From positions 2,464,001-2,528,000 of the forward strand of contig OZ252299.1 in assembly GCA_965250285.1 (NCBI GenBank): a DNA stretch of 64,000 nucleotides. Direction: 5' to 3'. Position numbers and translations under genes: made by a program. The notes beneath the pieces are model-generated. The model was not told where the DNA came from. It saw only the letters and a list, made by a program, of their open reading frames with translations, and made no database searches. This document shows, one piece after another, positions 1-64,000 of this stretch (position 1 is its first letter; every line of letters begins with the position of its first letter). Source of the DNA: Myxococcota bacterium. GTDB lineage: Bacteria > Myxococcota_A > UBA9160 > UBA4427.

Positions 1-1
1 G

Positions 2-178
2 GTCGCCGTCGGCGTGCCGCCCGACGAGCGCTACGCGCTCTTCGTCGAGCTGGCAACGAGGCTCTGCACACGAACCGACGCGGCCGCAGCCTACAAGCGG
101 GCGGGGGCGCCGATCGTGGATCGGCTGATCCTCGAGCGTCGTCGCGAGCAGGTTCGGCGCGGGGGCGTACGCGCTTGA
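2..178 (+). CDS. 3' end of a hypothetical protein (partial, begins before window)
   Basis: Open frame from base 2 (VAVGVPPDERYALFVELATRL...GGVRA*) with GC3-rich codons; its TGA overlaps the TTG start of the next gene (TTGA). Confidence 0.6.
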   Translation, partial: VAVGVPPDERYALFVELATRLCTRTDAAAAYKRAGAPIVDRLILERRREQVRRGGVRA

Positions 179-984
179 CCTGGATCGACGCCATCCCGTT
201 CGTCTACGCCGCCGCGATCGGCTTCGAGTGGCTGGCGGCGTGGGCATCGGATCGTCCCGTGTTCGGCCTGGGCGATTCGTTTGCGAACGTCGGTTCGTAC
301 GTCGGCTACATCTTCATCAATGGCTTCAACGGCCTGGTCATGTACTACGCCTACGTGGCCGTGCACGAGTACGCGCTGTTCGATTTGAGCTTCGTGGCGG
401 CGGGCCCGAGCTCGGCGCGATTCTGGCTGCTCGGCTCCGCCCTCTTCGTGCTCGATGATCTCACGTACTACGTCTGGCACCGCTTCAGCCACCACAACCC
501 CCTCTACTGGGCCTCGCACGTGACGCACCACTCGTCGCAGCACTTCAACCTGACGGTGGCGATCCGACAGACGTGGACACCGTTCGTGGTGATCCCCTTC
601 TGGCTTCCCCTGCCCTTTCTCGGCTTCGAGCCCCTGACCGTCATCTCCTTCCAGGTGGCGAACCTGGTCTACCAGTTCTTCCTCCACACCGAGTTCGTCG
701 ACTGGCCGCGACCGCTGCGCGCCTTCCTCAACGCACCGAGCCATCACCGCGTGCACCACGGCTCGAACGCCGAGTACGTCGACCGAAACTTCGGCGGCGT
801 TCTGATCGTATGGGATCGGCTCTTCGGCACATTCGAGCCGCTCGCCGAGCCCGTGCGCTATGGCATCGGCCGAAGCCTCGGCAGCCACAATCCGATCTAC
901 GTTGGCCTGCACGGGTGGTTCGACCTCGTGCGAGCACGACTGGATACGTGGCGCAGCGAACCGAACGAGGAAAACGTCGCCTAG
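175..984 (+). CDS. Sterol desaturase / fatty acid hydroxylase family protein (alkylglycerol monooxygenase-like)
   Basis: His boxes YYVWHRFSH, HVTHHS, FFLHTE, HHRVHH; C-terminal NFGGVLIVWDRLFGTF; TM segments. Confidence 0.9.
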   Translation: MTWIDAIPFVYAAAIGFEWLAAWASDRPVFGLGDSFANVGSYVGYIFINGFNGLVMYYAYVAVHEYALFDLSFVAAGPSSARFWLLGSALFVLDDLTYYVWHRFSHHNPLYWASHVTHHSSQHFNLTVAIRQTWTPFVVIPFWLPLPFLGFEPLTVISFQVANLVYQFFLHTEFVDWPRPLRAFLNAPSHHRVHHGSNAEYVDRNFGGVLIVWDRLFGTFEPLAEPVRYGIGRSLGSHNPIYVGLHGWFDLVRARLDTWRSEPNEENVA

Positions 985-1094
985 ACTGAAGCGGCGCCGA
1001 TCGGCCACTCGGGCGCGCGCCCGGCCAGTCGGGCAGGTTCGACCCGATCGAGCGGACGAGGCAATGCGGCCGCCCTGGTCGCCGGGGGCTCTCC

Positions 1095-1928
1095 TTGAAC
1101 ATCGACCTGCTCAAGCTGTTGATCCTGATCGCGATCTTCGGCTGCGGCTGGCTCGGTGCGGCCGTGCCGCTCCGGGAGCGCAACGCGCGTTCCCCGAGGT
1201 TCCTCTCCTGGGGCAACGCATTCGCGGCTGGCGTGTTCCTCGGGATCGGCCTCATGCACATGCTCGGCGACGCCTCGTCGACGTGGACCGACCGGCTCGG
1301 ACAGAGCTACCCGGTTGCGCTCACGCTGGCGGGCGCCGCGTTCCTGATGCTGCTGTGGTTCGAGCACGTGGCGCTCGGCGGCCGCGCCCACGACGATGTG
1401 CATGAGGCCGGCGGCGTCCCGAAGCACGTGGGCGACGCGACGTCGGTCGACGCCGACGGCCCGACCGAGTCGGGCCTTCAGCTCTTGTACCCCTACGCGC
1501 TGATCGTCGCGCTCTCGGTGCACTCGCTGATCGCCGGGATCGCGCTCGGCGCCCAGACGCGACTCGCGAGCGTGCTCCTCATCTTCTTCGCGATCGCGGC
1601 TCACAAGTCGACCGCAGGCTTCGCGCTCGGCGTCAGCCTCGCTCGCGTCGGTGCGCCCCGCTCCCGCGCGCTTCGGCTCGTCACACTCTTTGCGCTGATG
1701 ACGCCGGTGGGCATCGTCGTCGGGTGGGGCATGACCCGCGCGCTCACGGGCGATGCCGAGGTCGTCTTCGACGCGGTCTTTCTCTCGCTCGCGGCGGGCA
1801 GCTTCATCTATATCGCGGCGTTCGACATCATCCGCGATGAGTTCCTTCAGCCCGGACCCCGTCTCGCGAAGTGGCTGCTCGCCGCCGCGGGCTACGGCTC
1901 GATGGCGCTGCTCGCGCTCTGGCTCTGA
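1095..1928 (+). CDS. ZIP family divalent metal (Zn) transporter
   Basis: FAAGVFLGIGLMHML, ALSVHSLIAGIALG, IAAHK, AAGSFIYI motifs; about 8 TM helices with a His-containing loop. Confidence 0.9.
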   Translation: MNIDLLKLLILIAIFGCGWLGAAVPLRERNARSPRFLSWGNAFAAGVFLGIGLMHMLGDASSTWTDRLGQSYPVALTLAGAAFLMLLWFEHVALGGRAHDDVHEAGGVPKHVGDATSVDADGPTESGLQLLYPYALIVALSVHSLIAGIALGAQTRLASVLLIFFAIAAHKSTAGFALGVSLARVGAPRSRALRLVTLFALMTPVGIVVGWGMTRALTGDAEVVFDAVFLSLAAGSFIYIAAFDIIRDEFLQPGPRLAKWLLAAAGYGSMALLALWL

Positions 1929-2084
1929 ACTTCGCCACGCAGCACGCCACGCTTCCGCTCGATCCTGCGCCGATTGCAGCCCGACTGCGCCAGCGCGAAG
2001 TCACGCCGTCATGTGTTGCTCAACTGCAGACGCAGTGCGCCGAAACAGAAGGAGGACGTCGCGAGCGATTCGGGAGGAAGCGAC

Positions 2085-3353
2085 ATGGATATTTCGGCGA
2101 TGTGGGTGCTGCTCGCAGCGATCCTCGTCTTCATGATGCAGGCCGGCTTTCTCTGCGTCGAAGCCGGCAGTGTTCGAACGCGAAACATGTCGACCGTGGC
2201 GCTCAAGAACGCGATCGATTGGGTGCTCGCTTGTCTGCTCTTCTTCGCAGTCGGTTTCGGGCTGATGTTCGGTACGTCTTCGGGCGGCTGGATCGGGCAC
2301 GACCTCTTCGCGCTCTCGGGCCTCGACCGCGGCGGCCTCGCGGTCGACTTTCCGATCATCTTCTTTCTCTTCCAGCTGGGATTCGCGGGCACGGCGGCGA
2401 CCATCGTCTCGGGTGCGCTCGCCGGTCGGGCGAGCTTCGTGTCGTACGTGTTGACGACGCTGGTCGTGGCCTGCCTCGTCTATCCGATCTTCGGCCACTG
2501 GGTCTGGGGCAACCTGCTCGTCGCCGACAACGAGCCGTGGCTCGCGCAGCTCGGCTTCATCGACTTCGCGGGCTCGACCGTCGTGCACTCGGTCGGAGCC
2601 TGGTTCGGGCTGGTCGGCGCGTGGCTCGTGGGCCCGCGGCGCGGCCGCTACGAGAGCGACGGCGAAGTCAAGCCGCTCGAATCGAGCAGCATTGCGTTCG
2701 TCGCGCTCGGCGTATTGCTCCTCTGGGTCGGATGGTGGGGCTTCAACGGCGGCAGTCAGCTCGCCTTCGACGAGGCCGTCGCACCGATCTTGCTGAACAC
2801 CAATCTGGCGGCGGCGGCCGGCGGTCTCTCGGCCTATCTCTTCGGTTGGCTCGGCCAGGGCAAGCGACACCTCGCAGTCAAGTTCCTCGGCGGCATGCTG
2901 GGCGGGCTGGTCGCGATCACGGCCGGTTGCCACGCCGTCACCGCGTGGGAAGCCGTGCTGATCGGCCTGATCGCCGGCGTCGTGCACGACCTCGCGTACG
3001 ATTGGCTGCTGCATCGGCTGCGCGTCGATGATCCCGTCGGTGCAGTCGCGGTCCACGGCTTCTGTGGCATCTGGGGCACGCTGGCCGTCGCGCTCTTCGG
3101 CGCTCCCGAGCTGCTTGCGCACGGGCGCCTCGTGCAGCTCGGTGTGCAGGCGCTCGGCGTCGGCGTTGCGTTCGTGTGGGCCGCCGGCTGCGCCTGGGTG
3201 ACGTTCGCGGCGATCCGCGCGACGGTGGGGCTTCGCGTCTCGCCGGACGAAGAGATCGTGGGCATCGACATCACGGGCGAGCTCAAGATCCCGCTGCCCG
3301 ACCCGGTCGAGCAGCTCGATGCGGCGCGACTGCGCGCTCTGATGGAGTCATGA
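2085..3353 (+). CDS. amtB: Ammonium transporter (Amt family)
   Basis: MQAGF, FQLGFAGTAATIVSGA, DFAGSTVVHSVG, GWWGFNGGS, DDPVGAVAVHG (twin His intact); ATG 2085 follows GGAGG RBS. Confidence 0.95.
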   Translation: MDISAMWVLLAAILVFMMQAGFLCVEAGSVRTRNMSTVALKNAIDWVLACLLFFAVGFGLMFGTSSGGWIGHDLFALSGLDRGGLAVDFPIIFFLFQLGFAGTAATIVSGALAGRASFVSYVLTTLVVACLVYPIFGHWVWGNLLVADNEPWLAQLGFIDFAGSTVVHSVGAWFGLVGAWLVGPRRGRYESDGEVKPLESSSIAFVALGVLLLWVGWWGFNGGSQLAFDEAVAPILLNTNLAAAAGGLSAYLFGWLGQGKRHLAVKFLGGMLGGLVAITAGCHAVTAWEAVLIGLIAGVVHDLAYDWLLHRLRVDDPVGAVAVHGFCGIWGTLAVALFGAPELLAHGRLVQLGVQALGVGVAFVWAAGCAWVTFAAIRATVGLRVSPDEEIVGIDITGELKIPLPDPVEQLDAARLRALMES

Positions 3354-3604
3354 GCATGAGCGCGGCCTTGCGAACCAGTGCCCCCGACAACGGGGCGCTC
3401 TGCTTCGATACGATCCTCGTCCGGAAATCCGGCCACGGCTTCAATCATCTCGCCCTGCCCGACTTTCTTGCGCTGCCGGTCGACGAACGCATTGAGATGA
3501 TCCTCGACCGTCGCATCCGATTCGTGAACGGTGAGGACGAGGTGTCGCCCTACGCCGCCCTCGAGAGTCTCGAGCGTCACCGCAAGCACGCGGCGGGCCG
3601 CTGA
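3350..3604 (+). CDS. Small hypothetical protein (84 aa) coupled to amt
   Basis: ATGA overlap with amt stop; globular-looking sequence LPDFLALPVDERIEMILDRRIRFVNG. Confidence 0.65.
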   Translation: MSMSAALRTSAPDNGALCFDTILVRKSGHGFNHLALPDFLALPVDERIEMILDRRIRFVNGEDEVSPYAALESLERHRKHAAGR

Positions 3605-3833
3605 GACGGCCCGACTCCCCTGGGTGGCCGTTCGGGCAGCGGGGCCGGTCGACGCGTGACCGAGCGGCCCCGAGCGGCGTCTCATCGACTGCGCAGGCTT
3701 GACTGCGCCGATCTGTGCGCATTTCGCCTACGTTCCACACAGACCGACCCGAAACCTTCGTTTCAGAGTGGCGAAGCGGCGGCCGATCGAGGGATCTTGC
3801 CCCACCGCGCCCGCTGGTTCACAGAGGTCCGAC

Positions 3834-6800
3834 ATGGCCGTTCGCGTTGCTCTCCATCATCGAACGTCGTACCGCTACGAGCGACGGATCGAGCTCGGCC
3901 CGCAGACGATCAGGTTGCGGCCCGCTCCCCACAACCGAACGCCGATTCATCGCTACTCGCTCCGCATCGAGCCGGCCGACCACTTCATCAACTGGCAGCA
4001 GGACGCCCACGGCAACTACCAGGCGCGCGTCGTCGTGCCCGAAAAGGTCGACCGATTCGAGGTGAGCGTCGACCTCGTCGCCGACCTCGAAGCCTATAGC
4101 CCCTTCGATTACTTCCTCGAAGAGTCCGCGCGCGAGTGGCCCTTCGAGTACGACGCCGAGACGCTCGCCGATCTGAAGCCGGTGCTCGAGCGACTGCCGC
4201 GCTCGCCGCGCTTCGCCGAGTTCATGCTCGGGCTCGACTGGAAACCCCGCGAGACCAACGACATGCTCGTCGAGACGAACCGTGCGGTGGCCGACGCCGT
4301 CGACTACGTGATCCGCATGGAGCCCGGCGTGCAGTCGCCCGAAGAGACGCTCGCACTCGGGCGCGGCTCGTGTCGCGATTCGGCCTGGCTGCTCGTCCAG
4401 GTGCTACGCGAGATGGGCATCGCTGCGCGATTCGTGTCGGGCTACCTCGTCCAGCTCACGCCCGACATGAAGCCGCTCGAGGGGCCCGAGGGCCCCGAGG
4501 CCGACTTCACCGATCTGCATGCGTGGTGCGAATGCTACGTGCCGGGCGCCGGTTGGATCGGGCTCGACCCGACATCGGGTCTGCTCGCCGCAGAGGGCCA
4601 TATCCCCCTCGCAGCAACGCCCAGCCCGTCGCTGGCAGCCCCGATCTCGGGCCTCGTCGAAGACGTCGAGACCGAGTTCGACTTCGACATGTCGGTCAGC
4701 CGCGTCGTGAACCGCGCGCGCGTGACCAAGCCCTACACCGAAGAGGATTGGGCTCGCGTGCTCGCGCTGGGCGACGCGGTGGACACCGAGATGCGCGACG
4801 CCGACATGCGACTCAGCGTCGGCGGTGAGCCGACCTTCGTGAGCATCGACGAGCCCGACGCCCCCGAATGGAACACCGATGCCCTGGGCGGTCAGAAGGA
4901 AGAGATCGCCGACCGACTGATTCGGCGGTTGATGAACCTCTGGGCCCCCGGCGGCGTGGTGCAGCACGGCCAGGGCAAGTGGTACCCGGGTGAGCAGCTG
5001 CCGCGCTGGGCGCACGCCTGCTACGCGCGAGCCGATGGTCAACCGCTGTGGCACCAGCGAGATCTCATCGCCGAGGCCGGCCGCGACTACGGCCACGACG
5101 TCGACGACGCGAAGGCATTCGCCACTCGTCTCGCGACCCGCCTGGGTCTCGAAGGGGTCGAGCTGCTCGAGGCGTTCGAAGACGCCTGGTACCACCTTTG
5201 GCGCGAGCGCCGACTGCCGAGCAACGTGAACCCGCAGCGCTCCCATCTGGCCGATCCGATCGAGCGGGCCCGGCTCGCCCGGGTCTTCGAGCGGGGTCTG
5301 TCGACGACCGTGGGATGGGTACTGCCGCTTGCGCACGAGGAGACCTGGCGCACCGGTTGCTGGTTCCTGCGCACCGAGCCCTGCTTTCTCTTTCCGGGCG
5401 ACTCACCGATGGGCTTTCGCCTGCCCCTCGACTCCCTGCCGTGGGTGGCCGAAGGCGATGAGCCGACGCCCACACCGCTCGATCCCTTCGAGCCGCGGCC
5501 GCCGCTCCCCGCCCCACCCGGTTGGGGCGCCCAGCCGGCGCACCGAGCCGCCGCGCCGCCCTCCCTGCAGACCGCGTCTCGCGCAGCTGGCAGCGGCACC
5601 GGTCCGCCGATCGATCCGGCGCGCCAGGCATGGGAGGCAGCGCGCCAATCGCTGCCCATGGGCGAGTCGGCGGAGGGCATCGTGCGCACGGCGCTCTGCG
5701 TCGAGCCCCGGGGTGGACAGCTCAAGGTCTTCCTGCCGCCGCTCACCCGGCTCGAGCCCTTCATCGAGCTCGTCGCCGCCATCGAGGCCACAGCGGTCGA
5801 GCTCGGGCTGCCGGTGCAGCTCGAGGGCTATCCGCCGCCCCGCGACCCGAGGCTCGTCGAGTTCAAGGTGACCCCCGACCCGGGTGTCATCGAGGTGAAC
5901 GTGCCGCCGACGACCTCTTGGCGTGAGGCGGTGAAGCAGAGTGAAGAGCTCTACGAGGCGACGCGACAGGAGCGACTGATCGCCGAGAAGTTCGAGGTCG
6001 ACGGCACGCACATCGGCTCGGGCGGCGGCAATCACGTCGTCCTCGGCGGCGCGAACCCGGTCGACAGTCCGTTCCTGCGCCGCCCCGACGTCCTCGGCAG
6101 CCTGATTCGCTACTGGCACAACCATCCGGGCCTCTCGTTCCTCTTCTCGGGACGCTTCATCGGGCCCACCTCGCAGGCGCCGCGCGTCGACGAGGCGAGG
6201 AACGACTCGGCCGACGAGCTCGAGCTCGCGCTGGCCCAGCTGCCTCGTCCCGAGCAGGGTGAACCGCCGCCGTGGCTGGTGGACCGCGTTCTGCGCAACA
6301 TCCTGATCGACGTCACGGGCAACACCCACCGAGCCGAGATCTGCATCGACAAGCTCTACTCGCCCGATGGTCCTGCCGGTCGGTTGGGCCTGGTCGAGCT
6401 TCGAGCCTTCGAGATGCCGCCCCACGAGCGGATGAGCTGCGTGCAGCAGGTGCTCGTGCGCTCACTCCTCGCGATGTTCTGGCGCACGCCCTATGAGGCG
6501 CCGCTCGTCCGGTGGCGCACGGCCCTCCACGACCAGTTCATGATGCCGCACTGGGTCGAGCATGATCTGCGCGAGGTGGCCACCGACCTGACGAACGCGG
6601 GCTACCCGATCGACATGGGCTGGTTCGAGCCCCACTTCGAGTTCCGATTCCCCCGCTACGGCGAGATCACCCTCGACGCCATGAGTCTCGAGGTCCGCGG
6701 CGCGCTCGAGCCCTGGCACGTGCTCGGCGAAGAAGCGTCCGCGAGCGGGCAGGCACGCTACGTCGACTCGTCGGTCGAGCGGCTCCAGGTCAAGACGGCC

Positions 6801-7217
6801 GACTTCGTCGAAGAGCGCTACCGCGTGCTCTGCAACGGGTTCGAGCTGCCGATGCGCCCCACCGCCACCAACGGCGAGTTCGTCGCCGGCATCCGGTTCC
6901 GCGCCTGGCAGCCTCCGCACTGCCTGCATCCTCGGATCCCCATTCATTCACCTCTGCACATCGACATCTACGACACCTGGAACCGTCGAAGCGTCGCCGG
7001 CTGCACGTATCACGTCGTCCATCCCGGCGGTCGCGCGTCGGAGGTTCGGCCGGTCAATGCAGCGGCCGCCGAGAGCCGCCGACTCGCACGGTTCGAGCAG
7101 CGAGGCCATACTCAAGGCAACTTCGATCCCGTTCGGATCGCACCGCATCCTCACTTTCCGCATCTGCTCGACATGCGCTGGGCCTCGATTCCCGAAGAGC
7201 GCCGCCCGCTTCGCTGA
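3834..7217 (+). CDS. Transglutaminase-family protein with C-terminal DUF2126 (putative COOH-NH2 amidoligase) domain
   Basis: N-terminal VALHHRTSYRY..LRPAPH; triad GSCRDSAW / DLHAWCE / GLDPTSG; DUF2126-type GGEPTFVS, GKWYPGE, VTPDPGVIEVN, GGGNH, FIGPTSQAPR, TGNTHRAEICIDKL, VELRAFEMPPH; ATG 3834 after GAGG. Confidence 0.92.
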   Translation: MAVRVALHHRTSYRYERRIELGPQTIRLRPAPHNRTPIHRYSLRIEPADHFINWQQDAHGNYQARVVVPEKVDRFEVSVDLVADLEAYSPFDYFLEESAREWPFEYDAETLADLKPVLERLPRSPRFAEFMLGLDWKPRETNDMLVETNRAVADAVDYVIRMEPGVQSPEETLALGRGSCRDSAWLLVQVLREMGIAARFVSGYLVQLTPDMKPLEGPEGPEADFTDLHAWCECYVPGAGWIGLDPTSGLLAAEGHIPLAATPSPSLAAPISGLVEDVETEFDFDMSVSRVVNRARVTKPYTEEDWARVLALGDAVDTEMRDADMRLSVGGEPTFVSIDEPDAPEWNTDALGGQKEEIADRLIRRLMNLWAPGGVVQHGQGKWYPGEQLPRWAHACYARADGQPLWHQRDLIAEAGRDYGHDVDDAKAFATRLATRLGLEGVELLEAFEDAWYHLWRERRLPSNVNPQRSHLADPIERARLARVFERGLSTTVGWVLPLAHEETWRTGCWFLRTEPCFLFPGDSPMGFRLPLDSLPWVAEGDEPTPTPLDPFEPRPPLPAPPGWGAQPAHRAAAPPSLQTASRAAGSGTGPPIDPARQAWEAARQSLPMGESAEGIVRTALCVEPRGGQLKVFLPPLTRLEPFIELVAAIEATAVELGLPVQLEGYPPPRDPRLVEFKVTPDPGVIEVNVPPTTSWREAVKQSEELYEATRQERLIAEKFEVDGTHIGSGGGNHVVLGGANPVDSPFLRRPDVLGSLIRYWHNHPGLSFLFSGRFIGPTSQAPRVDEARNDSADELELALAQLPRPEQGEPPPWLVDRVLRNILIDVTGNTHRAEICIDKLYSPDGPAGRLGLVELRAFEMPPHERMSCVQQVLVRSLLAMFWRTPYEAPLVRWRTALHDQFMMPHWVEHDLREVATDLTNAGYPIDMGWFEPHFEFRFPRYGEITLDAMSLEVRGALEPWHVLGEEASASGQARYVDSSVERLQVKTADFVEERYRVLCNGFELPMRPTATNGEFVAGIRFRAWQPPHCLHPRIPIHSPLHIDIYDTWNRRSVAGCTYHVVHPGGRASEVRPVNAAAAESRRLARFEQRGHTQGNFDPVRIAPHPHFPHLLDMRWASIPEERRPLR

Positions 7218-7247
7218 GCCGAACGGCTTCGCCAGGAGAGTCCCCGC

Positions 7248-8051
7248 ATGACGTACTGCCTCGCGATTCGCGTCGACGAGGGGATCGTCTTCGCTGCCGA
7301 CACACGTACGAGTGCCGGCGTCGACTACGTGACGACGTATCGCAAGCTGCACGTCTTCGAGCCAGCACCCGATCGCGCGTTCGTGCTGCTCGCGTCGGGC
7401 AGTCTCGCCACGACGCGCGAGCTGGTCGACCAGATTCGGCGCGACCTCGACAACGCGCCCAACGGCGAGTCGCTCGCATCGGTGTGGTACCCGTTCGAGG
7501 CGGCCGACTACGTCGGGCGCCTCTCGCGCCAGATTCAGGACAAGCACGCCCCAGCGCTGGCGCAGAGCGGCGTCTCGGGCGAGGTGTCCCTGATCCTCGG
7601 CGGCCAGATCCGCGGGCGCGCCCCCGAGCTGATGCTGATCTACCCGCAAGGCAACTACATCGCCGCGACCGACGAGACGCCCTTCTTGCAGATCGGCGAG
7701 ACGAAGTACGGCAAGCCCGTGCTCGACCGACTGGTCGACCGATCGTTGAGTCTGCCCGACGCGGCCCGACTCGCCCTCGTCTCGCTCGACGCCACCGTGC
7801 GCTCGAACATCACGGTGGGTCTGCCCTTCGACTTCGCGGCCATTCGGTCTGAGAGCTTCCGCGTCGAGCCCCGCGCGCGCATCGACGAGTCGACGCCCTA
7901 CTACGTCCACCTGCGCGAGACCTGGCAGCGCGGTTTCGAAGAGATGTTCGCGCGACTCGAGCCGTTCCCGCTCGAGACGTCGCCGACGGGGACCGAGACC
8001 GAGGGCGTCGCGCCTGCTCCGCCGCCCCCGGGCGACCCGCTGCCCAGCTGA
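7248..8051 (+). CDS. Anbu, proteasome-type (Ntn) protease
   Basis: Starts M-T-Y-C (Thr1 nucleophile), ADTRTSAGVD, LIYPQGNYI, FLQIGETKYGKPVLDR, SNITVGLP; AGGAG RBS. Confidence 0.93.
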   Translation: MTYCLAIRVDEGIVFAADTRTSAGVDYVTTYRKLHVFEPAPDRAFVLLASGSLATTRELVDQIRRDLDNAPNGESLASVWYPFEAADYVGRLSRQIQDKHAPALAQSGVSGEVSLILGGQIRGRAPELMLIYPQGNYIAATDETPFLQIGETKYGKPVLDRLVDRSLSLPDAARLALVSLDATVRSNITVGLPFDFAAIRSESFRVEPRARIDESTPYYVHLRETWQRGFEEMFARLEPFPLETSPTGTETEGVAPAPPPPGDPLPS

Positions 8052-8085
8052 ATCGCGGCGCCCGGCCCGCAGGCGACCGGGCTGG

Positions 8086-9930
8086 CTACGCCGGGTCGGC
8101 GTCGGCCTCGGCGCGCGACACCTGGACCGTCACCGTCAGGTTCTCCCAACCGCCGCCGCGGTAGATCGTGCCCGACGTCGGCGTCGCGTCGCGGAAGTGG
8201 CGTCCACAGGCGACGCGTACGTGGTCGGTGCTCGCGAGGCATCCGTTGGTCGGATCGAAGCCGAACCAACCCATCCAGGGCAGATAGACCTCGGCCCAGG
8301 CGTGCGACGCATCCGATTGAATCTGGTTCTCGTAGCTCGCACCGGTGTGGATGTAGCCGACGCGATAGCGAGCAGGCACGCCCAGCAAGCGCGCGACGCA
8401 GATGAAGACGTTCGTGAAATCCTGACAGACACCGCGGCGCTGGGTGTAGACCTGAAACGGCGTCGTCTCGACCGTCGTCGAGCCCGGCACGTAGGTGAAG
8501 TCGCGGTAGATCGTGCGGTTCAGGTCGAGCAGCGTCTCGACCAGGTCGTAGTCGCAGCGCTCGACGAAGCTCATCGCGAATTCGGAGAGCTCGCGGAGCT
8601 CGGGCTCGGGCAACTCGGGCGGCATCAGGTAGGGCGCCACCATCTGTCGCTGCCAGGGCATCCAGACGAGCGGGATCTGATCTCGTCGATGCGGTGATTT
8701 CAGATCGGCCGGGCGCACCGCGTGCACACGCACGATGGAGTGGCTCTCCACCACGAGCTCATCGTACGGCGTGTGCACCTCGAGCATGGTCGTGAGATTG
8801 CCGAAGACGTCCTCGAATTCGCGGCGCACGCCATGGCTCGAGATGGTCATCTCGTGCGCCAGCAGATCCTGCCGATCGTCTCGCACCGGTTTCAGACAGA
8901 ACCGGTGCGAGCTCTGCTCGACGGGTTGCTCGTAGCGATAGGTCGTTCGGTGCAAGACCGAGAGCGTCGAGGTGGCCGGGGCGTGATCCCTCGCCTCGAC
9001 CAGCGCCGGGGCGGCGGCGCTCTGCTGCGGAGCACAATCGGTCGGGCCGCCTGCCGGGGCCGAAGCTGCCACGGGATCCACGTGCGAAACCACGCCGAAG
9101 ACATGCTCGTCCATGTTGACAGGGTGGGTGCTCCAGATCGAGGCGCCGCGACGCACGACCCGCAGCTCGCCGGGTTCCATCGGCGTCCACCGCGCCCCCG
9201 CGAGCGGCCACGTCGAGACGATGAAGGCCGTTCGCAGCGCGTCGGTCGGCGCATCGAACGAGATCGACAGTGCCCGCCCGTCGAGCCGCGTCTCATCGTG
9301 CGGCGGTTTGACCCGCGCCCAGTGCATCGGCACGCGCTCGTGCGCGTCGCGATACGCGACCAGATCGATGCCGTCGCTCAGCACGAAGCTCGCGGGACCG
9401 AACTCGTTCAGCTCGGCGAAGAGGTCGCGCAGCTCCTGCCAGCCGTAGTCTTCGATCGTCTTGCACTGCCCCTCGCGCAGGCGCGCCAAGACCCAGCTCA
9501 GCGCGTGCTCGACGGCAGCCTCACCGACGGGCGCGATGTCGAACGCGTCGTCGAGCGGGAGCGCGTCTTTGAGCTCGCGCGCCAGACCGCCCGAGCAGCT
9601 GAAGGCCCACTGGCGCCCCGCGTAGTCTCGGTCGAAGGGCTGCGCCTCGCTCGGATCGACGCGCGGGTGGAAGCCATGGCTGTGCACGATGAAGGTGCTC
9701 GACCGCAGCATGTCGCGACCGCTGAGGTGGCCCGCGAGCGGCACCCCGCTCGGGAGGTCGGTGTCGCGCAGCGCGGTGACGGCACGCTGGTTGTCGGGAT
9801 ACCAGGCGATGCCCCAGCGCGACCTGAGCAGATTGGGCTGGTCGGGGGCTTCGTCCCGCAGCGCGGCCGACGGCGACGCCTGACCGTCGAACGAGAGCGC
9901 GATCTGTTCGCCAAAGGGGACGGGATCCAC
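8086..9930 (-). CDS. Fusion: class II glutamine amidotransferase-like (Ntn) domain + bacterial transglutaminase
   Basis: N-half WGIAWYP, QPF, FVLSDG, IVSTWPL...WTPMEPGEL; C-half VLHRTTYRY, EDVFGN, GVCQDF, ASHAWAEVY, GFDPTNG, GRHFRDATP; start taken at GTG 9930 (uncertain). Confidence 0.85.
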   Translation of the reverse strand: MDPVPFGEQIALSFDGQASPSAALRDEAPDQPNLLRSRWGIAWYPDNQRAVTALRDTDLPSGVPLAGHLSGRDMLRSSTFIVHSHGFHPRVDPSEAQPFDRDYAGRQWAFSCSGGLARELKDALPLDDAFDIAPVGEAAVEHALSWVLARLREGQCKTIEDYGWQELRDLFAELNEFGPASFVLSDGIDLVAYRDAHERVPMHWARVKPPHDETRLDGRALSISFDAPTDALRTAFIVSTWPLAGARWTPMEPGELRVVRRGASIWSTHPVNMDEHVFGVVSHVDPVAASAPAGGPTDCAPQQSAAAPALVEARDHAPATSTLSVLHRTTYRYEQPVEQSSHRFCLKPVRDDRQDLLAHEMTISSHGVRREFEDVFGNLTTMLEVHTPYDELVVESHSIVRVHAVRPADLKSPHRRDQIPLVWMPWQRQMVAPYLMPPELPEPELRELSEFAMSFVERCDYDLVETLLDLNRTIYRDFTYVPGSTTVETTPFQVYTQRRGVCQDFTNVFICVARLLGVPARYRVGYIHTGASYENQIQSDASHAWAEVYLPWMGWFGFDPTNGCLASTDHVRVACGRHFRDATPTSGTIYRGGGWENLTVTVQVSRAEADADPA

Positions 9931-10161
9931 GTGGACGAGCGTATCGAATCTGGACGAATTCCGAGCCGACAACCCGGGATCGGCGCCCCACGGCGATCGA
10001 TGCTGTGCTGAAACCTGCGCACAGCGGCGGCGACGCTGCCCATCGCCCGGGGCAACGCGGGCGACGACTCGCGTGCGCCCCCGCACTGCGTGCGCCAGGA
10101 GAAGCCCCGCCCGGCTCGACCGAAGACGGGCGCGAACCGGGCGGGGCAAGGTCGAGCCGAG

Positions 10162-11940
10162 CTAGCTGCAGGCGTCCTGCTGAACGCCGTTGCCGCAGTC
10201 GAACAGGATGCGCCCTTCCCCGGCGTTCGGATAGTCGGTCGCCGTCACCGTCCCGAGCGCCTCGAGGAAGTTTCGGAACGACACCTGATCACCCAGCGGC
10301 GTCTGCGTCACCGTCACGCCAGGCGTGTTGGTGAGGTCGGGCTGGCCATCGCCGCCCCCGATCGAGAAGTTGAGCTGCGCGATCGTCGCGGTGCCCACCT
10401 GCGTCACGCCGCCCGCGACGACCACCGTGCCATCCGCAAGCACGAACTCGCTCAGCGTCCCGTCCGGCAGGATCACCACCTGCGTGCCATCCGAGACCTG
10501 AATGAAGCCGCCGTCCTGAACGCCCACACCGCTCACGAGCCCGTTCTCGACGATGGCACGCAGGGTCGCGAACTCGACGTTCTCGGCGATGCTGATGAAG
10601 TTGCCGAAGGGCTGCAGCGCGAACGTATCCGCGACACTGAGGTCGCCGATCGGCACGTCGAGATCCTGACCGCGGATGCCTCCGCCATTCATGAAGAAGA
10701 CCTGCGGCACGGGCAGACCGAGGGGTCCCGCCTCGGCGGTGGCACCGGCCAGATGTGCGTCGGCGATCAGGTTGCCGAGGTTCGCTTCGCGCACGCGCTT
10801 GACGGCGCGCGAGTTGTCGAGCACGACTTCGGTGCTCGCGATCACCTGGGCCTCGAGCGCGGCGCGGGCCTCGGCCACCGGCTCTTCGATCGTGCGCACC
10901 GCACGGCGATTCGCGCGCACGCTGTCGTCGACGACACGCAGACCCGAGTCGCCCTCGTCGATGTCGATCACCTTGCCGTTGCGGTCGAAGCTGACCTGCA
11001 GAATGCCGAGGTAGCGGTAGTTGCCGGGCGTGGTGACGACCGGCACTTCGTTCCCCGACGCGTCGATGGCGATCTGCGGGTATGCGCCGAAGATCTCTTC
11101 TTCGTCACCGGGGACGAGCGCGTCACCGGGGTCGGCGAGGATCTCGTCACCACCCCCACCGATCACGACGTCGACGTCGGTGAGGGAGGAAACCAGCGCG
11201 ATCTCGCTCTGGATCCCTTGCAGGTGCGAAACGAGAATGATCTTGTCGATCCCGAGCCCGGTCAGCGCATCGATCTCGGCCTGCGCGAAACCGGCGAGAT
11301 CCTGCCCCACCTCGACCAGCCCGGGCGACGAGATCTCGCGCAGGGTGTCGGTGGTGAGACCGACGACTCCGATAAGTTCGCCCCGCACCCAGATGACCGT
11401 GCTCGGCACGAGCTGCTTGAGGCCAGCGGTCGCCGGATCGTTGCTGTAGTCGAGATTGGCCGAAACGAAGGGCAGCGTGCCGAAGCGCGGCTGCGCCGCC
11501 TCGGCGAAGCTCGCAAACGTCGAGCTGCCGAAGTCGAACTCGTGATTGCCGATGCCGAGCGCGTCGTAGCCGACGAGCCCGACGGCGAGTGCATCGAAGT
11601 CGATGCCCGCCTCGTTCGAAGCCTCGCGGGTCAGGCCGGCGAGAAAGTTGTCGCCCGAGTTCAGCGTGACGAAGCCGCGCCGAAAGCTCTCGCCGCGGTC
11701 CCAATTGAAGTACGAGCGAAGCCACTCGCGCCGCACCGTCGTGACGAAGCGGCCGATGCCGCCGTACTCGACGCCGTCGATGTCGCTCGGCAAGAGCGCC
11801 GACTCGCCGTCGTTGTTGTGTGCAATCGTGAGGGTGAAGGCCGCGCCCTTCCCCGTCGCAGCGGCCGGCTCGACGGCGATCAGGCCGATGCTCCCCGCCA
11901 TCACTGTCGCGGCGATCAGCCGCTTGGCTTGCTCGAACAT
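10162..11940 (-). CDS. Secreted bifunctional metallophosphatase / 5'-nucleotidase
   Basis: Signal peptide; HNNDGES, SGDNF, GNHEFDFG, SANL; C-domain EANLGNLIADA, NGGGIR, PFGN, GGDG; ATG 11940 with GGAG RBS. Confidence 0.9.
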   Translation of the reverse strand: MFEQAKRLIAATVMAGSIGLIAVEPAAATGKGAAFTLTIAHNNDGESALLPSDIDGVEYGGIGRFVTTVRREWLRSYFNWDRGESFRRGFVTLNSGDNFLAGLTREASNEAGIDFDALAVGLVGYDALGIGNHEFDFGSSTFASFAEAAQPRFGTLPFVSANLDYSNDPATAGLKQLVPSTVIWVRGELIGVVGLTTDTLREISSPGLVEVGQDLAGFAQAEIDALTGLGIDKIILVSHLQGIQSEIALVSSLTDVDVVIGGGGDEILADPGDALVPGDEEEIFGAYPQIAIDASGNEVPVVTTPGNYRYLGILQVSFDRNGKVIDIDEGDSGLRVVDDSVRANRRAVRTIEEPVAEARAALEAQVIASTEVVLDNSRAVKRVREANLGNLIADAHLAGATAEAGPLGLPVPQVFFMNGGGIRGQDLDVPIGDLSVADTFALQPFGNFISIAENVEFATLRAIVENGLVSGVGVQDGGFIQVSDGTQVVILPDGTLSEFVLADGTVVVAGGVTQVGTATIAQLNFSIGGGDGQPDLTNTPGVTVTQTPLGDQVSFRNFLEALGTVTATDYPNAGEGRILFDCGNGVQQDACS

Positions 11941-12334
11941 GAGTTCTCTCCGTGGTGATGTTCTTCGTGGATGCGGACACGCCCGCGCGTCGTGCACGCA
12001 GGCACCTGCCGAAGCGCACGCCGGCCGGGGCACCGCATCGGTCAGCGGCGTCGCGGCGCGCGAGGCACGCGCACTTCGAGCCCGCAGCATCGACCATGAA
12101 CTTGTCGCTTCGAATTCAGCTGGTTGACGCTTCGAGATCGACTGCTTGACGCTTCAGAGGTGGGTCTGTCACGAATGCACGACGAGCGCGACGCAATCAC
12201 CTCAGTGGTGGAACCGGCTGAATCGGTGCCCAGGCAGTCGACCGGGACACCGCAGCCCTCGACACGCCACCAGCACGTGTCGGTCGCGCATGCACGCGTG
12301 ATCCACGACGACCAGGCACGCAGACATCACCCGG

Positions 12335-12907
12335 TCAGCTCTCGTTGGCCACCAGCAGAAAACCGACCAGGAGCGCGTAGTACAGCCCCAGGAGGATCTG
12401 GTGCGTCCGGCGCGAGCCCGACCGCATCGCGACGATGCAGGCGACGATCGCGAGCCCGCGAGCCAGATTCTCGGGATGCAGGAGAGGCTGATGCAGGATC
12501 AAGGCATCGCCGACCGTGAAGAGCACGAAGGTCGTGGCGGCCAATCCGTAGACGCGCCCACGCTGCGCGAAGTAGTACTCGCCGAGGTCGATGCGTTCTC
12601 CGGGCGCCGCATCCGATCGAGCGTCGGCTGGCACCAGCACCAGACCCGCGACCACGAGACACCCGACGGGCGCCAGTACCGACAGCACCGCGAGGTAGCT
12701 CCACGTCTCGACGAGCCGGAAGTTCCAGAAGCCCCACCAGAACTGGGTGAGCAGCAGCACGAGTAGACCCGTCGCTGCCAGGTGGACCGGGTCGAAGCGC
12801 ACGCGGTCGCCCGCCTGCAGCAGACGCGCGAAGGCGGCGAACAAGTGGCCGATGCCAATTGCGAGCTCGAGCGAGACGAGGACGGCGATGTACTCGAAGT
12901 GCGTCAT
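12335..12907 (-). CDS. Hypothetical integral membrane protein
   Basis: MTHFEYIAVLVSLELAIGI..., about 6 hydrophobic segments, DLGEYYF motif. Confidence 0.8.
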   Translation of the reverse strand: MTHFEYIAVLVSLELAIGIGHLFAAFARLLQAGDRVRFDPVHLAATGLLVLLLTQFWWGFWNFRLVETWSYLAVLSVLAPVGCLVVAGLVLVPADARSDAAPGERIDLGEYYFAQRGRVYGLAATTFVLFTVGDALILHQPLLHPENLARGLAIVACIVAMRSGSRRTHQILLGLYYALLVGFLLVANES

Positions 12908-13112
12908 GTGATGGTCCGACGATCGCTCAGCCGGGCGCCGTCGCAAGCCATCGACGCGTCGCCTGAGCTCGAATCAGCGAGATGCGACGGGTTCGGTGGG
13001 GTGACTGACGGCGCTGCTGATCGGTGCTTCAATGTCGGTGTGTGCCTAGACCATCGACGCCGGGCCGAGCCGACGCACCCCGCCGATCCACCTGGCCGAA
13101 GCGAGGAAGAGC

Positions 13113-14876
13113 ATGGGCTACGAGCAGATCACGACCGAGCTGGACGACGAGGTGTTGACCATCACCCTCAACCGGCCCGAGAAGCTGAACGCCTGGACCC
13201 ACACGATGATCGCCGAGATGTCCGACGCGATCGCGCAGGGCAACGACGACGACGGCATCGGCGCCTTCGTGATCGCCGGGGCCGGCCGCGCGTTCTGCGC
13301 AGGGGCCGACATCGAGGCGCTGTTCAAGACCCAGGCCGACAGCGGTGAGATCTCGCGCGGGCCCGAGGCCTCGAGCAACTGGGTCGACCTCGTCCGCACC
13401 TCGAAGCCGATGGTCGCCGCCGTGCACGGCGTCTGCTTCGGCGTCGGGCTCAGCCAGCTGATGGGGATGGACGTGATCGTCGCGGCCCGCGACGCGCGCA
13501 TGAGCTTTCGCTTCATCAAGATGGGGCTGATCCCCGAGCTCGGCAGCTCGCGGTTCCTCGTGGCGCGCGCGGGCTTCGGTCAGGCGAGTCGGTTGATGCT
13601 GTCGGGCGACACGTTCTCGGGTGAGGAGGCCGCCCAGATGGGCCTCGCCGACGTCGTCGTCGAAGCCGATGCGCTCCTCGACGAGGCGAAGCGCATCGCG
13701 CGCTCGATGGGGACGAACCCCGGCTGGGCCGTGCGCGAAGTCAAGAAGCTGCTGACCGAGAACATGGGCGAGACCGACCTCGACGTCGTCCAGCGCCGTG
13801 AGCTGCAGTCGCTCAAGCAAGCCTACAAGACGCCCGAGCACCTCGAGGCGATCGACGCGTTCATGCAGAAGCGCGAGCCCGACTTCAAGCGCGCGCGTCG
13901 CGGATCGAGCGGAGCCGACCCCGGCGAACGCGCCGGCCCGAGCGCGTACCGGCTATGCGAGGCCGAGGCACTTTCGCGTGGCGCCGGCGATCGCCTGGGC
14001 CATCGCCGTCGGGCCCTGCCCGAGCAGCTCGAGGTTGAAAACCTCGGGCGCCCAGATCGGATCGACCCCCTTCTTCTCGAGCGCGGCGAAGAGCGCCGCG
14101 AAATCGACCTCTCCGTCGCCGGGCAACAGTCGCTGGGTCATCGACTCGGTCATCATGTCGTCACCGCTCGCGGTGCTCGTCGTGTCGTCGAGCTGCACGC
14201 AGTGAATTCGATCGGCCGGAATCTCGTCGAGCGTGTCGAAGTCGGGCCCGCCCGGCTGTCGCAGCCAGTGCCAGGTGTCGACCACCAGACCGACGTTGTC
14301 GAGGCCGGTCGCCTGCACGAGCTGCCACGCGCTCTTGATGTCGGGGAGCCCCGACCAGGGCAGCCACTCGATGCTGACCTTGAGGCCACGGTCGGCCGCG
14401 ACCTGCCCGAGATGCGTGAGCCCGCGCGTCGCGGCGGCCGTATCGATCTCGGGCGCCATCACCACGCCCGCGACGGCCTCGGCGCCGTAGAAGCTCGCCA
14501 CGTCGAAGGTGCCGCCGTTCATCTGGTCGATCTCGGCCGTGTCGCCACCCTCCCAGCCGATCAGCGACTCGACGACAGGCACGCTGAGCCCGCGATCGTC
14601 GTGCCAGGCCTTCACCTCTTCGGGGGCGACGCCAGCCCCGACGGCGGCCAGGTGGTGGAAGGCCCAGAGCGAGACGCCCGCGAAGCCGGCGTCGGCCGAC
14701 GCATCGACGATGCTCTTCACCTGGTCGGGCGTGACCTCCATGGCACCGCCCACCAAGGGGGCGTTGCACAGCACCAGTCGCTTCTCGTTCACGGGGCTCA
14801 TGGCGTCTCGATCTCCTTGCGCGCGGGGGCGGTTTCGCGGCCCGCTGACCGGGCCTTCGAGGGAGCGCGAGTCTAG
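13113..14876 (+). CDS. Enoyl-CoA hydratase/isomerase (domain ends ~13895; ORF lacks a stop there)
   Basis: ITLNRPEKLNA, GRAFCAGAD, KPMVAAVHG, MGLIPELG, EAIDAFMQKREPDF; GAGGA RBS; the ~325 further codons look like antisense shadow. Confidence 0.85.
   Translation: MGYEQITTELDDEVLTITLNRPEKLNAWTHTMIAEMSDAIAQGNDDDGIGAFVIAGAGRAFCAGADIEALFKTQADSGEISRGPEASSNWVDLVRTSKPMVAAVHGVCFGVGLSQLMGMDVIVAARDARMSFRFIKMGLIPELGSSRFLVARAGFGQASRLMLSGDTFSGEEAAQMGLADVVVEADALLDEAKRIARSMGTNPGWAVREVKKLLTENMGETDLDVVQRRELQSLKQAYKTPEHLEAIDAFMQKREPDFKRARRGSSGADPGERAGPSAYRLCEAEALSRGAGDRLGHRRRALPEQLEVENLGRPDRIDPLLLERGEERREIDLSVAGQQSLGHRLGHHVVTARGARRVVELHAVNSIGRNLVERVEVGPARLSQPVPGVDHQTDVVEAGRLHELPRALDVGEPRPGQPLDADLEATVGRDLPEMREPARRGGRIDLGRHHHARDGLGAVEARHVEGAAVHLVDLGRVATLPADQRLDDRHAEPAIVVPGLHLFGGDASPDGGQVVEGPERDAREAGVGRRIDDALHLVGRDLHGTAHQGGVAQHQSLLVHGAHGVSISLRAGAVSRPADRAFEGARV
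13953..14801 (-). CDS. Sugar phosphate isomerase/epimerase (xylose isomerase-like TIM barrel)
   Basis: SIEWLP, VVDTWH, VQLDD, RLLPGDGEVDF, APEVF metal-ligand pattern; ATG 14801 with AGGAG RBS. Confidence 0.9.
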   Translation of the reverse strand: MSPVNEKRLVLCNAPLVGGAMEVTPDQVKSIVDASADAGFAGVSLWAFHHLAAVGAGVAPEEVKAWHDDRGLSVPVVESLIGWEGGDTAEIDQMNGGTFDVASFYGAEAVAGVVMAPEIDTAAATRGLTHLGQVAADRGLKVSIEWLPWSGLPDIKSAWQLVQATGLDNVGLVVDTWHWLRQPGGPDFDTLDEIPADRIHCVQLDDTTSTASGDDMMTESMTQRLLPGDGEVDFAALFAALEKKGVDPIWAPEVFNLELLGQGPTAMAQAIAGATRKCLGLA

Positions 14877-15029
14877 TTGCCATTTCGCGGCGCTGCCGCG
14901 AACCCTGCCCGCGGCAGCCACCTGCCCGGTGAATGCGAGAGGGACGCACGCGACGTGGGCTGGCGGCGCAGCTCCGTCCCCGTGAGCTACGCGCCACGGG
15001 CCGAGGCGAGGCGGGCTCGATGGGTGTCG

Positions 15030-15452
15030 TCAGGTCGATTCACGCGCAGGCGCGTGCGTGACGCCCAGCTGCGTGATCAGCAGGGCGGCCCCGATCAGCG
15101 CAAACCCCTTGAGGAACGAGGCCTGCTGGATCGCGCGCATCGCCTCGCCCTCCGCGTGGAGCATCTCATAGCCATGGACGGTGACGGTCACGGGCAGCAG
15201 GAAGGCCACGATCAGCCATCCCCCGAGACGCGGTCGCCAATCGAACAGAATCATCCCCGCGCCAACCAGCTCGACGATGCCCGAGCTCAGCACCCAGAAT
15301 TCGCGGAACGGGATCGAAGGGTGCATCAGCGCGGCGTACCGACCGACGTCCGTGAAGTGGGTGATGCCCGACAAGATGAAGATCTGAGTGAAGAGAATGC
15401 GGGCCGCGATCGTCAGCACCCGGTGATTCGGGAGTCGTTCGTCCGAGAGCAC
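15030..15452 (-). CDS. DoxX family membrane protein
   Basis: ARILFTQIFILSGITHF, VELVGAGMILF, FLLPVTVTVH, FLKGFALIGAALL; GTG 15452 after GGAGG. Confidence 0.85.
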   Translation of the reverse strand: MLSDERLPNHRVLTIAARILFTQIFILSGITHFTDVGRYAALMHPSIPFREFWVLSSGIVELVGAGMILFDWRPRLGGWLIVAFLLPVTVTVHGYEMLHAEGEAMRAIQQASFLKGFALIGAALLITQLGVTHAPAREST

Positions 15453-15489
15453 GATTCGTTGGACCTCCTGGTCGTGAGGGGATGTCGGC

Positions 15490-15987
15490 TCAGGCCGACG
15501 GCGTCGCGTTGTGCTCGACCCAAGCACGGATGCGTCGCTTGCGCGCTGTCGTCGCGTCCGACGCCACACTCGCCACGATCTCTTCGAGCGCCACTGACGC
15601 GAGGGCCTCGCGGTAGACCGCCTCGGCGCTCGCAAAAGCCGCCGCGATCGAGCACGGGCGAGCGCACTCGGCCGTCGACGCACCGCAAGGGCCGCTGCGC
15701 CGCACTTCGGTACAGCGGAAGCTCGGCGCTGTCCCTTCGATGGCCGCGGTGACATCCCAGAGCGTGATCGTCTCGGGCGGCTTCGCGAGGCGATACCCGC
15801 CGGCGGCGCCGCGCTTCGCGGTGACGAGGCCAGCCCGACTGAGCGCCTGGAGCTGCTTGGCCAGATAGGGTGCGGGCACCCCGAGAAAGGCCGCGAGCAC
15901 CTCACCCGGAAGCGCCGCGCCCGGGGGCAGCAGCGCCAGCAGCGCACATGTGTGGGCCGCCCACTCGACGCCCTTCCCGATCTTCAA
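15490..15987 (-). CDS. Rrf2 family transcriptional regulator, RsrR-like
   Basis: YLAKQLQALSRAGLV..RGAAGGYRLAKPPETITLWDV; E8/W9/H12 and C92/C112; TTG start overlaps the upstream stop. Confidence 0.9.
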   Translation of the reverse strand: MKIGKGVEWAAHTCALLALLPPGAALPGEVLAAFLGVPAPYLAKQLQALSRAGLVTAKRGAAGGYRLAKPPETITLWDVTAAIEGTAPSFRCTEVRRSGPCGASTAECARPCSIAAAFASAEAVYREALASVALEEIVASVASDATTARKRRIRAWVEHNATPSA

Positions 15988-16418
15988 GAGCCGAGCGCCG
16001 CGCGCAGGGCGTCGACACGCGCCCGGTTCACGCCCCGGTCCGAATAGCCGACCCGCGAAGCCGAGCGAACGTGGACGGCCTCGTCGGCGCGGCGAAACTC
16101 CACGTCGTCGACGAAACCGAACGTCTCCGACGTGAACTCCGCGGCCACGTAGTCGTCGCCCTGCGCCGTCACGACCCCACCCATCTCGACGATCGTGTCC
16201 GGCAGCCGAATCCAGACGCCAGCCGGCAGCGGCGCGACCTCCTTCTCGGCGACGGCACCCGCTTCGCTCGAAACGCAGTTCGGCGAAGCCGGGCACGCCG
16301 TCAGGCGACCATCGACGAGGCCGGCCGCGGCGCCGTTGCGGGATTGCGCCCCGAGATAGAAGAACCCCCCGACCCCGAGGACGACCAACGCGATGGCACC
16401 GATCATGACGAACTTCAT
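15984..16418 (-). CDS. DUF1499 family protein
   Basis: N-terminal TM; LTACPASPNCVSS, FGFVDDVEF, VRSASRVGYSDRGVNRARV; GGAGGAG RBS. Confidence 0.9.
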   Translation of the reverse strand: MKFVMIGAIALVVLGVGGFFYLGAQSRNGAAAGLVDGRLTACPASPNCVSSEAGAVAEKEVAPLPAGVWIRLPDTIVEMGGVVTAQGDDYVAAEFTSETFGFVDDVEFRRADEAVHVRSASRVGYSDRGVNRARVDALRAALGS

Positions 16419-16442
16419 GGCGACTCCTCCGTCGAGCGTCAG

Positions 16443-16475
16443 CTCAATTGCGGATAATTTTTATCTACAATTGAG
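16443..16475. promoter_or_regulatory. Inverted-repeat operator, probable Rrf2 site
   Basis: CTCAATTGCGGATAA-TTT-TTATCTACAATTGAG (13/15 arm match), AT-rich, directly upstream of the DUF1499-rrf2-doxX operon. Confidence 0.75.
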
Positions 16476-16697
16476 TCCCCCGTCAACCCCTGCTTCACGT
16501 GTGGATACGGGCCACGAACAACGGGGCGCCGTGAGAATCGAGCCGCCCGCATCGCGTACGATCGGCGCACTCGAAAGCACGGCGGGGCTCGCCGCGGCGC
16601 GCAGCCCGCGCGGTGGGTCTCCCCTCCGCGAATTCAGTATCTTGTCCGCGCGGAGGTTCGCCATCCACCGTCCTCGATATCCTGCGTTCGGAGCCAC

Positions 16698-18407
16698 GTG
16701 AGTCCCACCCCGCTTCGCCTGATCCTCGCCCCCGAGAAGAGCTTCTATGCGCTGGCGGCGATCTATGCCGTCGCCATCGGCGTTCTGACGCTCTCGATCC
16801 CACTCTCCGTTCAGGTGCTGATCAGCACCGTGGCGAACACGGCTCAGTACGGCCCGCTCCTGATCCTCTCCGTCGCGCTGCTCGTGCTCCTCGCGTTCTC
16901 TTCGGTGTTCCTCGCGCTCCAGGACTACACCCTCGAGCTCTTCGAGCGGCGCTTCTTTGCGCGGATCTCGTCCGAGATCGTGCTGCGATACGTGTACGCG
17001 AACTACGGCGATCTCGAGCGAGTCAACCGCGACGAGATGGCGAATCGCTACTTCGACATCATGACGGTGCAGAAGGAGGTGCCGATCCTGCTGACCGGCG
17101 GCATCTCGCTCGTGCTGCAGACGATGGTGGGCTTCGGCGTCACGTCGTTCTATCACCCCTCGTTCCTGCTCTTCAACGTCGGCGTCGTGCTGGCGGCGAC
17201 GCTCATCTGGTGGGCGCTTCATTCCGGTGCCAAGGCGACGGCGCTCTCTCTTTCGTCGGCCAAATACGACATGGCCGGATGGCTCGAAGAGCTGGCGCGC
17301 GCCAACGCCTTCTTCAAGTCGCACCGCAGCATCGAACACGCGCTCGCGCGCTCGGAGGAGCTGTCACGCAACTACGTCGAGCAGAAGCGCCGCCACTTCT
17401 CGTACACGTTCGGACAGATGGTCGGCTTCATCGCGCTGTACGCCGTGGCGAGCGCCGCACTCCTCGGCCTCGGCGGGTCGCTCGTCATCTCGGGCGAGCT
17501 GACCCTGGGCCAGCTGGTCGCTGCCGAGCTGATCCTCTCGGCGATCTTCGTGGGGCTGACCCGGCTCGGCTACTACATGCGCTCGTACTACGCGCTGAAC
17601 GCCGCCGCGAAGAAGATCTCGGTCTTCTTCGACCTGCCCCTCGAAGACGTGCGCGGCGACGAGCGGCTGACGCCCGATTCGGGGGCGCTCGTCGTGCGGG
17701 ACGTGCGCACCCACGATCGGGGCGAGGGCCTCAGCGTCGACCTCGAGGTGCCGTCCGGCTCGCAGGTGCTGGTTGCGGCCTCCTCCGCCGTGCTCGTCAA
17801 GCAGTTCACCGACCTGCTCCAGCGCTTCTGCGAGCCCGAGGCCGGCTCGATCTCGATCGGCGGCGTCGACATCTCGGACTTCGACCGACAGCGCCTGCGC
17901 GATGAGATCCTCGTGATCGACAGCACCGTGCTGCTCGAACGCAGCGCCTCCGACTTCCTCGAGCTCGCCGACCCGAACGCATCTCGAGCGCTGATTCGCG
18001 AGGTCATCGAGCAGGTCGCGCTGACCGAGGTGTTCCAGCGGATCGAAGGCGGGCTCGACCGGAGGCTGACGCACTACGGCTATCCACTCTCGGTCTCCGA
18101 GACCATGCGACTCAAGCTCGCGTACGCGATTCTGGCCCGTCCCAAGCTGCTGGTGCTCGGACCGCTCTTCGACGTCGTCGGGCGCGAGCGCCGCAACCTG
18201 GCGCTCGACGCGATTCGAACCGTCCCCGACCTCACGCTCGTCTACTTCAGCAACCGCCGTGACCTCGACCGCTTCGACCAGTATGTCTGGTTCACCTCAG
18301 AGCGACAGCAGTACGTCTCGGGCCTCGACGCGCTGCAGGAGATCGAGCGCAACGAGGCGACGCCCATCGGGCGCGTCCGGCCCGCCTCCGAAGTGGGGGA
18401 TCGCTGA
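16698..18407 (+). CDS. ABC exporter (T1SS/peptidase-exporter-like TMD + degenerate NBD)
   Basis: ABC membrane domain (NRYFDIMTVQK, GELTLGQLVAAEL); NBD has no Walker A, signature LSVSE, Walker B LLVLGP. Confidence 0.88.
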   Translation: MSPTPLRLILAPEKSFYALAAIYAVAIGVLTLSIPLSVQVLISTVANTAQYGPLLILSVALLVLLAFSSVFLALQDYTLELFERRFFARISSEIVLRYVYANYGDLERVNRDEMANRYFDIMTVQKEVPILLTGGISLVLQTMVGFGVTSFYHPSFLLFNVGVVLAATLIWWALHSGAKATALSLSSAKYDMAGWLEELARANAFFKSHRSIEHALARSEELSRNYVEQKRRHFSYTFGQMVGFIALYAVASAALLGLGGSLVISGELTLGQLVAAELILSAIFVGLTRLGYYMRSYYALNAAAKKISVFFDLPLEDVRGDERLTPDSGALVVRDVRTHDRGEGLSVDLEVPSGSQVLVAASSAVLVKQFTDLLQRFCEPEAGSISIGGVDISDFDRQRLRDEILVIDSTVLLERSASDFLELADPNASRALIREVIEQVALTEVFQRIEGGLDRRLTHYGYPLSVSETMRLKLAYAILARPKLLVLGPLFDVVGRERRNLALDAIRTVPDLTLVYFSNRRDLDRFDQYVWFTSERQQYVSGLDALQEIERNEATPIGRVRPASEVGDR

Positions 18408-19537
18408 TGGCTGAACCTGCCCACAGCGGCGCGGCGCACCCGATGACGCGCGGGCACAACGTGCACGTCGACGTTTCCGACCTGCATACGCTCGTACCCG
18501 ACGAGTATCTCGACCGGTTCGAGACGCTCGATTCGGTCACGACGCCCTCGCCGGTCCGCATTCTGGCCGGCATGATCGTCCTGATCCTGATCGTCATCGT
18601 CGCCATGCTCTTCTTCACGCCCTGGGTGCAGACCGCTCTCGGCCAGGGTCGCGTCACCGCGCTCGATCCGGATGCGCGACTCCAGGCCATCACCGTGCTG
18701 GTCGACGGTCGCATCAACCGCTGGTACGTCCGCGACGGCAGCCGAGTGAAAGCGGGCGACCCCATCGTCGAGGTCGTCGACATCGACCCGCGGCTCGTCG
18801 AGCGCCTCGAAGCCGAGCGCGCCGCGGTCGCGAGCAAGTACATGGCCGCCCGAAACGCGCGGGTCGTGGCCGAGATCGACGCCGAGCGGCAGCAGGAGCT
18901 CTTCGACGACGGGCTCGCCGCGCGACGTGAGGTCGAGCGCGCCACGATCAACTACGAAGAGTTCGCGGCCAAGGAGGCGACGGCGTTGGCCGAGCTGAAC
19001 GCCGCAGACGTCAAGCTCTCGAGGCAGTCGACCCAGCTCGTCACCGCGCCGCGGGACGGTGCCATCGTCAACCTGCAGGCGGGCGACAAGGCGACCTACG
19101 TGACGGCGGGACAGACGCTCGCCACGCTCGCGCCCTCCGACGTCGAAGAGGCGGTCGAGCTCTACGTGAGCGGCCTCGACGCCCCGCTGATCGAGCCAGG
19201 CCGCAGCGTGCGCCTCGAATTCGAGGGCTGGCCCGTGGTGCAGTTCAGCGGCTGGCCTTCGGTCGCCGTGGGCACGTTCGGGGGCATCGTCGCATCGGTC
19301 GACCCGGCGGTTTCACCGAACGGGCTGTTTCGCGTGCTCGTGCGCGCTGACCCCGAAGACCCGTGGCCCTCCGAGCGCTATCTGCGCCTGGGGTCTCAGG
19401 CGAAGGGGTGGGTCTTGCTCAATACCGTCCCCCTCGGCTACGAGCTCTGGCGACAGCTGAACCGATTCCCGCCCCTGCCCGACCCGGCGACGCAAGCGGC
19501 TGAGAGCGGCAAAGCCGCACCGAGCCAGGCAAAGTAG
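18407..19537 (+). CDS. HlyD family membrane fusion protein
   Basis: N-terminal TM, GRI..WYVRDGSRVKAGDPI lipoyl half, coiled coil, VTAPRDG, VRLEFEGWPVVQFSGWP. Confidence 0.9.
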   Translation: MAEPAHSGAAHPMTRGHNVHVDVSDLHTLVPDEYLDRFETLDSVTTPSPVRILAGMIVLILIVIVAMLFFTPWVQTALGQGRVTALDPDARLQAITVLVDGRINRWYVRDGSRVKAGDPIVEVVDIDPRLVERLEAERAAVASKYMAARNARVVAEIDAERQQELFDDGLAARREVERATINYEEFAAKEATALAELNAADVKLSRQSTQLVTAPRDGAIVNLQAGDKATYVTAGQTLATLAPSDVEEAVELYVSGLDAPLIEPGRSVRLEFEGWPVVQFSGWPSVAVGTFGGIVASVDPAVSPNGLFRVLVRADPEDPWPSERYLRLGSQAKGWVLLNTVPLGYELWRQLNRFPPLPDPATQAAESGKAAPSQAK

Positions 19538-19586
19538 CGCCGCGACCGCGGTGCCCGCGATCAGATCGACGCGCCCTGCACCAGGC

Positions 19587-20096
19587 TCACAGCTCGGCCA
19601 GACGATGGAAGCCGGAGTTGTGGAACACGAGCGGGCCCTGCTTCGGTTGCGCGCGCAGCGCCTCGATCCGAAGCAGGACGATCGAGTGATCGCCGGCGTC
19701 CATCTCGTCGTGCAGAGAGCAGTCGAGCCAGGCCGTCGCGTCGCGCAACAGCACCGCGCCCTGAGGCGTCGCGCTGACATGCAGCCCGTCGAAGCTCCGC
19801 TCGGGCGGCGCAGACAGTTGCTCGCACACGCGTCGCTGCGCGTGGGAGAGAAAGCTCAACCCCAGTCGTGTTGCACTGCGTAGCCGAGACCATCGCCGCG
19901 ACCCGTTCATGATGCAGATCGAAACCAGCGGCGGTTCGAGCGAGACCGACGTGAACGAGCTGACCAGGAGGCCGACGGGGCCCTCCGGAGCGAGCGCACA
20001 AACGGCGGCGACGCCGCTCGGAAAGCAGGCGAAGGTGCGCCGCAGCGTCGCGGCGTCGATGGTCTCTTCGAGCGTGCCGGGCGGATGTGCGTTCAC
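19587..20096 (-). CDS. Flavin reductase-like protein (HpaC/HsaB family)
   Basis: FACFPSGV, SSFTSVSLEPPLVS, AGDHSIV, PLVFHNSGF. Confidence 0.92.
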   Translation of the reverse strand: MNAHPPGTLEETIDAATLRRTFACFPSGVAAVCALAPEGPVGLLVSSFTSVSLEPPLVSICIMNGSRRWSRLRSATRLGLSFLSHAQRRVCEQLSAPPERSFDGLHVSATPQGAVLLRDATAWLDCSLHDEMDAGDHSIVLLRIEALRAQPKQGPLVFHNSGFHRLAEL

Positions 20097-20172
20097 GATT
20101 CGACTCCCGTTCGGATCCAGATCGACGTCACGACCTCGGCACGAAGGCCGCCGAGCCCGCCGCAGAACCCGT

Positions 20173-20742
20173 TCATTGCGCGGCGCCGCCCGGCGCCGTC
20201 CCGTCGGGCGGCCAGGCCGCGAGCCCTTCGTCGAGCGGGACCTCGAGGCTCTTCATCAGGTCGGAGAGCATCTTCCAGCAGCCGATGATCGTCACGAGCT
20301 CGATCCGCTCGCGGTCGGTCGAGAAGTGCGTCGCCAGCTCAGCCCACGCTGCGCTCGACAAAGCGCCGTGCTCAATCGTTTCGTCCACGGCCCGCAGAGC
20401 CGCGCGCTCTCTGGCTGACCAGTGGTCGTGCGCCCACCAGTCCCGAACCGCGAGCAAGTCATGCTCTTCGACATCGTGGAGCAGCGCGATCCGCCAGTGC
20501 TGCGACCACTCGTAGCCGCCGCGGTTCGCCCAACCGATGCGCATGACGATCAGCTCGCGCAGGCGCGCTTCGATCTCGCTCACGCCGACGAGTACGTCGG
20601 TCAGATCGCTGAGTCGCTTGGCGAGCAGCGGTTGACGAAGCAGCACGCGATAGATGGAGAGCCCGGCCTTCAGCTCGAAGAGGTCGACGTGCGCCGCAGC
20701 GGCCCTTGCTTCGTCGATCGTGAGCAGGGGGATCCGACTCAT
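20173..20742 (-). CDS. Carboxymuconolactone decarboxylase / AhpD-like family protein
   Basis: RLRELIVMRIGW...YEWSQH, ERAALRAVDE. Confidence 0.85.
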   Translation of the reverse strand: MSRIPLLTIDEARAAAAHVDLFELKAGLSIYRVLLRQPLLAKRLSDLTDVLVGVSEIEARLRELIVMRIGWANRGGYEWSQHWRIALLHDVEEHDLLAVRDWWAHDHWSARERAALRAVDETIEHGALSSAAWAELATHFSTDRERIELVTIIGCWKMLSDLMKSLEVPLDEGLAAWPPDGTAPGGAAQ

Positions 20743-20745
20743 CGG

Positions 20746-21921
20746 CTACACCATCAGGCTCTCGACCGGCTGGTCGAGCAGCGTGCGCCCGTAGTCGGCG
20801 TAGCGCACCTCACGATCGAAGATCACGTGGTTCGACCCGATCGTGATGTCGCGCAGGGCGCGCTGGATCGGACTGTCGAGGCGACCGCCGCTGGCGCCCG
20901 TGACGGAGACGATGTCTTGCACGGCGCTTCGGCACATGAAGACGGCGTGCGACATGCGGGTCAGCCAGCCGTTACGCGTCTCGCGCGACGCCGCGTTTCG
21001 CTGCTCCATCACGTCCCGCAAGACGTCTCGCAGGAGCAATTCGGCCGCCTCGATCTCGAGCGCGGCGGCGGCGACGACCGAGGGCTTGCCCTCGTCCTTG
21101 ACCGCCCCGCCCGCACGGAGCTGCTTCGCAGCGATCTTCGCTTTCGTCTGGGTCTGATACTCCTCGAGAGCCCCCTGCGCCGCACCGAGGATCGAGAGGG
21201 CCGACGCAAAGCCGAGAATCGGCATCAGCGGCGTCCGGTAGAGCGGGCCATCGTGGAGCTCGCTCGTGCTCTCGGCGCTCGTGAGGTCGAACATCGCCAC
21301 GGTGCGTTCGACGGGCACGAACACGTCGTCGATCTCGATGTCGAACGATCCCGTCGAGCACATCCCGGCCACGTACCACGTATCGATGGCCTTCACCTCG
21401 TCGCGCGGAAGCGCGAAGAAGAGCGGCTTGATCTGGCCATCGTCGTCCGTCATGAGCGCGCCCACCATCACCCAGTCGGCGTGGACGATCCCGGTGCCCC
21501 ACTGCCAGCGACCGCTCAGGCGGTAGCCGCCGTCGACCTCTTTGGCAGATCCGCCGGCCATGCTGAGTGACCCGGGCGCGAGAACGTAGGAGCGATCGGC
21601 AAAGAGCTGCTTCTGAAAGGCTTCGGGGAAGCCGCAGAACCAGAACGAGTGCTCCATGTAGAAGGCGACGAGCCACCCCATCGATGCGTCGGCGCGCGAG
21701 AGCGTGAGCGACACCTCGAAGAACGTGTCGAGATCGGCCTCGTGCCCGCCGTAGCAGCGCGGGACCATCAGCGAGAAGAGCCCGCTCTCGCGGATCGCAT
21801 CGATGACCTCATCGAGTGGCTGACGCGCGATCTCGGCCTCGCGCGCCTTGGCGCGGAGCAGCGGCACGAGCTTCTCGGCCGCTTCGATCAGAACTGCGGG
21901 TTCGAGGGGGGCATTCGACAT
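20746..21921 (-). CDS. Acyl-CoA dehydrogenase-fold flavin-dependent monooxygenase (HsaA-like)
   Basis: GLFSLMVPRCYGG, GYRLSGRWQWGTGIVHADW, DTWYVAGMCSTGS, PIQRALRD; ATG 21921 after AAGGAG. Confidence 0.9.
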   Translation of the reverse strand: MSNAPLEPAVLIEAAEKLVPLLRAKAREAEIARQPLDEVIDAIRESGLFSLMVPRCYGGHEADLDTFFEVSLTLSRADASMGWLVAFYMEHSFWFCGFPEAFQKQLFADRSYVLAPGSLSMAGGSAKEVDGGYRLSGRWQWGTGIVHADWVMVGALMTDDDGQIKPLFFALPRDEVKAIDTWYVAGMCSTGSFDIEIDDVFVPVERTVAMFDLTSAESTSELHDGPLYRTPLMPILGFASALSILGAAQGALEEYQTQTKAKIAAKQLRAGGAVKDEGKPSVVAAAALEIEAAELLLRDVLRDVMEQRNAASRETRNGWLTRMSHAVFMCRSAVQDIVSVTGASGGRLDSPIQRALRDITIGSNHVIFDREVRYADYGRTLLDQPVESLMV

Positions 21922-21985
21922 CTCGATCTCCTTGGGGGTCGACCGCGGTTGGCTCCGCGATCGCGTTGAGATGGGCAAGGGGGCG

Positions 21986-22618
21986 CTAGTGAAGCTCCAG
22001 CGGTTCGCGCGCAATCTGCGCGGCTTCGTCGGCGGGGATCCCGAGCACGCGCAGGACGAGCTCGGCGGTGTGCTCGGCGACATGATCGACGCGCACCTCG
22101 TCATCGAGCGAAGCGATCACGCCGATGAGCGCCCCATCGATGAAGCTCCAGGCCGTGGATGGGTCGGCCAAGTCGTAGCGGCCACTCTCGAGACCGTGCC
22201 GCGCGTCGTCGAGGGGCGGCGCGCCCATGCCCGCGATGAGACGACGAAAAGACGTGCCCGAGCGCGCGTACCAGCGCCAGAGCGGATCGTCGGCAATGGC
22301 TTGCAGCAGGATCCGCAGGCCGAGCGACATGCGCAGCGCAGGGTCGGTCGCGCCGCGCGCAGCCCGATCGACCTGCGCGTGCACCTCTTCCGACAGGTGC
22401 TCGATGACCGGCCCGAGCACGTCGGCCTTGGTCTTGAAGTGCAGATAGAAGGTGCCGTGGCCGACGTCGGCGGCCTCGGTGATGTCCTGGATCGTGACCG
22501 CCTCGACGCCGCGCTCGCGCATCAGGCGCTCGGCGGTCTCGACGATCCGCGCGCGCGTCGACGCCCGGCGGCGCTCGACCCGTGTCAGTTCCCCGCTGCC
22601 CGTGCTCTGAGAAGCCAT
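21986..22618 (-). CDS. TetR family regulator
   Basis: TIQDITEAADVGHGTFYLHFKTK HTH. Confidence 0.93.
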   Translation of the reverse strand: MASQSTGSGELTRVERRRASTRARIVETAERLMRERGVEAVTIQDITEAADVGHGTFYLHFKTKADVLGPVIEHLSEEVHAQVDRAARGATDPALRMSLGLRILLQAIADDPLWRWYARSGTSFRRLIAGMGAPPLDDARHGLESGRYDLADPSTAWSFIDGALIGVIASLDDEVRVDHVAEHTAELVLRVLGIPADEAAQIAREPLELH

Positions 22619-22625
22619 ACCGTGA

Positions 22626-22674
22626 TTATGACTGCAGTCATAAATGATGCAATACTAAAATTGACGTTAGTCAT
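22626..22674. promoter_or_regulatory. Tandem TetR operator sites
   Basis: Perfect 18-bp palindrome TTATGACTGCAGTCATAA (22626-22643) plus related TTGACGTTAGTCAT (22661-22674), just upstream of tetR. Confidence 0.75.
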
Positions 22675-23288
22675 GTTTTTCGATCGACTCTACGACACCA
22701 GGGACCCAAGTGCCTGCCTCGCCTCGTTTTCTGGCTTCGGAGCGGACGCCATCAGGTTTCGAACGACATCGAGAAGACGCCCGCCCGGAGCGGATTCGCG
22801 ATGGGGTCGGGGCCGGTCCGGCCCGGATCCGCTCCGAAGCCGTTCGCGACCGCACGCGATCGGGGTCCGCCCACGAGGTGGACCAGGCGGTGATCGACGA
22901 GTCGAGCACCGCGCGTGCGATCTGGAGACCGCGCAAAGGCCGCGACTCGGCGAGGCTCGACGGCGTCCTCGAGGGCGGTCGGCTCGGTCTCGAGGCAGTC
23001 GGGCAGGACGCGCGGTCTCGAACCCATCTGGCCCAACGGGCGGGGGCCGATGCGATTCGGGGACGGGGTCGATCGCGCGAACGTTTGGTGCATCGCGCGG
23101 ATGGGCGACCTTGCAACAGGCGAAGCGGACCGCTTCGCCTACCGCGTCGAGCCCGGCTGAGGCAGAGTCACGAACTCGAACGCGCACTGGACCGCGTGGC
23201 AGTCCGTGAGTAGGTGACGCAAAGAATTGTCGGCGCGTCGAGCAAGGGACGCGGCTGCACGCACCTGCCCGCACAGAGGGGAAGATGC

Positions 23289-23840
23289 ATGAAGATCCTG
23301 ACCGTCATCGGAAGCCTTCGCGCCGCGAGCTTCAGCCGAAAGCTCGGCGCAGCGGTCGAGGCCCTCGCGCCCGAGGCGATCGAGATCGACACGACGGACG
23401 GGGGCGCCCTGCCCCTCTACAACCAGGATCTCGACGGCGACGAGAAGCCCGCCGCCGTTCGAACGCTCCTCGATCAGGTGAGCTCGGCAGACGGTCTCGT
23501 CTTCGTCACGCCCGAATTCAACTACGGCATCCCGGGCCCGCTCAAGAACCTGATCGACTGGGCCTCGCGCCCCGCCTTCAACTCACCGCTCAAGGCGAAG
23601 CCGTCGCTCGTGATCGCGCACTCGCTCGCGCCTTCGGGTGGCGCGCGTGCGCACGCTCAGCTCTCGAGCGTGCTGGCCGGCACCCTGACCCCGACCTACC
23701 TCGCGCCGAGCTTCGTGGTCCCACAGATCCATGAGAAGTTCGATGATGCGGGCGCGCTCGCCGACGAGATCACGAAGATCCGGCTCGAGGCCACGCTGGC
23801 CGACTTCGCCGACTGGGCGAAGAGCCAGGGCGCTGCCTGA
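23289..23840 (+). CDS. NADPH-dependent FMN reductase (ChrR/SsuE family)
   Basis: GSLRAASFS, FVTPEFNYGIPGPLKNLIDWASRP, GGARA. Confidence 0.93.
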   Translation: MKILTVIGSLRAASFSRKLGAAVEALAPEAIEIDTTDGGALPLYNQDLDGDEKPAAVRTLLDQVSSADGLVFVTPEFNYGIPGPLKNLIDWASRPAFNSPLKAKPSLVIAHSLAPSGGARAHAQLSSVLAGTLTPTYLAPSFVVPQIHEKFDDAGALADEITKIRLEATLADFADWAKSQGAA

Positions 23841-23966
23841 CGGGCGACGCCGCGCACACGTGCGGGCAATCGGCGCCGTGCCTTGGGCGATCAGGACGGC
23901 GGATGGGTCGAGCGAGCGTGGCGCGTGGCCCGGCGTCGATCGACGACGAGGCCCTTTCGCTCGGCG

Positions 23967-24140
23967 TCAGTAGCCGACCTCGTTGTGACGCAGGAGCTCG
24001 AGGTGCGAACGCCGCTCGCGCATGTCGTCGAGCACGCGCTGAAGCAGCTCTTGCGTGTCCTTCTCCTTGCTCTCGCGCAAGGCGGTGCTGACGGCGTACA
24101 TCCATTCGTCGACCGTGCGAATGTCGATCGGCTTGTTCAT
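23967..24140 (-). CDS. Small hypothetical protein (57 aa), not in ORF track
   Basis: GAGGAG RBS; MNKPIDIRTVDEWMYAVSTALRESKEKDTQELLQRVLDDMRERRSHLELLRHNEVGY*; GC3-rich codons. Confidence 0.7.
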   Translation of the reverse strand: MNKPIDIRTVDEWMYAVSTALRESKEKDTQELLQRVLDDMRERRSHLELLRHNEVGY

Positions 24141-24358
24141 TCGTGGCTCCTCGGGCTGGTTTGACGCGCCGCAGCACGTTAGCGGATCCGATCGGTCGCC
24201 ATGAACGGCCGAAGCACGGATTCGCGCCCCTCGCCGTGCCGATTCATTCCCTCCTTGGCTCTGATCAACACAAACGGTCGGCGCGATGCGGTGCGGCGGG
24301 CCGGCGGGCCGGCCGAGACGCCGCGAGATCCCATCGACTCGGCTCGGCGACGGGGGGA

Positions 24359-24979
24359 TCAGCTCTCGGCACCCACTCCGAGGGACGCGACGAAGATCCG
24401 CTGAAGGCGAGCCACTTCCGCACCCGACACGCTCGGCGTGTCGCTCTTGTCGAAGAAGAGACTCTGATCGAGGATCGCGATGACCGCGCCCAGCGCCTGC
24501 TGGACGTTGGTGACGTGACGGTCCTTGCGCTTGGCGGTGCGGGTCGTGTGCTCGGCGACGAGCTCGGCGATCGCGCGAACGAGCTTGACTGCCCGCTCGA
24601 CGAAGAGCGGGTCGTCGAGCGACTCGATCATCGTCGCGCGCAAGATGCCGCGGTGCTCGACATGGAACCGGACGAGCTCGGGCACCAACTGCTCGGCGAG
24701 CTCGGTCGGTGTCACCGCCTTGAACTCGGCTGTGTCGATGAAGTCGCGCATGTCGTCGACCGAGCTCTCTGCGAGCTCGTCGTGCAGGTAGTGGAGCAGC
24801 GCCCTCTTCCCCTTGAAGCGCGCATAGAACGAGCCGGCGGACGAATCCGCTGCGCGGACGATGTCCTGGACGGTGAGCTCACTGAACGTGTGCGTGCGAA
24901 GCAGCTCCTTCGTCGCCTTCGAGATGGCGTCGAGAGTGTCCTGGCTGCGGCGCTGACGAGGCGGGCTGAGGTCTTTCAT
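24359..24979 (-). CDS. TetR family regulator
   Basis: RQRRSQDT, LTVQDIVRAADSSAGSFYARFKGK. Confidence 0.92.
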   Translation of the reverse strand: MKDLSPPRQRRSQDTLDAISKATKELLRTHTFSELTVQDIVRAADSSAGSFYARFKGKRALLHYLHDELAESSVDDMRDFIDTAEFKAVTPTELAEQLVPELVRFHVEHRGILRATMIESLDDPLFVERAVKLVRAIAELVAEHTTRTAKRKDRHVTNVQQALGAVIAILDQSLFFDKSDTPSVSGAEVARLQRIFVASLGVGAES

Positions 24980-24993
24980 GGCATCCCAAACAA

Positions 24994-25009
24994 AATTAGT
25001 ATTCTAATT
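24994..25009. promoter_or_regulatory. Probable TetR operator
   Basis: AATTAG-TATT-CTAATT inverted repeat in the AT-rich divergent intergenic region. Confidence 0.55.
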
Positions 25010-25134
25010 CTATTTTCTGCTAGGGTGCGTGTCAAGGCGACGCACACGGCCGGGTCGCCGTCGCCACATCGAAAGAGAGCGGCGCCGAAAAGGTGGTGAG
25101 GCGGCGTCTGCCGGCCGACTCGAGGAGAAGCTCC

Positions 25135-25926
25135 GTGAACCTCATCGACCTGACGCGCAGGCTCGACGCCGCCGATGCCGAACGCATCCCGAAGGTCGCG
25201 CGGCCAGCGGCGACGGTGCTCGTGCCCGAGGTGATCGTGCGGAACGACCCCGCCGTCGAAGGCGCGGAGCAACTCTGCGCCATCTTCGGGTGCACGCGGG
25301 AAGACCTGCCGGACGGCGAGGGCTGGGGCGACGAGCGCATCCAGATCAACACGCATCTCGGCACACACGTCGACGCCCCCCTGCACTACGGCACGACCTG
25401 TGAGGGGGCGCCCTCGCGGACCATCGGCGACATTGGGCTCGAGGAGCTCTACTGCGACGGCATCGTGCTCGACGTCCGTGAGGACGCGAAGCCCGGCGAG
25501 GGCATCTCGGTCGAAGCGCTGAAGCGCGCCGTCCATCGGAGCGGCGCCGAGATCGGGCCGGGCACCGCCGCGCTCATTCGCACCGGACAGGAGCGCTACG
25601 ACCTCGACGATCCCGAGTTCTACTGGTACCCGGGGATGACCCGTGCGGGCACCCTCTTCCTGGCTGAGCTCGGCGCCAAGGTGTTGGGGACGGACGCCGT
25701 GGGCTGGGATCGCCCCCTCATGGAGATGCGCCGCGCCTTTCAAGAGTCTGGCGATGCGAGCGAGATCTGGGACGGTCACTTCGCCGGGCGCGACCGCGAG
25801 GTCTTCATCGTGCAGCAGCTCGCCAACCTCGCCTCGGTGCCGACTTCCGGCTTCAAGGTCGGGTTTTTCCCGCTCGCCCTCGCCGGCCTCAGCGCATCGC
25901 CCGCGCGGGTCGTCGCGTTCGTCTGA
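25135..25926 (+). CDS. Cyclase family metal hydrolase (kynurenine formamidase-like)
   Basis: LIDLT, HLGTHVDAPLH, ALIRTG, LGTDAVGWD, SASPARVVA; GTG 25135 after GAGGAG. Confidence 0.9.
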   Translation: MNLIDLTRRLDAADAERIPKVARPAATVLVPEVIVRNDPAVEGAEQLCAIFGCTREDLPDGEGWGDERIQINTHLGTHVDAPLHYGTTCEGAPSRTIGDIGLEELYCDGIVLDVREDAKPGEGISVEALKRAVHRSGAEIGPGTAALIRTGQERYDLDDPEFYWYPGMTRAGTLFLAELGAKVLGTDAVGWDRPLMEMRRAFQESGDASEIWDGHFAGRDREVFIVQQLANLASVPTSGFKVGFFPLALAGLSASPARVVAFV

Positions 25927-25980
25927 AAGCCCTTGCCCGCGGTCGGCGCCGGCAGACGGCGCCCCGCATCGAGGTGGGTC

Positions 25981-27129
25981 ATGCCCGAGGTCAGCGAGAA
26001 AATTCCCGAACGACTCCGGCCGCGCGTCGACGCGGCGGTTGCCTGGTTCAATGACACCGAGCAGTCGGCGGGCGCCGAGTTCGAGGTGACGGGCATCCTC
26101 GACGCAGACGCGGCCCTGGCTGGCTCGAACGAGCTGCGGCTGATCCTCTGCGGCGGCGACCGATGCGAGCAGCGCTCGTTCACGGTCACCGGCAACGACG
26201 GTGCGTGGGCGGTCGCGTTCGCCGAGAACGCACCGACCCCTCCAGAGGGGCAGCCCCAGGCCGAGCTCGACCCGCCGCCAGGCCCGCGACTCCGGTGGCT
26301 CGACGAAAAGCTCGGGCAGCACGCCTTCATCGTCCTGCTCTTCTACCGGGGCTTCTGGTGACCGCCCTGTCGCTCCGAGTTGCGGAGCTACGTTGAGCAA
26401 GGAGTCGTCGACCGCATCCGAAGCGCGGGCGGGGAGATCTACGCCATCTCGAGTGAACCGCAGCAGCTGGCCGACCGCGCCCATGACGACTGGGCGCTCG
26501 ACTTCGAGAACGTCGGCGACCCACATCAGGAAATCTCACGCACCTGCAGCGAACGCGGCTGGCTGACGCTCTACGCAAACCAGGGCAGCCTGGCGTTTCT
26601 GCAGCGGGGCGCGAGCTGGAAGATCGAGCATCCGAAGGGGTACTTTCAACCCGGGGTGCTAGCGGTGACACGCGAGGGACGCGTGCTGTACCGATGGCGC
26701 TCCGTGCCGTCGGCCGAGAACATGCAGGGAACGCTCGCGCGGCCCACCGCGAGGCACGCATGGGGTGCCATCGAGCGGGCGCTCGAAGCGGGAGGAGCGA
26801 TCGGCGACGCAGCGCTCGACGACGATCCCGAGGTCGACTCGAAGCCCGCACCGCGCCCCCTCTTCATTGCCGCCCTGTTGGCGAACGGATGGTTTCTTCG
26901 GGTCAAGTCGCTGGTGTACTCACCCGGCGCGAAGACGGGGGCCCAGCGCTTTCCGGCCCTGCTCGCGCGCTGGCTGCTCTTCTTCGCGTTCTGGGCCGTG
27001 GCGTTCGCGCTGCTTCCGATCCCGCCGGTCGCACTCGCCTTCGCGGGCTGGATCCTCTGGGTGCGACGAGACATCCGGCGAATGCTCGGTGGCGCGAGCG
27101 TGCAGAAGGAGCTGGTCCCGGAGCGCTGA
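25981..27129 (+). CDS. Predicted selenoprotein: AhpC/TSA (Prx-like) thioredoxin-fold protein with UxxC (Sec at TGA 26359-26361) and C-terminal TM anchor
   Basis: ORFs 25933-26361 and 26380-27129 are in frame; junction reads LLFYRGFW-TGA-PPCRSELRSY; followed by IYAISSE, GDP, QPGVLAVTREGRVLYRW; SECIS-like hairpin follows the UGA. Confidence 0.85.
26372..26388 (+). promoter_or_regulatory. Bacterial SECIS-like hairpin
   Basis: GCTCCG-AGTTG-CGGAGC, a 17-nt stem-loop beginning 10 nt after the in-frame UGA. Confidence 0.7.
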
Positions 27130-27150
27130 GCCGCGGGGCAGACGTCGAAC

Positions 27151-28635
27151 ATGCCGCCGGATCCGACTCGCCCCATGCCCGCCCCGCCCGAAGAAGATGC
27201 ATCCCGGAGCGACGCGCATCGGCTGCCGCTTCGCACCAAGACAGCCTTCGGTGTAGGCGGCATCGCAGAGGGTGCACTCAGCATCGCGTTCTCGACGTTC
27301 GCGATGCTCTTCTATCGCAATCAGCTCGATCTCTCGGGCACCCTGGCCGGCATCGCGCTCACGATCGCGCTCGTGTTCGATGCGATCTCCGATCCGCTGG
27401 TCGGCTCGGTCTCGGACCGGGTGCGGACGCGACTCGGACGGCGTCACCCCTTCCTGTTCATTGCACCGATCCCGCTCGGTGCCTGTTTCACGGCGATCTT
27501 CATGCCGCCGGAGGGTCTCGGGACCGCGGGGCTGTTTCTCTGGCTGACGGGCTTCTCGATCCTGATGCGGACGTTCCTGACCTTCTATCAGGTGCCGCAT
27601 CTCGCGCTCGGAGCCGAGCTGTCGCCGAACTATCTCGAGCGGACGCGCGTCATGAGCCACAACGCGATCTACCAGCTCGTGGGCGGCGCATCGACGTTCT
27701 TCCTCGGCTGGACGTGGTTCGGATCGGTCGAGGGGGGCGTCGCATCACGCAGCGCGTTCGGCGTGATGGCAGCCGGCGTCGCGATCGCTTCGGCGCTGGC
27801 GATCCTGGCATCGGCGTTCTTCACCCGAGACCGGATCCCGACCCTCTACGTTCCGCCCGTCGATCATCACGGCTTCTCGATGGCGTCGCTGACCGCCGAG
27901 ATCGCGGACTGCCTCAGGAACCGCAACTACGTCATGCTCCTCCTGGGGCTCGTCTGCCTCGGCGCGATGGCCGGCCTGCGTGAGAACCTCACGAGCTTCA
28001 TGAACCTGTTCTTCTGGGAGCTCCCCGAAGACAAGATTCGGTGGATGGCCACGGCATCACCGCCGAGCTTCATCCTGGCGTTCATCGTGACCACCCGACT
28101 GCACGCGCGGATCGACAAGCGCGAGACGATGCGGGGCGCCATCGTCATCGTGATGCTGGCGGGCTTCCTGCCGGTCTTGTTTCGCTTCGTCGGCCTCTTT
28201 CCCGAGAACGGCTCGTCCGCCCTCTTCCCGCTTCTGCTCGCAAGCGTCTTCTGCTTCTACACGGGCGTGGCCATCCTCACCATCACCGTCATGTCGGCGC
28301 TCGCCGATGTCGCGGACGAGCACGAGCTCAGAACGGGGCGCCGGCAGGAGGGCATCTTCTACGCCGCCCGCACGTTCTTCGGGAAGGTCACGACAGCGAT
28401 CGGATCGCTGCTCTCGGGGTTCGGGCTCGATGTCATCGGATTCTCGGCTCACTCCGTGCCCGGCGAGGTGGCAACCGGGGTGATCACCGGCCTCGGCGTG
28501 CTCGACGCGGTGGTGCCCGCCGTGCCCGCCGTGCTGGCGATCTTCTTCTACAGCGCATACGGGATCGACAGACGCACGCACGACGAGATCCGCGCAGCGC
28601 TCGACGCCCGCGCTTCGATTGCCTCCGAGGTGTGA
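27151..28635 (+). CDS. MFS/GPH family (MelB/UidB-like) cation symporter
   Basis: FDAISDPLVGSVSDRVRTRLGRRHPF, PHLALGAELS..Y.ER, ADVADEHELRTGRRQEGIF; about 12 TM. Confidence 0.92.
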   Translation: MPPDPTRPMPAPPEEDASRSDAHRLPLRTKTAFGVGGIAEGALSIAFSTFAMLFYRNQLDLSGTLAGIALTIALVFDAISDPLVGSVSDRVRTRLGRRHPFLFIAPIPLGACFTAIFMPPEGLGTAGLFLWLTGFSILMRTFLTFYQVPHLALGAELSPNYLERTRVMSHNAIYQLVGGASTFFLGWTWFGSVEGGVASRSAFGVMAAGVAIASALAILASAFFTRDRIPTLYVPPVDHHGFSMASLTAEIADCLRNRNYVMLLLGLVCLGAMAGLRENLTSFMNLFFWELPEDKIRWMATASPPSFILAFIVTTRLHARIDKRETMRGAIVIVMLAGFLPVLFRFVGLFPENGSSALFPLLLASVFCFYTGVAILTITVMSALADVADEHELRTGRRQEGIFYAARTFFGKVTTAIGSLLSGFGLDVIGFSAHSVPGEVATGVITGLGVLDAVVPAVPAVLAIFFYSAYGIDRRTHDEIRAALDARASIASEV

Positions 28636-28730
28636 TCTCGACGCCGAGCTCGCGCGTGGTCTGGGCGATCGCAGACGCGTCGGCGCACCGGCCCGCCGCG
28701 GACACGACCTCCCTGCACCGGGCCCATTTC

Positions 28731-28775
28731 AGTACGAAAGTACGAATAATATTGCATATTCTAGTATGATCGTAC
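28731..28775. promoter_or_regulatory. Two related operator sites upstream of tetR
   Basis: AGTACGAAAGTAC (28731-28743) and AGTATGATCGTAC (28763-28775) in an AT-rich patch. Confidence 0.6.
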
Positions 28776-28786
28776 AATATAGGGCG

Positions 28787-29422
28787 ATGGCACCCGTCCG
28801 ATCCCGCCAGCCTCAGGCCCGCGCGCTCGAGACCCGCGAGCGGCTCGTCGCGAGCGCGCTGCATGAGTTTGCAGAGCGGGGCTTCGGCGGCGCCTCCACA
28901 CGGCACATCACCGAGCGCGCCGGCGTCGCCCTCGCGTCGCTGCCCTACCACTTCAAGACCAAGGACGCGCTCTGGCGAGCCGCAGCCGATCACATCTTCG
29001 GTGTGTTCATCGAACAGTTCACGCGCCGGATCGAGGGCCTCGCCGGCGTCGATCCGCTGACGTGCTTGCGGCTCGTCTTGAGAGACTTCGTCTTCTTCTC
29101 CGCGGCGCATCCCGAGCTCCACCGATTCCTCTTGCAGGACGGCGCGGAGAAGACGGCCCGGCTCGAATGGCTCGTCGAGCGGCACGTGCGGCCGATCCTC
29201 GATCAGCTGCAGCGCCTCTTCGACGACCTGGCCGACACCGGATATCCCGTCGACCGAGATTCGAGCCAGCTCTTCTATCGATTGGTAGGTGCAACTGCGA
29301 CCGCGTTTGCGGCGTCTGCGCAGGTCGAACTGCTGACCGGTCGCGATCCGTTCTCGAAAGCCAGCGTCGAAGCCCATGCCGACGCGATGGTTCGCCTCTT
29401 CTTTCCAGACCCCCCTGCCTAG
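28787..29422 (+). CDS. TetR family regulator
   Basis: FAERGFGGASTRHITERAGVALASLPYHFKTKDALW. Confidence 0.92.
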   Translation: MAPVRSRQPQARALETRERLVASALHEFAERGFGGASTRHITERAGVALASLPYHFKTKDALWRAAADHIFGVFIEQFTRRIEGLAGVDPLTCLRLVLRDFVFFSAAHPELHRFLLQDGAEKTARLEWLVERHVRPILDQLQRLFDDLADTGYPVDRDSSQLFYRLVGATATAFAASAQVELLTGRDPFSKASVEAHADAMVRLFFPDPPA

Positions 29423-29454
29423 GCGAGCCATTCACGCCATCAGGAGCCCCCATC

Positions 29455-29970
29455 ATGAGACCCGGTCGCCTCCATCACCATGCGTACGTCTCCCGCGATC
29501 TCGAGGCCACGCGGCGATTCTACGAGGACATCGTCGGGCTCCCCCTCGTCGCCACCTGGTGCGAGAACGAGTTCGGCCAGAACTACTGCCATGTCTTCTT
29601 CGAACTCGAAGACGGCAGCGCCCTCGCGTTCTTCCAATTCGAGAAGCCCGACGTCACCGAGGCGCACGCCGCGCTCGCATCGACGTCGCCCTTCGACCAC
29701 GTTGCGCTGACGGCCACCGAGCCGCTTCGGGCCGAGATCGAAGAGCGCGCCGAGCGAGCCGGCCTGGAGACCGTTTTCATCGACCACGGCTACTGCCGTT
29801 CGCTCTACCTTCGCGACCCCGATGGCCTGATCGTCGAGCTGACCGTCGACGCTCTCGACGCGCTCGCCGCCGCTCCCACGCTTCGACGCCGTGCGCATGA
29901 GGAGCTCGAGCGCTGGCTCGCGGGCGACCTGACCGACAACAACGACTTCCGCGCGGCTCGAGAGGCGTAG
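29455..29970 (+). CDS. VOC (glyoxalase/extradiol dioxygenase-like) family protein
   Basis: LHHHAY..RDLEATRRFYEDIVGL, DHVAL, DHGYCRSLYLRDPDGLIVE; AGGAG RBS. Confidence 0.9.
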   Translation: MRPGRLHHHAYVSRDLEATRRFYEDIVGLPLVATWCENEFGQNYCHVFFELEDGSALAFFQFEKPDVTEAHAALASTSPFDHVALTATEPLRAEIEERAERAGLETVFIDHGYCRSLYLRDPDGLIVELTVDALDALAAAPTLRRRAHEELERWLAGDLTDNNDFRAAREA

Positions 29971-29973
29971 GCC

Positions 29974-30636
29974 ATGGAGCTGTCCGGCAAGCGCCTCACC
30001 CTGAGCTTCGACAACGGCCCGTTCCCGGACGTGACGCCGGGGGTGCTCGACGCCCTTTACGAGCGGGGGCTCAAGGCAAGCTTCTTCGTGTGTGGCAAAG
30101 ACGCGCAGGTGCCCGAGCGACGCGAGCTCATGCAGCGCGCTCGCGAAGCGGGGCACTGGCTCGGCAACCACACGCAGAGCCACACCATCGAGCTGGGCAC
30201 GAGCGATGATCCGAGCGTTGCGCATGATGAGATCGCCGCGGCGCAGCACGCGCTCGGTGACTTGAGCGCGCCCGAGCGCTGGTTCCGCCCCTATGGCGGG
30301 GGCGGTGTGATCGGCCCCAACCTGCTCAGCAAGGCCGCGCTCGACCTCCTCTGCGAAGGCGCATTCTCCGTCGTACTCTGGAACAGCGTGCCGCGCGACT
30401 GGGAGGCACCCGACGCGTGGCCCGACGTCGCCCTCGAGCAGATGGCCGTGCAGGACTGGACGCTCATGGTGTTGCACGACATCCCGACGGGTGCCATGAA
30501 GGCCCTGCCCCGCTTGCTCGACGCAGCGCTCGAAGCGGGCGTGGAGATCGTTCAAGCGTTTCCGCCCGAGTGCGTCCCCGTTCTTCGCGGCGTCGCGAAA
30601 CGCCCGCTGAACGACATCGTATCGGGGCTCGACTGA
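29974..30636 (+). CDS. Polysaccharide deacetylase (NodB/CE4) family protein
   Basis: LSFDNGP, GNHTQSH, WFRPYG, RDW, VLHD. Confidence 0.88.
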   Translation: MELSGKRLTLSFDNGPFPDVTPGVLDALYERGLKASFFVCGKDAQVPERRELMQRAREAGHWLGNHTQSHTIELGTSDDPSVAHDEIAAAQHALGDLSAPERWFRPYGGGGVIGPNLLSKAALDLLCEGAFSVVLWNSVPRDWEAPDAWPDVALEQMAVQDWTLMVLHDIPTGAMKALPRLLDAALEAGVEIVQAFPPECVPVLRGVAKRPLNDIVSGLD

Positions 30637-30696
30637 AGCGGACCCATGGCGAAGAGGCGTCCCGCCCTCTTCGTCGAATCGGAGCATGAAGAACCA

Positions 30697-31527
30697 ATGG
30701 ACGTAGTCGACGTCTTTGCACAGCACCCGACGCCGCGATTCATCTCCGACCCGATCTTCGCCTCGCTGCGACGGTGGACGAAGATGCCCGACCCGGATCC
30801 GAACGTGGCGATCCCCGTCGATGCCACCCTCCGCGCGATGGAGGCCGGCGGCGTGTCGCAGTGCCTCGTCGCGGCCTGGTACGCCCCGCGCAACGTGATG
30901 ATCTCGAACGACGAGGTGGCGTCGTTCGTCGACGCATCCGGCGGGCGACTCGTCGGAGTGGGCTCGGTCGACATCTCGCGTCCGATGGAGGCGGTCGCCG
31001 AGATCCGGCGCTGCGTAAGCGAGCTCGGCTTCAAGGCGATTCGCGTGCTGCCCTGGCTCTGGGAAGCGCCGCCCACCGACCGTCGCTTCTATCCCGTGTA
31101 CGTGGCGTGCGCGGAGCTCGGCGTCCCCTTCTGCACCCAGATCGGCCACACGGGCCCGCTCATGCCTTCGGAGGTCGGCCGCCCGGTGTACCTCGACCAG
31201 GTGGCCCTCGACTTTCCCGAGCTGACGATCGTCGGTGGGCACATCGGCTATCCGTGGACGGACGAAGCGATCGCTGTCGCGACGAAGCACGAGCGCGTCT
31301 ACATCGATACGTCGGCCTACACCGTGCAGCGATACCCGGCCGCGCTCGTGGAATACATGCGGACGAACGGGCGAAAGAAGGTCCTGTTCGGGACCAACTA
31401 CCCGATGATCCTGCCTGCGAAGGCCCTCGAGGGTCTCGACGCGCTCGGCCTCGATGACGAAGGCCGCGCACTGTTCCTGGCGGGCAACGCACGTCGCGTC
31501 TTCGGCCTCGACGAATCGCGCGGCTGA
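30697..31527 (+). CDS. Amidohydrolase (amidohydro_2) family protein
   Basis: QIGHTG, VGGHIGYPW, VYIDTSAY, VLFGTNYP; alternative start 30646. Confidence 0.9.
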   Translation: MDVVDVFAQHPTPRFISDPIFASLRRWTKMPDPDPNVAIPVDATLRAMEAGGVSQCLVAAWYAPRNVMISNDEVASFVDASGGRLVGVGSVDISRPMEAVAEIRRCVSELGFKAIRVLPWLWEAPPTDRRFYPVYVACAELGVPFCTQIGHTGPLMPSEVGRPVYLDQVALDFPELTIVGGHIGYPWTDEAIAVATKHERVYIDTSAYTVQRYPAALVEYMRTNGRKKVLFGTNYPMILPAKALEGLDALGLDDEGRALFLAGNARRVFGLDESRG

Positions 31528-31671
31528 ACGGGGCGCTTCGACCGCGCTCACCTGCACCCGGGCGGATGACGGACAGCGCCGAGCCGTCCCGACCAACCTT
31601 TGGGCGGGTCGACGCTGGCGACCGAGCCCGATCGCCGGCAAGCTTCACGGGCCCGTTCGAGGAGCTCGACA

Positions 31672-32925
31672 ATGACCCAGGCCCATGCCGATCCGCCCCG
31701 TCCCGCTGCCTGGGTCCCGCCGCTCGAACGCACCGACGGTCAGGCCGCACCGATCGCGGCCAACGAAGGGCTCTCGTACGCTGCCTTCGAGCGCGACGGT
31801 GACGCAGGCACGACGGCCGCCACCGAGGACGCACTGCTGGCCGCCCAGTCGGGCGAAACCCAGGCGCTCCTCGAGTCGATCCAGAGTGCGCCGCCGGGGC
31901 CCGTCGAGACGAAGTGGGGCCTGGGCTTCCGGCGCTTCACCGAGTGCGTCGACTACATCCGCGACCAGGGCATGCAGGCGCCCGAGGGCGGTGCCGTGGT
32001 GCCGCTGCGCTACTCGGTCAAGGAGGCGCCCTCCTACTCGATCGTCTCCTCGAACGCGCTCTGGCAAGACCCCGAACGCAAGGCCGAGGCGGCCGCGCTT
32101 CGTCGAGACGAGACCGACGGCCATCGCTGCGGCCTCTACTTTCCGCAGGTGCTGCGCGACGCCCGGCGCATCGAGAGCGAGTACCCCGGGCTCTCACCCT
32201 ACACGCCCGAATGCATGGACCAGCTCGGTGTGTCGCTCGCCCACCTCGAGTCGAAGTGCACGAATTTCTACGACTCGGCCGAGGTCGAACGGGTCTACTA
32301 CCCCGAGATCGAGCAGCTGCTGCTCGACTTCTTCCCCGGCGCCACCGACGCGGTCGTCTACAACCACGATGTCTTCGACAAGGACTACGAGGGCGACCGC
32401 ACCGAGGATCAGGCCGCGAAGAACCCGGGTGTGAACGCGGCGTATGCCAACGTCGTGCACAACGACCTGAACGACAACAGCGGGCGCGTGCGCTGCCGCG
32501 AGCTCCTGACCCAGAACCTGCGCAACTTCGGACGCACGCTGCACTACACGGAGGCCGAGGCCGACGCGAAGATGTCGCGTCGCTTCATGTCGATCAACCT
32601 CGCGAAGCCGATGGAGACGGTGCAGCAGAACCCGTTCGTGCTGTGCGCCTGGCCATCGTTCGCCGACCAGCCCTATGTCAACAACTATCGGGTGTATGAC
32701 GACCGGGTCGGTGAGACGACGTACTTCATGCGCCGCGCCGAACACCAGTGGTACTGGATCCCGAACCAGACGCCGACCGAGGTGTCGATGCTCAAGTGCT
32801 ACGACTCCGTGAAGGACGGGCGGGTCTCGCGCTGGTCGTTCCACTCGTCGAGCATCGACCCCACCGCCCCGAAGGACGCCCCCTGCAGAAAGAACCTCGT
32901 CGTGCGCTCGTACGTCTTCTACTAG
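31672..32925 (+). CDS. CmcJ/NvfI/AsaB-like oxidoreductase with N-terminal extension
   Basis: VYYPEIEQLL, VVHND, HQWYWIPNQTPTEV..LKCYDS, FHSS, RKNLVVR. Confidence 0.75.
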   Translation: MTQAHADPPRPAAWVPPLERTDGQAAPIAANEGLSYAAFERDGDAGTTAATEDALLAAQSGETQALLESIQSAPPGPVETKWGLGFRRFTECVDYIRDQGMQAPEGGAVVPLRYSVKEAPSYSIVSSNALWQDPERKAEAAALRRDETDGHRCGLYFPQVLRDARRIESEYPGLSPYTPECMDQLGVSLAHLESKCTNFYDSAEVERVYYPEIEQLLLDFFPGATDAVVYNHDVFDKDYEGDRTEDQAAKNPGVNAAYANVVHNDLNDNSGRVRCRELLTQNLRNFGRTLHYTEAEADAKMSRRFMSINLAKPMETVQQNPFVLCAWPSFADQPYVNNYRVYDDRVGETTYFMRRAEHQWYWIPNQTPTEVSMLKCYDSVKDGRVSRWSFHSSSIDPTAPKDAPCRKNLVVRSYVFY

Positions 32926-33189
32926 CTCGCGGTCGATGACGGCTCGTCCGAACAGGCCCGTTCGCGCGCGGGGTCGGCGCGATTTCGAGGGCGTGTACCC
33001 CGTCTTGATTCGATGAAGATTGTGGAGACCCGGGCTCGCCGCGCGTCAATCGCGGCGGCGCTCGCGAATTCGAACCGGGCTGCAATCGACCCGGCTCGTG
33101 CGCACGGCTCCTCGAGAATCCGCAGACTTTGGCTTGCGCGCGCTCGCTTTCGATAGAACTGCCGCGCCAGCTGTGTCAATTTGGTGACG

Positions 33190-34119
33190 ATGGCGAGTCG
33201 AAAGATCCGACATGATCTCGAGCTGAGCTCGGGCGAGACGACCTTCGTCCGCGAGTACGCTCCGCTGCACGCGCGCAGCAGCGACGTCCCGACCGTCTTC
33301 TTGCTGCACGGCCTCGGCTCGACCGCCCGCCTCGACTGGGGCCCCGCGTTCCGTCCGCTGGCCGAACACTTCCGCGTCGTGAGCCTCGATCATCGCGGTC
33401 ACGGACGCGGACCGCGGGCCGATCGCTTCTGCCTCAGACGGTGCGCCGACGATGTGGCGGAGGTCGCTGACGCGCTCGGCATCGAGCGCTTCATCGCGGC
33501 CGGCTGGTCGATGGGGGGCCCGATCGCCTGCTTGACCTGGCAACGTCACCGTCGACGCCTCGATGGTCTGGTCTTGTGCGCAACCGGTCGGCACTTCGTC
33601 CCAAAGGTGGCGGCCCGCGCAGCGCGACTCGCCCTCCCCGCAGCAGTGGGCCTCGCTCGCGTCCTGCCCGACGCGGCCCGCAACCAGCTCATCCACCAGA
33701 CCCTGACCCGTGTGCCCAGCGACGAGAGGCGCCGAAGGCGCGTGCAGCGCGAGTACGCCGGCCACGATCCGGCCTGTGTGCTCGACGCGTTTCGCGAGCT
33801 CACGCGCTACGCAGCGCACGATTGGGTGCGTGAGATCGATGTGCCGTCGGCCTCGATCGTCACGCGCCAGGACCGACTCGTTCCGGCGAGCAAGCAGCTT
33901 CGTCTGGCCGCCGCCATCCCCGACACGGCCGTCTTCGAAATCGACGGCGATCACAGCGCGTGCGTGACGCAGACCGATGTGTTCGTGCCGGCGCTGGTCG
34001 AGGCATGCCTGAACGTGTCGGCGCGCAGCCGAGCCGGGCGGGTCTCGCGCCGCCGCATGCGGCGCGTCGACGACACAAAGCGACGGGGCGAGCGGGTCGA
34101 GCGAGCCCGCGCCGTCTGA
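33190..34119 (+). CDS. Alpha/beta hydrolase
   Basis: LLHGLG, DHRGHGRG, GWSMGG nucleophile elbow, DRLV, GDH. Confidence 0.92.
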   Translation: MASRKIRHDLELSSGETTFVREYAPLHARSSDVPTVFLLHGLGSTARLDWGPAFRPLAEHFRVVSLDHRGHGRGPRADRFCLRRCADDVAEVADALGIERFIAAGWSMGGPIACLTWQRHRRRLDGLVLCATGRHFVPKVAARAARLALPAAVGLARVLPDAARNQLIHQTLTRVPSDERRRRRVQREYAGHDPACVLDAFRELTRYAAHDWVREIDVPSASIVTRQDRLVPASKQLRLAAAIPDTAVFEIDGDHSACVTQTDVFVPALVEACLNVSARSRAGRVSRRRMRRVDDTKRRGERVERARAV

Positions 34120-34251
34120 CGCACCGCGACCGGAGCAGGTCGGTGTTCAGGCCAGCGATTCGCAGTGCGGTCGACCGCGACGCTCCGAGCTTCGGTCATG
34201 ATCGACTCGGCAAGTCAGATCGCCGGCGTGAACCACGTCCGGCGCCGAGGC

Positions 34252-34710
34252 ATGCTGACGAGCGTGCCTGACTCGCTTCTCACGACGCGGCGGCGGCGCC
34301 CGTGGTGGGCGACCTCGATGGCCGCATTCTGTGCCGCGACCGTCCTCTTTCTGATCTACCGCGACCTCACGATCCCGCACGTCCGCAACACGGAGGTCTG
34401 GTTCGGATTCGAGGTGACGGGCGCGCTCGCCTGGGCGACGGCCCCGCTGCACTGGGCGTTCTTTGCGATCGGCGCCTGGGGCTACTGGCGGGGCGCGCCG
34501 TGGATCTGGCCCGGGGCCTCGGTCTATGCCTTCTACATTGCCGTCAGCCACCTCATCTGGAACCTCACCAGTCCGCATGGCGAAGGATGGAGCGCGGGGC
34601 TCTGGCAGCTCGCCCTCTTCAGCGTACCGGCCGTGGCGCTGCTCTTCGCGCGACCGTCGGCCGAGAGAGCCGCTCGGTCGCGACAGCGGTCCTCGCAGCG
34701 CCCGGGCTGA
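34252..34710 (+). CDS. Hypothetical membrane protein
   Basis: 4 TM segments, EVWFGFE..G..AWATAPLHW; start uncertain. Confidence 0.75.
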   Translation: MLTSVPDSLLTTRRRRPWWATSMAAFCAATVLFLIYRDLTIPHVRNTEVWFGFEVTGALAWATAPLHWAFFAIGAWGYWRGAPWIWPGASVYAFYIAVSHLIWNLTSPHGEGWSAGLWQLALFSVPAVALLFARPSAERAARSRQRSSQRPG

Positions 34711-34866
34711 AGACTCGTTCGGGTCTCGGCGCGCTGAACCCGACGACATCGCGGGGCGACCCGCCATTGCCATGCAGCGCGCCTGCGCCCAGACTCCCCG
34801 GATCGTCGCGCGGTCCGGCACCCCGCTCGGCCCGCGCATCCTCACCGGAGATCGCAGGAGCCCGCC

Positions 34867-35487
34867 ATGATCAAGCTCTACGGCTTGCGTTTCAGCAACT
34901 ACTACAGCCTCACCAAGGCCATCCTCCTCGAGAAGGGGCTCGAGTTCGAGGAGGTGAAGGCGCCGCCGTCCCAGGACGAGGCGTATCTCGAGCGCTCGCC
35001 GATGGGCAAGATGCCGGCCATCGAAGTGGACGGTCGCTACCTGAGTGAATCGCTCGCCATCGCCTCGTACCTCGAGCGCATTGCGCCTGAACCGGCCCTT
35101 CTGCCGAGCGACCCCTTCGAAGCGGGCAAAGTGATCGAGCTCTCGTGCCACCTCAAGCTCGACGTCGAGCTCGTGGCGCGGCGCCTGCTTCCTCAGGTGC
35201 TCTTCAACAAGCCCGTGAGCGACGAGACCAAGGATCAGGTGCGCGCCGATCTGGCCAAGGGCATGAAGGCGGTCGAGCGTCTACTCGTCTGCTCGCCCTA
35301 CGCCGCCGGCGATTCAATCACGCTCGCCGACTTCTACGCCCAGTACACGTTCGGCGCAGCCTCGCTCTTCGCCAAGCAGGTGCTCGACCTCGATCTGCTG
35401 GCCGACCACCCGCGCGTGACCGAGCTGCTCGCGCGGCTGGCGAAGCATCCGAGCATCGCGCGCGTGAGCGAGGAGGCCGCGGGCTGA
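34867..35487 (+). CDS. Glutathione S-transferase
   Basis: SNYY, SPMGKMP, LSESLAI, AGDSITLAD; AGGAG RBS. Confidence 0.93.
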   Translation: MIKLYGLRFSNYYSLTKAILLEKGLEFEEVKAPPSQDEAYLERSPMGKMPAIEVDGRYLSESLAIASYLERIAPEPALLPSDPFEAGKVIELSCHLKLDVELVARRLLPQVLFNKPVSDETKDQVRADLAKGMKAVERLLVCSPYAAGDSITLADFYAQYTFGAASLFAKQVLDLDLLADHPRVTELLARLAKHPSIARVSEEAAG

Positions 35488-35541
35488 AGAGGGGCGCGCA
35501 CCCGCCACGCTGGGTGCGGCGACATGTGACGGTCGGCGCCG

Positions 35542-36666
35542 CTAGAGCCAGACCTCGAGGTTGCCCTGGCGACCGATCTCGCGATCGATGCGTGCGTCGA
35601 GCACGGGGGCCATCCCGCTGCGTTCGAGCACGTCGTCGACGGCGGCTCGGGCGCCGGCATCGAGCGCTGCGTACGCGTCCTGCACGCGCTTGAGCAGATA
35701 GAAGCGGTAGGGCTGCGCCAGGGCGCGGATCGTCTTGCCCCGAAGCTCGAACTCGGCGTGACCCGCACCCCGTGCGCACTCGGTGCCTGGCGCGAGCTCA
35801 TCTTGCCTGCCCAGCCAGGCGTTGATCGCCTCGGCCGCCGCAAGCGTCTCGGGGACGAAGTCTTCGGCGAGTGCAGCGAGCACCTCGATCAACGTCTCCG
35901 GTATCTCGTCTGCCCCCAGGTAGCTCTCCTCCTGGCGATCCATCCCGAGCAGATCGGCCTCGCGCCGGTTCATGCGCTCCACCCACCGAAAGACCCGCGG
36001 GCTCTTTGTCTGCATCAGAGCGAGGGGCTTCGGGTCGCGGCCGAGATGACCGAAGAGCGGCGCGATCATGCCGAAATCCCCAATACACGGGCGTCCCCCC
36101 AGCAGGTACGCGTGCGACTCGAAGTGACGATCGAGTGCACCGAGCTGGTCCGCATAGACGTCTTCGACGAGGCGTCCATTCTCGGACGTGACGCCGAATT
36201 GCGACGTCGCCTGCCTCATCGCCTCGATGATCCCGCGCGCCATCTTCCTTCCGCCCTCGCCCGGCGGCGTCATCATGCCCATGTGGAACTCGAGAAACGC
36301 GAGGTTTTCGGCGTCGAAGTTCCAGCGGTAGTGCATGGCCGGGCGCAGCAGCCCTTCGGCCCCGATGACGTCGAAGAGGCGGCTCACGAGCTGCTGCTTC
36401 GGCGTGGCCGGCGAGAAGGCGTGACCCGATTCGGCTTCGAAGTGGTCGATGATCGCCGCGCCATCGCGAATCACGCGACCATCGGTGAGCTCGATGGTCG
36501 GCATGCCCAGGCGTCCGCCCGCGAGCGGCAAGACCGTCTTCAGAAAGTGCTCGGTCTTGGGCGCACACTCGCGGTAGGTGACGCCCCTCTTGATCAGATA
36601 GCTGCGCGCACGGCCTGCGTAGAGCGAATGCGGTACGGCATACAACGTCGCGGGCTGCGCTTTCAT
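35542..36666 (-). CDS. GST-like N-terminal domain protein (long form)
   Basis: SLYAGRARSYL, MPTI..DG..IRD, AMHYRW, YLLGGRPCIGDF, HLGRDP; ATG 36666 after GGAGAG. Confidence 0.85.
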   Translation of the reverse strand: MKAQPATLYAVPHSLYAGRARSYLIKRGVTYRECAPKTEHFLKTVLPLAGGRLGMPTIELTDGRVIRDGAAIIDHFEAESGHAFSPATPKQQLVSRLFDVIGAEGLLRPAMHYRWNFDAENLAFLEFHMGMMTPPGEGGRKMARGIIEAMRQATSQFGVTSENGRLVEDVYADQLGALDRHFESHAYLLGGRPCIGDFGMIAPLFGHLGRDPKPLALMQTKSPRVFRWVERMNRREADLLGMDRQEESYLGADEIPETLIEVLAALAEDFVPETLAAAEAINAWLGRQDELAPGTECARGAGHAEFELRGKTIRALAQPYRFYLLKRVQDAYAALDAGARAAVDDVLERSGMAPVLDARIDREIGRQGNLEVWL

Positions 36667-36770
36667 CGATCTCTCCAGGTCGTCGGGCGAAACAGCGTGC
36701 CGCAGACGGTATGGCCGACGCTGGCGCACGTCCATCCAGGTGAGGCGATGCCGAGCCCCGGGGCCGCGGC

Positions 36771-37442
36771 TCAGCTCTGCCCCTCGTCTTGCAGGCTCTG
36801 CCCGACGAGTGCGCGCACCGTGCCCTCCAAACGCTTCTCGGCGTGTGCGTCGGAGCCGAACCACGATGCGAGCTCCAAGGCGACGTGACCGTGGGTGGTC
36901 GACCAGGCTGCGCGGGCGAGCGCCTCGCCGTTCGGGAACGAGCGCTGGGCCGCATCCGAGGCCTCGAAAGCGCGTGCCGCGCACGCTTGCACGACCTGAA
37001 AGCTCTTCAACGCGACGCGCTGGCTCGCAGCGCTCGGCTCGAAGCCGGCGTCGCGTCCGAACATCAGCGCGTAGAGCTCGCGGTGCTCGAGCGCAAAGCG
37101 TCGGTAGACCAGGGCCAGGTTCGCAAGGTCGCCCGGGGCCGAGTCGCTCGGCGGCAGGGCAAGGCATGCCGCCTCCAAGCTCTCGAAGCCGCTCTCGAAC
37201 AGCGCACCGAGAAGCCCCTGCTTGCCGCCGAACAGCGTGTACACGAGCTGGTACGACGTCCCGAGCTCTCGGGCGAGGCGCCGGACCGAGAGCGCCTCGA
37301 CGCCCTCCTCCTCGAGCAGACGCTTCGCCGTGGCGAGCACGACGGCCCGGTCGTGCCGGTCGACGTTCGGGTTTCGGCGCTGGCCGCGACGCGACCGAAC
37401 GCGGGCGTCGCCCTCCGCTGCTTCGTCTGCCATTGCGATCAT
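36771..37442 (-). CDS. TetR family regulator (WHG-type C-terminus)
   Basis: LSVRRLARELGTSYQLVYTLFGGK; YALMF; WSTTHG. Confidence 0.92.
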   Translation of the reverse strand: MIAMADEAAEGDARVRSRRGQRRNPNVDRHDRAVVLATAKRLLEEEGVEALSVRRLARELGTSYQLVYTLFGGKQGLLGALFESGFESLEAACLALPPSDSAPGDLANLALVYRRFALEHRELYALMFGRDAGFEPSAASQRVALKSFQVVQACAARAFEASDAAQRSFPNGEALARAAWSTTHGHVALELASWFGSDAHAEKRLEGTVRALVGQSLQDEGQS

Positions 37443-37443
37443 G

Positions 37444-37473
37444 ATATGACAGTGTAATATGACGGTGTCATAT
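37444..37473. promoter_or_regulatory. Two overlapping palindromic TetR operators
   Basis: ATATGAC-AGT-GTAATAT (37444-37460) and ATATGAC-GGT-GTCATAT (37457-37473) between divergent genes. Confidence 0.75.
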
Positions 37474-37495
37474 TCGGCAAGGCTAGGAGGCAGCC

Positions 37496-38839
37496 ATGGA
37501 AAGTCGATGGATTTCAGGCGCTTACAGGCCGCGGACAGACGAGGTCGTCGAGCGCAATCTGAGGGTGACGGGTGAGCTGCCGCGCGAGCTCGCAGGGCGC
37601 TTGGTGCGCATCAGCCCGAATCCGCCCGGCCGCGTCGGGTCCGACTACGAGTGGTTCGCCGGCGCGGGCATGGTGCACGCGGTGCGACTCGAAGATGGCC
37701 GTGCCCTCGAGTACCGAAACCGCTGGGTGCGCACGCCCGAGGTCTCGCGCGCGCTCGGCGAAGCACCGCTCTGCGACCCCCTTCCCTTCTTCGACACGGC
37801 CAACACCCACGTGATCCCGTTCGGGGGCGAGCTGCTGGCCATGACCGAGACGTGTCTTCCCTACCGGCTCGACCTCGATCTGGCGACGCTCGGGCGCGAG
37901 GACTTCGGCGCCATCGAACGATTCACGGCGCACCCCCACGTCGACCCCGTGACCGGCGAGCTCCACGCCGTGGGGTACGCGGCCGACGACGAGCCGCTCA
38001 CGACCTACTGGGTCATCGACAGCGATGGCAAGGCCCGGCAGAAGCGAGACGTCTCGCTCGCCGCCTCCGCCTTCGTGCACGACTTCGCGTTGACGCGACG
38101 CCATGTGGTCTTCTACGACCTCCCCCTCCGGTTCCATCCCGGTGACGCTGCCGCGGGGAAGACGATCCCGTACCGCTGGGATACATCGGGCTCGGCTCAC
38201 ATCGGTGTGCTGCGACGCGATCGACTCGACGATCCCGTTCGCTGGATCGAGATCGAGCCTTGCTGGATCTTCCACACGCTCAACGCGTACGACGGCCCCG
38301 ACGACGAGATCGTGATCGATCTCGTGCGCTTCGACCGATTCTACGACCAGGACCGAACGGGGCCCGGCGACCCGTTCCCCCCGTCGCTGCACCGGTTCAC
38401 GATCGATGCCGGACGAACCCGGGTCGCCGATGAACCGGTCGACGAGCGACCGCAGGAGTTTCCGCGCCTCGACGAGCGCTTCTTCACACGGCGGCACCGC
38501 TACGGCTACACGACCCAGCTGCTCGACGCCGATGCCCGCGGCGGCGTTCTGCTGCACGATTTCGTGGGCGCCGAGAGCGCCCAGTGGCTCACCGAGCCCG
38601 GCGAACGCATGAGCGAAGTCGTCTTCGTCGCCCGCTCGGAGACAGCGCGCGAAGGCGAAGGCTGGCTTCTCGGCCTGCGCACCGGGGGCCAATCCGCCGG
38701 CGCGGAGCTCCTCGTCTTCGAGGCCGAAGCATTGAGCGAGGGCCCGGTTGCGCGTGTCGAGATCCCCCACCGGATCCCGGTGGATGTCCATGGCAGCTGG
38801 GTCTCGGCCTCGAACCCGGGCGGCGGGTGCTGGCGATGA
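37496..38839 (+). CDS. Carotenoid oxygenase family (CCD / lignostilbene dioxygenase-like)
   Basis: Four Fe His ligands TAHPH, FVHDF, IFHTLN, DVHGSW; EFPR; AGGAGG RBS. Confidence 0.93.
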   Translation: MESRWISGAYRPRTDEVVERNLRVTGELPRELAGRLVRISPNPPGRVGSDYEWFAGAGMVHAVRLEDGRALEYRNRWVRTPEVSRALGEAPLCDPLPFFDTANTHVIPFGGELLAMTETCLPYRLDLDLATLGREDFGAIERFTAHPHVDPVTGELHAVGYAADDEPLTTYWVIDSDGKARQKRDVSLAASAFVHDFALTRRHVVFYDLPLRFHPGDAAAGKTIPYRWDTSGSAHIGVLRRDRLDDPVRWIEIEPCWIFHTLNAYDGPDDEIVIDLVRFDRFYDQDRTGPGDPFPPSLHRFTIDAGRTRVADEPVDERPQEFPRLDERFFTRRHRYGYTTQLLDADARGGVLLHDFVGAESAQWLTEPGERMSEVVFVARSETAREGEGWLLGLRTGGQSAGAELLVFEAEALSEGPVARVEIPHRIPVDVHGSWVSASNPGGGCWR

Positions 38840-39558
38840 TCGAACCGACCTCGAGCGACACGGCGATCCCGATCCCGCCGCCGCGCGCGCTCGCGGGCGA
38901 GCTGACCGGCCTGCTCGAGCTCGCGCGTCTCGGCTACGCGTTTCGGAGCTTGCTGCGCGAGCCTCGCGGCGACGGATCGGTCGTCTTCGTGCTGCCCGGA
39001 TTCGGCGCGGACGACCGATCGACGTGGCCACTGCGGCAGTTCTTGGGCGCCCTGGGCTACGACGCGCGCGGCTGGAGTCGGGGCGCCAACCGAGCCGATG
39101 TGCCCGATTCGATCGAAGCCATCGGCGCACACGTGCAGCACACCGCTGAGCAGCTGGGCGCACCCGTCTCACTGATCGGCTGGAGTCTCGGCGGATACAT
39201 CGCGCGCGAGATCGCTCGCGATCGACCGCACGTCGTTCGCCGCGTCGTCACCTTCGGCAGCCCGGTGATCGGCGGGCCCAAGTACACCACCATCGCGCCA
39301 CTCGCCTCTCTGCAAGGCTGGGATCTCGACGAGATCGAGGCCATGGTCGAGGCGCGAAAGGCGGTGCCGCTTCGCGTGCCGGTGACCGCCATCTACAGCC
39401 GCCGCGACCGTGTCGTGGCTTGGCAGGCCTGCGTCGATTCGGAGGGAGGCGCCCCGATCGAGCACGTCGAGGTCGATTCGACGCATCTGGGTCTCGGGTT
39501 CAGCCCGACCGTCTACCGCCTCGTCGCCCGGGCGCTCTCGGCCGAGAAGCGAGGCTGA
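38836..39558 (+). CDS. Alpha/beta hydrolase (esterase/lipase-like)
   Basis: VLPGF, GWSLGG, YSRRDRVV, THLGL; ATGA overlap. Confidence 0.9.
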   Translation: MIEPTSSDTAIPIPPPRALAGELTGLLELARLGYAFRSLLREPRGDGSVVFVLPGFGADDRSTWPLRQFLGALGYDARGWSRGANRADVPDSIEAIGAHVQHTAEQLGAPVSLIGWSLGGYIAREIARDRPHVVRRVVTFGSPVIGGPKYTTIAPLASLQGWDLDEIEAMVEARKAVPLRVPVTAIYSRRDRVVAWQACVDSEGGAPIEHVEVDSTHLGLGFSPTVYRLVARALSAEKRG

Positions 39559-39642
39559 GCGGCCGCCCCCGACCCCGCGCGCGCTCGTTCACACGAGCCG
39601 CGCGCAGACGATCCAGCCGCTCGACGATCCCATCGATCTGAT

Positions 39643-39658
39643 GTATACGTCCGTATAC
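39643..39658. promoter_or_regulatory. Probable TetR operator
   Basis: GTATAC-GTCC-GTATAC upstream of the desaturase-tetR pair. Confidence 0.6.
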
Positions 39659-39698
39659 TTTTGGGATCCCCGTGGATCGGGCTCGAGAGAGGCGCGCG

Positions 39699-41306
39699 AT
39701 GGACCAGATCGGCGACATCTACCGCAGCAGCCGGGGCCTCCCCGGCCCCTGGGACGCCATCGTCATCGGATCGGGCATGGGCGGGCTGTCGGCCGCGTCG
39801 CTGCTCGCGCAGGACGGGCTTCGCGTGCTGCTGCTCGAGCAGAACCGGATCGTCGGCGGCTGCACGCAGAGCTACGAGCGCGGCGGCTATCGCTGGAACA
39901 TCGGCATGCACTACATCGGCGAGGTGCAGGCCGAGCACACGACGACGTGGCAGCTCTTCGATGCCGTGACCGGCGGCGGCATCGAGTGGAACGCACTGCC
40001 GCCGATCTACAACCGAATGGTGATTGGCGACCGAACGATCGAGATCCCGGCCGGCGCGGACGCCTACGCGGCCGCGTTGCAGCGGGCCTTTCCCGGTGAG
40101 GCCCAGGCCATCGAGCGCTACCTCACGCTCATCCGCCAGGTGCCCCGCACGGCCGGCCCCTATTTCGCGCAGAAGGCCCTGCCCTCCGACGTCGCCGAGA
40201 ACGTCTACGACGATCTGTGCGGCCCTTTCCATGAGTACGCCGACCGCTCGACCCTCGACGTGCTGTCCGAGCTCACGACCGATCCCGAGCTGATTGCGGT
40301 CTGGTGCGCAAACTGGGGCGACTACAGCCTGCCGCCGTCGCAGAGCTCGTTTGCGATGCACTGCATGTTGAACAAGCACTACCTCAACGGTGCGAGCTAC
40401 CCGACCGGGGGTGGCCTCGCTTTCGCACGCGCGATCGAGCCCATCGTCGAATCGGCCGGCGGCGCGATCGCGACGAGCGCCGAGGTCGATCGCATCCTCG
40501 TGCGCGAAGGCAGAGCGATCGGCGTGCGGCTCGCCTCGGGCGAAGAGGTCACGGCGCCGCTCGTGGTGAGCAATGCAGGCGTACAGAACACGTTCGGGAG
40601 GCTCCTCGACCCGGCCGACGCCGATGCACAGGGCCTCCGCAAGCACCTCGACGAGGTCGGCGACAGCTACGCACTGGTCGGTGTGAACGTGGGGCTCTCG
40701 AAGTCGGCCGCCGAGCTCGACATCGACCCAGCGAACGTGTGGGCCCACCCGAGCCACGACTTCGACGCGAACCTGGCCGCGCACGCCGCCGACTTCGACG
40801 CGCCCTTCCCCTTTCTCTTCGTAACGTTCCCGTCGGTGAAGGACCCGACCTGGGAGCGCGAGTTTCCCGGCAAGTCGACGGTCGAGATGTATGGCTACAC
40901 GCACTTCGAGCACTTCGAGGCCTGGCGCGGGACGTCCTGGCGACGCCGCGGCGCAGCCTACGAAGCGCGAAAGCGAGACATCGAGGGGCGCCTGCTCTCG
41001 GCGCTCTTCGATCTCGTTCCGAAGGCCCGAGACTGCGTCGATGTGACCGAGGTTTCGACGCCACTCAGCTACGAGACCTTTCTGAAGCGCGAGCGGGGCG
41101 GGTTCATGGGGGTCGAGGCTTCACCGGAGCGGTTCCGCGCGCAGTGGCTTCGCGCGCACACTCCGATCGGAGGCCTCTACCTCTCGGGCCAGGACGTCAC
41201 GACCGATGGCGTGATCGGGGCCCTCGTCGGGGGCGTGATCGCAGCGTCGGCCGTCCTCGAGCGCGATCTGCTCACCGAGATCCGCGCTCAGCGCTCGGCG
41301 GCGTAG
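39699..41306 (+). CDS. Phytoene desaturase-family FAD oxidoreductase (retinol saturase-like)
   Basis: IVIGSGMGG, LLEQ..VGGC, GMHYIG, YPTGG, FVTFPSVKDP, STPLS, LYLSGQD. Confidence 0.9.
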   Translation: MDQIGDIYRSSRGLPGPWDAIVIGSGMGGLSAASLLAQDGLRVLLLEQNRIVGGCTQSYERGGYRWNIGMHYIGEVQAEHTTTWQLFDAVTGGGIEWNALPPIYNRMVIGDRTIEIPAGADAYAAALQRAFPGEAQAIERYLTLIRQVPRTAGPYFAQKALPSDVAENVYDDLCGPFHEYADRSTLDVLSELTTDPELIAVWCANWGDYSLPPSQSSFAMHCMLNKHYLNGASYPTGGGLAFARAIEPIVESAGGAIATSAEVDRILVREGRAIGVRLASGEEVTAPLVVSNAGVQNTFGRLLDPADADAQGLRKHLDEVGDSYALVGVNVGLSKSAAELDIDPANVWAHPSHDFDANLAAHAADFDAPFPFLFVTFPSVKDPTWEREFPGKSTVEMYGYTHFEHFEAWRGTSWRRRGAAYEARKRDIEGRLLSALFDLVPKARDCVDVTEVSTPLSYETFLKRERGGFMGVEASPERFRAQWLRAHTPIGGLYLSGQDVTTDGVIGALVGGVIAASAVLERDLLTEIRAQRSAA

Positions 41307-41313
41307 GACGCTC

Positions 41314-41907
41314 GTGGGACGGATCGCCGAAGGCGAAGCCCGCACCGTGATCCTGGCGCACGCGCGCGAGCTGTTTCTTCAGGAAGGCGCGCAGAACGTC
41401 TCGATGCGCCGCATCGCCAAGGCAGTCGGCGTCACGCCGATGGCGCTCTACCGGCACTTCGAGAGCAAGGAAGACCTGCAGATTCAGCTTCTGCGAGACG
41501 GGTTTCGCACCTTCGACGACTATCTCGCGCGAAGCGAATCGGGCGAGACAGCCGATGAGCGTCTGCTGCGACTCGTCGCCGGCTTCCGCGACTTCGCCCT
41601 CGACGAACCCGCCTACTTCGAGCTGATGTTCCTCTCGAGCCAGACCCCCGACGGCCTGCGAGATCGGCGCGAGGTGCGTCGCGTCGCGCGCCCGACGTTC
41701 CAGCGCCTGGTCGACTGTGTCGCGGCGTGCATTGCCTCACGCAGCCTGCTCGATCGCGGCGCCGAGCCGATCGCGCTCACGCTGCTCGCCCAGGCCACCG
41801 GCCTCGCGGCGCTGCATCGCTCGGGCACGTTTCGCTGGTCGAAGGCGGAGGCACGCCGACGCTTCGACGCATCGTTCGCCGCGACGCTCGACGCCTACCG
41901 CCCGTGA
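41314..41907 (+). CDS. TetR family regulator
   Basis: VSMRRIAKAVGVTPMALYRHFESKE; YFELMF. Confidence 0.92.
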   Translation: MGRIAEGEARTVILAHARELFLQEGAQNVSMRRIAKAVGVTPMALYRHFESKEDLQIQLLRDGFRTFDDYLARSESGETADERLLRLVAGFRDFALDEPAYFELMFLSSQTPDGLRDRREVRRVARPTFQRLVDCVAACIASRSLLDRGAEPIALTLLAQATGLAALHRSGTFRWSKAEARRRFDASFAATLDAYRP

Positions 41908-41954
41908 CGGCAAGCGAATCGACGGACGATCGCGCTTGGCGGGGGGCGCCCGCG

Positions 41955-42278
41955 CTAGCGCCGGGTGGCGGTCTTCAGGAGATAGACGAGCGGCGAGAAC
42001 ATCCCGACGACGAAGGCCGCGATGATCCACGGCCACGGGTTCTCTCCTCTGCTTCTCGCATCGCCGTAGATCCAGACGCAGATCACGGCGACGGCGATCA
42101 CCAGATCGGTGTAGATCTGAAGCGAGGCCCAGTTGAAGCGGATCGCGGCGAGCGTGCCGGGCAACCCGTCCGTCACCATGGCCACCCCGGTCAAAGCACT
42201 GAACAGCACCAGGGTCACGATGAGCAGCGTGCGTTGCGTCGGCGCGCTGAATGCGGTCGGTTGCGTCGTCTCGGTCAT
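41955..42278 (-). CDS. Small membrane protein (DUF2834-like)
   Basis: QIYTDLVIA..CVWIYGDAR, PLVYL; purine-rich RBS before ATG 42278. Confidence 0.75.
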   Translation of the reverse strand: MTETTQPTAFSAPTQRTLLIVTLVLFSALTGVAMVTDGLPGTLAAIRFNWASLQIYTDLVIAVAVICVWIYGDARSRGENPWPWIIAAFVVGMFSPLVYLLKTATRR

Positions 42279-42427
42279 TCTCTTCCTTCCTTGTCCGTCC
42301 GCCCCCTCCGAATCCAGGGGCGTCGGGGTCATCGGGCCGGGCACAGCGCCCGTCGGCGCTCAGCGACAGGGCCAACATCGGGCGGAGCGGCCGGCGAACG
42401 AGACCGATCGGCCGCCTCGCGACGCAC

Positions 42428-42826
42428 TCATGCGGGTGCCGGGCCGGCCTGCGGCCATTCGCTCATGATGGTGGGGATGTCGAAGTAGTCCCGCCAGAGG
42501 GTGACGCGGCCGTCGTGGACCTCGAAGACCCCCGTCACCGGGAGCTCGACCCAGCGATCGGCCAGCCGGTGCCGATCGACGCGCTCGACGAAGACGATCG
42601 CGCCATCGACGGCCGTATGCTCGTAGACGAATTCGTTCTCGACCGTCGGCGCGAAGAATGGCTCGAGCACCCCCCGAATACCGGCCGGTCCACGGACCGT
42701 CCCGAGCGGTTCGGGGTTGGTGTACTCGCAGTCGGGCGAGACCATGTCGGCCGCTGCGTCGTAGCGCTTCGCTCCGAGCGTCTCGAGCAGGACCTTCACG
42801 GTTTCGAGGGGGGACGTGTCGCTCAT
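42428..42826 (-). CDS. Limonene-1,2-epoxide hydrolase family (NTF2-like)
   Basis: YTN, VFVERVD, LPVTGVFEV, WRDYFD; GGAGGAG RBS. Confidence 0.9.
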   Translation of the reverse strand: MSDTSPLETVKVLLETLGAKRYDAAADMVSPDCEYTNPEPLGTVRGPAGIRGVLEPFFAPTVENEFVYEHTAVDGAIVFVERVDRHRLADRWVELPVTGVFEVHDGRVTLWRDYFDIPTIMSEWPQAGPAPA

Positions 42827-42880
42827 GCGCGTTCTCCTCCAGGCTTGGCCGAGGCGGCGCAGTCGACTCGGCGCGGCACG

Positions 42881-42928
42881 CTGTAGTTATCACTACAGAA
42901 TCTCTCCCATTTTGTAGCGAACACTACA
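42881..42928. promoter_or_regulatory. Two TGTAG-N6-CTACA operator palindromes
   Basis: CTGTAGTTATCACTACAG (42881-42898) and TGTAGCGAACACTACA (42913-42928). Confidence 0.7.
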
Positions 42929-43134
42929 GATCTCGCAATCGGGCCCGTCTGCACCAGGCTGGCTGTGCGGTCGCGCTGATCCAGGCAAGATCCCGCCGAT
43001 CCGTGCATGCACCGACCCCGCACGGGCCCCGGACGCATCGCTGCCCGCCGCGTCGGGTTCGGCCAGCCCGCGCAATCGGCTCGATCCCCCGCTCGAGATC
43101 GACCGAGGCGACGGCCGTGGATCCGCCCCGCGTC

Positions 43135-43437
43135 GCCATCAACGGGTTGATGCGCGAGGCTGCGGCCGGCCCGATGCGCGGCGACCTCGAGTACAGCTCG
43201 GCCGCCATCGTCTCGTCGGAGATCGTCGGCAACGCCCATTCGAGCATCGTCGATGCCCCGCTTACCCAGGTGATCGATGGCCGGTTCGCGAAGGTCATCA
43301 GCTGGTCCGACAACGAGTGGGGCTACAGCGCACGCGTCGAAGAGAGGATGGTGCGCATGTCGAAGATCGACGACCTCGCGTTCGACAGCGAGGGGCAGTC
43401 GCGCCCGCCTGCCGACGAATCGGCTCGAATCGCCTGA
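43135..43437 (+). pseudogene. gap: C-terminal remnant of type I glyceraldehyde-3-phosphate dehydrogenase
   Basis: AINGLMREAAAGPMRGDLEYS..IVSSEIVGNAHSSIVDAPLT...KVISWSDNEWGYS; no NAD-binding domain or catalytic Cys upstream. Confidence 0.85.
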
Positions 43438-43482
43438 GCGAACCGTCGCGCGCCGCCTCGGAGACGGGCGTCATTCGATCAC

Positions 43483-43498
43483 GTCATATAATCTGGCA
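43483..43498. promoter_or_regulatory. Operator shared with 45083-45098
   Basis: GTCATATAATCTGGCA, 14/16 identical to GTCATATCATTTGGCA. Confidence 0.6.
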
Positions 43499-43533
43499 AT
43501 AGATCGAAACCGGTCGCGGCGGAGGCTCGAGAA

Positions 43534-44136
43534 GTGGCCGAACGAGATGAGGTCGATGGGCTCGACGGGCGCGTGCAGCGCTCGCAGCGCAGCCGCGAGC
43601 GCATCATGGACGCGCTCATCGAGCTCGTTCGGGAAGGCCACGCCCAGCCCACCGGTCAGGAGGTCGCCGACCGCGCCGGGATGAACCTTCGGAGCGTGTT
43701 TCGCCACTTCGACGACATCGAGTCGCTCTACCGTGCGATCCACGAAAAGCTGCAGCAGACCCTCGTCCCGCTCATCTACCAGGAAGTGGCCACGGGCTCC
43801 CTCGATCACCGCATCACCGAGTTCGTGCGCTGCCGCACCCGCGCCTACGAGCAGCTCGCCCCCTTCCAGCGCTCGGAACGACTCGGCCGCTGGAAGTCGC
43901 CCGCGCTCGAGGCCGTGCATCGTCAGTTCGTGGTCGGCATGCGCCGTGACCTCGAGACGCGACTGCCCGAGGTCGACGAGCTGCCGGGCCCGGTGCGCGC
44001 CGCCGCCGAGATGATGACGTCTTTCGAGGCCTGGGACCGGTTGCGCCTCGAGCAGGGACTGGGGCCGCGTCAGACCGCCGCGGCGATCGAGGCCGGGCTG
44101 CGACGCCTGCTCGGCGCCGAACGCGCGTCGCGCTGA
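43534..44136 (+). CDS. TetR family regulator
   Basis: DGRVQRSQRSRERI, PTGQEVADRAGMNLRSVFRHFDD. Confidence 0.92.
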   Translation: MAERDEVDGLDGRVQRSQRSRERIMDALIELVREGHAQPTGQEVADRAGMNLRSVFRHFDDIESLYRAIHEKLQQTLVPLIYQEVATGSLDHRITEFVRCRTRAYEQLAPFQRSERLGRWKSPALEAVHRQFVVGMRRDLETRLPEVDELPGPVRAAAEMMTSFEAWDRLRLEQGLGPRQTAAAIEAGLRRLLGAERASR

Positions 44137-44139
44137 GAG

Positions 44140-45054
44140 TTAGAGACGCGAGAGCACCGGCACCGTCGGCATCGCCAACGTGTCGCCCGGTTGCTTCCCG
44201 GTGACGGCCTCAGTGAAGAACGTGCTCATCATGAGCTCTCGCATGTAGTCGATCCCCGGGTAGTACACGATCGCGACCCGGTCGAAGTCACCCTGGTCGT
44301 CGAGGCTGACGGCCCGGCCGATGTGCATGGGCCCGTAGACGCCTTCGGCGAAGCCCCGGGCCATCGCGAGGCCGTAGCCTCGATCGGCCGCGCGCTGCTC
44401 TCGGGTGCCGTCCTTCAGCAGGTTCACCACGACGAGGGCGTCCTCGGAATAGCGCTTGAGAGGCTCCATCGCCGCCCATCGTGCTTCGAGATCGGCCAGG
44501 CGGGGGTCTTGCGTGTCGCCACTGCCCAGGTCGGCCGGGACGAGCGGATAGAACGAATCTCCGAACGTCGCGAGCTGGTAGGCGCGCAGCCCGAGGAGCA
44601 GCTGGGGGATTGCGAGGTTGAGGGCTGCCGGACGCTCGAACCCATGGGCATACGTTCGCGGAAAGTCGCGAAACGCCGCCTCGTAGCTCGAAGTCGCGGC
44701 GATCGCGTCGAACACGGCGCGCGACGGATACTGCATGAGGACGATCGCGTCCCAGTCGGCCTCGCCAAGCTGCGACGACTCGAGACGCACGGCCCCGGTG
44801 AGCCCGGCGTACACCATCTGCGCGCCGTCCGCGGCTTCGAGTTCGTTCCGTAGCTTGCGCAGGCTCTCGACGGGATCGGCGCCTTCGGCGAGCGCGAGAT
44901 AACTCAACACGTGAAACGTGTCGCCGGCGTAGACGATCGGCTGTTGATCCTGCATCGGGCCGCGCCGAATCGAGAGGTAGCGGTCGTGCTGCCAGCCCAT
45001 GGCGACGACCAGGACAACCAAGAGGCCAAGCACGACCAACGTAACGGCGTTCAT
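44140..45054 (-). CDS. Membrane-anchored hypothetical protein with two DUF1330-like alpha/beta repeats
   Basis: N-terminal TM; repeated motifs DWDAIVLMQYPS and DFDRVAIVYYPG. Confidence 0.75.
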   Translation of the reverse strand: MNAVTLVVLGLLVVLVVAMGWQHDRYLSIRRGPMQDQQPIVYAGDTFHVLSYLALAEGADPVESLRKLRNELEAADGAQMVYAGLTGAVRLESSQLGEADWDAIVLMQYPSRAVFDAIAATSSYEAAFRDFPRTYAHGFERPAALNLAIPQLLLGLRAYQLATFGDSFYPLVPADLGSGDTQDPRLADLEARWAAMEPLKRYSEDALVVVNLLKDGTREQRAADRGYGLAMARGFAEGVYGPMHIGRAVSLDDQGDFDRVAIVYYPGIDYMRELMMSTFFTEAVTGKQPGDTLAMPTVPVLSRL

Positions 45055-45082
45055 CGACGTTCCCCCGCTCGCTCCATCTTAT

Positions 45083-45098
45083 GTCATATCATTTGGCA
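45083..45098. promoter_or_regulatory. Operator shared with 43483-43498
   Basis: Core of the imperfect palindrome ATGTCATATCATTTGGCAT upstream of the 44140-45054 gene. Confidence 0.6.
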
Positions 45099-45350
45099 TA
45101 TTTGACGACACCGCAAGGCCCAATGCATGACGCGCCCTCCCCCGGCCGTGCCCTCGTCGCTCCGACACCTCGGCACCGCGAACGGGTGCCGATCACCGCA
45201 TCTGCATGTCCGCCAGAAGAAGCGAGCGAGCCTGGCGCGAAGCCTCGTCACCCCCGCCAGATCACACAGGCGTCACGGCAGCGCTCGAGCGATGCGGCAT
45301 CCTGATCCGCGGGCCAGCACTTTCTTCCCCAAACGAGCGTGGAGGCTTCC

Positions 45351-45680
45351 ATGAGTCGACTCGAACTGCTCAGCCGGTTGAGCCTGCAAACGGCGAAGCT
45401 CGAAGCGATCGCCGGTCGCGAGAGCGGCGGCCAGGGCGACTGGGCCAACCGGGCCAGCCCGTGGTGGACGCACATCTGGCGCCTGGCGATCCGCATCCTC
45501 TCGGTGCTGATGGGGCGGCGCACCTGCGGCGAGCTCAAGGTCGCGTACGAACGACTCAAGGGGCTCGTCGAGGAGGCGGGCGATCAGCTCACGACAGAGG
45601 AACGCAAGGCCATGGAGAACACGCTGCTCGACGTCGAGGTCGAGCTGCAGACGAGCTGTCCGGCAGTGTTCTGGCCGTGA
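45351..45680 (+). CDS. Hypothetical protein (109 aa, helical)
   Basis: GGAGG RBS, ATG 45351, GC3-rich codons. Confidence 0.7.
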   Translation: MSRLELLSRLSLQTAKLEAIAGRESGGQGDWANRASPWWTHIWRLAIRILSVLMGRRTCGELKVAYERLKGLVEEAGDQLTTEERKAMENTLLDVEVELQTSCPAVFWP

Positions 45681-45851
45681 TGAGAGGGTCGGCGTCTTGA
45701 AGGCCCATCCGCGTGCAGCCGACCCTCGGCGCCGCTAGCCGAAGGCGCAGAGGACGATTGAAGGCCAGGGGATCCGACCCGAGGGCCTGCGGACCGGGGC
45801 CCCTCGAGGCGAGATCCGACGAATCCATTGCTCGACGGCGCGCCGTCTGCT

Positions 45852-45872
45852 TTACTGAGTTCGACTCAGTAA
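45852..45872. promoter_or_regulatory. TetR operator palindrome
   Basis: TTACTGAGT-TCG-ACTCAGTAA, perfect 9-bp arms 12 bp before the phyH-like start. Confidence 0.78.
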
Positions 45873-45884
45873 TGGAGTGGCCCC

Positions 45885-46751
45885 ATGAGCAAGCCCGTCG
45901 AACGCATCGAGGACGCCCGGGCGTACTTCGAAACCGACCACGCGCAGACCCACCGCTTCACCGCGAGTGCAGACGCCGCGCGGGTGCCCGAGGAGGTCGT
46001 GGCGGCCGATCTCGCGACCGTCGAGCGCGCGGGCTACGTGATCATTCCGTCGCTGCTCACCGACGACGAGCTCGCCGAGATTCGGGCCGGCATCGAGCCC
46101 CTCCTCGGTCATCCAGGGCGAAACGACTTCGAGGGCACCGTGACCCAGCGCGTGTACGCCGTCGTCGAGAAGACACGCGCGCTGGATCGACTGATCACCC
46201 ACCCTCGCATCCTGGCGCTGCTCGACCGGCTGTTCCAACCCAACTATCTGCTGTCGCAGGCCCAGGTCATCAACATCCTGCCGGGAGAAACGCCCCAGGC
46301 CCTTCACCCCGACGACGCGTTCTACGCGGTGCCCCGCCCGCGCCCGCCCCTCGGCGCAGCCACCGTATGGGCGATCGACGCGTTCACGGCCGAAAACGGC
46401 GCGACCGTCGTCGTGCCGGGGAGCCACACGTGGGGCGACCGCGATCCGACCGACGACGACACCCGCGTGCCGGCGGTCATGCCGGCGGGCTCTGTCGTCT
46501 TCTATCCCGGGACCCTCTGGCACGGCGGCGGCGAGAACCACACGACGGCCCCGCGCCTCGCCGTCACCTGCCAGTACTGCGAGCCCTGGGTGCGAACGCA
46601 AGAGAACTACTTCCTCTCGGTCCGCCGCGAGACCGCCGCGGCGCTCTCCGAGGATCTCAAGCGCTTGCTCGGCTACAGCATCCATCCCCCGTTCATGGGC
46701 ATGATGAACGGCATGCACCCGAAGCGCGCGCTCGAAACGGACGCCCTCTGA
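45885..46751 (+). CDS. Phytanoyl-CoA dioxygenase (PhyH) family Fe(II)/2OG dioxygenase
   Basis: QALHPDD, WAIDAFTAENGAT.VVPGSH, LWHGGG.N, RTQEN. Confidence 0.92.
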   Translation: MSKPVERIEDARAYFETDHAQTHRFTASADAARVPEEVVAADLATVERAGYVIIPSLLTDDELAEIRAGIEPLLGHPGRNDFEGTVTQRVYAVVEKTRALDRLITHPRILALLDRLFQPNYLLSQAQVINILPGETPQALHPDDAFYAVPRPRPPLGAATVWAIDAFTAENGATVVVPGSHTWGDRDPTDDDTRVPAVMPAGSVVFYPGTLWHGGGENHTTAPRLAVTCQYCEPWVRTQENYFLSVRRETAAALSEDLKRLLGYSIHPPFMGMMNGMHPKRALETDAL

Positions 46752-47353
46752 GCCCCGCGGCCCGTCGCAAGCGAAGGCCCGCCCAGGTCGCACGCCGCAG
46801 CTTGATCGACGCCGCGCTCGAAGTGCTGCTCGAAGGCGAGGGGCAGCTCGAGGTCGCGGCCGTAGCGAAGCGCGCAGGCGTCTCGGAGAGCCTCGCCTAC
46901 TACCACTTCCGCAACAAAGCCGGCCTGCTCGATGCGATGGTCGAAGATTTCTACCAGCGCCTCGACGAGTCGATCACCGCCGTGCCCTTCGAGGGGCCAA
47001 CCTGGCGCGAACGCGAAGAGAGCCGCGTACACGCGATCGTCGACTTCATGTACAACGACCCGGCCTCGAGATGGGTCGCCAACACCGTGGCCTCCGACCC
47101 GAAGGTCGCCGCGAAGCAGCGCGAGCGGCAGCGCCGACTCGACGAGCTCGGCGCGCGCAACATCGCCCAGGCCCAACGCGACGGCGAGATCGACGCGACT
47201 CTCGATCCGCACCTGCTCGTTTCGATGATCCTCGGCGGCGTGCTCGCAGGGATCAGCCACGCCCTCTCGACGCAGCCGCCCAAGCCCCAGGCGCGCGTCG
47301 CCGCAGAGATCTGGTCCTTCGTCGCCCGCGCGGCCGGTACGGAGCGACGTTGA
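46748..47353 (+). CDS. TetR family regulator
   Basis: VAAVAKRAGVSESLAYYHFRNKAGL; start is CTG 46748 (overlapping the upstream TGA) or TTG 46802. Confidence 0.88.
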   Translation: MSPAARRKRRPAQVARRSLIDAALEVLLEGEGQLEVAAVAKRAGVSESLAYYHFRNKAGLLDAMVEDFYQRLDESITAVPFEGPTWREREESRVHAIVDFMYNDPASRWVANTVASDPKVAAKQRERQRRLDELGARNIAQAQRDGEIDATLDPHLLVSMILGGVLAGISHALSTQPPKPQARVAAEIWSFVARAAGTERR

Positions 47354-47502
47354 CCTGCGAGGTCGCCGTCGCTTTGCACGCAGTCCCGGTCTCAGGCGCG
47401 GTCCCACGCCCGCTCCGGCGTGCGTTCGCGTGACCCATCCGCCACCTTCCCCAGCGTACGCCAGGCCGTCCCATCGCGACGCGCACACAGACGCGCGCCG
47501 GA

Positions 47503-48288
47503 GTGTCGTCCGTGGAAGAGAGCGCCCACAGCGCCGCCGACTGGCTCCTCGTCGCGCACAAGATGCTCGGCTTCATCACGATCGTGCTCGTCGCGCCGAA
47601 CGCCCTCCTCGTGACACCGGGGGGACGCGCGCACCGCCGACTCGGCCAGACCTACATCGCGTGCATGACCCTGCTCTATCTCTCGGGCACGTACTTCACG
47701 TTCGAGCAGCACCCGCTCACGAGCTACCGCTTCCTTCGCAATCTGACGTTCAATCTCTTCGGCTACTCGATGCTGCTGCTCGGATGGCGGGCCATGCCGC
47801 TCAAGCGAACCGACGGCGGGCGGGTCTCTGCGCTCGACCGCGTGCTCTTCGCCGGCCTGGTCGTGCTCGGCATCGCGATGGTCCCCCTCGGCTACAAGCG
47901 CTGGCCGATGTTCGTGCTCGGGGGACTCGCGCTTCTGCTCGCGTACATCGACTGGCAGGAGATTCGCAAAGGCACCCTCACCGCGGCCAAGCGTCTCGAG
48001 CGCCACATGCGATACATGATCGCCTCGTACTACTACGTGGTGACGCTGCTCTCGATCCTTCTCTTCCCGGGCACGGTGAAGCTCAAGTGGATCTGGCCCT
48101 CGGCCGTCGCCGGTGTGCTCGTCCTGATCCTGACCCAGCCGGCCGTGCGTGAACGGTTCGGGGCGTCGCGCAGCGGCGCCACGCGCTTCGCGCTCCGGTT
48201 CAGCGCGGTGCTCGCCGTGGTGCTCGGCCTCGCCGTGCTGATCACGTTCGTGCGCGAAGGCAGCCTCTTCGCCGGGGTCGAAGGGTGA
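47503..48288 (+). CDS. Integral membrane protein (DUF2306-like)
   Basis: H..LG, GGRAHRRLGQTY, RHMRYMIASY; 7-8 TM. Confidence 0.75.
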   Translation: MSSVEESAHSAADWLLVAHKMLGFITIVLVAPNALLVTPGGRAHRRLGQTYIACMTLLYLSGTYFTFEQHPLTSYRFLRNLTFNLFGYSMLLLGWRAMPLKRTDGGRVSALDRVLFAGLVVLGIAMVPLGYKRWPMFVLGGLALLLAYIDWQEIRKGTLTAAKRLERHMRYMIASYYYVVTLLSILLFPGTVKLKWIWPSAVAGVLVLILTQPAVRERFGASRSGATRFALRFSAVLAVVLGLAVLITFVREGSLFAGVEG

Positions 48289-49691
48289 ACTGCGCCCGCT
48301 TTGCCATCACGGGCCTCGCATGCGCGGTCGTGCTTCTGGCGTGCGGACCGAGCGCACCGCCCAAGCCCCCCGCGCCAGCGGGCGCGCCGAACGTGATCCT
48401 GATCGTGGTCGACACGCTGCGGGCCGACCGGCTCTCGCAGCTCGGCTACGAGCAGCCGACGAGCGACGCCCTCGACGTGCTGGCCGACCGGGCGACGAGC
48501 TTCCGTCACGCGCGCACCCCCGCGCCGTGGACGGTGCCGAGCGTCGCGTCGATCCTGACCGGCCTGCTCCCCGCACGGCATCGCGTCGACCAGACGGGCT
48601 CGGCGCTCCCCGAGGCACTCGACGTGCTGCCCGAGGTGCTCGCGCGAAACGGCTGGCAGACCGTGGGCGTTTCGTTCAACCGACACATCTCGCGCAAAGC
48701 CGGCTTCGCGCAGGGCTTCGATTCGTTTCGCGACGTCGCGAAGGGACGCACGGGCGCCTACCCCGACATCAGCGAGATGGTCGACCAGGCGCTTGCTTGG
48801 GTCGCAGACCGCGACCCGACGCGCCCCTTCTTTCTCTATCTGCAGCCCATGAACGTGCACGGGCCCTACCGCGTGCCCGACGCGCGACGGAACGCACTGC
48901 TGGGCCGGCCGCCGAGGCCCGGCTTCGAGTACAAGGGTGCCCTCATGGACGGGATCGTGAAGGAGCACCGACTCGAGCTGCGGGCCGACGTCACCCCCGA
49001 GATCCGCACGAGCCTGAACGAGCAGTACGACACCGCCGTGCGCTATACGGCCGACGAGCTCGGTCGACTGCTTGCAGGCCTGACGGATGCCGGCGTCTTC
49101 GACGACGCGCTGGTCGTGCTGACCGCCGACCATGGCGAGGAGCTCTTCGAGCGGGGTGGCTTCGACCACGCCTACAACCTGAACCGCGAGGTGCTGCACG
49201 TCCCGCTCTGGGTGAAGCAGCCCGGGCAGCGCGAAGCCGTGCACATCGACGAGCCCGTCAGCCTCGTCGACCTGATGCCGACGCTCCTCGACCTGCTCTC
49301 GCTCTCGCACGACCTCAGCGCCGACATCGATGGCCGAAGCCTGCGGCCCCTGCTCGAAGGCCCGCCCTCGGCCGCGCCGCCGCCCATCCTCGCTCAGGCG
49401 ATCAATCCCGAACGGTGCAGCGGGCGCAGCTACAGAGAGGGGTCGTGGGAGCTGATGGTGATCGACGAGAGCTACGATCCGGCGGCCGTCGGCACCCGAC
49501 TCTACGATCTCGCGCGCGACCCCGAGCAGCAGCGCGATCTCGCGCCCGACGATCCCGAGCGCGCACATGCGATGCGCGCGCGGCTCGAAGCCTTCTACGA
49601 CGGGCTACCGGCCAATGCGTATCCGCGGGCGCGCTACGACCTCGACGATGAGACGCGATCAGCCCTCGAGGCGATCGGTTATGGCGACTGA
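48285..49691 (+). CDS. Sulfatase-like hydrolase/transferase lipoprotein
   Basis: Lipobox LLAC; PNVILIVVDTLRAD, PWTVPSVASILTG, VHGPY, TADHGEE, LYDLARDPEQ. Confidence 0.88.
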   Translation: MNCARFAITGLACAVVLLACGPSAPPKPPAPAGAPNVILIVVDTLRADRLSQLGYEQPTSDALDVLADRATSFRHARTPAPWTVPSVASILTGLLPARHRVDQTGSALPEALDVLPEVLARNGWQTVGVSFNRHISRKAGFAQGFDSFRDVAKGRTGAYPDISEMVDQALAWVADRDPTRPFFLYLQPMNVHGPYRVPDARRNALLGRPPRPGFEYKGALMDGIVKEHRLELRADVTPEIRTSLNEQYDTAVRYTADELGRLLAGLTDAGVFDDALVVLTADHGEELFERGGFDHAYNLNREVLHVPLWVKQPGQREAVHIDEPVSLVDLMPTLLDLLSLSHDLSADIDGRSLRPLLEGPPSAAPPPILAQAINPERCSGRSYREGSWELMVIDESYDPAAVGTRLYDLARDPEQQRDLAPDDPERAHAMRARLEAFYDGLPANAYPRARYDLDDETRSALEAIGYGD

Positions 49692-50656
49692 CGGCGCGCG
49701 CCCCGGGTGTCGAAACGCAGGCCGAGGTTTCGGAGCGTGTACGCCGCGCTCACGGCGCCGACGGCCACACGCTGCCAGGCCGCGCTGGCCGGGGCGCGGT
49801 GACCGACGAGACCGCGTGACGCATAGGGGGCGGCGGTGATGACGTCGTTCTCGCCGAAGCCGAGCGCCCGGGTCGCGCGCTGCGCCCGCAAGACCGCTCG
49901 GCGGCGCTCTTCCAGCGCGGCCTCGGAGAGCCCCCGAACCGAAGCGTGGCCCGTCAGGAAGCGTCGCCCGAACTCGCTGGGCGCTTCATCGTCCAAAGGC
50001 AGAACGTCGCCAATCGTCTGCTCGATGCAGGTGAGCCCGTAGTCGAAGAGCGACCAGAACGCGCGGCCCGCGACCTGAGGATCGAGCTCGAAGTAACGTG
50101 ACCGCAGGGCCTCGACCTCGTCGAGATACGCGTCGGCGTGGCGCGAGCCGGTCAGGGCGTCGAGATCGGCCAATGAGATGCCGACCGATTTCGTCCGCGC
50201 GATGAGCTTCCAGAGATCGACTCGACCCCGGCGTTGACCGCGGCGGCGCATCCCGGCGAACTGCCAGAGGCGCTCGAAGACCATCGACCAGCGCTGCTCG
50301 GGCGTCTCGAGACACTCGACGTGGGCGGCGACGTCTTCGCCCCAGATCAGCTTGCGATGCCGATGCGTGGTGAACCGCAGCACGTCGATCTCGCCCAGCG
50401 GCACGACGTCGGGGTCATAGCGGAAGGGCACCCGAAGCAGCGGCGGCAGCTGGTTTCGCACGGCGAAGAACGCGGCGTTGTCGATGCGGGCGCGACGCGG
50501 CACCACCAGCAGATCGAGGTCGGAGAGGCCTGCGTGCGAGAACACACCGACCTGATAGATGGCGACCGCCCGCCGCCCGACCCGGCGGGCATATGCGTGC
50601 GCGGCCTCGTCGTAGCGGGCCCTCGGGATCGGCACGGGGGGGCGGGTGAATCGCAT
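49679..50656 (-). CDS. Hypothetical protein with nucleotidyltransferase-like motif
   Basis: IYQVGVFSHAGLSDLDLLVV resembles the pol-beta NTase G..DxD motif; start uncertain. Confidence 0.6.
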   Translation of the reverse strand: MRFTRPPVPIPRARYDEAAHAYARRVGRRAVAIYQVGVFSHAGLSDLDLLVVPRRARIDNAAFFAVRNQLPPLLRVPFRYDPDVVPLGEIDVLRFTTHRHRKLIWGEDVAAHVECLETPEQRWSMVFERLWQFAGMRRRGQRRGRVDLWKLIARTKSVGISLADLDALTGSRHADAYLDEVEALRSRYFELDPQVAGRAFWSLFDYGLTCIEQTIGDVLPLDDEAPSEFGRRFLTGHASVRGLSEAALEERRRAVLRAQRATRALGFGENDVITAAPYASRGLVGHRAPASAAWQRVAVGAVSAAYTLRNLGLRFDTRGARRQSP

Positions 50657-51051
50657 CTGTGTCACCGACGAGTTTTCAAGACGATCGCCCGTTCGGCGCG
50701 AAGAGCAACCCCGGTGCGGGGGGGGCGCAGCGGCCCGGTCGCCCCGAGTCGGAGGCTCGCGTCGCATCGGCTGTGGCATGATGCGTGACACCAACCGATG
50801 TCGGAGACGCGACTGCGGGGTTCAGGCCTCGACGTGCACGCTCGCCCGGCCGGCGCGGCGCGCCTCAGGTCGGACGCTCTCGCCCGGCCTTGCACTTCGA
50901 GCCGCTCGGGGGCCGGATTCGGCCGCGCGACCCGCACATCCGATCGCTCGCGCCGCCGCAGAGGTACCCGTTCGGGATGACGAGGTCGTGGGGCGTGGCT
51001 TGGGCCTACCCTGGTGACGCGCTCAGAGTTCTGCCGCGATGCCTCGCCGGC

Positions 51052-51780
51052 CTAGGCCGCCGGATCGGCCGGCTCCCACCCCAGAACGCTCTCGGTCGCG
51101 GGGCACGCGAGGTGCGCCAGCCACGGGTCGACGATCCGATCCGGCATCTCGACATCGAACCAGCGATCGACGAGGCCCCAGTGGATCGGGCTCGACATGT
51201 AGTCGATGTGGAGGCCGTCGACGGTTTCGAACTCCTGCTCCCACAGGTGCGTCCATCGCGAGGCGATCCCGCCCTGCCCCGGCGGCGCGATCCGCGCGAG
51301 GTGCCAGTTCCGCATCGCAGGGATCGCCGCGGGCATCCGCAGCGTCTCCGCCTCGAAACGCGCGACGACGTCGACTGGGGTCCCGGGGTCGACGCGGAGC
51401 CAGAGCGTCCGCTTCACACCAGCGAGGCTCGGCGAGGCGCAGGCCGAGTCGAGCGTGAGAGGACGGCCGAACTCGACCGACGAGACCGACGCACCGATCG
51501 CGGCGCAGGCGCCGGCGAACGCGTCTTCTCGACGGGCGAGCGCTTCGAAGGCACCGCTCGGCCCGCTCGCCTCAGCGGCGGCACAGAGCGCATCTGCCCC
51601 GGCCTCGGTGGCGGCAAGCAGATCCCAGGTCACGTCGCCGCCGCCGACGGCGAAGTCGAAGTGAGCGCCCGCATGTGCGCGCTCGACCAAGCCTCCCGAG
51701 ACCGCGCCAAGTGCTTTCGCAACGACACCCGGGTCGGCGCCTTCCGCGAGGTGGACCTGCGCGACGAGGCGACGACTCAT
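51052..51780 (-). CDS. Dabb / stress-responsive A/B barrel protein
   Basis: FEAETLRMPAAIPAMRNWHL, WTHLWEQEF, YMSSPIHW; ATGA overlap with the upstream gene. Confidence 0.8.
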   Translation of the reverse strand: MSRRLVAQVHLAEGADPGVVAKALGAVSGGLVERAHAGAHFDFAVGGGDVTWDLLAATEAGADALCAAAEASGPSGAFEALARREDAFAGACAAIGASVSSVEFGRPLTLDSACASPSLAGVKRTLWLRVDPGTPVDVVARFEAETLRMPAAIPAMRNWHLARIAPPGQGGIASRWTHLWEQEFETVDGLHIDYMSSPIHWGLVDRWFDVEMPDRIVDPWLAHLACPATESVLGWEPADPAA

Positions 51781-52151
51781 GCGTGCATCCGCCCGATCGC
51801 CTCGAACCGCGCGACCGACTTGGGCGACGCCGCATAGCGTCGGGTGCGGGACGCGACGAAGCGTTCCACGTCGCGCCAGAACGCGACGACATTCTCGCCG
51901 GAGTTCTGGCTGCGCATCGTCCAGAAGCCCTGGATCCCGTCGAGACGCCAGACGAGCATGACCCGAACCGGGACGCCCTTCGAATCGATCGGCGGCGTGA
52001 TCCAGGTGTGGACGAGGTGCTGGCCTCGCGCTTCCGCGCCGGGGCGGTAGTCGCGCTCGAGCGCCTCGAGAAAGCCGTTGCGGCCCCCCTCACGCAGCTC
52101 GAGCTCGTCGATGACGTAGACCGGATCGACTTCTTCGCTCGCCTCGTCCAA
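51777..52151 (-). CDS. NIPSNAP/dimeric alpha-beta barrel-like protein
   Basis: VYVIDEL, YRPGAEARG..L..TW.TPP, FWTMR, SRTRR. Confidence 0.7.
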   Translation of the reverse strand: MDEASEEVDPVYVIDELELREGGRNGFLEALERDYRPGAEARGQHLVHTWITPPIDSKGVPVRVMLVWRLDGIQGFWTMRSQNSGENVVAFWRDVERFVASRTRRYAASPKSVARFEAIGRMHA

Positions 52152-52459
52152 GCTGGCCTCCGAGAAGCGGGGCGTGCCGCGGAAGGCCGGAACGTAGCGC
52201 TAGGCGTCGTCCTCGGAAGCCGCTTCTTCGTCGACGTCGAAGGCACTCGAGGCGACCGGCGCGAGATGCGGCCCCAACTACGTCTCCGTCTCGGCGGGCC
52301 TCGTCGAAGGCGTGGACAGCGCCATCTGGCCGACGTCGTTCGAGAGCGGCGCGGACATGTCGAGCCGACCGACGACGACCGCGACGTCGTACATCATGAT
52401 GACTCTGGCGACCCGCCAGGAGACGTCACGGACCAGAGCTCACTCACCCGATTCGAGAG

Positions 52460-52562
52460 CCGACACGGCGACCGCACCATCGCGAAGCGCCTCGGACTGA
52501 CCGACAAGACCATCGCCAAGGCAATCGCATGCGTTCTGCGCCGCCTCGCCGAATCTGCATGA
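52460..52562 (+). pseudogene. HTH-protein C-terminal remnant
   Basis: DRTIAKRLGLTDKTIAKAIACV* helix-turn-helix pattern with no credible N-terminus. Confidence 0.45.
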
Positions 52563-52915
52563 GGCGCGGCCGTCTTGATGCGAACATGGGCTCACGCGCA
52601 CCGCTCGTGGCGAATGCGGCGGCTCGGAGATTCTAACCGCCGTCCGAGTCGGGCGGGCCGGCCCGCATCGGGGGCCACCCACAGGGTTGAGCCGATGATC
52701 GGGTGCGGACCCGGAGTCAGAAACGTGGAGATGTCGGTCGGGTATGCGCCAAAGAGCGCACACCACGGCACCAATCTCCTCTTCCGATGAGATGCGGCAC
52801 ATGGCGGTGCACGAGTCGTTCCCTACTGTTCGACGTCGGCCTGGCGCCGTCATGCGCGCTCCTCCGCCCAGGTGGGCTCGCATGATTCGAATCCGCGTAG
52901 AGGGCAGAGGCAACC

Positions 52916-55900
52916 GTGAACGCAGAGATCCTCCGACTCCGTGCGACCCTCGCCGCGAACCTCCGCCGTCTGATCCGCCGCCCCGCGGTCGAAGCCAAGG
53001 AGCTCGCGGCGTTCGACCTGCTGATGACGCGGCGCGCTTTCCTGAACGCAGCGCAGATGACGGCGGTCGGGGCGCTCGTGCAGTCGGCGCTGCCGCCAAC
53101 CGCCTGGGGGAAGGCCGATCCCGACCTCGCCGTCAGTGCGAATGAGGTCGGGCTGACGGCGGCAGACGAGAGCTCCGTGCTCGCGGCCTCGCAGCTCCAG
53201 TTCGGGAGCGAGCTCTTCACGGACTCGATCTACGCCCAGCCCGTGATCTCACCGCAGGAGCCGCTCTCCCACGCCCTGATCGAAGGCGTGCGCATGCGCC
53301 CGCGGATCCAGAGCGACCTCTCCAGCACCGATCCCACCGAGCTGGACTTCCTCGATACGGACTTCCACTTCGGCGAGATGGAGCTGATCCAGATCGAAGA
53401 GGTCGACACGGACGAGTACGAACTCGTCCACTACTACTATCCGCTCTCGGGGCGCACCGACGGCGCGAAGACGGACGGTTTGATCCGCCAGGTGATCGTC
53501 GGGACCGGCGTCCTGACGAACCCGACCAAGGTTCTCGCGGTGACCGGGGCGAACAGCAACAAACTCGTTGCCAGCGGCACGACGCTCACCAATACGTGCT
53601 CCTACATGGTCTACGTCGAATGCGACAACGGCACGGACGAGAATCTGCTGATGATCGGCACGTCGACGCAGACCCTCGAAGCGCCGTACGATTCGACGAG
53701 CTCCGACTACCCGATCACCTGGGTCTCCCACCATTCGGGATCGATCTCGATGCCGTGGGGTTCGGGGTACGTCCTCGCCGACAAGTACAGCGACTCGGGG
53801 ATGACGAGCGACACGACCTACGATCCCACCCAGGCCAGCGAGCACATCATCATCAACACGTCGTCGGGCTACCTGACGGTGTGCTCCCTCTGCGACTCCG
53901 ATCCGGACAACATCACGCTCGTCCAGACGAAGGTGCCGATCTCGTACACGAACACTCGGGTGATTCACATCGAGTGGGACAACGAGCTCGACGACGGAGT
54001 TGCGAAGTCACCCAGCTCGGTCGTCACGATCTACAACGACAGCGGCGACATGCAGACGTGGAAGCAGTACGGTCCCACTCTCGACACCCACGATACGCCC
54101 TTCGGAAGCAGCGACGTTCAACGCTGCTACTACACGATGGCCAAGAGCCAGGAGGAGTCGAACAAGGGCACCAGCAACACCTCGATATTCGGCCCGAACT
54201 ACAAGAATCTTCGCACCGTCCAGAATCTCTTTACGTCGACCCCGGTGGAAGGCAGTACGCGCCACGTCAAGCTCGTCAATCTGCAGGGCCAGGCGCTCGC
54301 CGTCGTGGTCTTGAACTACAGCAGCGGCGATACGTGGACACAAATCGAGGGCTGCTTCCCGCTCGTCGTTCCAGACGCGGCTGGCATCGGCTCGGTCGTC
54401 AATCTGAGCGGTGGGATGACGAAATTCGGGGGCTACCGGTTCCTCGCCCACGATGACGAGGGCAACGTGTTCCTCTTGCGCCAGCAACGGCTTGCCGAGA
54501 GTACTTCGCCCTACGGGCCGCCGATCTACGTCTACAACGACTCGGTCGGTGCCACGAAGACTTTCACGAACGTCAGCAAGATGTCGTTTCCCTCGACGCT
54601 CGCATCCGACTCGAACCTCCGGGACGTGGATGAGTACAGGACCACGCTCGACGGCGAGTACAATTATTTCGTCTTCAATCTCCTTCTGAATACCGCACTC
54701 GGCTTCTGCACCGACGATACGGGCGTGGCTCAGGCGACCTGGCTCGGCAATTCGTACTCGGCCGCCTATGCGCCCCATCGCTACGCCCATGACTCCGAGC
54801 ATGTCGTCGTCAAGCAGACCGAGCAGAGCGGGAGCACCGAGTACACGGCCTACGCACGCTTCAATCAGCCGGTGACCAAGACGTGGCACACTCGGGCCAT
54901 CGCATCGCAGACCCTGCCGACGAGCCCGGGCGAGGAGCTGAGCGGCGAGTTCTACCACGTCACGATCACGCCGCAGAACGCGTACGGCCGATCCGTCCCG
55001 CTCTCGGCTTCGGAGAACGACGGGGTGCAGATCGAGGTGCGGGCCGACGCCCCCTGCATGGTCGTGGACGAAGGGACGAACCTCTATCACGACGTCGATC
55101 GGTACACGTCGTTTCTGTCGGCGCCCACGAACGCGTCGAGCGACCTCGATCTCGCCATCCAGGCAGACGTCTTCTCGCAAGTCCTCTATGCGAGGCTCGT
55201 GAACGCCGACGAGCTCTCGCCCTCGTCGAGCGACAGCGGGATGACCTCGGGATCGGCGGCCATCGTCAGTGACTGGGCCACGGTGAACGTGGCGCTGCAG
55301 GCCCAGCAGCGCATGAGCACGACCGAGGACTCGGCCACTTCGACGACATCGACCACGTCGACGAGCGCGCAGGGCGCGCAGCTCGATACCAACGTGTACG
55401 TCAGCGGCACGACCATCGAGTCGAGCCAGTCTTCTGCGGGCTGGCAGACCAAGGGGACGTACGAGGCGTCGACGGCCAACTTCCAGGGCCTGGCGTCCTA
55501 CTTCAATACGTCTGGGGATCAGCTCCAGACAGCCAGTCAGACGATGACCGAAGCCACGTCGTCGAGCTCGGTCGATCCTCTGAGCAGCGTCACGATGCTG
55601 CAGGGCAACTCCGCTTCTTCCACGACGTCGATCGCCTTCGCGTACGACGCGGGCACGATCACGAGCTCGAGCTCGAGCTCGACCTCCTCGACGCTCGCGT
55701 CGGCCGCGTCCTCGTCACAGGAGCTCGGGAGTGTCTGGGGCTCGATTTCGCACGATCTCCATGATGCTCTCCAGTACCTCCAGAATCAGATCACGAAGGA
55801 CGCGTACGAGGCGATCTCCACCGGCGTGACCATTGCCTTCGACGCGGCACAGTATTCGGCGGTCACCGTCGGTGCCGACATCATGAAGGCGGTAAACGGC

Positions 55901-57472
55901 GTCGACACGGCTCTGGTCGAAACGGTCGAGACCGTCGAAGAGCTCGGTTCGGTGATCGAGAACCTCGTCCTGACGGTGATCGAGCACACGTTCCTCTACG
56001 AGTTCATCGAGGCGATGATCGAGCTGATCTCGCTCTTCTATCACCTCGAAGACATCCAGAAGCTGAGCACGAGCCTGAAGGACACCTTCCTCGGCATGTT
56101 CTCGGACGGCACGATGAGCTCGTCGGTCTCGTCACCCGGCTTCGAGAGCGTGCTCTCTCCCTACATTGGGCCCGGGAACACGATGTCGTCCGCGATGGGG
56201 TCTGTCGATACCGACGATGTCGCCGACGCGATCACTCAGACCGTCATGGATTTCGCGCAGGGCAACCCGCTCACCAAGAAGATCCTGAGCAAGATCAGCA
56301 ACGCCGTGATGCAGGCCGTCGACGACGAAGCGTCGACGCTTCCGCTCTCCTTCGACATGGACGCGACCTCGGTATCCGACATTGCGAGCACGATCTCGGC
56401 GGTCCTGAGCGATCTCGAGGCCGTCGTCGTGAACGTCACGGACGACGTCATGACCTTCCTCGTGACCGAGGTCGAGGACGACATCGCCGACCCGAAGGCG
56501 ACCTTCCAGAACTTCCAGAGTGGTCTGGGATCGGCCCTCGACGAGATCGTGAGCGATGCCGTCGACCCCTTCTACACGCTCCTCGAGACGCTGCTCGACG
56601 GAGACTCCTCATACGTCTACGACGCGCTCTCAGAGGACGCCTACGTCACCCTCAATCTCTCGAAGCTGATCGACTTTATGTCGATCCTGGGCGTCGGGAC
56701 GAAGGGCACGTCGAGCTGGAGCCTCTCGGGCTCCGAGGCGATCTTCTTCCCTCTCGCCGTGGTGACCTGGTGCGTCACCTATGCGGGCACGGGGAAGAGC
56801 ATCTCGTCGATCGGCGACCTGTCGAGCGTGAGCGCCGAGCTGGGGGCGTCCGTAAGCTCGAGCACCGCCTCGAAGACCTACTCCGACGCCTCCATCGCCG
56901 CGCCAGCGATCGTGCTCGGCGTCGGCGAGCTGGTCTGGGCCGCCATCCAGTCCGTCTCGTCCGATGACACCGATACCGAGACGCTCTCCGCGCTGGGGGC
57001 GTGGTGCGCCGAGATCAAGGCGCTGGGTTCGCTCTCCTTCGCGACCTATTCGAAGGCCCAGGGGTGGACCGTCCCCGACTGGACGTTGATCATCGATTTC
57101 ATCCGGGCCGCGACCGCCACGGCGGGGATCTACTTCACCTGGCCTGGGAAGGACAACAACGAGGCCAATTCGAGTGGCTTGAAACCCACCGACGTCGTCC
57201 TCTTCCTCAACGCCCTGTGTGCCGCGTGCTTCGTCGGAGCCTATACGGCCGAGACCGTGAGCGAGGACGGTTCGGACATGACGACCGCCGAGATCGAGAA
57301 GCTCGTGGGCGGCGACCTCCTGCAGGTGCCGACCCTCATCCGCTTCTTCTATCGGATCCTCGCCGCCGGCGACTCGCCGCCCGATCCGGACGTGTTGGCC
57401 GGCGCCACCATCGTCATGGTCGGCTCTACCACCGCGGGCGCCTATCTGCAGATCAGCGCCGAGAGCAGCTGA
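52916..57472 (+). CDS. Large Ser/Thr/Asp-rich hypothetical protein with twin-arginine signal
   Basis: 1518-codon ORF with coding-like bias; TRRAFL..AWG Tat motif (alternative start ATG 53024); beta-rich N-half, helical/hydrophobic C-terminus. Confidence 0.88.
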   Translation: MNAEILRLRATLAANLRRLIRRPAVEAKELAAFDLLMTRRAFLNAAQMTAVGALVQSALPPTAWGKADPDLAVSANEVGLTAADESSVLAASQLQFGSELFTDSIYAQPVISPQEPLSHALIEGVRMRPRIQSDLSSTDPTELDFLDTDFHFGEMELIQIEEVDTDEYELVHYYYPLSGRTDGAKTDGLIRQVIVGTGVLTNPTKVLAVTGANSNKLVASGTTLTNTCSYMVYVECDNGTDENLLMIGTSTQTLEAPYDSTSSDYPITWVSHHSGSISMPWGSGYVLADKYSDSGMTSDTTYDPTQASEHIIINTSSGYLTVCSLCDSDPDNITLVQTKVPISYTNTRVIHIEWDNELDDGVAKSPSSVVTIYNDSGDMQTWKQYGPTLDTHDTPFGSSDVQRCYYTMAKSQEESNKGTSNTSIFGPNYKNLRTVQNLFTSTPVEGSTRHVKLVNLQGQALAVVVLNYSSGDTWTQIEGCFPLVVPDAAGIGSVVNLSGGMTKFGGYRFLAHDDEGNVFLLRQQRLAESTSPYGPPIYVYNDSVGATKTFTNVSKMSFPSTLASDSNLRDVDEYRTTLDGEYNYFVFNLLLNTALGFCTDDTGVAQATWLGNSYSAAYAPHRYAHDSEHVVVKQTEQSGSTEYTAYARFNQPVTKTWHTRAIASQTLPTSPGEELSGEFYHVTITPQNAYGRSVPLSASENDGVQIEVRADAPCMVVDEGTNLYHDVDRYTSFLSAPTNASSDLDLAIQADVFSQVLYARLVNADELSPSSSDSGMTSGSAAIVSDWATVNVALQAQQRMSTTEDSATSTTSTTSTSAQGAQLDTNVYVSGTTIESSQSSAGWQTKGTYEASTANFQGLASYFNTSGDQLQTASQTMTEATSSSSVDPLSSVTMLQGNSASSTTSIAFAYDAGTITSSSSSSTSSTLASAASSSQELGSVWGSISHDLHDALQYLQNQITKDAYEAISTGVTIAFDAAQYSAVTVGADIMKAVNGVDTALVETVETVEELGSVIENLVLTVIEHTFLYEFIEAMIELISLFYHLEDIQKLSTSLKDTFLGMFSDGTMSSSVSSPGFESVLSPYIGPGNTMSSAMGSVDTDDVADAITQTVMDFAQGNPLTKKILSKISNAVMQAVDDEASTLPLSFDMDATSVSDIASTISAVLSDLEAVVVNVTDDVMTFLVTEVEDDIADPKATFQNFQSGLGSALDEIVSDAVDPFYTLLETLLDGDSSYVYDALSEDAYVTLNLSKLIDFMSILGVGTKGTSSWSLSGSEAIFFPLAVVTWCVTYAGTGKSISSIGDLSSVSAELGASVSSSTASKTYSDASIAAPAIVLGVGELVWAAIQSVSSDDTDTETLSALGAWCAEIKALGSLSFATYSKAQGWTVPDWTLIIDFIRAATATAGIYFTWPGKDNNEANSSGLKPTDVVLFLNALCAACFVGAYTAETVSEDGSDMTTAEIEKLVGGDLLQVPTLIRFFYRILAAGDSPPDPDVLAGATIVMVGSTTAGAYLQISAESS

Positions 57473-57529
57473 GAACGCTCCCCTGGCTCGATACGCCAGG
57501 GGGGAGCTCTTCACGACGGAGACAGAATC

Positions 57530-58426
57530 ATGCGGACGAAGTGCCCCAATGCACCCGAAACGCGCGCCCGGCGCTCGCCTGCGCCCGGACGGTTCGTGAC
57601 GAGCGCTTTGCTGCTCTCGATCGCGACGACGAGTGCAGCGCTCGCCAACGACATCGAGGACACGCGCTCGGCCACGGCCGAGCTCGGCGAGCACGCGCTC
57701 GTGCTCGCCGAGATGAACGCCGTGCGGTCGGTCGTAGGCCAGCCGCCGCTCGAGGCCATTCCGGCCGCAGCCGATCGGGTCGCTGCGTTGCAGGTGGCTT
57801 CGCATCGCCTGGCGACGGCGGAGGAGCGACTCGAGGCCGCCATCGCCGCAGACACGAAGGGGGCGAAGAGCGAGTGGGCGGACGCAGTCGAGCACCTGAG
57901 CCATCTGCTGAAGAAGGATGACCGGATCGGCCTGCTCGGAGCGCTCGACCACTCGTTCGGAAAGACGGCAAGCGCCGTCGTCACCGATCTGGTGCGCCAC
58001 CGTGGCCCGATCGAGAAGGGCGATCCGACGTCGATTCGCGCGCTTTTCGACTCGCTCGAGTCCCGGTTCCCGCACTGGAAGAAGGACCTGCGCAAGCTCG
58101 GCAAGCACTACGACGAGATCCTTCGTCTCGCGACGGCCGACTGCGACGGCGATCGCCCGTCGGGCTGCGACCGGACGCGTGCGTTCGACCTGAATGATGC
58201 AGCCGAGCGACTGACGAAATATGCGGAGGCGAGCAAGAAGATCGAGAGCGAGTACGGCGCCGATATCGCGAAGGCGATCTTCGAGTTCGTCTCCCGCCAC
58301 CCGACAGGCTTGTTGCAGGACGTCTCGGGCGGGACCGCGATGCTCACAGCGCTGGCCGACGAGCGGGTCGCCGTGCTCCAGATGGCGGCGAAGCAGCTGG
58401 AGGCACGGGCGGCGCCTGCTCGCTAG
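57530..58426 (+). CDS. Hypothetical exported helical protein
   Basis: Signal-like ALLLSIATTSAALA; amphipathic helices; CDGDRPSGC loop; start uncertain. Confidence 0.75.
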   Translation: MRTKCPNAPETRARRSPAPGRFVTSALLLSIATTSAALANDIEDTRSATAELGEHALVLAEMNAVRSVVGQPPLEAIPAAADRVAALQVASHRLATAEERLEAAIAADTKGAKSEWADAVEHLSHLLKKDDRIGLLGALDHSFGKTASAVVTDLVRHRGPIEKGDPTSIRALFDSLESRFPHWKKDLRKLGKHYDEILRLATADCDGDRPSGCDRTRAFDLNDAAERLTKYAEASKKIESEYGADIAKAIFEFVSRHPTGLLQDVSGGTAMLTALADERVAVLQMAAKQLEARAAPAR

Positions 58427-58867
58427 CAGCGCTCGGCTTCCGCCCCCTCCTGCGATGATGCGGAGACGGAGGCGGCCATCTTGAAAGTAGACGGGAGTCG
58501 TTGGAGGCGGACGCAAAGTATTCTAGCCGCCGGGGCCCTGCCATTCGAGATAGCGATGCTCGAAACCTCGGCGCCGCCGCCTCGATACCGGCATGGGCTC
58601 ACGCGAATCGCTCGCGGGCGGATGCGGATAGGAAGAGTAAGCCCGTTCTCGGCTCGAGGCCCGATAACGCGAGGCTATGCGAAGCAGAGATCTGCGGGGG
58701 CCTGACCCCACCTCGGGTCGCAACGGGAGCCGGAACGGCCACGCTGGCCCCAAATCTCTCGGAAACTCCAGTCTGCCGGGCGCCGCTCACTTGTGTCTGC
58801 GGCGAAGATTCTCCGAAGACAGTAATTCGTAAGATCTGATCTCAACTCAGAGCTAAGAGGCTTGCCA

Positions 58868-59308
58868 ATGACTGTGGAGGACGAAGTCCGGGCGGCGTCG
58901 GAGGCGTTCTACAGCGCGCTGAACAGCACATTCGGTGGGGACCCGGCCCCAATGTTTGACGTTTGGCGCCATACGCCGACAGTCTCGGCCTTGCGTCCGA
59001 ACGGCGGTCGCGAGGTTGGCTGGGATGAGCTCTGGTCAGCTTGGAATCAGGTGGCAGAGGTTTTCTCCGGCGGTCATGTCGAGATGACCGACCGCGCCAT
59101 TTGTGTCTGCGGCGATATCGCTTACGAAATCGGTTTGGAACGTGGAACCCTCAAGCCCGCAGGAGCAACGGTCAAAGCTGAGCATCGGGTGACCAATATC
59201 TTCGAGCGATCAGACGGTGAATGGAAGATCATTCACCATCACACAGACAAATCGGAAGGCGCGATGGAAGCGCTAAAGCAGGTGAACAAGGGTCACCGAA
59301 CCACCTGA
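58868..59308 (+). CDS. NTF2-like (SnoaL/DUF4440) protein
   Basis: FYSALN, GREVGWDE, GDIAY, RVTNIF..DGEWKIIHHH. Confidence 0.88.
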   Translation: MTVEDEVRAASEAFYSALNSTFGGDPAPMFDVWRHTPTVSALRPNGGREVGWDELWSAWNQVAEVFSGGHVEMTDRAICVCGDIAYEIGLERGTLKPAGATVKAEHRVTNIFERSDGEWKIIHHHTDKSEGAMEALKQVNKGHRTT

Positions 59309-59421
59309 AGAATTCGCTGGTGTCCTTCTTCAGTTCTTCCCGGCGCGTCTCGACCGGGGTGCAATCCTGGTACGACTCGAGCCAAGCGATAGGCCTCGTG
59401 GTGTCGGCCTCTCAATCACAT

Positions 59422-60450
59422 CTAGTTTCTTGGCGGGGGACGCCTCTCGGTGGCATCGCAGGTCTGCGTGCCCGGCGACGCAGAGCAGCCTTGCTGGCCT
59501 GTCACGCATCCGATGACGCTGTTAACGCCCAAAGCGGAGGCGTGATAGTGGTACCCCAGCTTGTCTGACGTGTGCCCGCGGCATTCATCGAGATCCTTCG
59601 GCTCGCGTCCATTCACGTCCAGCCGCCTGTAGAGACCGTAACCATCCATCGTCATCCCGACCTGCTGCGCATGGCCGCTGTCGTCGGCGATGCCCTTGAG
59701 GCAGTCGGTCACAAAGTGGTAGTGATAGCCCGCGAACGGATTCACGTGCCCGCCGCAATCGTCGAAGGGTGCAATGTTGTAGGCCTTCAGAATGTCAGAA
59801 AGAGGCGCCGGCCCCTCGAACCTGACGCCGTTCATTGAAAGTCCGGTTCCAGGCTGATCTTTCAACGGCATCGGCTTCTCCGCTTTGACCGGATTGAGCG
59901 GGATGAAATACGTTCTGATTGGCGAGAATACAGTCTGGTCTGCTTCGCATTGGGCGCAGTAGAAGTAGTACTCCTTCCAAACATCCGGCCGCGCCGCACC
60001 GAAACAGGCATCGAATGATTTCGTGACAAGAACGTCGCCGGTTTCAGGGTCATACATTTTCCATTTCGGGTCGTCGTAGAACGTGGCGAGGTTCTTGACG
60101 AACTCGCCATCCGCGTCATAAACCTTGCCATCCTTGAACCATATGCCCGCTGCTTCTGGCCCGTCGGCGATATTGTCCGGACACCACGGTCCCGCTTCGT
60201 AATCAGGCGCCTGTTTCAGGACCAGCTTTACGCATTCCGTCTTTGCGCCACCCGATAGCGTGCACTCGACAACTTCCGCGTCCTGCATGACCGCCTCGCC
60301 GCTCACATGCGCCAAGAAGGCCTGCATCGCCGGCGAGGCCTCAGCGGGAATCTCCAAGTGCCCATCACCATGGCCCAGTGCCGGGGAGAGGCACATCGTT
60401 GCGAGCAAGAATACGGCGTTGCGTGCGTGATCACGGAAAGACTCGAACAT
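59422..60450 (-). CDS. YHYH domain secreted protein
   Basis: Signal peptide; NGV, DDCGGH..GYHYH, DGYGLY, LDECRGH..GYHYH; ATG 60450 after GGAG. Confidence 0.9.
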   Translation of the reverse strand: MFESFRDHARNAVFLLATMCLSPALGHGDGHLEIPAEASPAMQAFLAHVSGEAVMQDAEVVECTLSGGAKTECVKLVLKQAPDYEAGPWCPDNIADGPEAAGIWFKDGKVYDADGEFVKNLATFYDDPKWKMYDPETGDVLVTKSFDACFGAARPDVWKEYYFYCAQCEADQTVFSPIRTYFIPLNPVKAEKPMPLKDQPGTGLSMNGVRFEGPAPLSDILKAYNIAPFDDCGGHVNPFAGYHYHFVTDCLKGIADDSGHAQQVGMTMDGYGLYRRLDVNGREPKDLDECRGHTSDKLGYHYHASALGVNSVIGCVTGQQGCSASPGTQTCDATERRPPPRN

Positions 60451-61092
60451 GCGGAACTCCAAAATCGTGACGTTCGGCGACCGGGGATGTGAAGGTCGGT
60501 TTAGATCCCTTAGCGTGCAAACTGCAAGCCGGTCGCTGCCTGAACTCCGAAACACGGCCATCGTCCTGCAGCCGACCTGGTCTTTCAACAGCTTTCGAGC
60601 GAGCGGCACGCGCCGGGGGGCGCAGGTTCGGAACCGGCCGGAGGCGCCACACAGCGTGCACTCTCAGTCGCGGTCAATTTCCCAACTCGAGAGATCTGAT
60701 TGTCTGTCGATCTCGCCTAACACTTCCGACTCATCGAGACCCAGCTCAAACACCGCGTGGGAGTTCGCGGCAATCAAGCCTTTGGCCCCTTGTCACCGCC
60801 GAGTGACGGCATATCGGCGAAAACCGACACGGCCAGGTCACCGGGTTGCCCTGCCGGCCATTCCCACCGACGGGGTATGTGATCTCATCGCTGCCCCGGG
60901 GATCCGATGCCGACCTAGCCGCGCTTTCGGCTCGGATGCTCAACCCGGTCGCATCCTGGCTTCGATGGCCGCATGAAACGGATGCCAGAGCCGTCGGCAA
61001 GCACGTCGGCGCCGAGGAGGAGCAACGTTCGGCTCCTCCCAAGCTGAGCGCGCCGCCTACGTCGTAGGGTTCGGGCGAAGGCGCAACTCGTT

Positions 61093-61200
61093 GGGATTCG
61101 AACCCCCATTCCCTTCGCGTCTCATTGATCTGCGCGGCAGATCAACGAGATCCTCATACGATCTTCCCGCTCATCGCTCGCAGATCGCCCTCAGGTTCGA
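61093..61200. repeat. Structured ~108-bp repeat, copy 1
   Basis: GGGATTCGAACCC...TTGATCTGC-GCG-GCAGATCAA...CGCTCATCGCTCGCAGA...GGTTCGA; near-identical to 63468-63574. Confidence 0.9.
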
Positions 61201-61331
61201 AGCCTGGTCCAAGAAGTAGAGGAGTCGTTTCGGAGGCACCATGTCCCCGGAAGGCACGGGACGGCGCCTCTGGAGAGAGTCTCCGTGCGGGCATGCCGAG
61301 CCGGAGGCAGGCCCAGTTCGATCGTGCGGCC

Positions 61332-62132
61332 CTACACGTCGACGCCGAGCGTGAGGCTGCCAACGTGCCAGTCCCCGTCGCGGGACATGTGCAAGAAGCC
61401 TCCGTCCGCCCCGTTCGATTCGTGGATGACGCGATCGTTGAGGTTGGTCCAAGGGCTCTGACCGCGCGAGGTGTAGGGCTCTTCGCGCACGAAGAGCTCG
61501 GACGAGAGCGCGTCCGGGAAGTAGACCTGGTTCGTCAGCACCACACGCGGATCGTCGTATGAGAGTTCTGCGTCGCCGGGCCTGGAGACCCGGACGTGGA
61601 TGTGCGGCGGTCGGGGCGTGTACCAGCCCGGGTAGATGGTCTCGAACTCGACCATGCCCTCGGCATCGCTGAACTGGACGCCGCGGCAGAAGCGTTCCTC
61701 TTCCTCGGGCTCGTAGATCCCTTCAGGCATGACGCGCGGGAACTGGTCCGGCGGGTAGGAGGGGTATCCGCTGTAGAGGCCGGTCGCATCGCAGTGCCAG
61801 ATCTCCACCGGCATGCCTTCGAGAGGCCGACAGCCAGGCACGTCGACGACCTTGAAGCGCACGCGAAGTGGAACGCCGGGCCTTTCTTCCGCGATGTTCC
61901 GGCGGACCAGCGTCTTCGGGATGAAGAAGGGGCCGCGGATCGCCTCGGCATTCAGCGCACAGACCTCCGAGGTCTCGAAGCTATAGCTGGTGGGGTCGAA
62001 ACCCGAGTTGTCCGCGGTTGCCATCCAACGGCCGAATCGCTCGCACGCCGAGAGCGGGGCCGCGAGCAACGCAAGCAGCGTCACCTTCAGGAGGTCTCGG
62101 CGGGAGGGGTTCTGTCTCGAGATGCGGGCCAT
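61332..62132 (-). CDS. Intradiol ring-cleavage dioxygenase-like Tat lipoprotein
   Basis: SRRDLL..LSAC; EIWHCDATGLYS, TIYPGWY..RPPHIH; ATG 62132 after AAAGGAG. Confidence 0.9.
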   Translation of the reverse strand: MARISRQNPSRRDLLKVTLLALLAAPLSACERFGRWMATADNSGFDPTSYSFETSEVCALNAEAIRGPFFIPKTLVRRNIAEERPGVPLRVRFKVVDVPGCRPLEGMPVEIWHCDATGLYSGYPSYPPDQFPRVMPEGIYEPEEEERFCRGVQFSDAEGMVEFETIYPGWYTPRPPHIHVRVSRPGDAELSYDDPRVVLTNQVYFPDALSSELFVREEPYTSRGQSPWTNLNDRVIHESNGADGGFLHMSRDGDWHVGSLTLGVDV

Positions 62133-62149
62133 GGAGACTCCTTTGGAAG

Positions 62150-62606
62150 GTCGGTGTGGGCCTGGGCACGCCGGTTGGCGCGAGCGCGGGGACGGCGACG
62201 CCTCGGAGTGCGTTGGGCCGCACGTACTTGCGCGAGGATGCGAACCCGCGCCGCCGGTTTCGCGACGGCGAGTAGGGAGACCCCGAGCCCGACAACCAGG
62301 TCGCGGCGAAGCCCCTTGGCGTCGACCTCGCCGGCTGGCCACAACTGGAACGCGCCCACGTTCGAGACGCGGATCGGTCGCGCCAACACTGCGGGCGAGA
62401 TCTCGTCGCCGATCAGCCCCGCGGCGACGGCCGCTTCGAGCCCACTGCGCATGCGCGAGATCGGCACTTTCGAGAACGACGTGAGATCGCCGCCCGAGCG
62501 AGCTCCTGCATCGTGAGTGGACTGCGACGCCTCTGGCGAGCAGCTCCAACGCGGCCTCGAGGATCCTCTGGCGCCCCGCTTGCTTCGAGTCGTGGCGAGC
62601 CTCCAT
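62150..62606 (-). pseudogene. Frameshifted, internally deleted TetR regulator
   Basis: Frame 1 MEARHDSKQAGRQRILEAALELLARG; frame 2 LTMQELARAA; recognition helix missing; frame 3 MRSGLEAAVAAGLIGDEISPAVLAR...; left boundary approximate. Confidence 0.75.
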
Positions 62607-62614
62607 AGTCACTG

Positions 62615-62634
62615 ATTTATAGCATGCTATAAAT
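62615..62634. promoter_or_regulatory. Perfect 20-bp operator palindrome
   Basis: ATTTATAGCATGCTATAAAT fills most of the 28 bp between divergent ATGs. Confidence 0.8.
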
Positions 62635-63306
62635 ATGGCAGCGATTCGAAAGGGGGGCTCCCTGAAGAGACCGGGCTTCTTCTTCTGGTTCGGCGTCCTG
62701 CTGTTCCTGCTGGCTGTCGGCGGATTTGGGCTGCGGGCATCCCTGGACGCGGAGAACCTGCCGCCGATGCGAGCCTGGCTGACCATCCACGCATTGAGCA
62801 GTGGGTTGTGGCTGGCGTGGGTTCCGCTCCAGGCGATCTTGATCTCGCAGCGGCAGCTGCGGCTCCACCGCTCCTTCGGTCTCGCCAGCCTCCCGCTCGC
62901 CGTCGTCGTCTTGATCAGCGGCGTCGTGATCAGCTTCGAGTTCTTCGAGCGGACCGACTTTTTCTTCGCCTTCTTCCCGGGCGTCTTGAACCTGATCCTC
63001 TTCTTCGTCTGCTATGCGCTCGCGATGCTGCAACGTCGCGACGGCGCGTTCCACAAGCGTCTGATGACCTTCGCGTCCCTCGCGCTCATCCCTCCAGCAT
63101 TCAACCGCGTCGTGTTCGCGTTTGGACTCGACATGGCGGTCACCCACGTGACCTGGCTGCTGCTCGTCCTCGTGGTCCCGATTCACGACCGCCTTGTCGA
63201 CGGGTGCGTCGGCCGCGGATCGAAGGTCGGGGTCGGCCTGGTGCTCGCCAGCGTGGTCGGCAGCATCGTCGGGATCGGGATGCACCGGGAACTGGTTGGG
63301 GGCTGA
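62635..63306 (+). CDS. Hypothetical integral membrane protein
   Basis: About 7 TM; IHAL..WL..LQA.LI..RLHRSFG, FHKRLM..PAFNR. Confidence 0.82.
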   Translation: MAAIRKGGSLKRPGFFFWFGVLLFLLAVGGFGLRASLDAENLPPMRAWLTIHALSSGLWLAWVPLQAILISQRQLRLHRSFGLASLPLAVVVLISGVVISFEFFERTDFFFAFFPGVLNLILFFVCYALAMLQRRDGAFHKRLMTFASLALIPPAFNRVVFAFGLDMAVTHVTWLLLVLVVPIHDRLVDGCVGRGSKVGVGLVLASVVGSIVGIGMHRELVGG

Positions 63307-63467
63307 GCGGCCCCGTCTACGGTGACGGGCTCGGCGCCGTCACCGTCGCGTCGCCGAGAAGTGAAACCGATGGAGAACGTTGCGCTCGCGATCCTGAGCC
63401 CCTGCTGCGGTGCCTGAGGCTCGGTGGTGCAGTGCGGTCAACCCGCGAGTTCGCTGGCGCATCGGGA

Positions 63468-63574
63468 GGGATTCGAACCCGATTTCCTTCGCGTCTCATT
63501 GATCTGCGCGGCAGATCACCGAGATGCTCATCCGATCTACTCGCTCATCGCTCGCAGATTGCCCTCGAGTTCGA
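63468..63574. repeat. Structured ~108-bp repeat, copy 2
   Basis: Direct repeat of 61093-61200; preceded by TGGCGCATCGGGA, which gives a tRNA-like 3' end (...GCGCCA) on the minus strand. Confidence 0.9.
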
Positions 63575-63647
63575 CGGCCGATGCTCTACGCGACCGAGCC
63601 GTCTTTCGTCCCGATCTCCCTGACGGCTTTGCCTCAGACGTGCCTCA

Positions 63648-63685
63648 AACGAAGAAGCAGCCACGCAAGTGGTTGCTTCTTCGTT
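63648..63685. terminator. Strong hairpin / probable intrinsic terminator downstream of the ssrA 3' end
   Basis: AACGAAGAAGCAGCCAC-GCAA-GTGGTTGCTTCTTCGTT, 17-bp stem with one G.T pair. Confidence 0.7.
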
Positions 63686-63692
63686 GATGAAT

Positions 63693-63721
63693 TGGTGGAG
63701 GCGGCGGGAATCGAACCCGCG
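63693..63721 (-). mobile_element. tmRNA (ssrA) 3'-end fragment, probable attachment site of an integrative element
   Basis: Minus strand CGCGGGTTCGATTCCCGCCGCCTCCACCA matches the tmRNA T-arm/acceptor/CCA end; no tmRNA body recognisable beyond 63721. Confidence 0.8.
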
Positions 63722-64000
63722 GGCCAACTGACGAGAGCGGACCAGATTCAGACACTTAGGCTTTCGAATGGAGGTGCGGAGGAGGTGCGGAGTCGGCGAA
63801 ACCACCGATACCGCGCATGATGCAGAACCCGAACCGCGTCGCGTATGAGGCTTCGAACCCGAGTGGCGGGGATTCGAATCTCTCCCGGCGTGCCGTTTGT
63901 CCCGGTTCCGAACTGCGATGCGCACGGGTCAGCGCGACCGATGCAGGCGTCCGACGCGTGGGTTCATGCTCTCGGAACGACGCTCGTCATTGGCCGGGTT

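Follow-up and report, generated by a model that had tools for sequence, protein, structure and literature searches.

The window, by which we mean the whole stretch of 64,000 nucleotides that was analysed, carries a reverse-strand tetR gene followed by a cyclase, a candidate selenoprotein and a GPH transporter gene on the forward strand. Gene calling with table 11 splits the third of these, at 25981..27129, into two open reading frames of 126 and 249 residues. Starting at the ATG at 25981, the frame stays open past codon 127 until the TGA at 27127-27129. The initial annotation had placed codon 127, a TGA, within FYRGFW-[TGA]-PPC and had read the frame as uninterrupted up to 27129, and the sequence bears this out on both counts. 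The features discussed below are collected in Table 1.

Table 1. Features at the locus, in window coordinates
Feature	Position	Strand	Remark
TetR-family regulator gene	24359..24979	-	divergent neighbour
Imperfect palindrome, putative TetR operator	24997..25012	.	overlaps tetR promoter match; putative function
Cyclase / kynurenine-formamidase-like gene (PF04199)	25093..25926	+	neighbour
Shine-Dalgarno-like GAGGTG	25971..25976	+	5' of ATG; read from sequence, putative function
Whole gene, predicted 382-aa UxxC redoxin selenoprotein	25981..27129	+	predicted read-through frame
N-terminal alpha+beta domain, ~residues 3-82	25987..26226	+	predicted cystatin-like fold; no Pfam family
Cys57 and Cys62 (LCGGDRC, residues 56-62)	26149..26166	+	flank predicted beta-hairpin turn
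Thioredoxin-fold, peroxiredoxin-like domain, residues 98-273	26272..26799	+	Pfam AhpC-TSA, model comparison
In-frame UGA, predicted Sec127 (codon 127)	26359..26361	+	inside FYRGFW-TGA-PPCRSEL
Cys130	26368..26370	+	second (Cys) residue of UPPC motif
Predicted bacterial SECIS element	26368..26392	+	upper stem-loop 26372-26388 and short lower stem
Pro224 of invariant QP motif	26650..26652	+	at peroxiredoxin catalytic Arg position
Predicted two-helix membrane hairpin, ~residues 325-367	26953..27081	+	hydropathy, model
GPH/MFS_2 transporter gene	27151..28635	+	neighbour

The in-frame TGA is a fixed property of the gene among its relatives. Of 401 genomes of the phylum that were searched, 27 carry the gene, all of them belonging to the class of the source genome; the best match in each of these 27 carriers contains the TGA, and the source genome itself holds three copies with a TGA in each. 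With 13 further loci drawn from genome and metagenome collections, 44 loci were fetched, one spanning only the C-terminal end and one being interrupted. The remaining 42, among which the locus in the window and four pairs of duplicates are counted, contain the motif, and the codon at the Sec site is TGA in every one, with TAA or TAG in none. The terminal stops of the same 42 frames comprise 20 TGA, 16 TAG and 4 TAA, with 2 cut off. Three full-length homologues (P0099, P0123 and P0125; 387-392 residues, uninterrupted) encode Cys at the Sec site, in the motif WCPPC; the source of one of them gives it as Saprospiraceae. In a tree of 35 sequences rooted at the midpoint, these Cys homologues group with two UGA forms in a five-member clade, a mixture that suggests a Sec-to-Cys change. 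The initial annotation had proposed a single 382-residue protein with Sec127 and Cys130, to be checked by searching for homologues with Cys or a conserved TGA at position 127; both kinds were found (42 of 42 loci with TGA, three homologues with Cys), and together with the hairpin described below they support the proposal. The contrary findings it had named did not appear: homologues encoded as two genes with TAA or TAG stops were not seen at any of these loci, and contigs from the four listed sequencing runs, all of one study with no RNA among them, which may be the source sample itself, contain no different letter across the stretch, such as would give TGC or TGT, in pieces of which no one record spans the Sec codon with 31 letters on either side.

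Could the UGA be a true stop, leaving two genes of 126 and ~245 residues as annotated, or a pseudogene? Database entries look at first sight as if it were: 119 of the 120 best matches span only the C-terminal part, and 29 of 150 representative matches end exactly at RGxW. Split entries of this kind are what table-11 gene calling would produce. A stop here would cut inside the active-site motif and the thioredoxin fold, the codon is never TAA or TAG in the 42 motif-containing loci, the Cys homologues run through uninterrupted, and the hairpin bears marks of selection at the RNA level. Nor is there a conserved restart codon 3' of the TGA, with 3 of 38 sequences having none at all in the first 15 codons. 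We consider this reading very improbable. A genome-wide reading of UGA as Trp or Gly, or a sequencing error, has a negligible probability and is refuted by the conservation of the TGA across genomes. Each full-length gene has one internal TGA only, always at the same position, with the Trp next to it encoded by TGG in 32 of 32 genes; TGA also serves as the terminal codon of both the selenoprotein gene and the cyclase gene; and the same TGA recurs in 27 genomes and in two paralogues of the source genome. On these comparisons, codon 127 is very likely recoded as selenocysteine, which would make the product a selenoprotein.

The two paralogues, L062 (G000:C1:4424066-4425151; 55% identity) and L063 (G000:C1:4543818-4544942; 51% identity), each have the TGA in frame, followed by a hairpin of the same geometry, and fall in clades different from that of the window copy. 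Three other loci (L051, L058 and L059) have additional stops or a shorter frame 3' of the UGA; either decay of the gene or faulty assembly may be behind this.

The hairpin lies downstream of the UGA, where the initial annotation had proposed a bacterial SECIS element. Its upper stem-loop, GCTCCG-AGTTG-CGGAGC at 26372-26388, has six base pairs and the loop AGUUG and begins 10 nt past the UGA, and a lower stem pairs 26368-26370 with 26390-26392. The bSECIS definition in the accessible part of PMC13188914 (Fig. 2) allows a loop of 3-9 nt with G in the first two loop positions, a stem of 4-16 bp, a UGA-to-loop distance of 16-37 nt and a minimum free energy of at most -7.5 kcal/mol; the window's hairpin, with its 5-nt loop AGUUG, 6-bp stem, spacing of 16 nt and -13 kcal/mol, lies within all of these bounds. 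Thermodynamically the element is unremarkable. The 42-nt fold reaches -13 kcal/mol with z -1.34, 19 of 200 shuffles being equally good, and longer folds do no better than shuffles (62 nt, z +0.45; 101 nt, z +0.46). A perfect 6-bp stem at this exact geometry follows 140 of 126,692 genomic TGA triplets (0.11%), and a loose genome scan for a UGA, a redox motif and a hairpin returned 168 matches, mostly noise, so the hairpin rule by itself is unspecific.

Stability alone is weak evidence for the hairpin, and the comparative data are strong evidence. In an alignment of 38 distinct sequences, from which duplicates had been dropped, 94.7% of the cells of a nine-pair stem are paired and 26 cells are altered on both sides, the two-sided changes being confined to 2 of the 9 pairs. 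None of 500 shuffles paired as highly, a control inflated by kinship among the sequences, and slid controls were 23-60% paired. Residue 132 may be Ser, Leu, Arg, Phe or Ala, and the opposite strand of the stem changes to match; the Ala132 form, found in 4 sequences, is the exception, with one stem pair broken. The codons tell the same story: the loop Leu (+7) is encoded by TTG or TTA in every one of the 32 genes, whereas these two codons make up 114 of the 1132 Leu codons at other places in the same genes, and in all 32 full-length genes Arg+4 is always CGC and Glu+6 always GAG. These compensatory changes and codon constraints indicate that the hairpin is under selection at the RNA level and, with the agreement with the bSECIS definition, support the SECIS proposal. 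The hairpin thereby offers a well-controlled natural bacterial SECIS, in which changes to Ser, Leu, Arg and Phe are offset across the stem. Two of the Cys homologues (P0123 and P0125) have Leu where every UGA form has Arg135, a position that belongs to the SECIS stem; relaxed constraint on the RNA in Cys forms would lead one to expect this.

The source genome also encodes the means of inserting selenocysteine. The initial annotation had suggested searching for selA, selB, selC and selD and had named their absence as a possible refutation; selA, selB, selD and a tRNA-Sec with UCA anticodon are all present, each above its curated cut-off. Both SelA and tRNA-Sec were matched in 28 of 29 carrier genomes, the remaining carrier (G403) having neither. 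Among 20 non-carrier relatives, SelA was found in 18 and tRNA-Sec in 19, so the co-occurrence discriminates little and shows compatibility only. Separately, nine more candidate selenoprotein sites were chosen by eye among the 168 loose matches, near positions 121328(+), 3706377(+), 3939510(+), 3873825(+), 2320738(-), 2346508(-), 1311786(-), 2261940(-) and 3020228(-) of G000:C1. We take three of these to be PrdB-like UxxC, four to be redoxin WUPxC and two to be UGSC sites, and two of the four WUPxC sites share an AGUUR loop; the genome looks selenoprotein-rich. The selD match (L010; G000:C1:5312234-5313154, reverse strand) lies in an open frame of 781 residues with no stop within the match, an arrangement that would agree with the Cys-type Ndh-SelD fusion in the accessible part of PMC2398784.

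The selenoprotein family itself has been described before. Among the selenoproteins of the GOS ocean metagenomes in the accessible part of PMC2398784, a family named 'Prx-like 1' (pfam00578, UxxC) has 225 sequences. The Dataset S1 of that paper, as far as accessible, holds 20 matches to RGFWUPPC and 7 to RGLWUPPC, and the displayed matches fall after the header 'Prx-like 1' and before 'Prx-like 2'. Several Dataset S1 sequences, compared by eye within the accessible portion, share the Cys motif of the N-terminal domain or a hydrophobic C-terminal end. The window protein has the same characteristics as Prx-like 1: the pfam00578 match, U127-P-P-C130 and, by eye, orthologues in the accessible portion of Dataset S1 (PMC2398784). 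Since these orthologues are written there with U, the Sec assignment for the family dates from 2008. Going by the accessible parts of these sources, Prx-like 1 is the same as the 'Prx-like thiol:disulfide oxidoreductase' (PF00578, UxxC) of Table 1 of PMC13188914, one of 119 prokaryotic selenoprotein families listed there and classed as predicted, and of PMC9312934; the same kind appears in PMC1088965. Judged by its sequence, the window protein is thus a member of a known, predicted selenoprotein family, and the recoding itself will not surprise selenoprotein specialists.

On the other hand, Prx-like 1 in the accessible part of PMC2398784 covers a wider range of proteins, short single-domain redoxins among them, unlike the three-part protein encoded here. 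The three-part architecture is absent from the fusion section and Figure S1 of that paper, and no description of it was found in the literature searched, most subscription papers falling outside that search. The initial annotation had not recognised the architecture; novelty at the level of the family does not hold in view of Dataset S1 (accessible portion, PMC2398784), and the architecture was indeed not found described. Of practical consequence is the annotation: the family, which 27 of the 401 sampled genomes carry, is hidden in databases as paired hypothetical proteins.

A structure model of the read-through protein (mean pLDDT 87.6, pTM 0.77; the query carried one surplus terminal residue from the final stop) resolves three parts, with residues 84-92 as a low-confidence linker. 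The initial annotation had described an extra N-terminal domain of ~110 residues carrying C-x4-C. A separate domain stands, at ~80 residues plus the linker; folded alone, as that annotation had suggested, it yields a distinct alpha+beta fold with one helix on a four-stranded sheet (pLDDT 84.3). LCGGDRC is present, and all 33 full-length and all 46 N-domain sequences have both Cys57 and Cys62; most members space the pair by x4, and some have four more residues between the two (x8). The best matches to the N-domain model are cystatin-fold chains (top Z 7.0, rmsd 2.4, 73 residues), and by the warning of the structure-comparison tool a Z below 8 may reflect a common arrangement. Foldseek gave no match at E<=0.001 for this domain, its weak rows including monellin and cystatins; Pfam found no family matching more than one of the 46 N-domain sequences, and the Pfam cystatin model had no match in the window protein and matched 1 of the 46 members at E 0.058. 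The inhibitory loop motif of cystatins is QxVxG. At the corresponding place the N-domain has F-x-V/A/L-T-G with the Gly invariant, lying within a predicted strand, and no Gln. The likeness to the cystatin/monellin fold is one of the model, at a middling Z of 7.0, and nothing found points to protease inhibition. Because they end and begin adjacent predicted strands, Cys57 and Cys62 would face each other. For a cytoplasmic Cys pair conserved without exception, a redox or metal-binding role is more probable than a structural one.

The central domain matches Pfam AhpC-TSA (pfam00578) at 33.9 bits against a cut-off of 26, and residues 98-273 of the model match peroxiredoxin- and thioredoxin-fold chains with a best Z of 13.4. 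As the initial annotation had it, this part is 'Prx-like'; the term holds for the fold and fails for catalysis, as the peroxiredoxin catalytic residues are absent. The motif PxxxT/SxxC(U) is missing, RGFWUPPC having Arg at the Pro position and Sec at that of Thr/Ser. Aligned to the BCP chains 2cx3 and 2ywn, the family profile likewise puts Arg at the peroxiredoxin Pro and Sec/Cys at Ser/Thr, and a Pro at the catalytic Arg of both chains. This Pro, Pro224 in the window protein, is present in 33 of 33 full-length sequences and corresponds to the cis-Pro of thioredoxins. Arg123, Arg131 and Arg254 are also invariant in the family. A sequence search of the PDB with the family profile (A2) gave a best E of 0.06.

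At its C-terminal end the protein has a hydrophobic hairpin (~residues 325-367), which supports the transmembrane helices of the initial annotation. The mean number of K+R around it is 5.0 before, 0.06 in the loop and 2.5 after, and the first 35 residues contain no signal-peptide-like hydrophobic stretch. On account of these basic flanks, the uncharged loop and the lack of a signal-peptide-like stretch, the soluble part is predicted to be cytoplasmic; going by hydropathy and charge, the protein is likely membrane-anchored with the redoxin on the cytoplasmic face.

Several known systems resemble parts of this design. The peroxiredoxins BCP/PrxQ, AhpE and AhpC share the predicted fold (Z 11.7-13.4 over ~135 residues) and the Pfam family, whereas the window protein has neither PxxxT/SxxC nor the catalytic Arg. 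In Sec-containing peroxiredoxins (TxxU) the Sec is peroxidatic, whereas here it is the first position of UxxC. SelL-related and PRXL2 proteins share a UxxC/CxxC motif on a Prx-like fold, human PGFS (prostamide synthase; chain 9us9) giving a Z of 11.6; the window protein differs by its extra N-domain and membrane hairpin. The best NCBIfam match is to the SelL-related model NF040769, with 21.4 bits against a cut-off of 120, and no NCBIfam model reached its cut-off for the window protein. TlpA, ResA and CcmG have a CxxC-type site, a Prx-like thioredoxin fold (Z 8.7-10.6) and a membrane tether. Their anchor is N-terminal and the protein faces outwards, whereas the window protein is anchored by a C-terminal hairpin and its soluble part is predicted to lie in the cytoplasm.

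Because it combines a peroxiredoxin-like fold with the lack of peroxiredoxin catalytic residues, the protein is likely a thioredoxin-type selenol-disulfide oxidoreductase, placed on the cytoplasmic face of the inner membrane and made with the hairpin as its likely SECIS; we give this reading a probability of roughly 0.6. The hairpin 3' of the UGA would act as SECIS for SelB to insert selenocysteine at residue 127. The target would be associated with the membrane, and its disulfide, or sulfur oxidised in a similar way, would be attacked by Sec127; Cys130 would resolve the Sec127-target bond to leave a selenenyl-sulfide, and a cellular reductant would regenerate the enzyme. The cystatin-like N-domain may serve as a module for binding partner or substrate, with Cys57/Cys62 possibly redox-active. 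Speaking against this reading, the accessible part of PMC3514251 notes that PRX_like2 proteins likewise have CXXC and no peroxiredoxin catalytic residues, and concludes that PRX_like proteins are not protein disulfide oxidoreductases.

Peroxidase activity is the rival to be weighed first. A membrane seleno-peroxidase acting on lipid or organic hydroperoxides, with Sec127 peroxidatic and Cys130 or Cys57/Cys62 resolving, would suit the membrane anchor and the best structural matches, which are true peroxidases (BCP/PrxQ and AhpE, with Prx6-type enzymes also among the top matches), and the invariant Arg123, Arg131 and Arg254 could stabilise the selenolate. Selenocysteine reacts well enough with peroxides even without the peroxiredoxin residues. 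What makes this reading rather unlikely is that PxxxT/SxxC and the catalytic Arg are absent, the site being a thioredoxin-type U/C-P-P-C with Pro at the Arg position, and that the Cys forms retain CxxC without any of the peroxiredoxin residues.

The closest relatives of the redoxin domain raise another alternative. Seven of them (P0217, P0254, P0219, P0235, P0240, P0253 and P0224) have it joined to a signalling domain of the RasGAP, RGS or DEP type and share the signature QP / W..P..N.GG..RP with the family, and no paper on such fusions appeared among the titles listed by a literature search. Cystatin-like folds are often binding modules, so that a redox sensor or switch that does not turn over, its N-domain binding a partner in a redox-dependent manner, might be imagined. 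Other near relatives of the domain are stand-alone or tandem redoxin domains, no conserved partner gene lies nearby, and Sec use usually marks catalytic sites (section 7 of PMC13188914, in its accessible part), all of which speak against a switch and leave it quite improbable. The selenol-disulfide oxidoreductase remains the best reading, ahead of both the seleno-peroxidase and the redox switch. A further, tentative and rather doubtful proposal goes beyond it: the proteins might form a distinct and so far undescribed subfamily of three-domain membrane selenoenzymes in which a cross-strand pair, Cys57-Cys62, on the cystatin-fold N-domain relays electrons to Sec127/Cys130, the catalytic domain being the bacterial counterpart of the RGS-, RasGAP- and DEP-fused redoxins. 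If true, the protein would be a complete redox chain in itself, with two centres, at the cytoplasmic membrane. The natural Cys homologues make the role of the N-domain and of the Cys pair testable in E. coli without the Sec machinery. Separately, one CxxC relative of the redoxin domain (P0187) is fused to a YHS domain; a member of alignment A4, most likely the same protein, matches NF041384, 'YHS domain-containing (seleno)protein', at 4e-28.

The surroundings of the gene say less about its role. The palindrome at 24997-25012 overlaps a strong sigma-70-like promoter match (11 of 12) for tetR, and similar palindromes adjoin the tetR orthologues in two other loci (L020 and L021); it is likely a TetR operator, and control of the cyclase-selenoprotein-GPH unit by TetR is plausible from the sequence. 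The TetR-controlled unit described initially is present as a gene order, and is not supported as a meaningful module. Among 43 other loci, most with flanks of only 1.5 kb and a few shortened, a cyclase is found in 4, a GPH transporter in 2 and a TetR orthologue in 3, and the complete unit in only 2 (L021 and L023), apparently one sequence. A Pfam survey of 63 neighbouring ORFs, chosen from rough gene calls, turned up a few hydrolases and TetRs and otherwise no partner seen repeatedly. A conserved operon was rejected on these grounds, the other neighbours varying widely; the selenoprotein gene behaves as a stand-alone unit, and its context yields no substrate. The block from tetR to the GPH transporter (24359-28635) has 64-76% protein identity to the L021/L023 record, which is titled Spirochaetaceae, and this may point to horizontal transfer or to a contig placed in the wrong bin.
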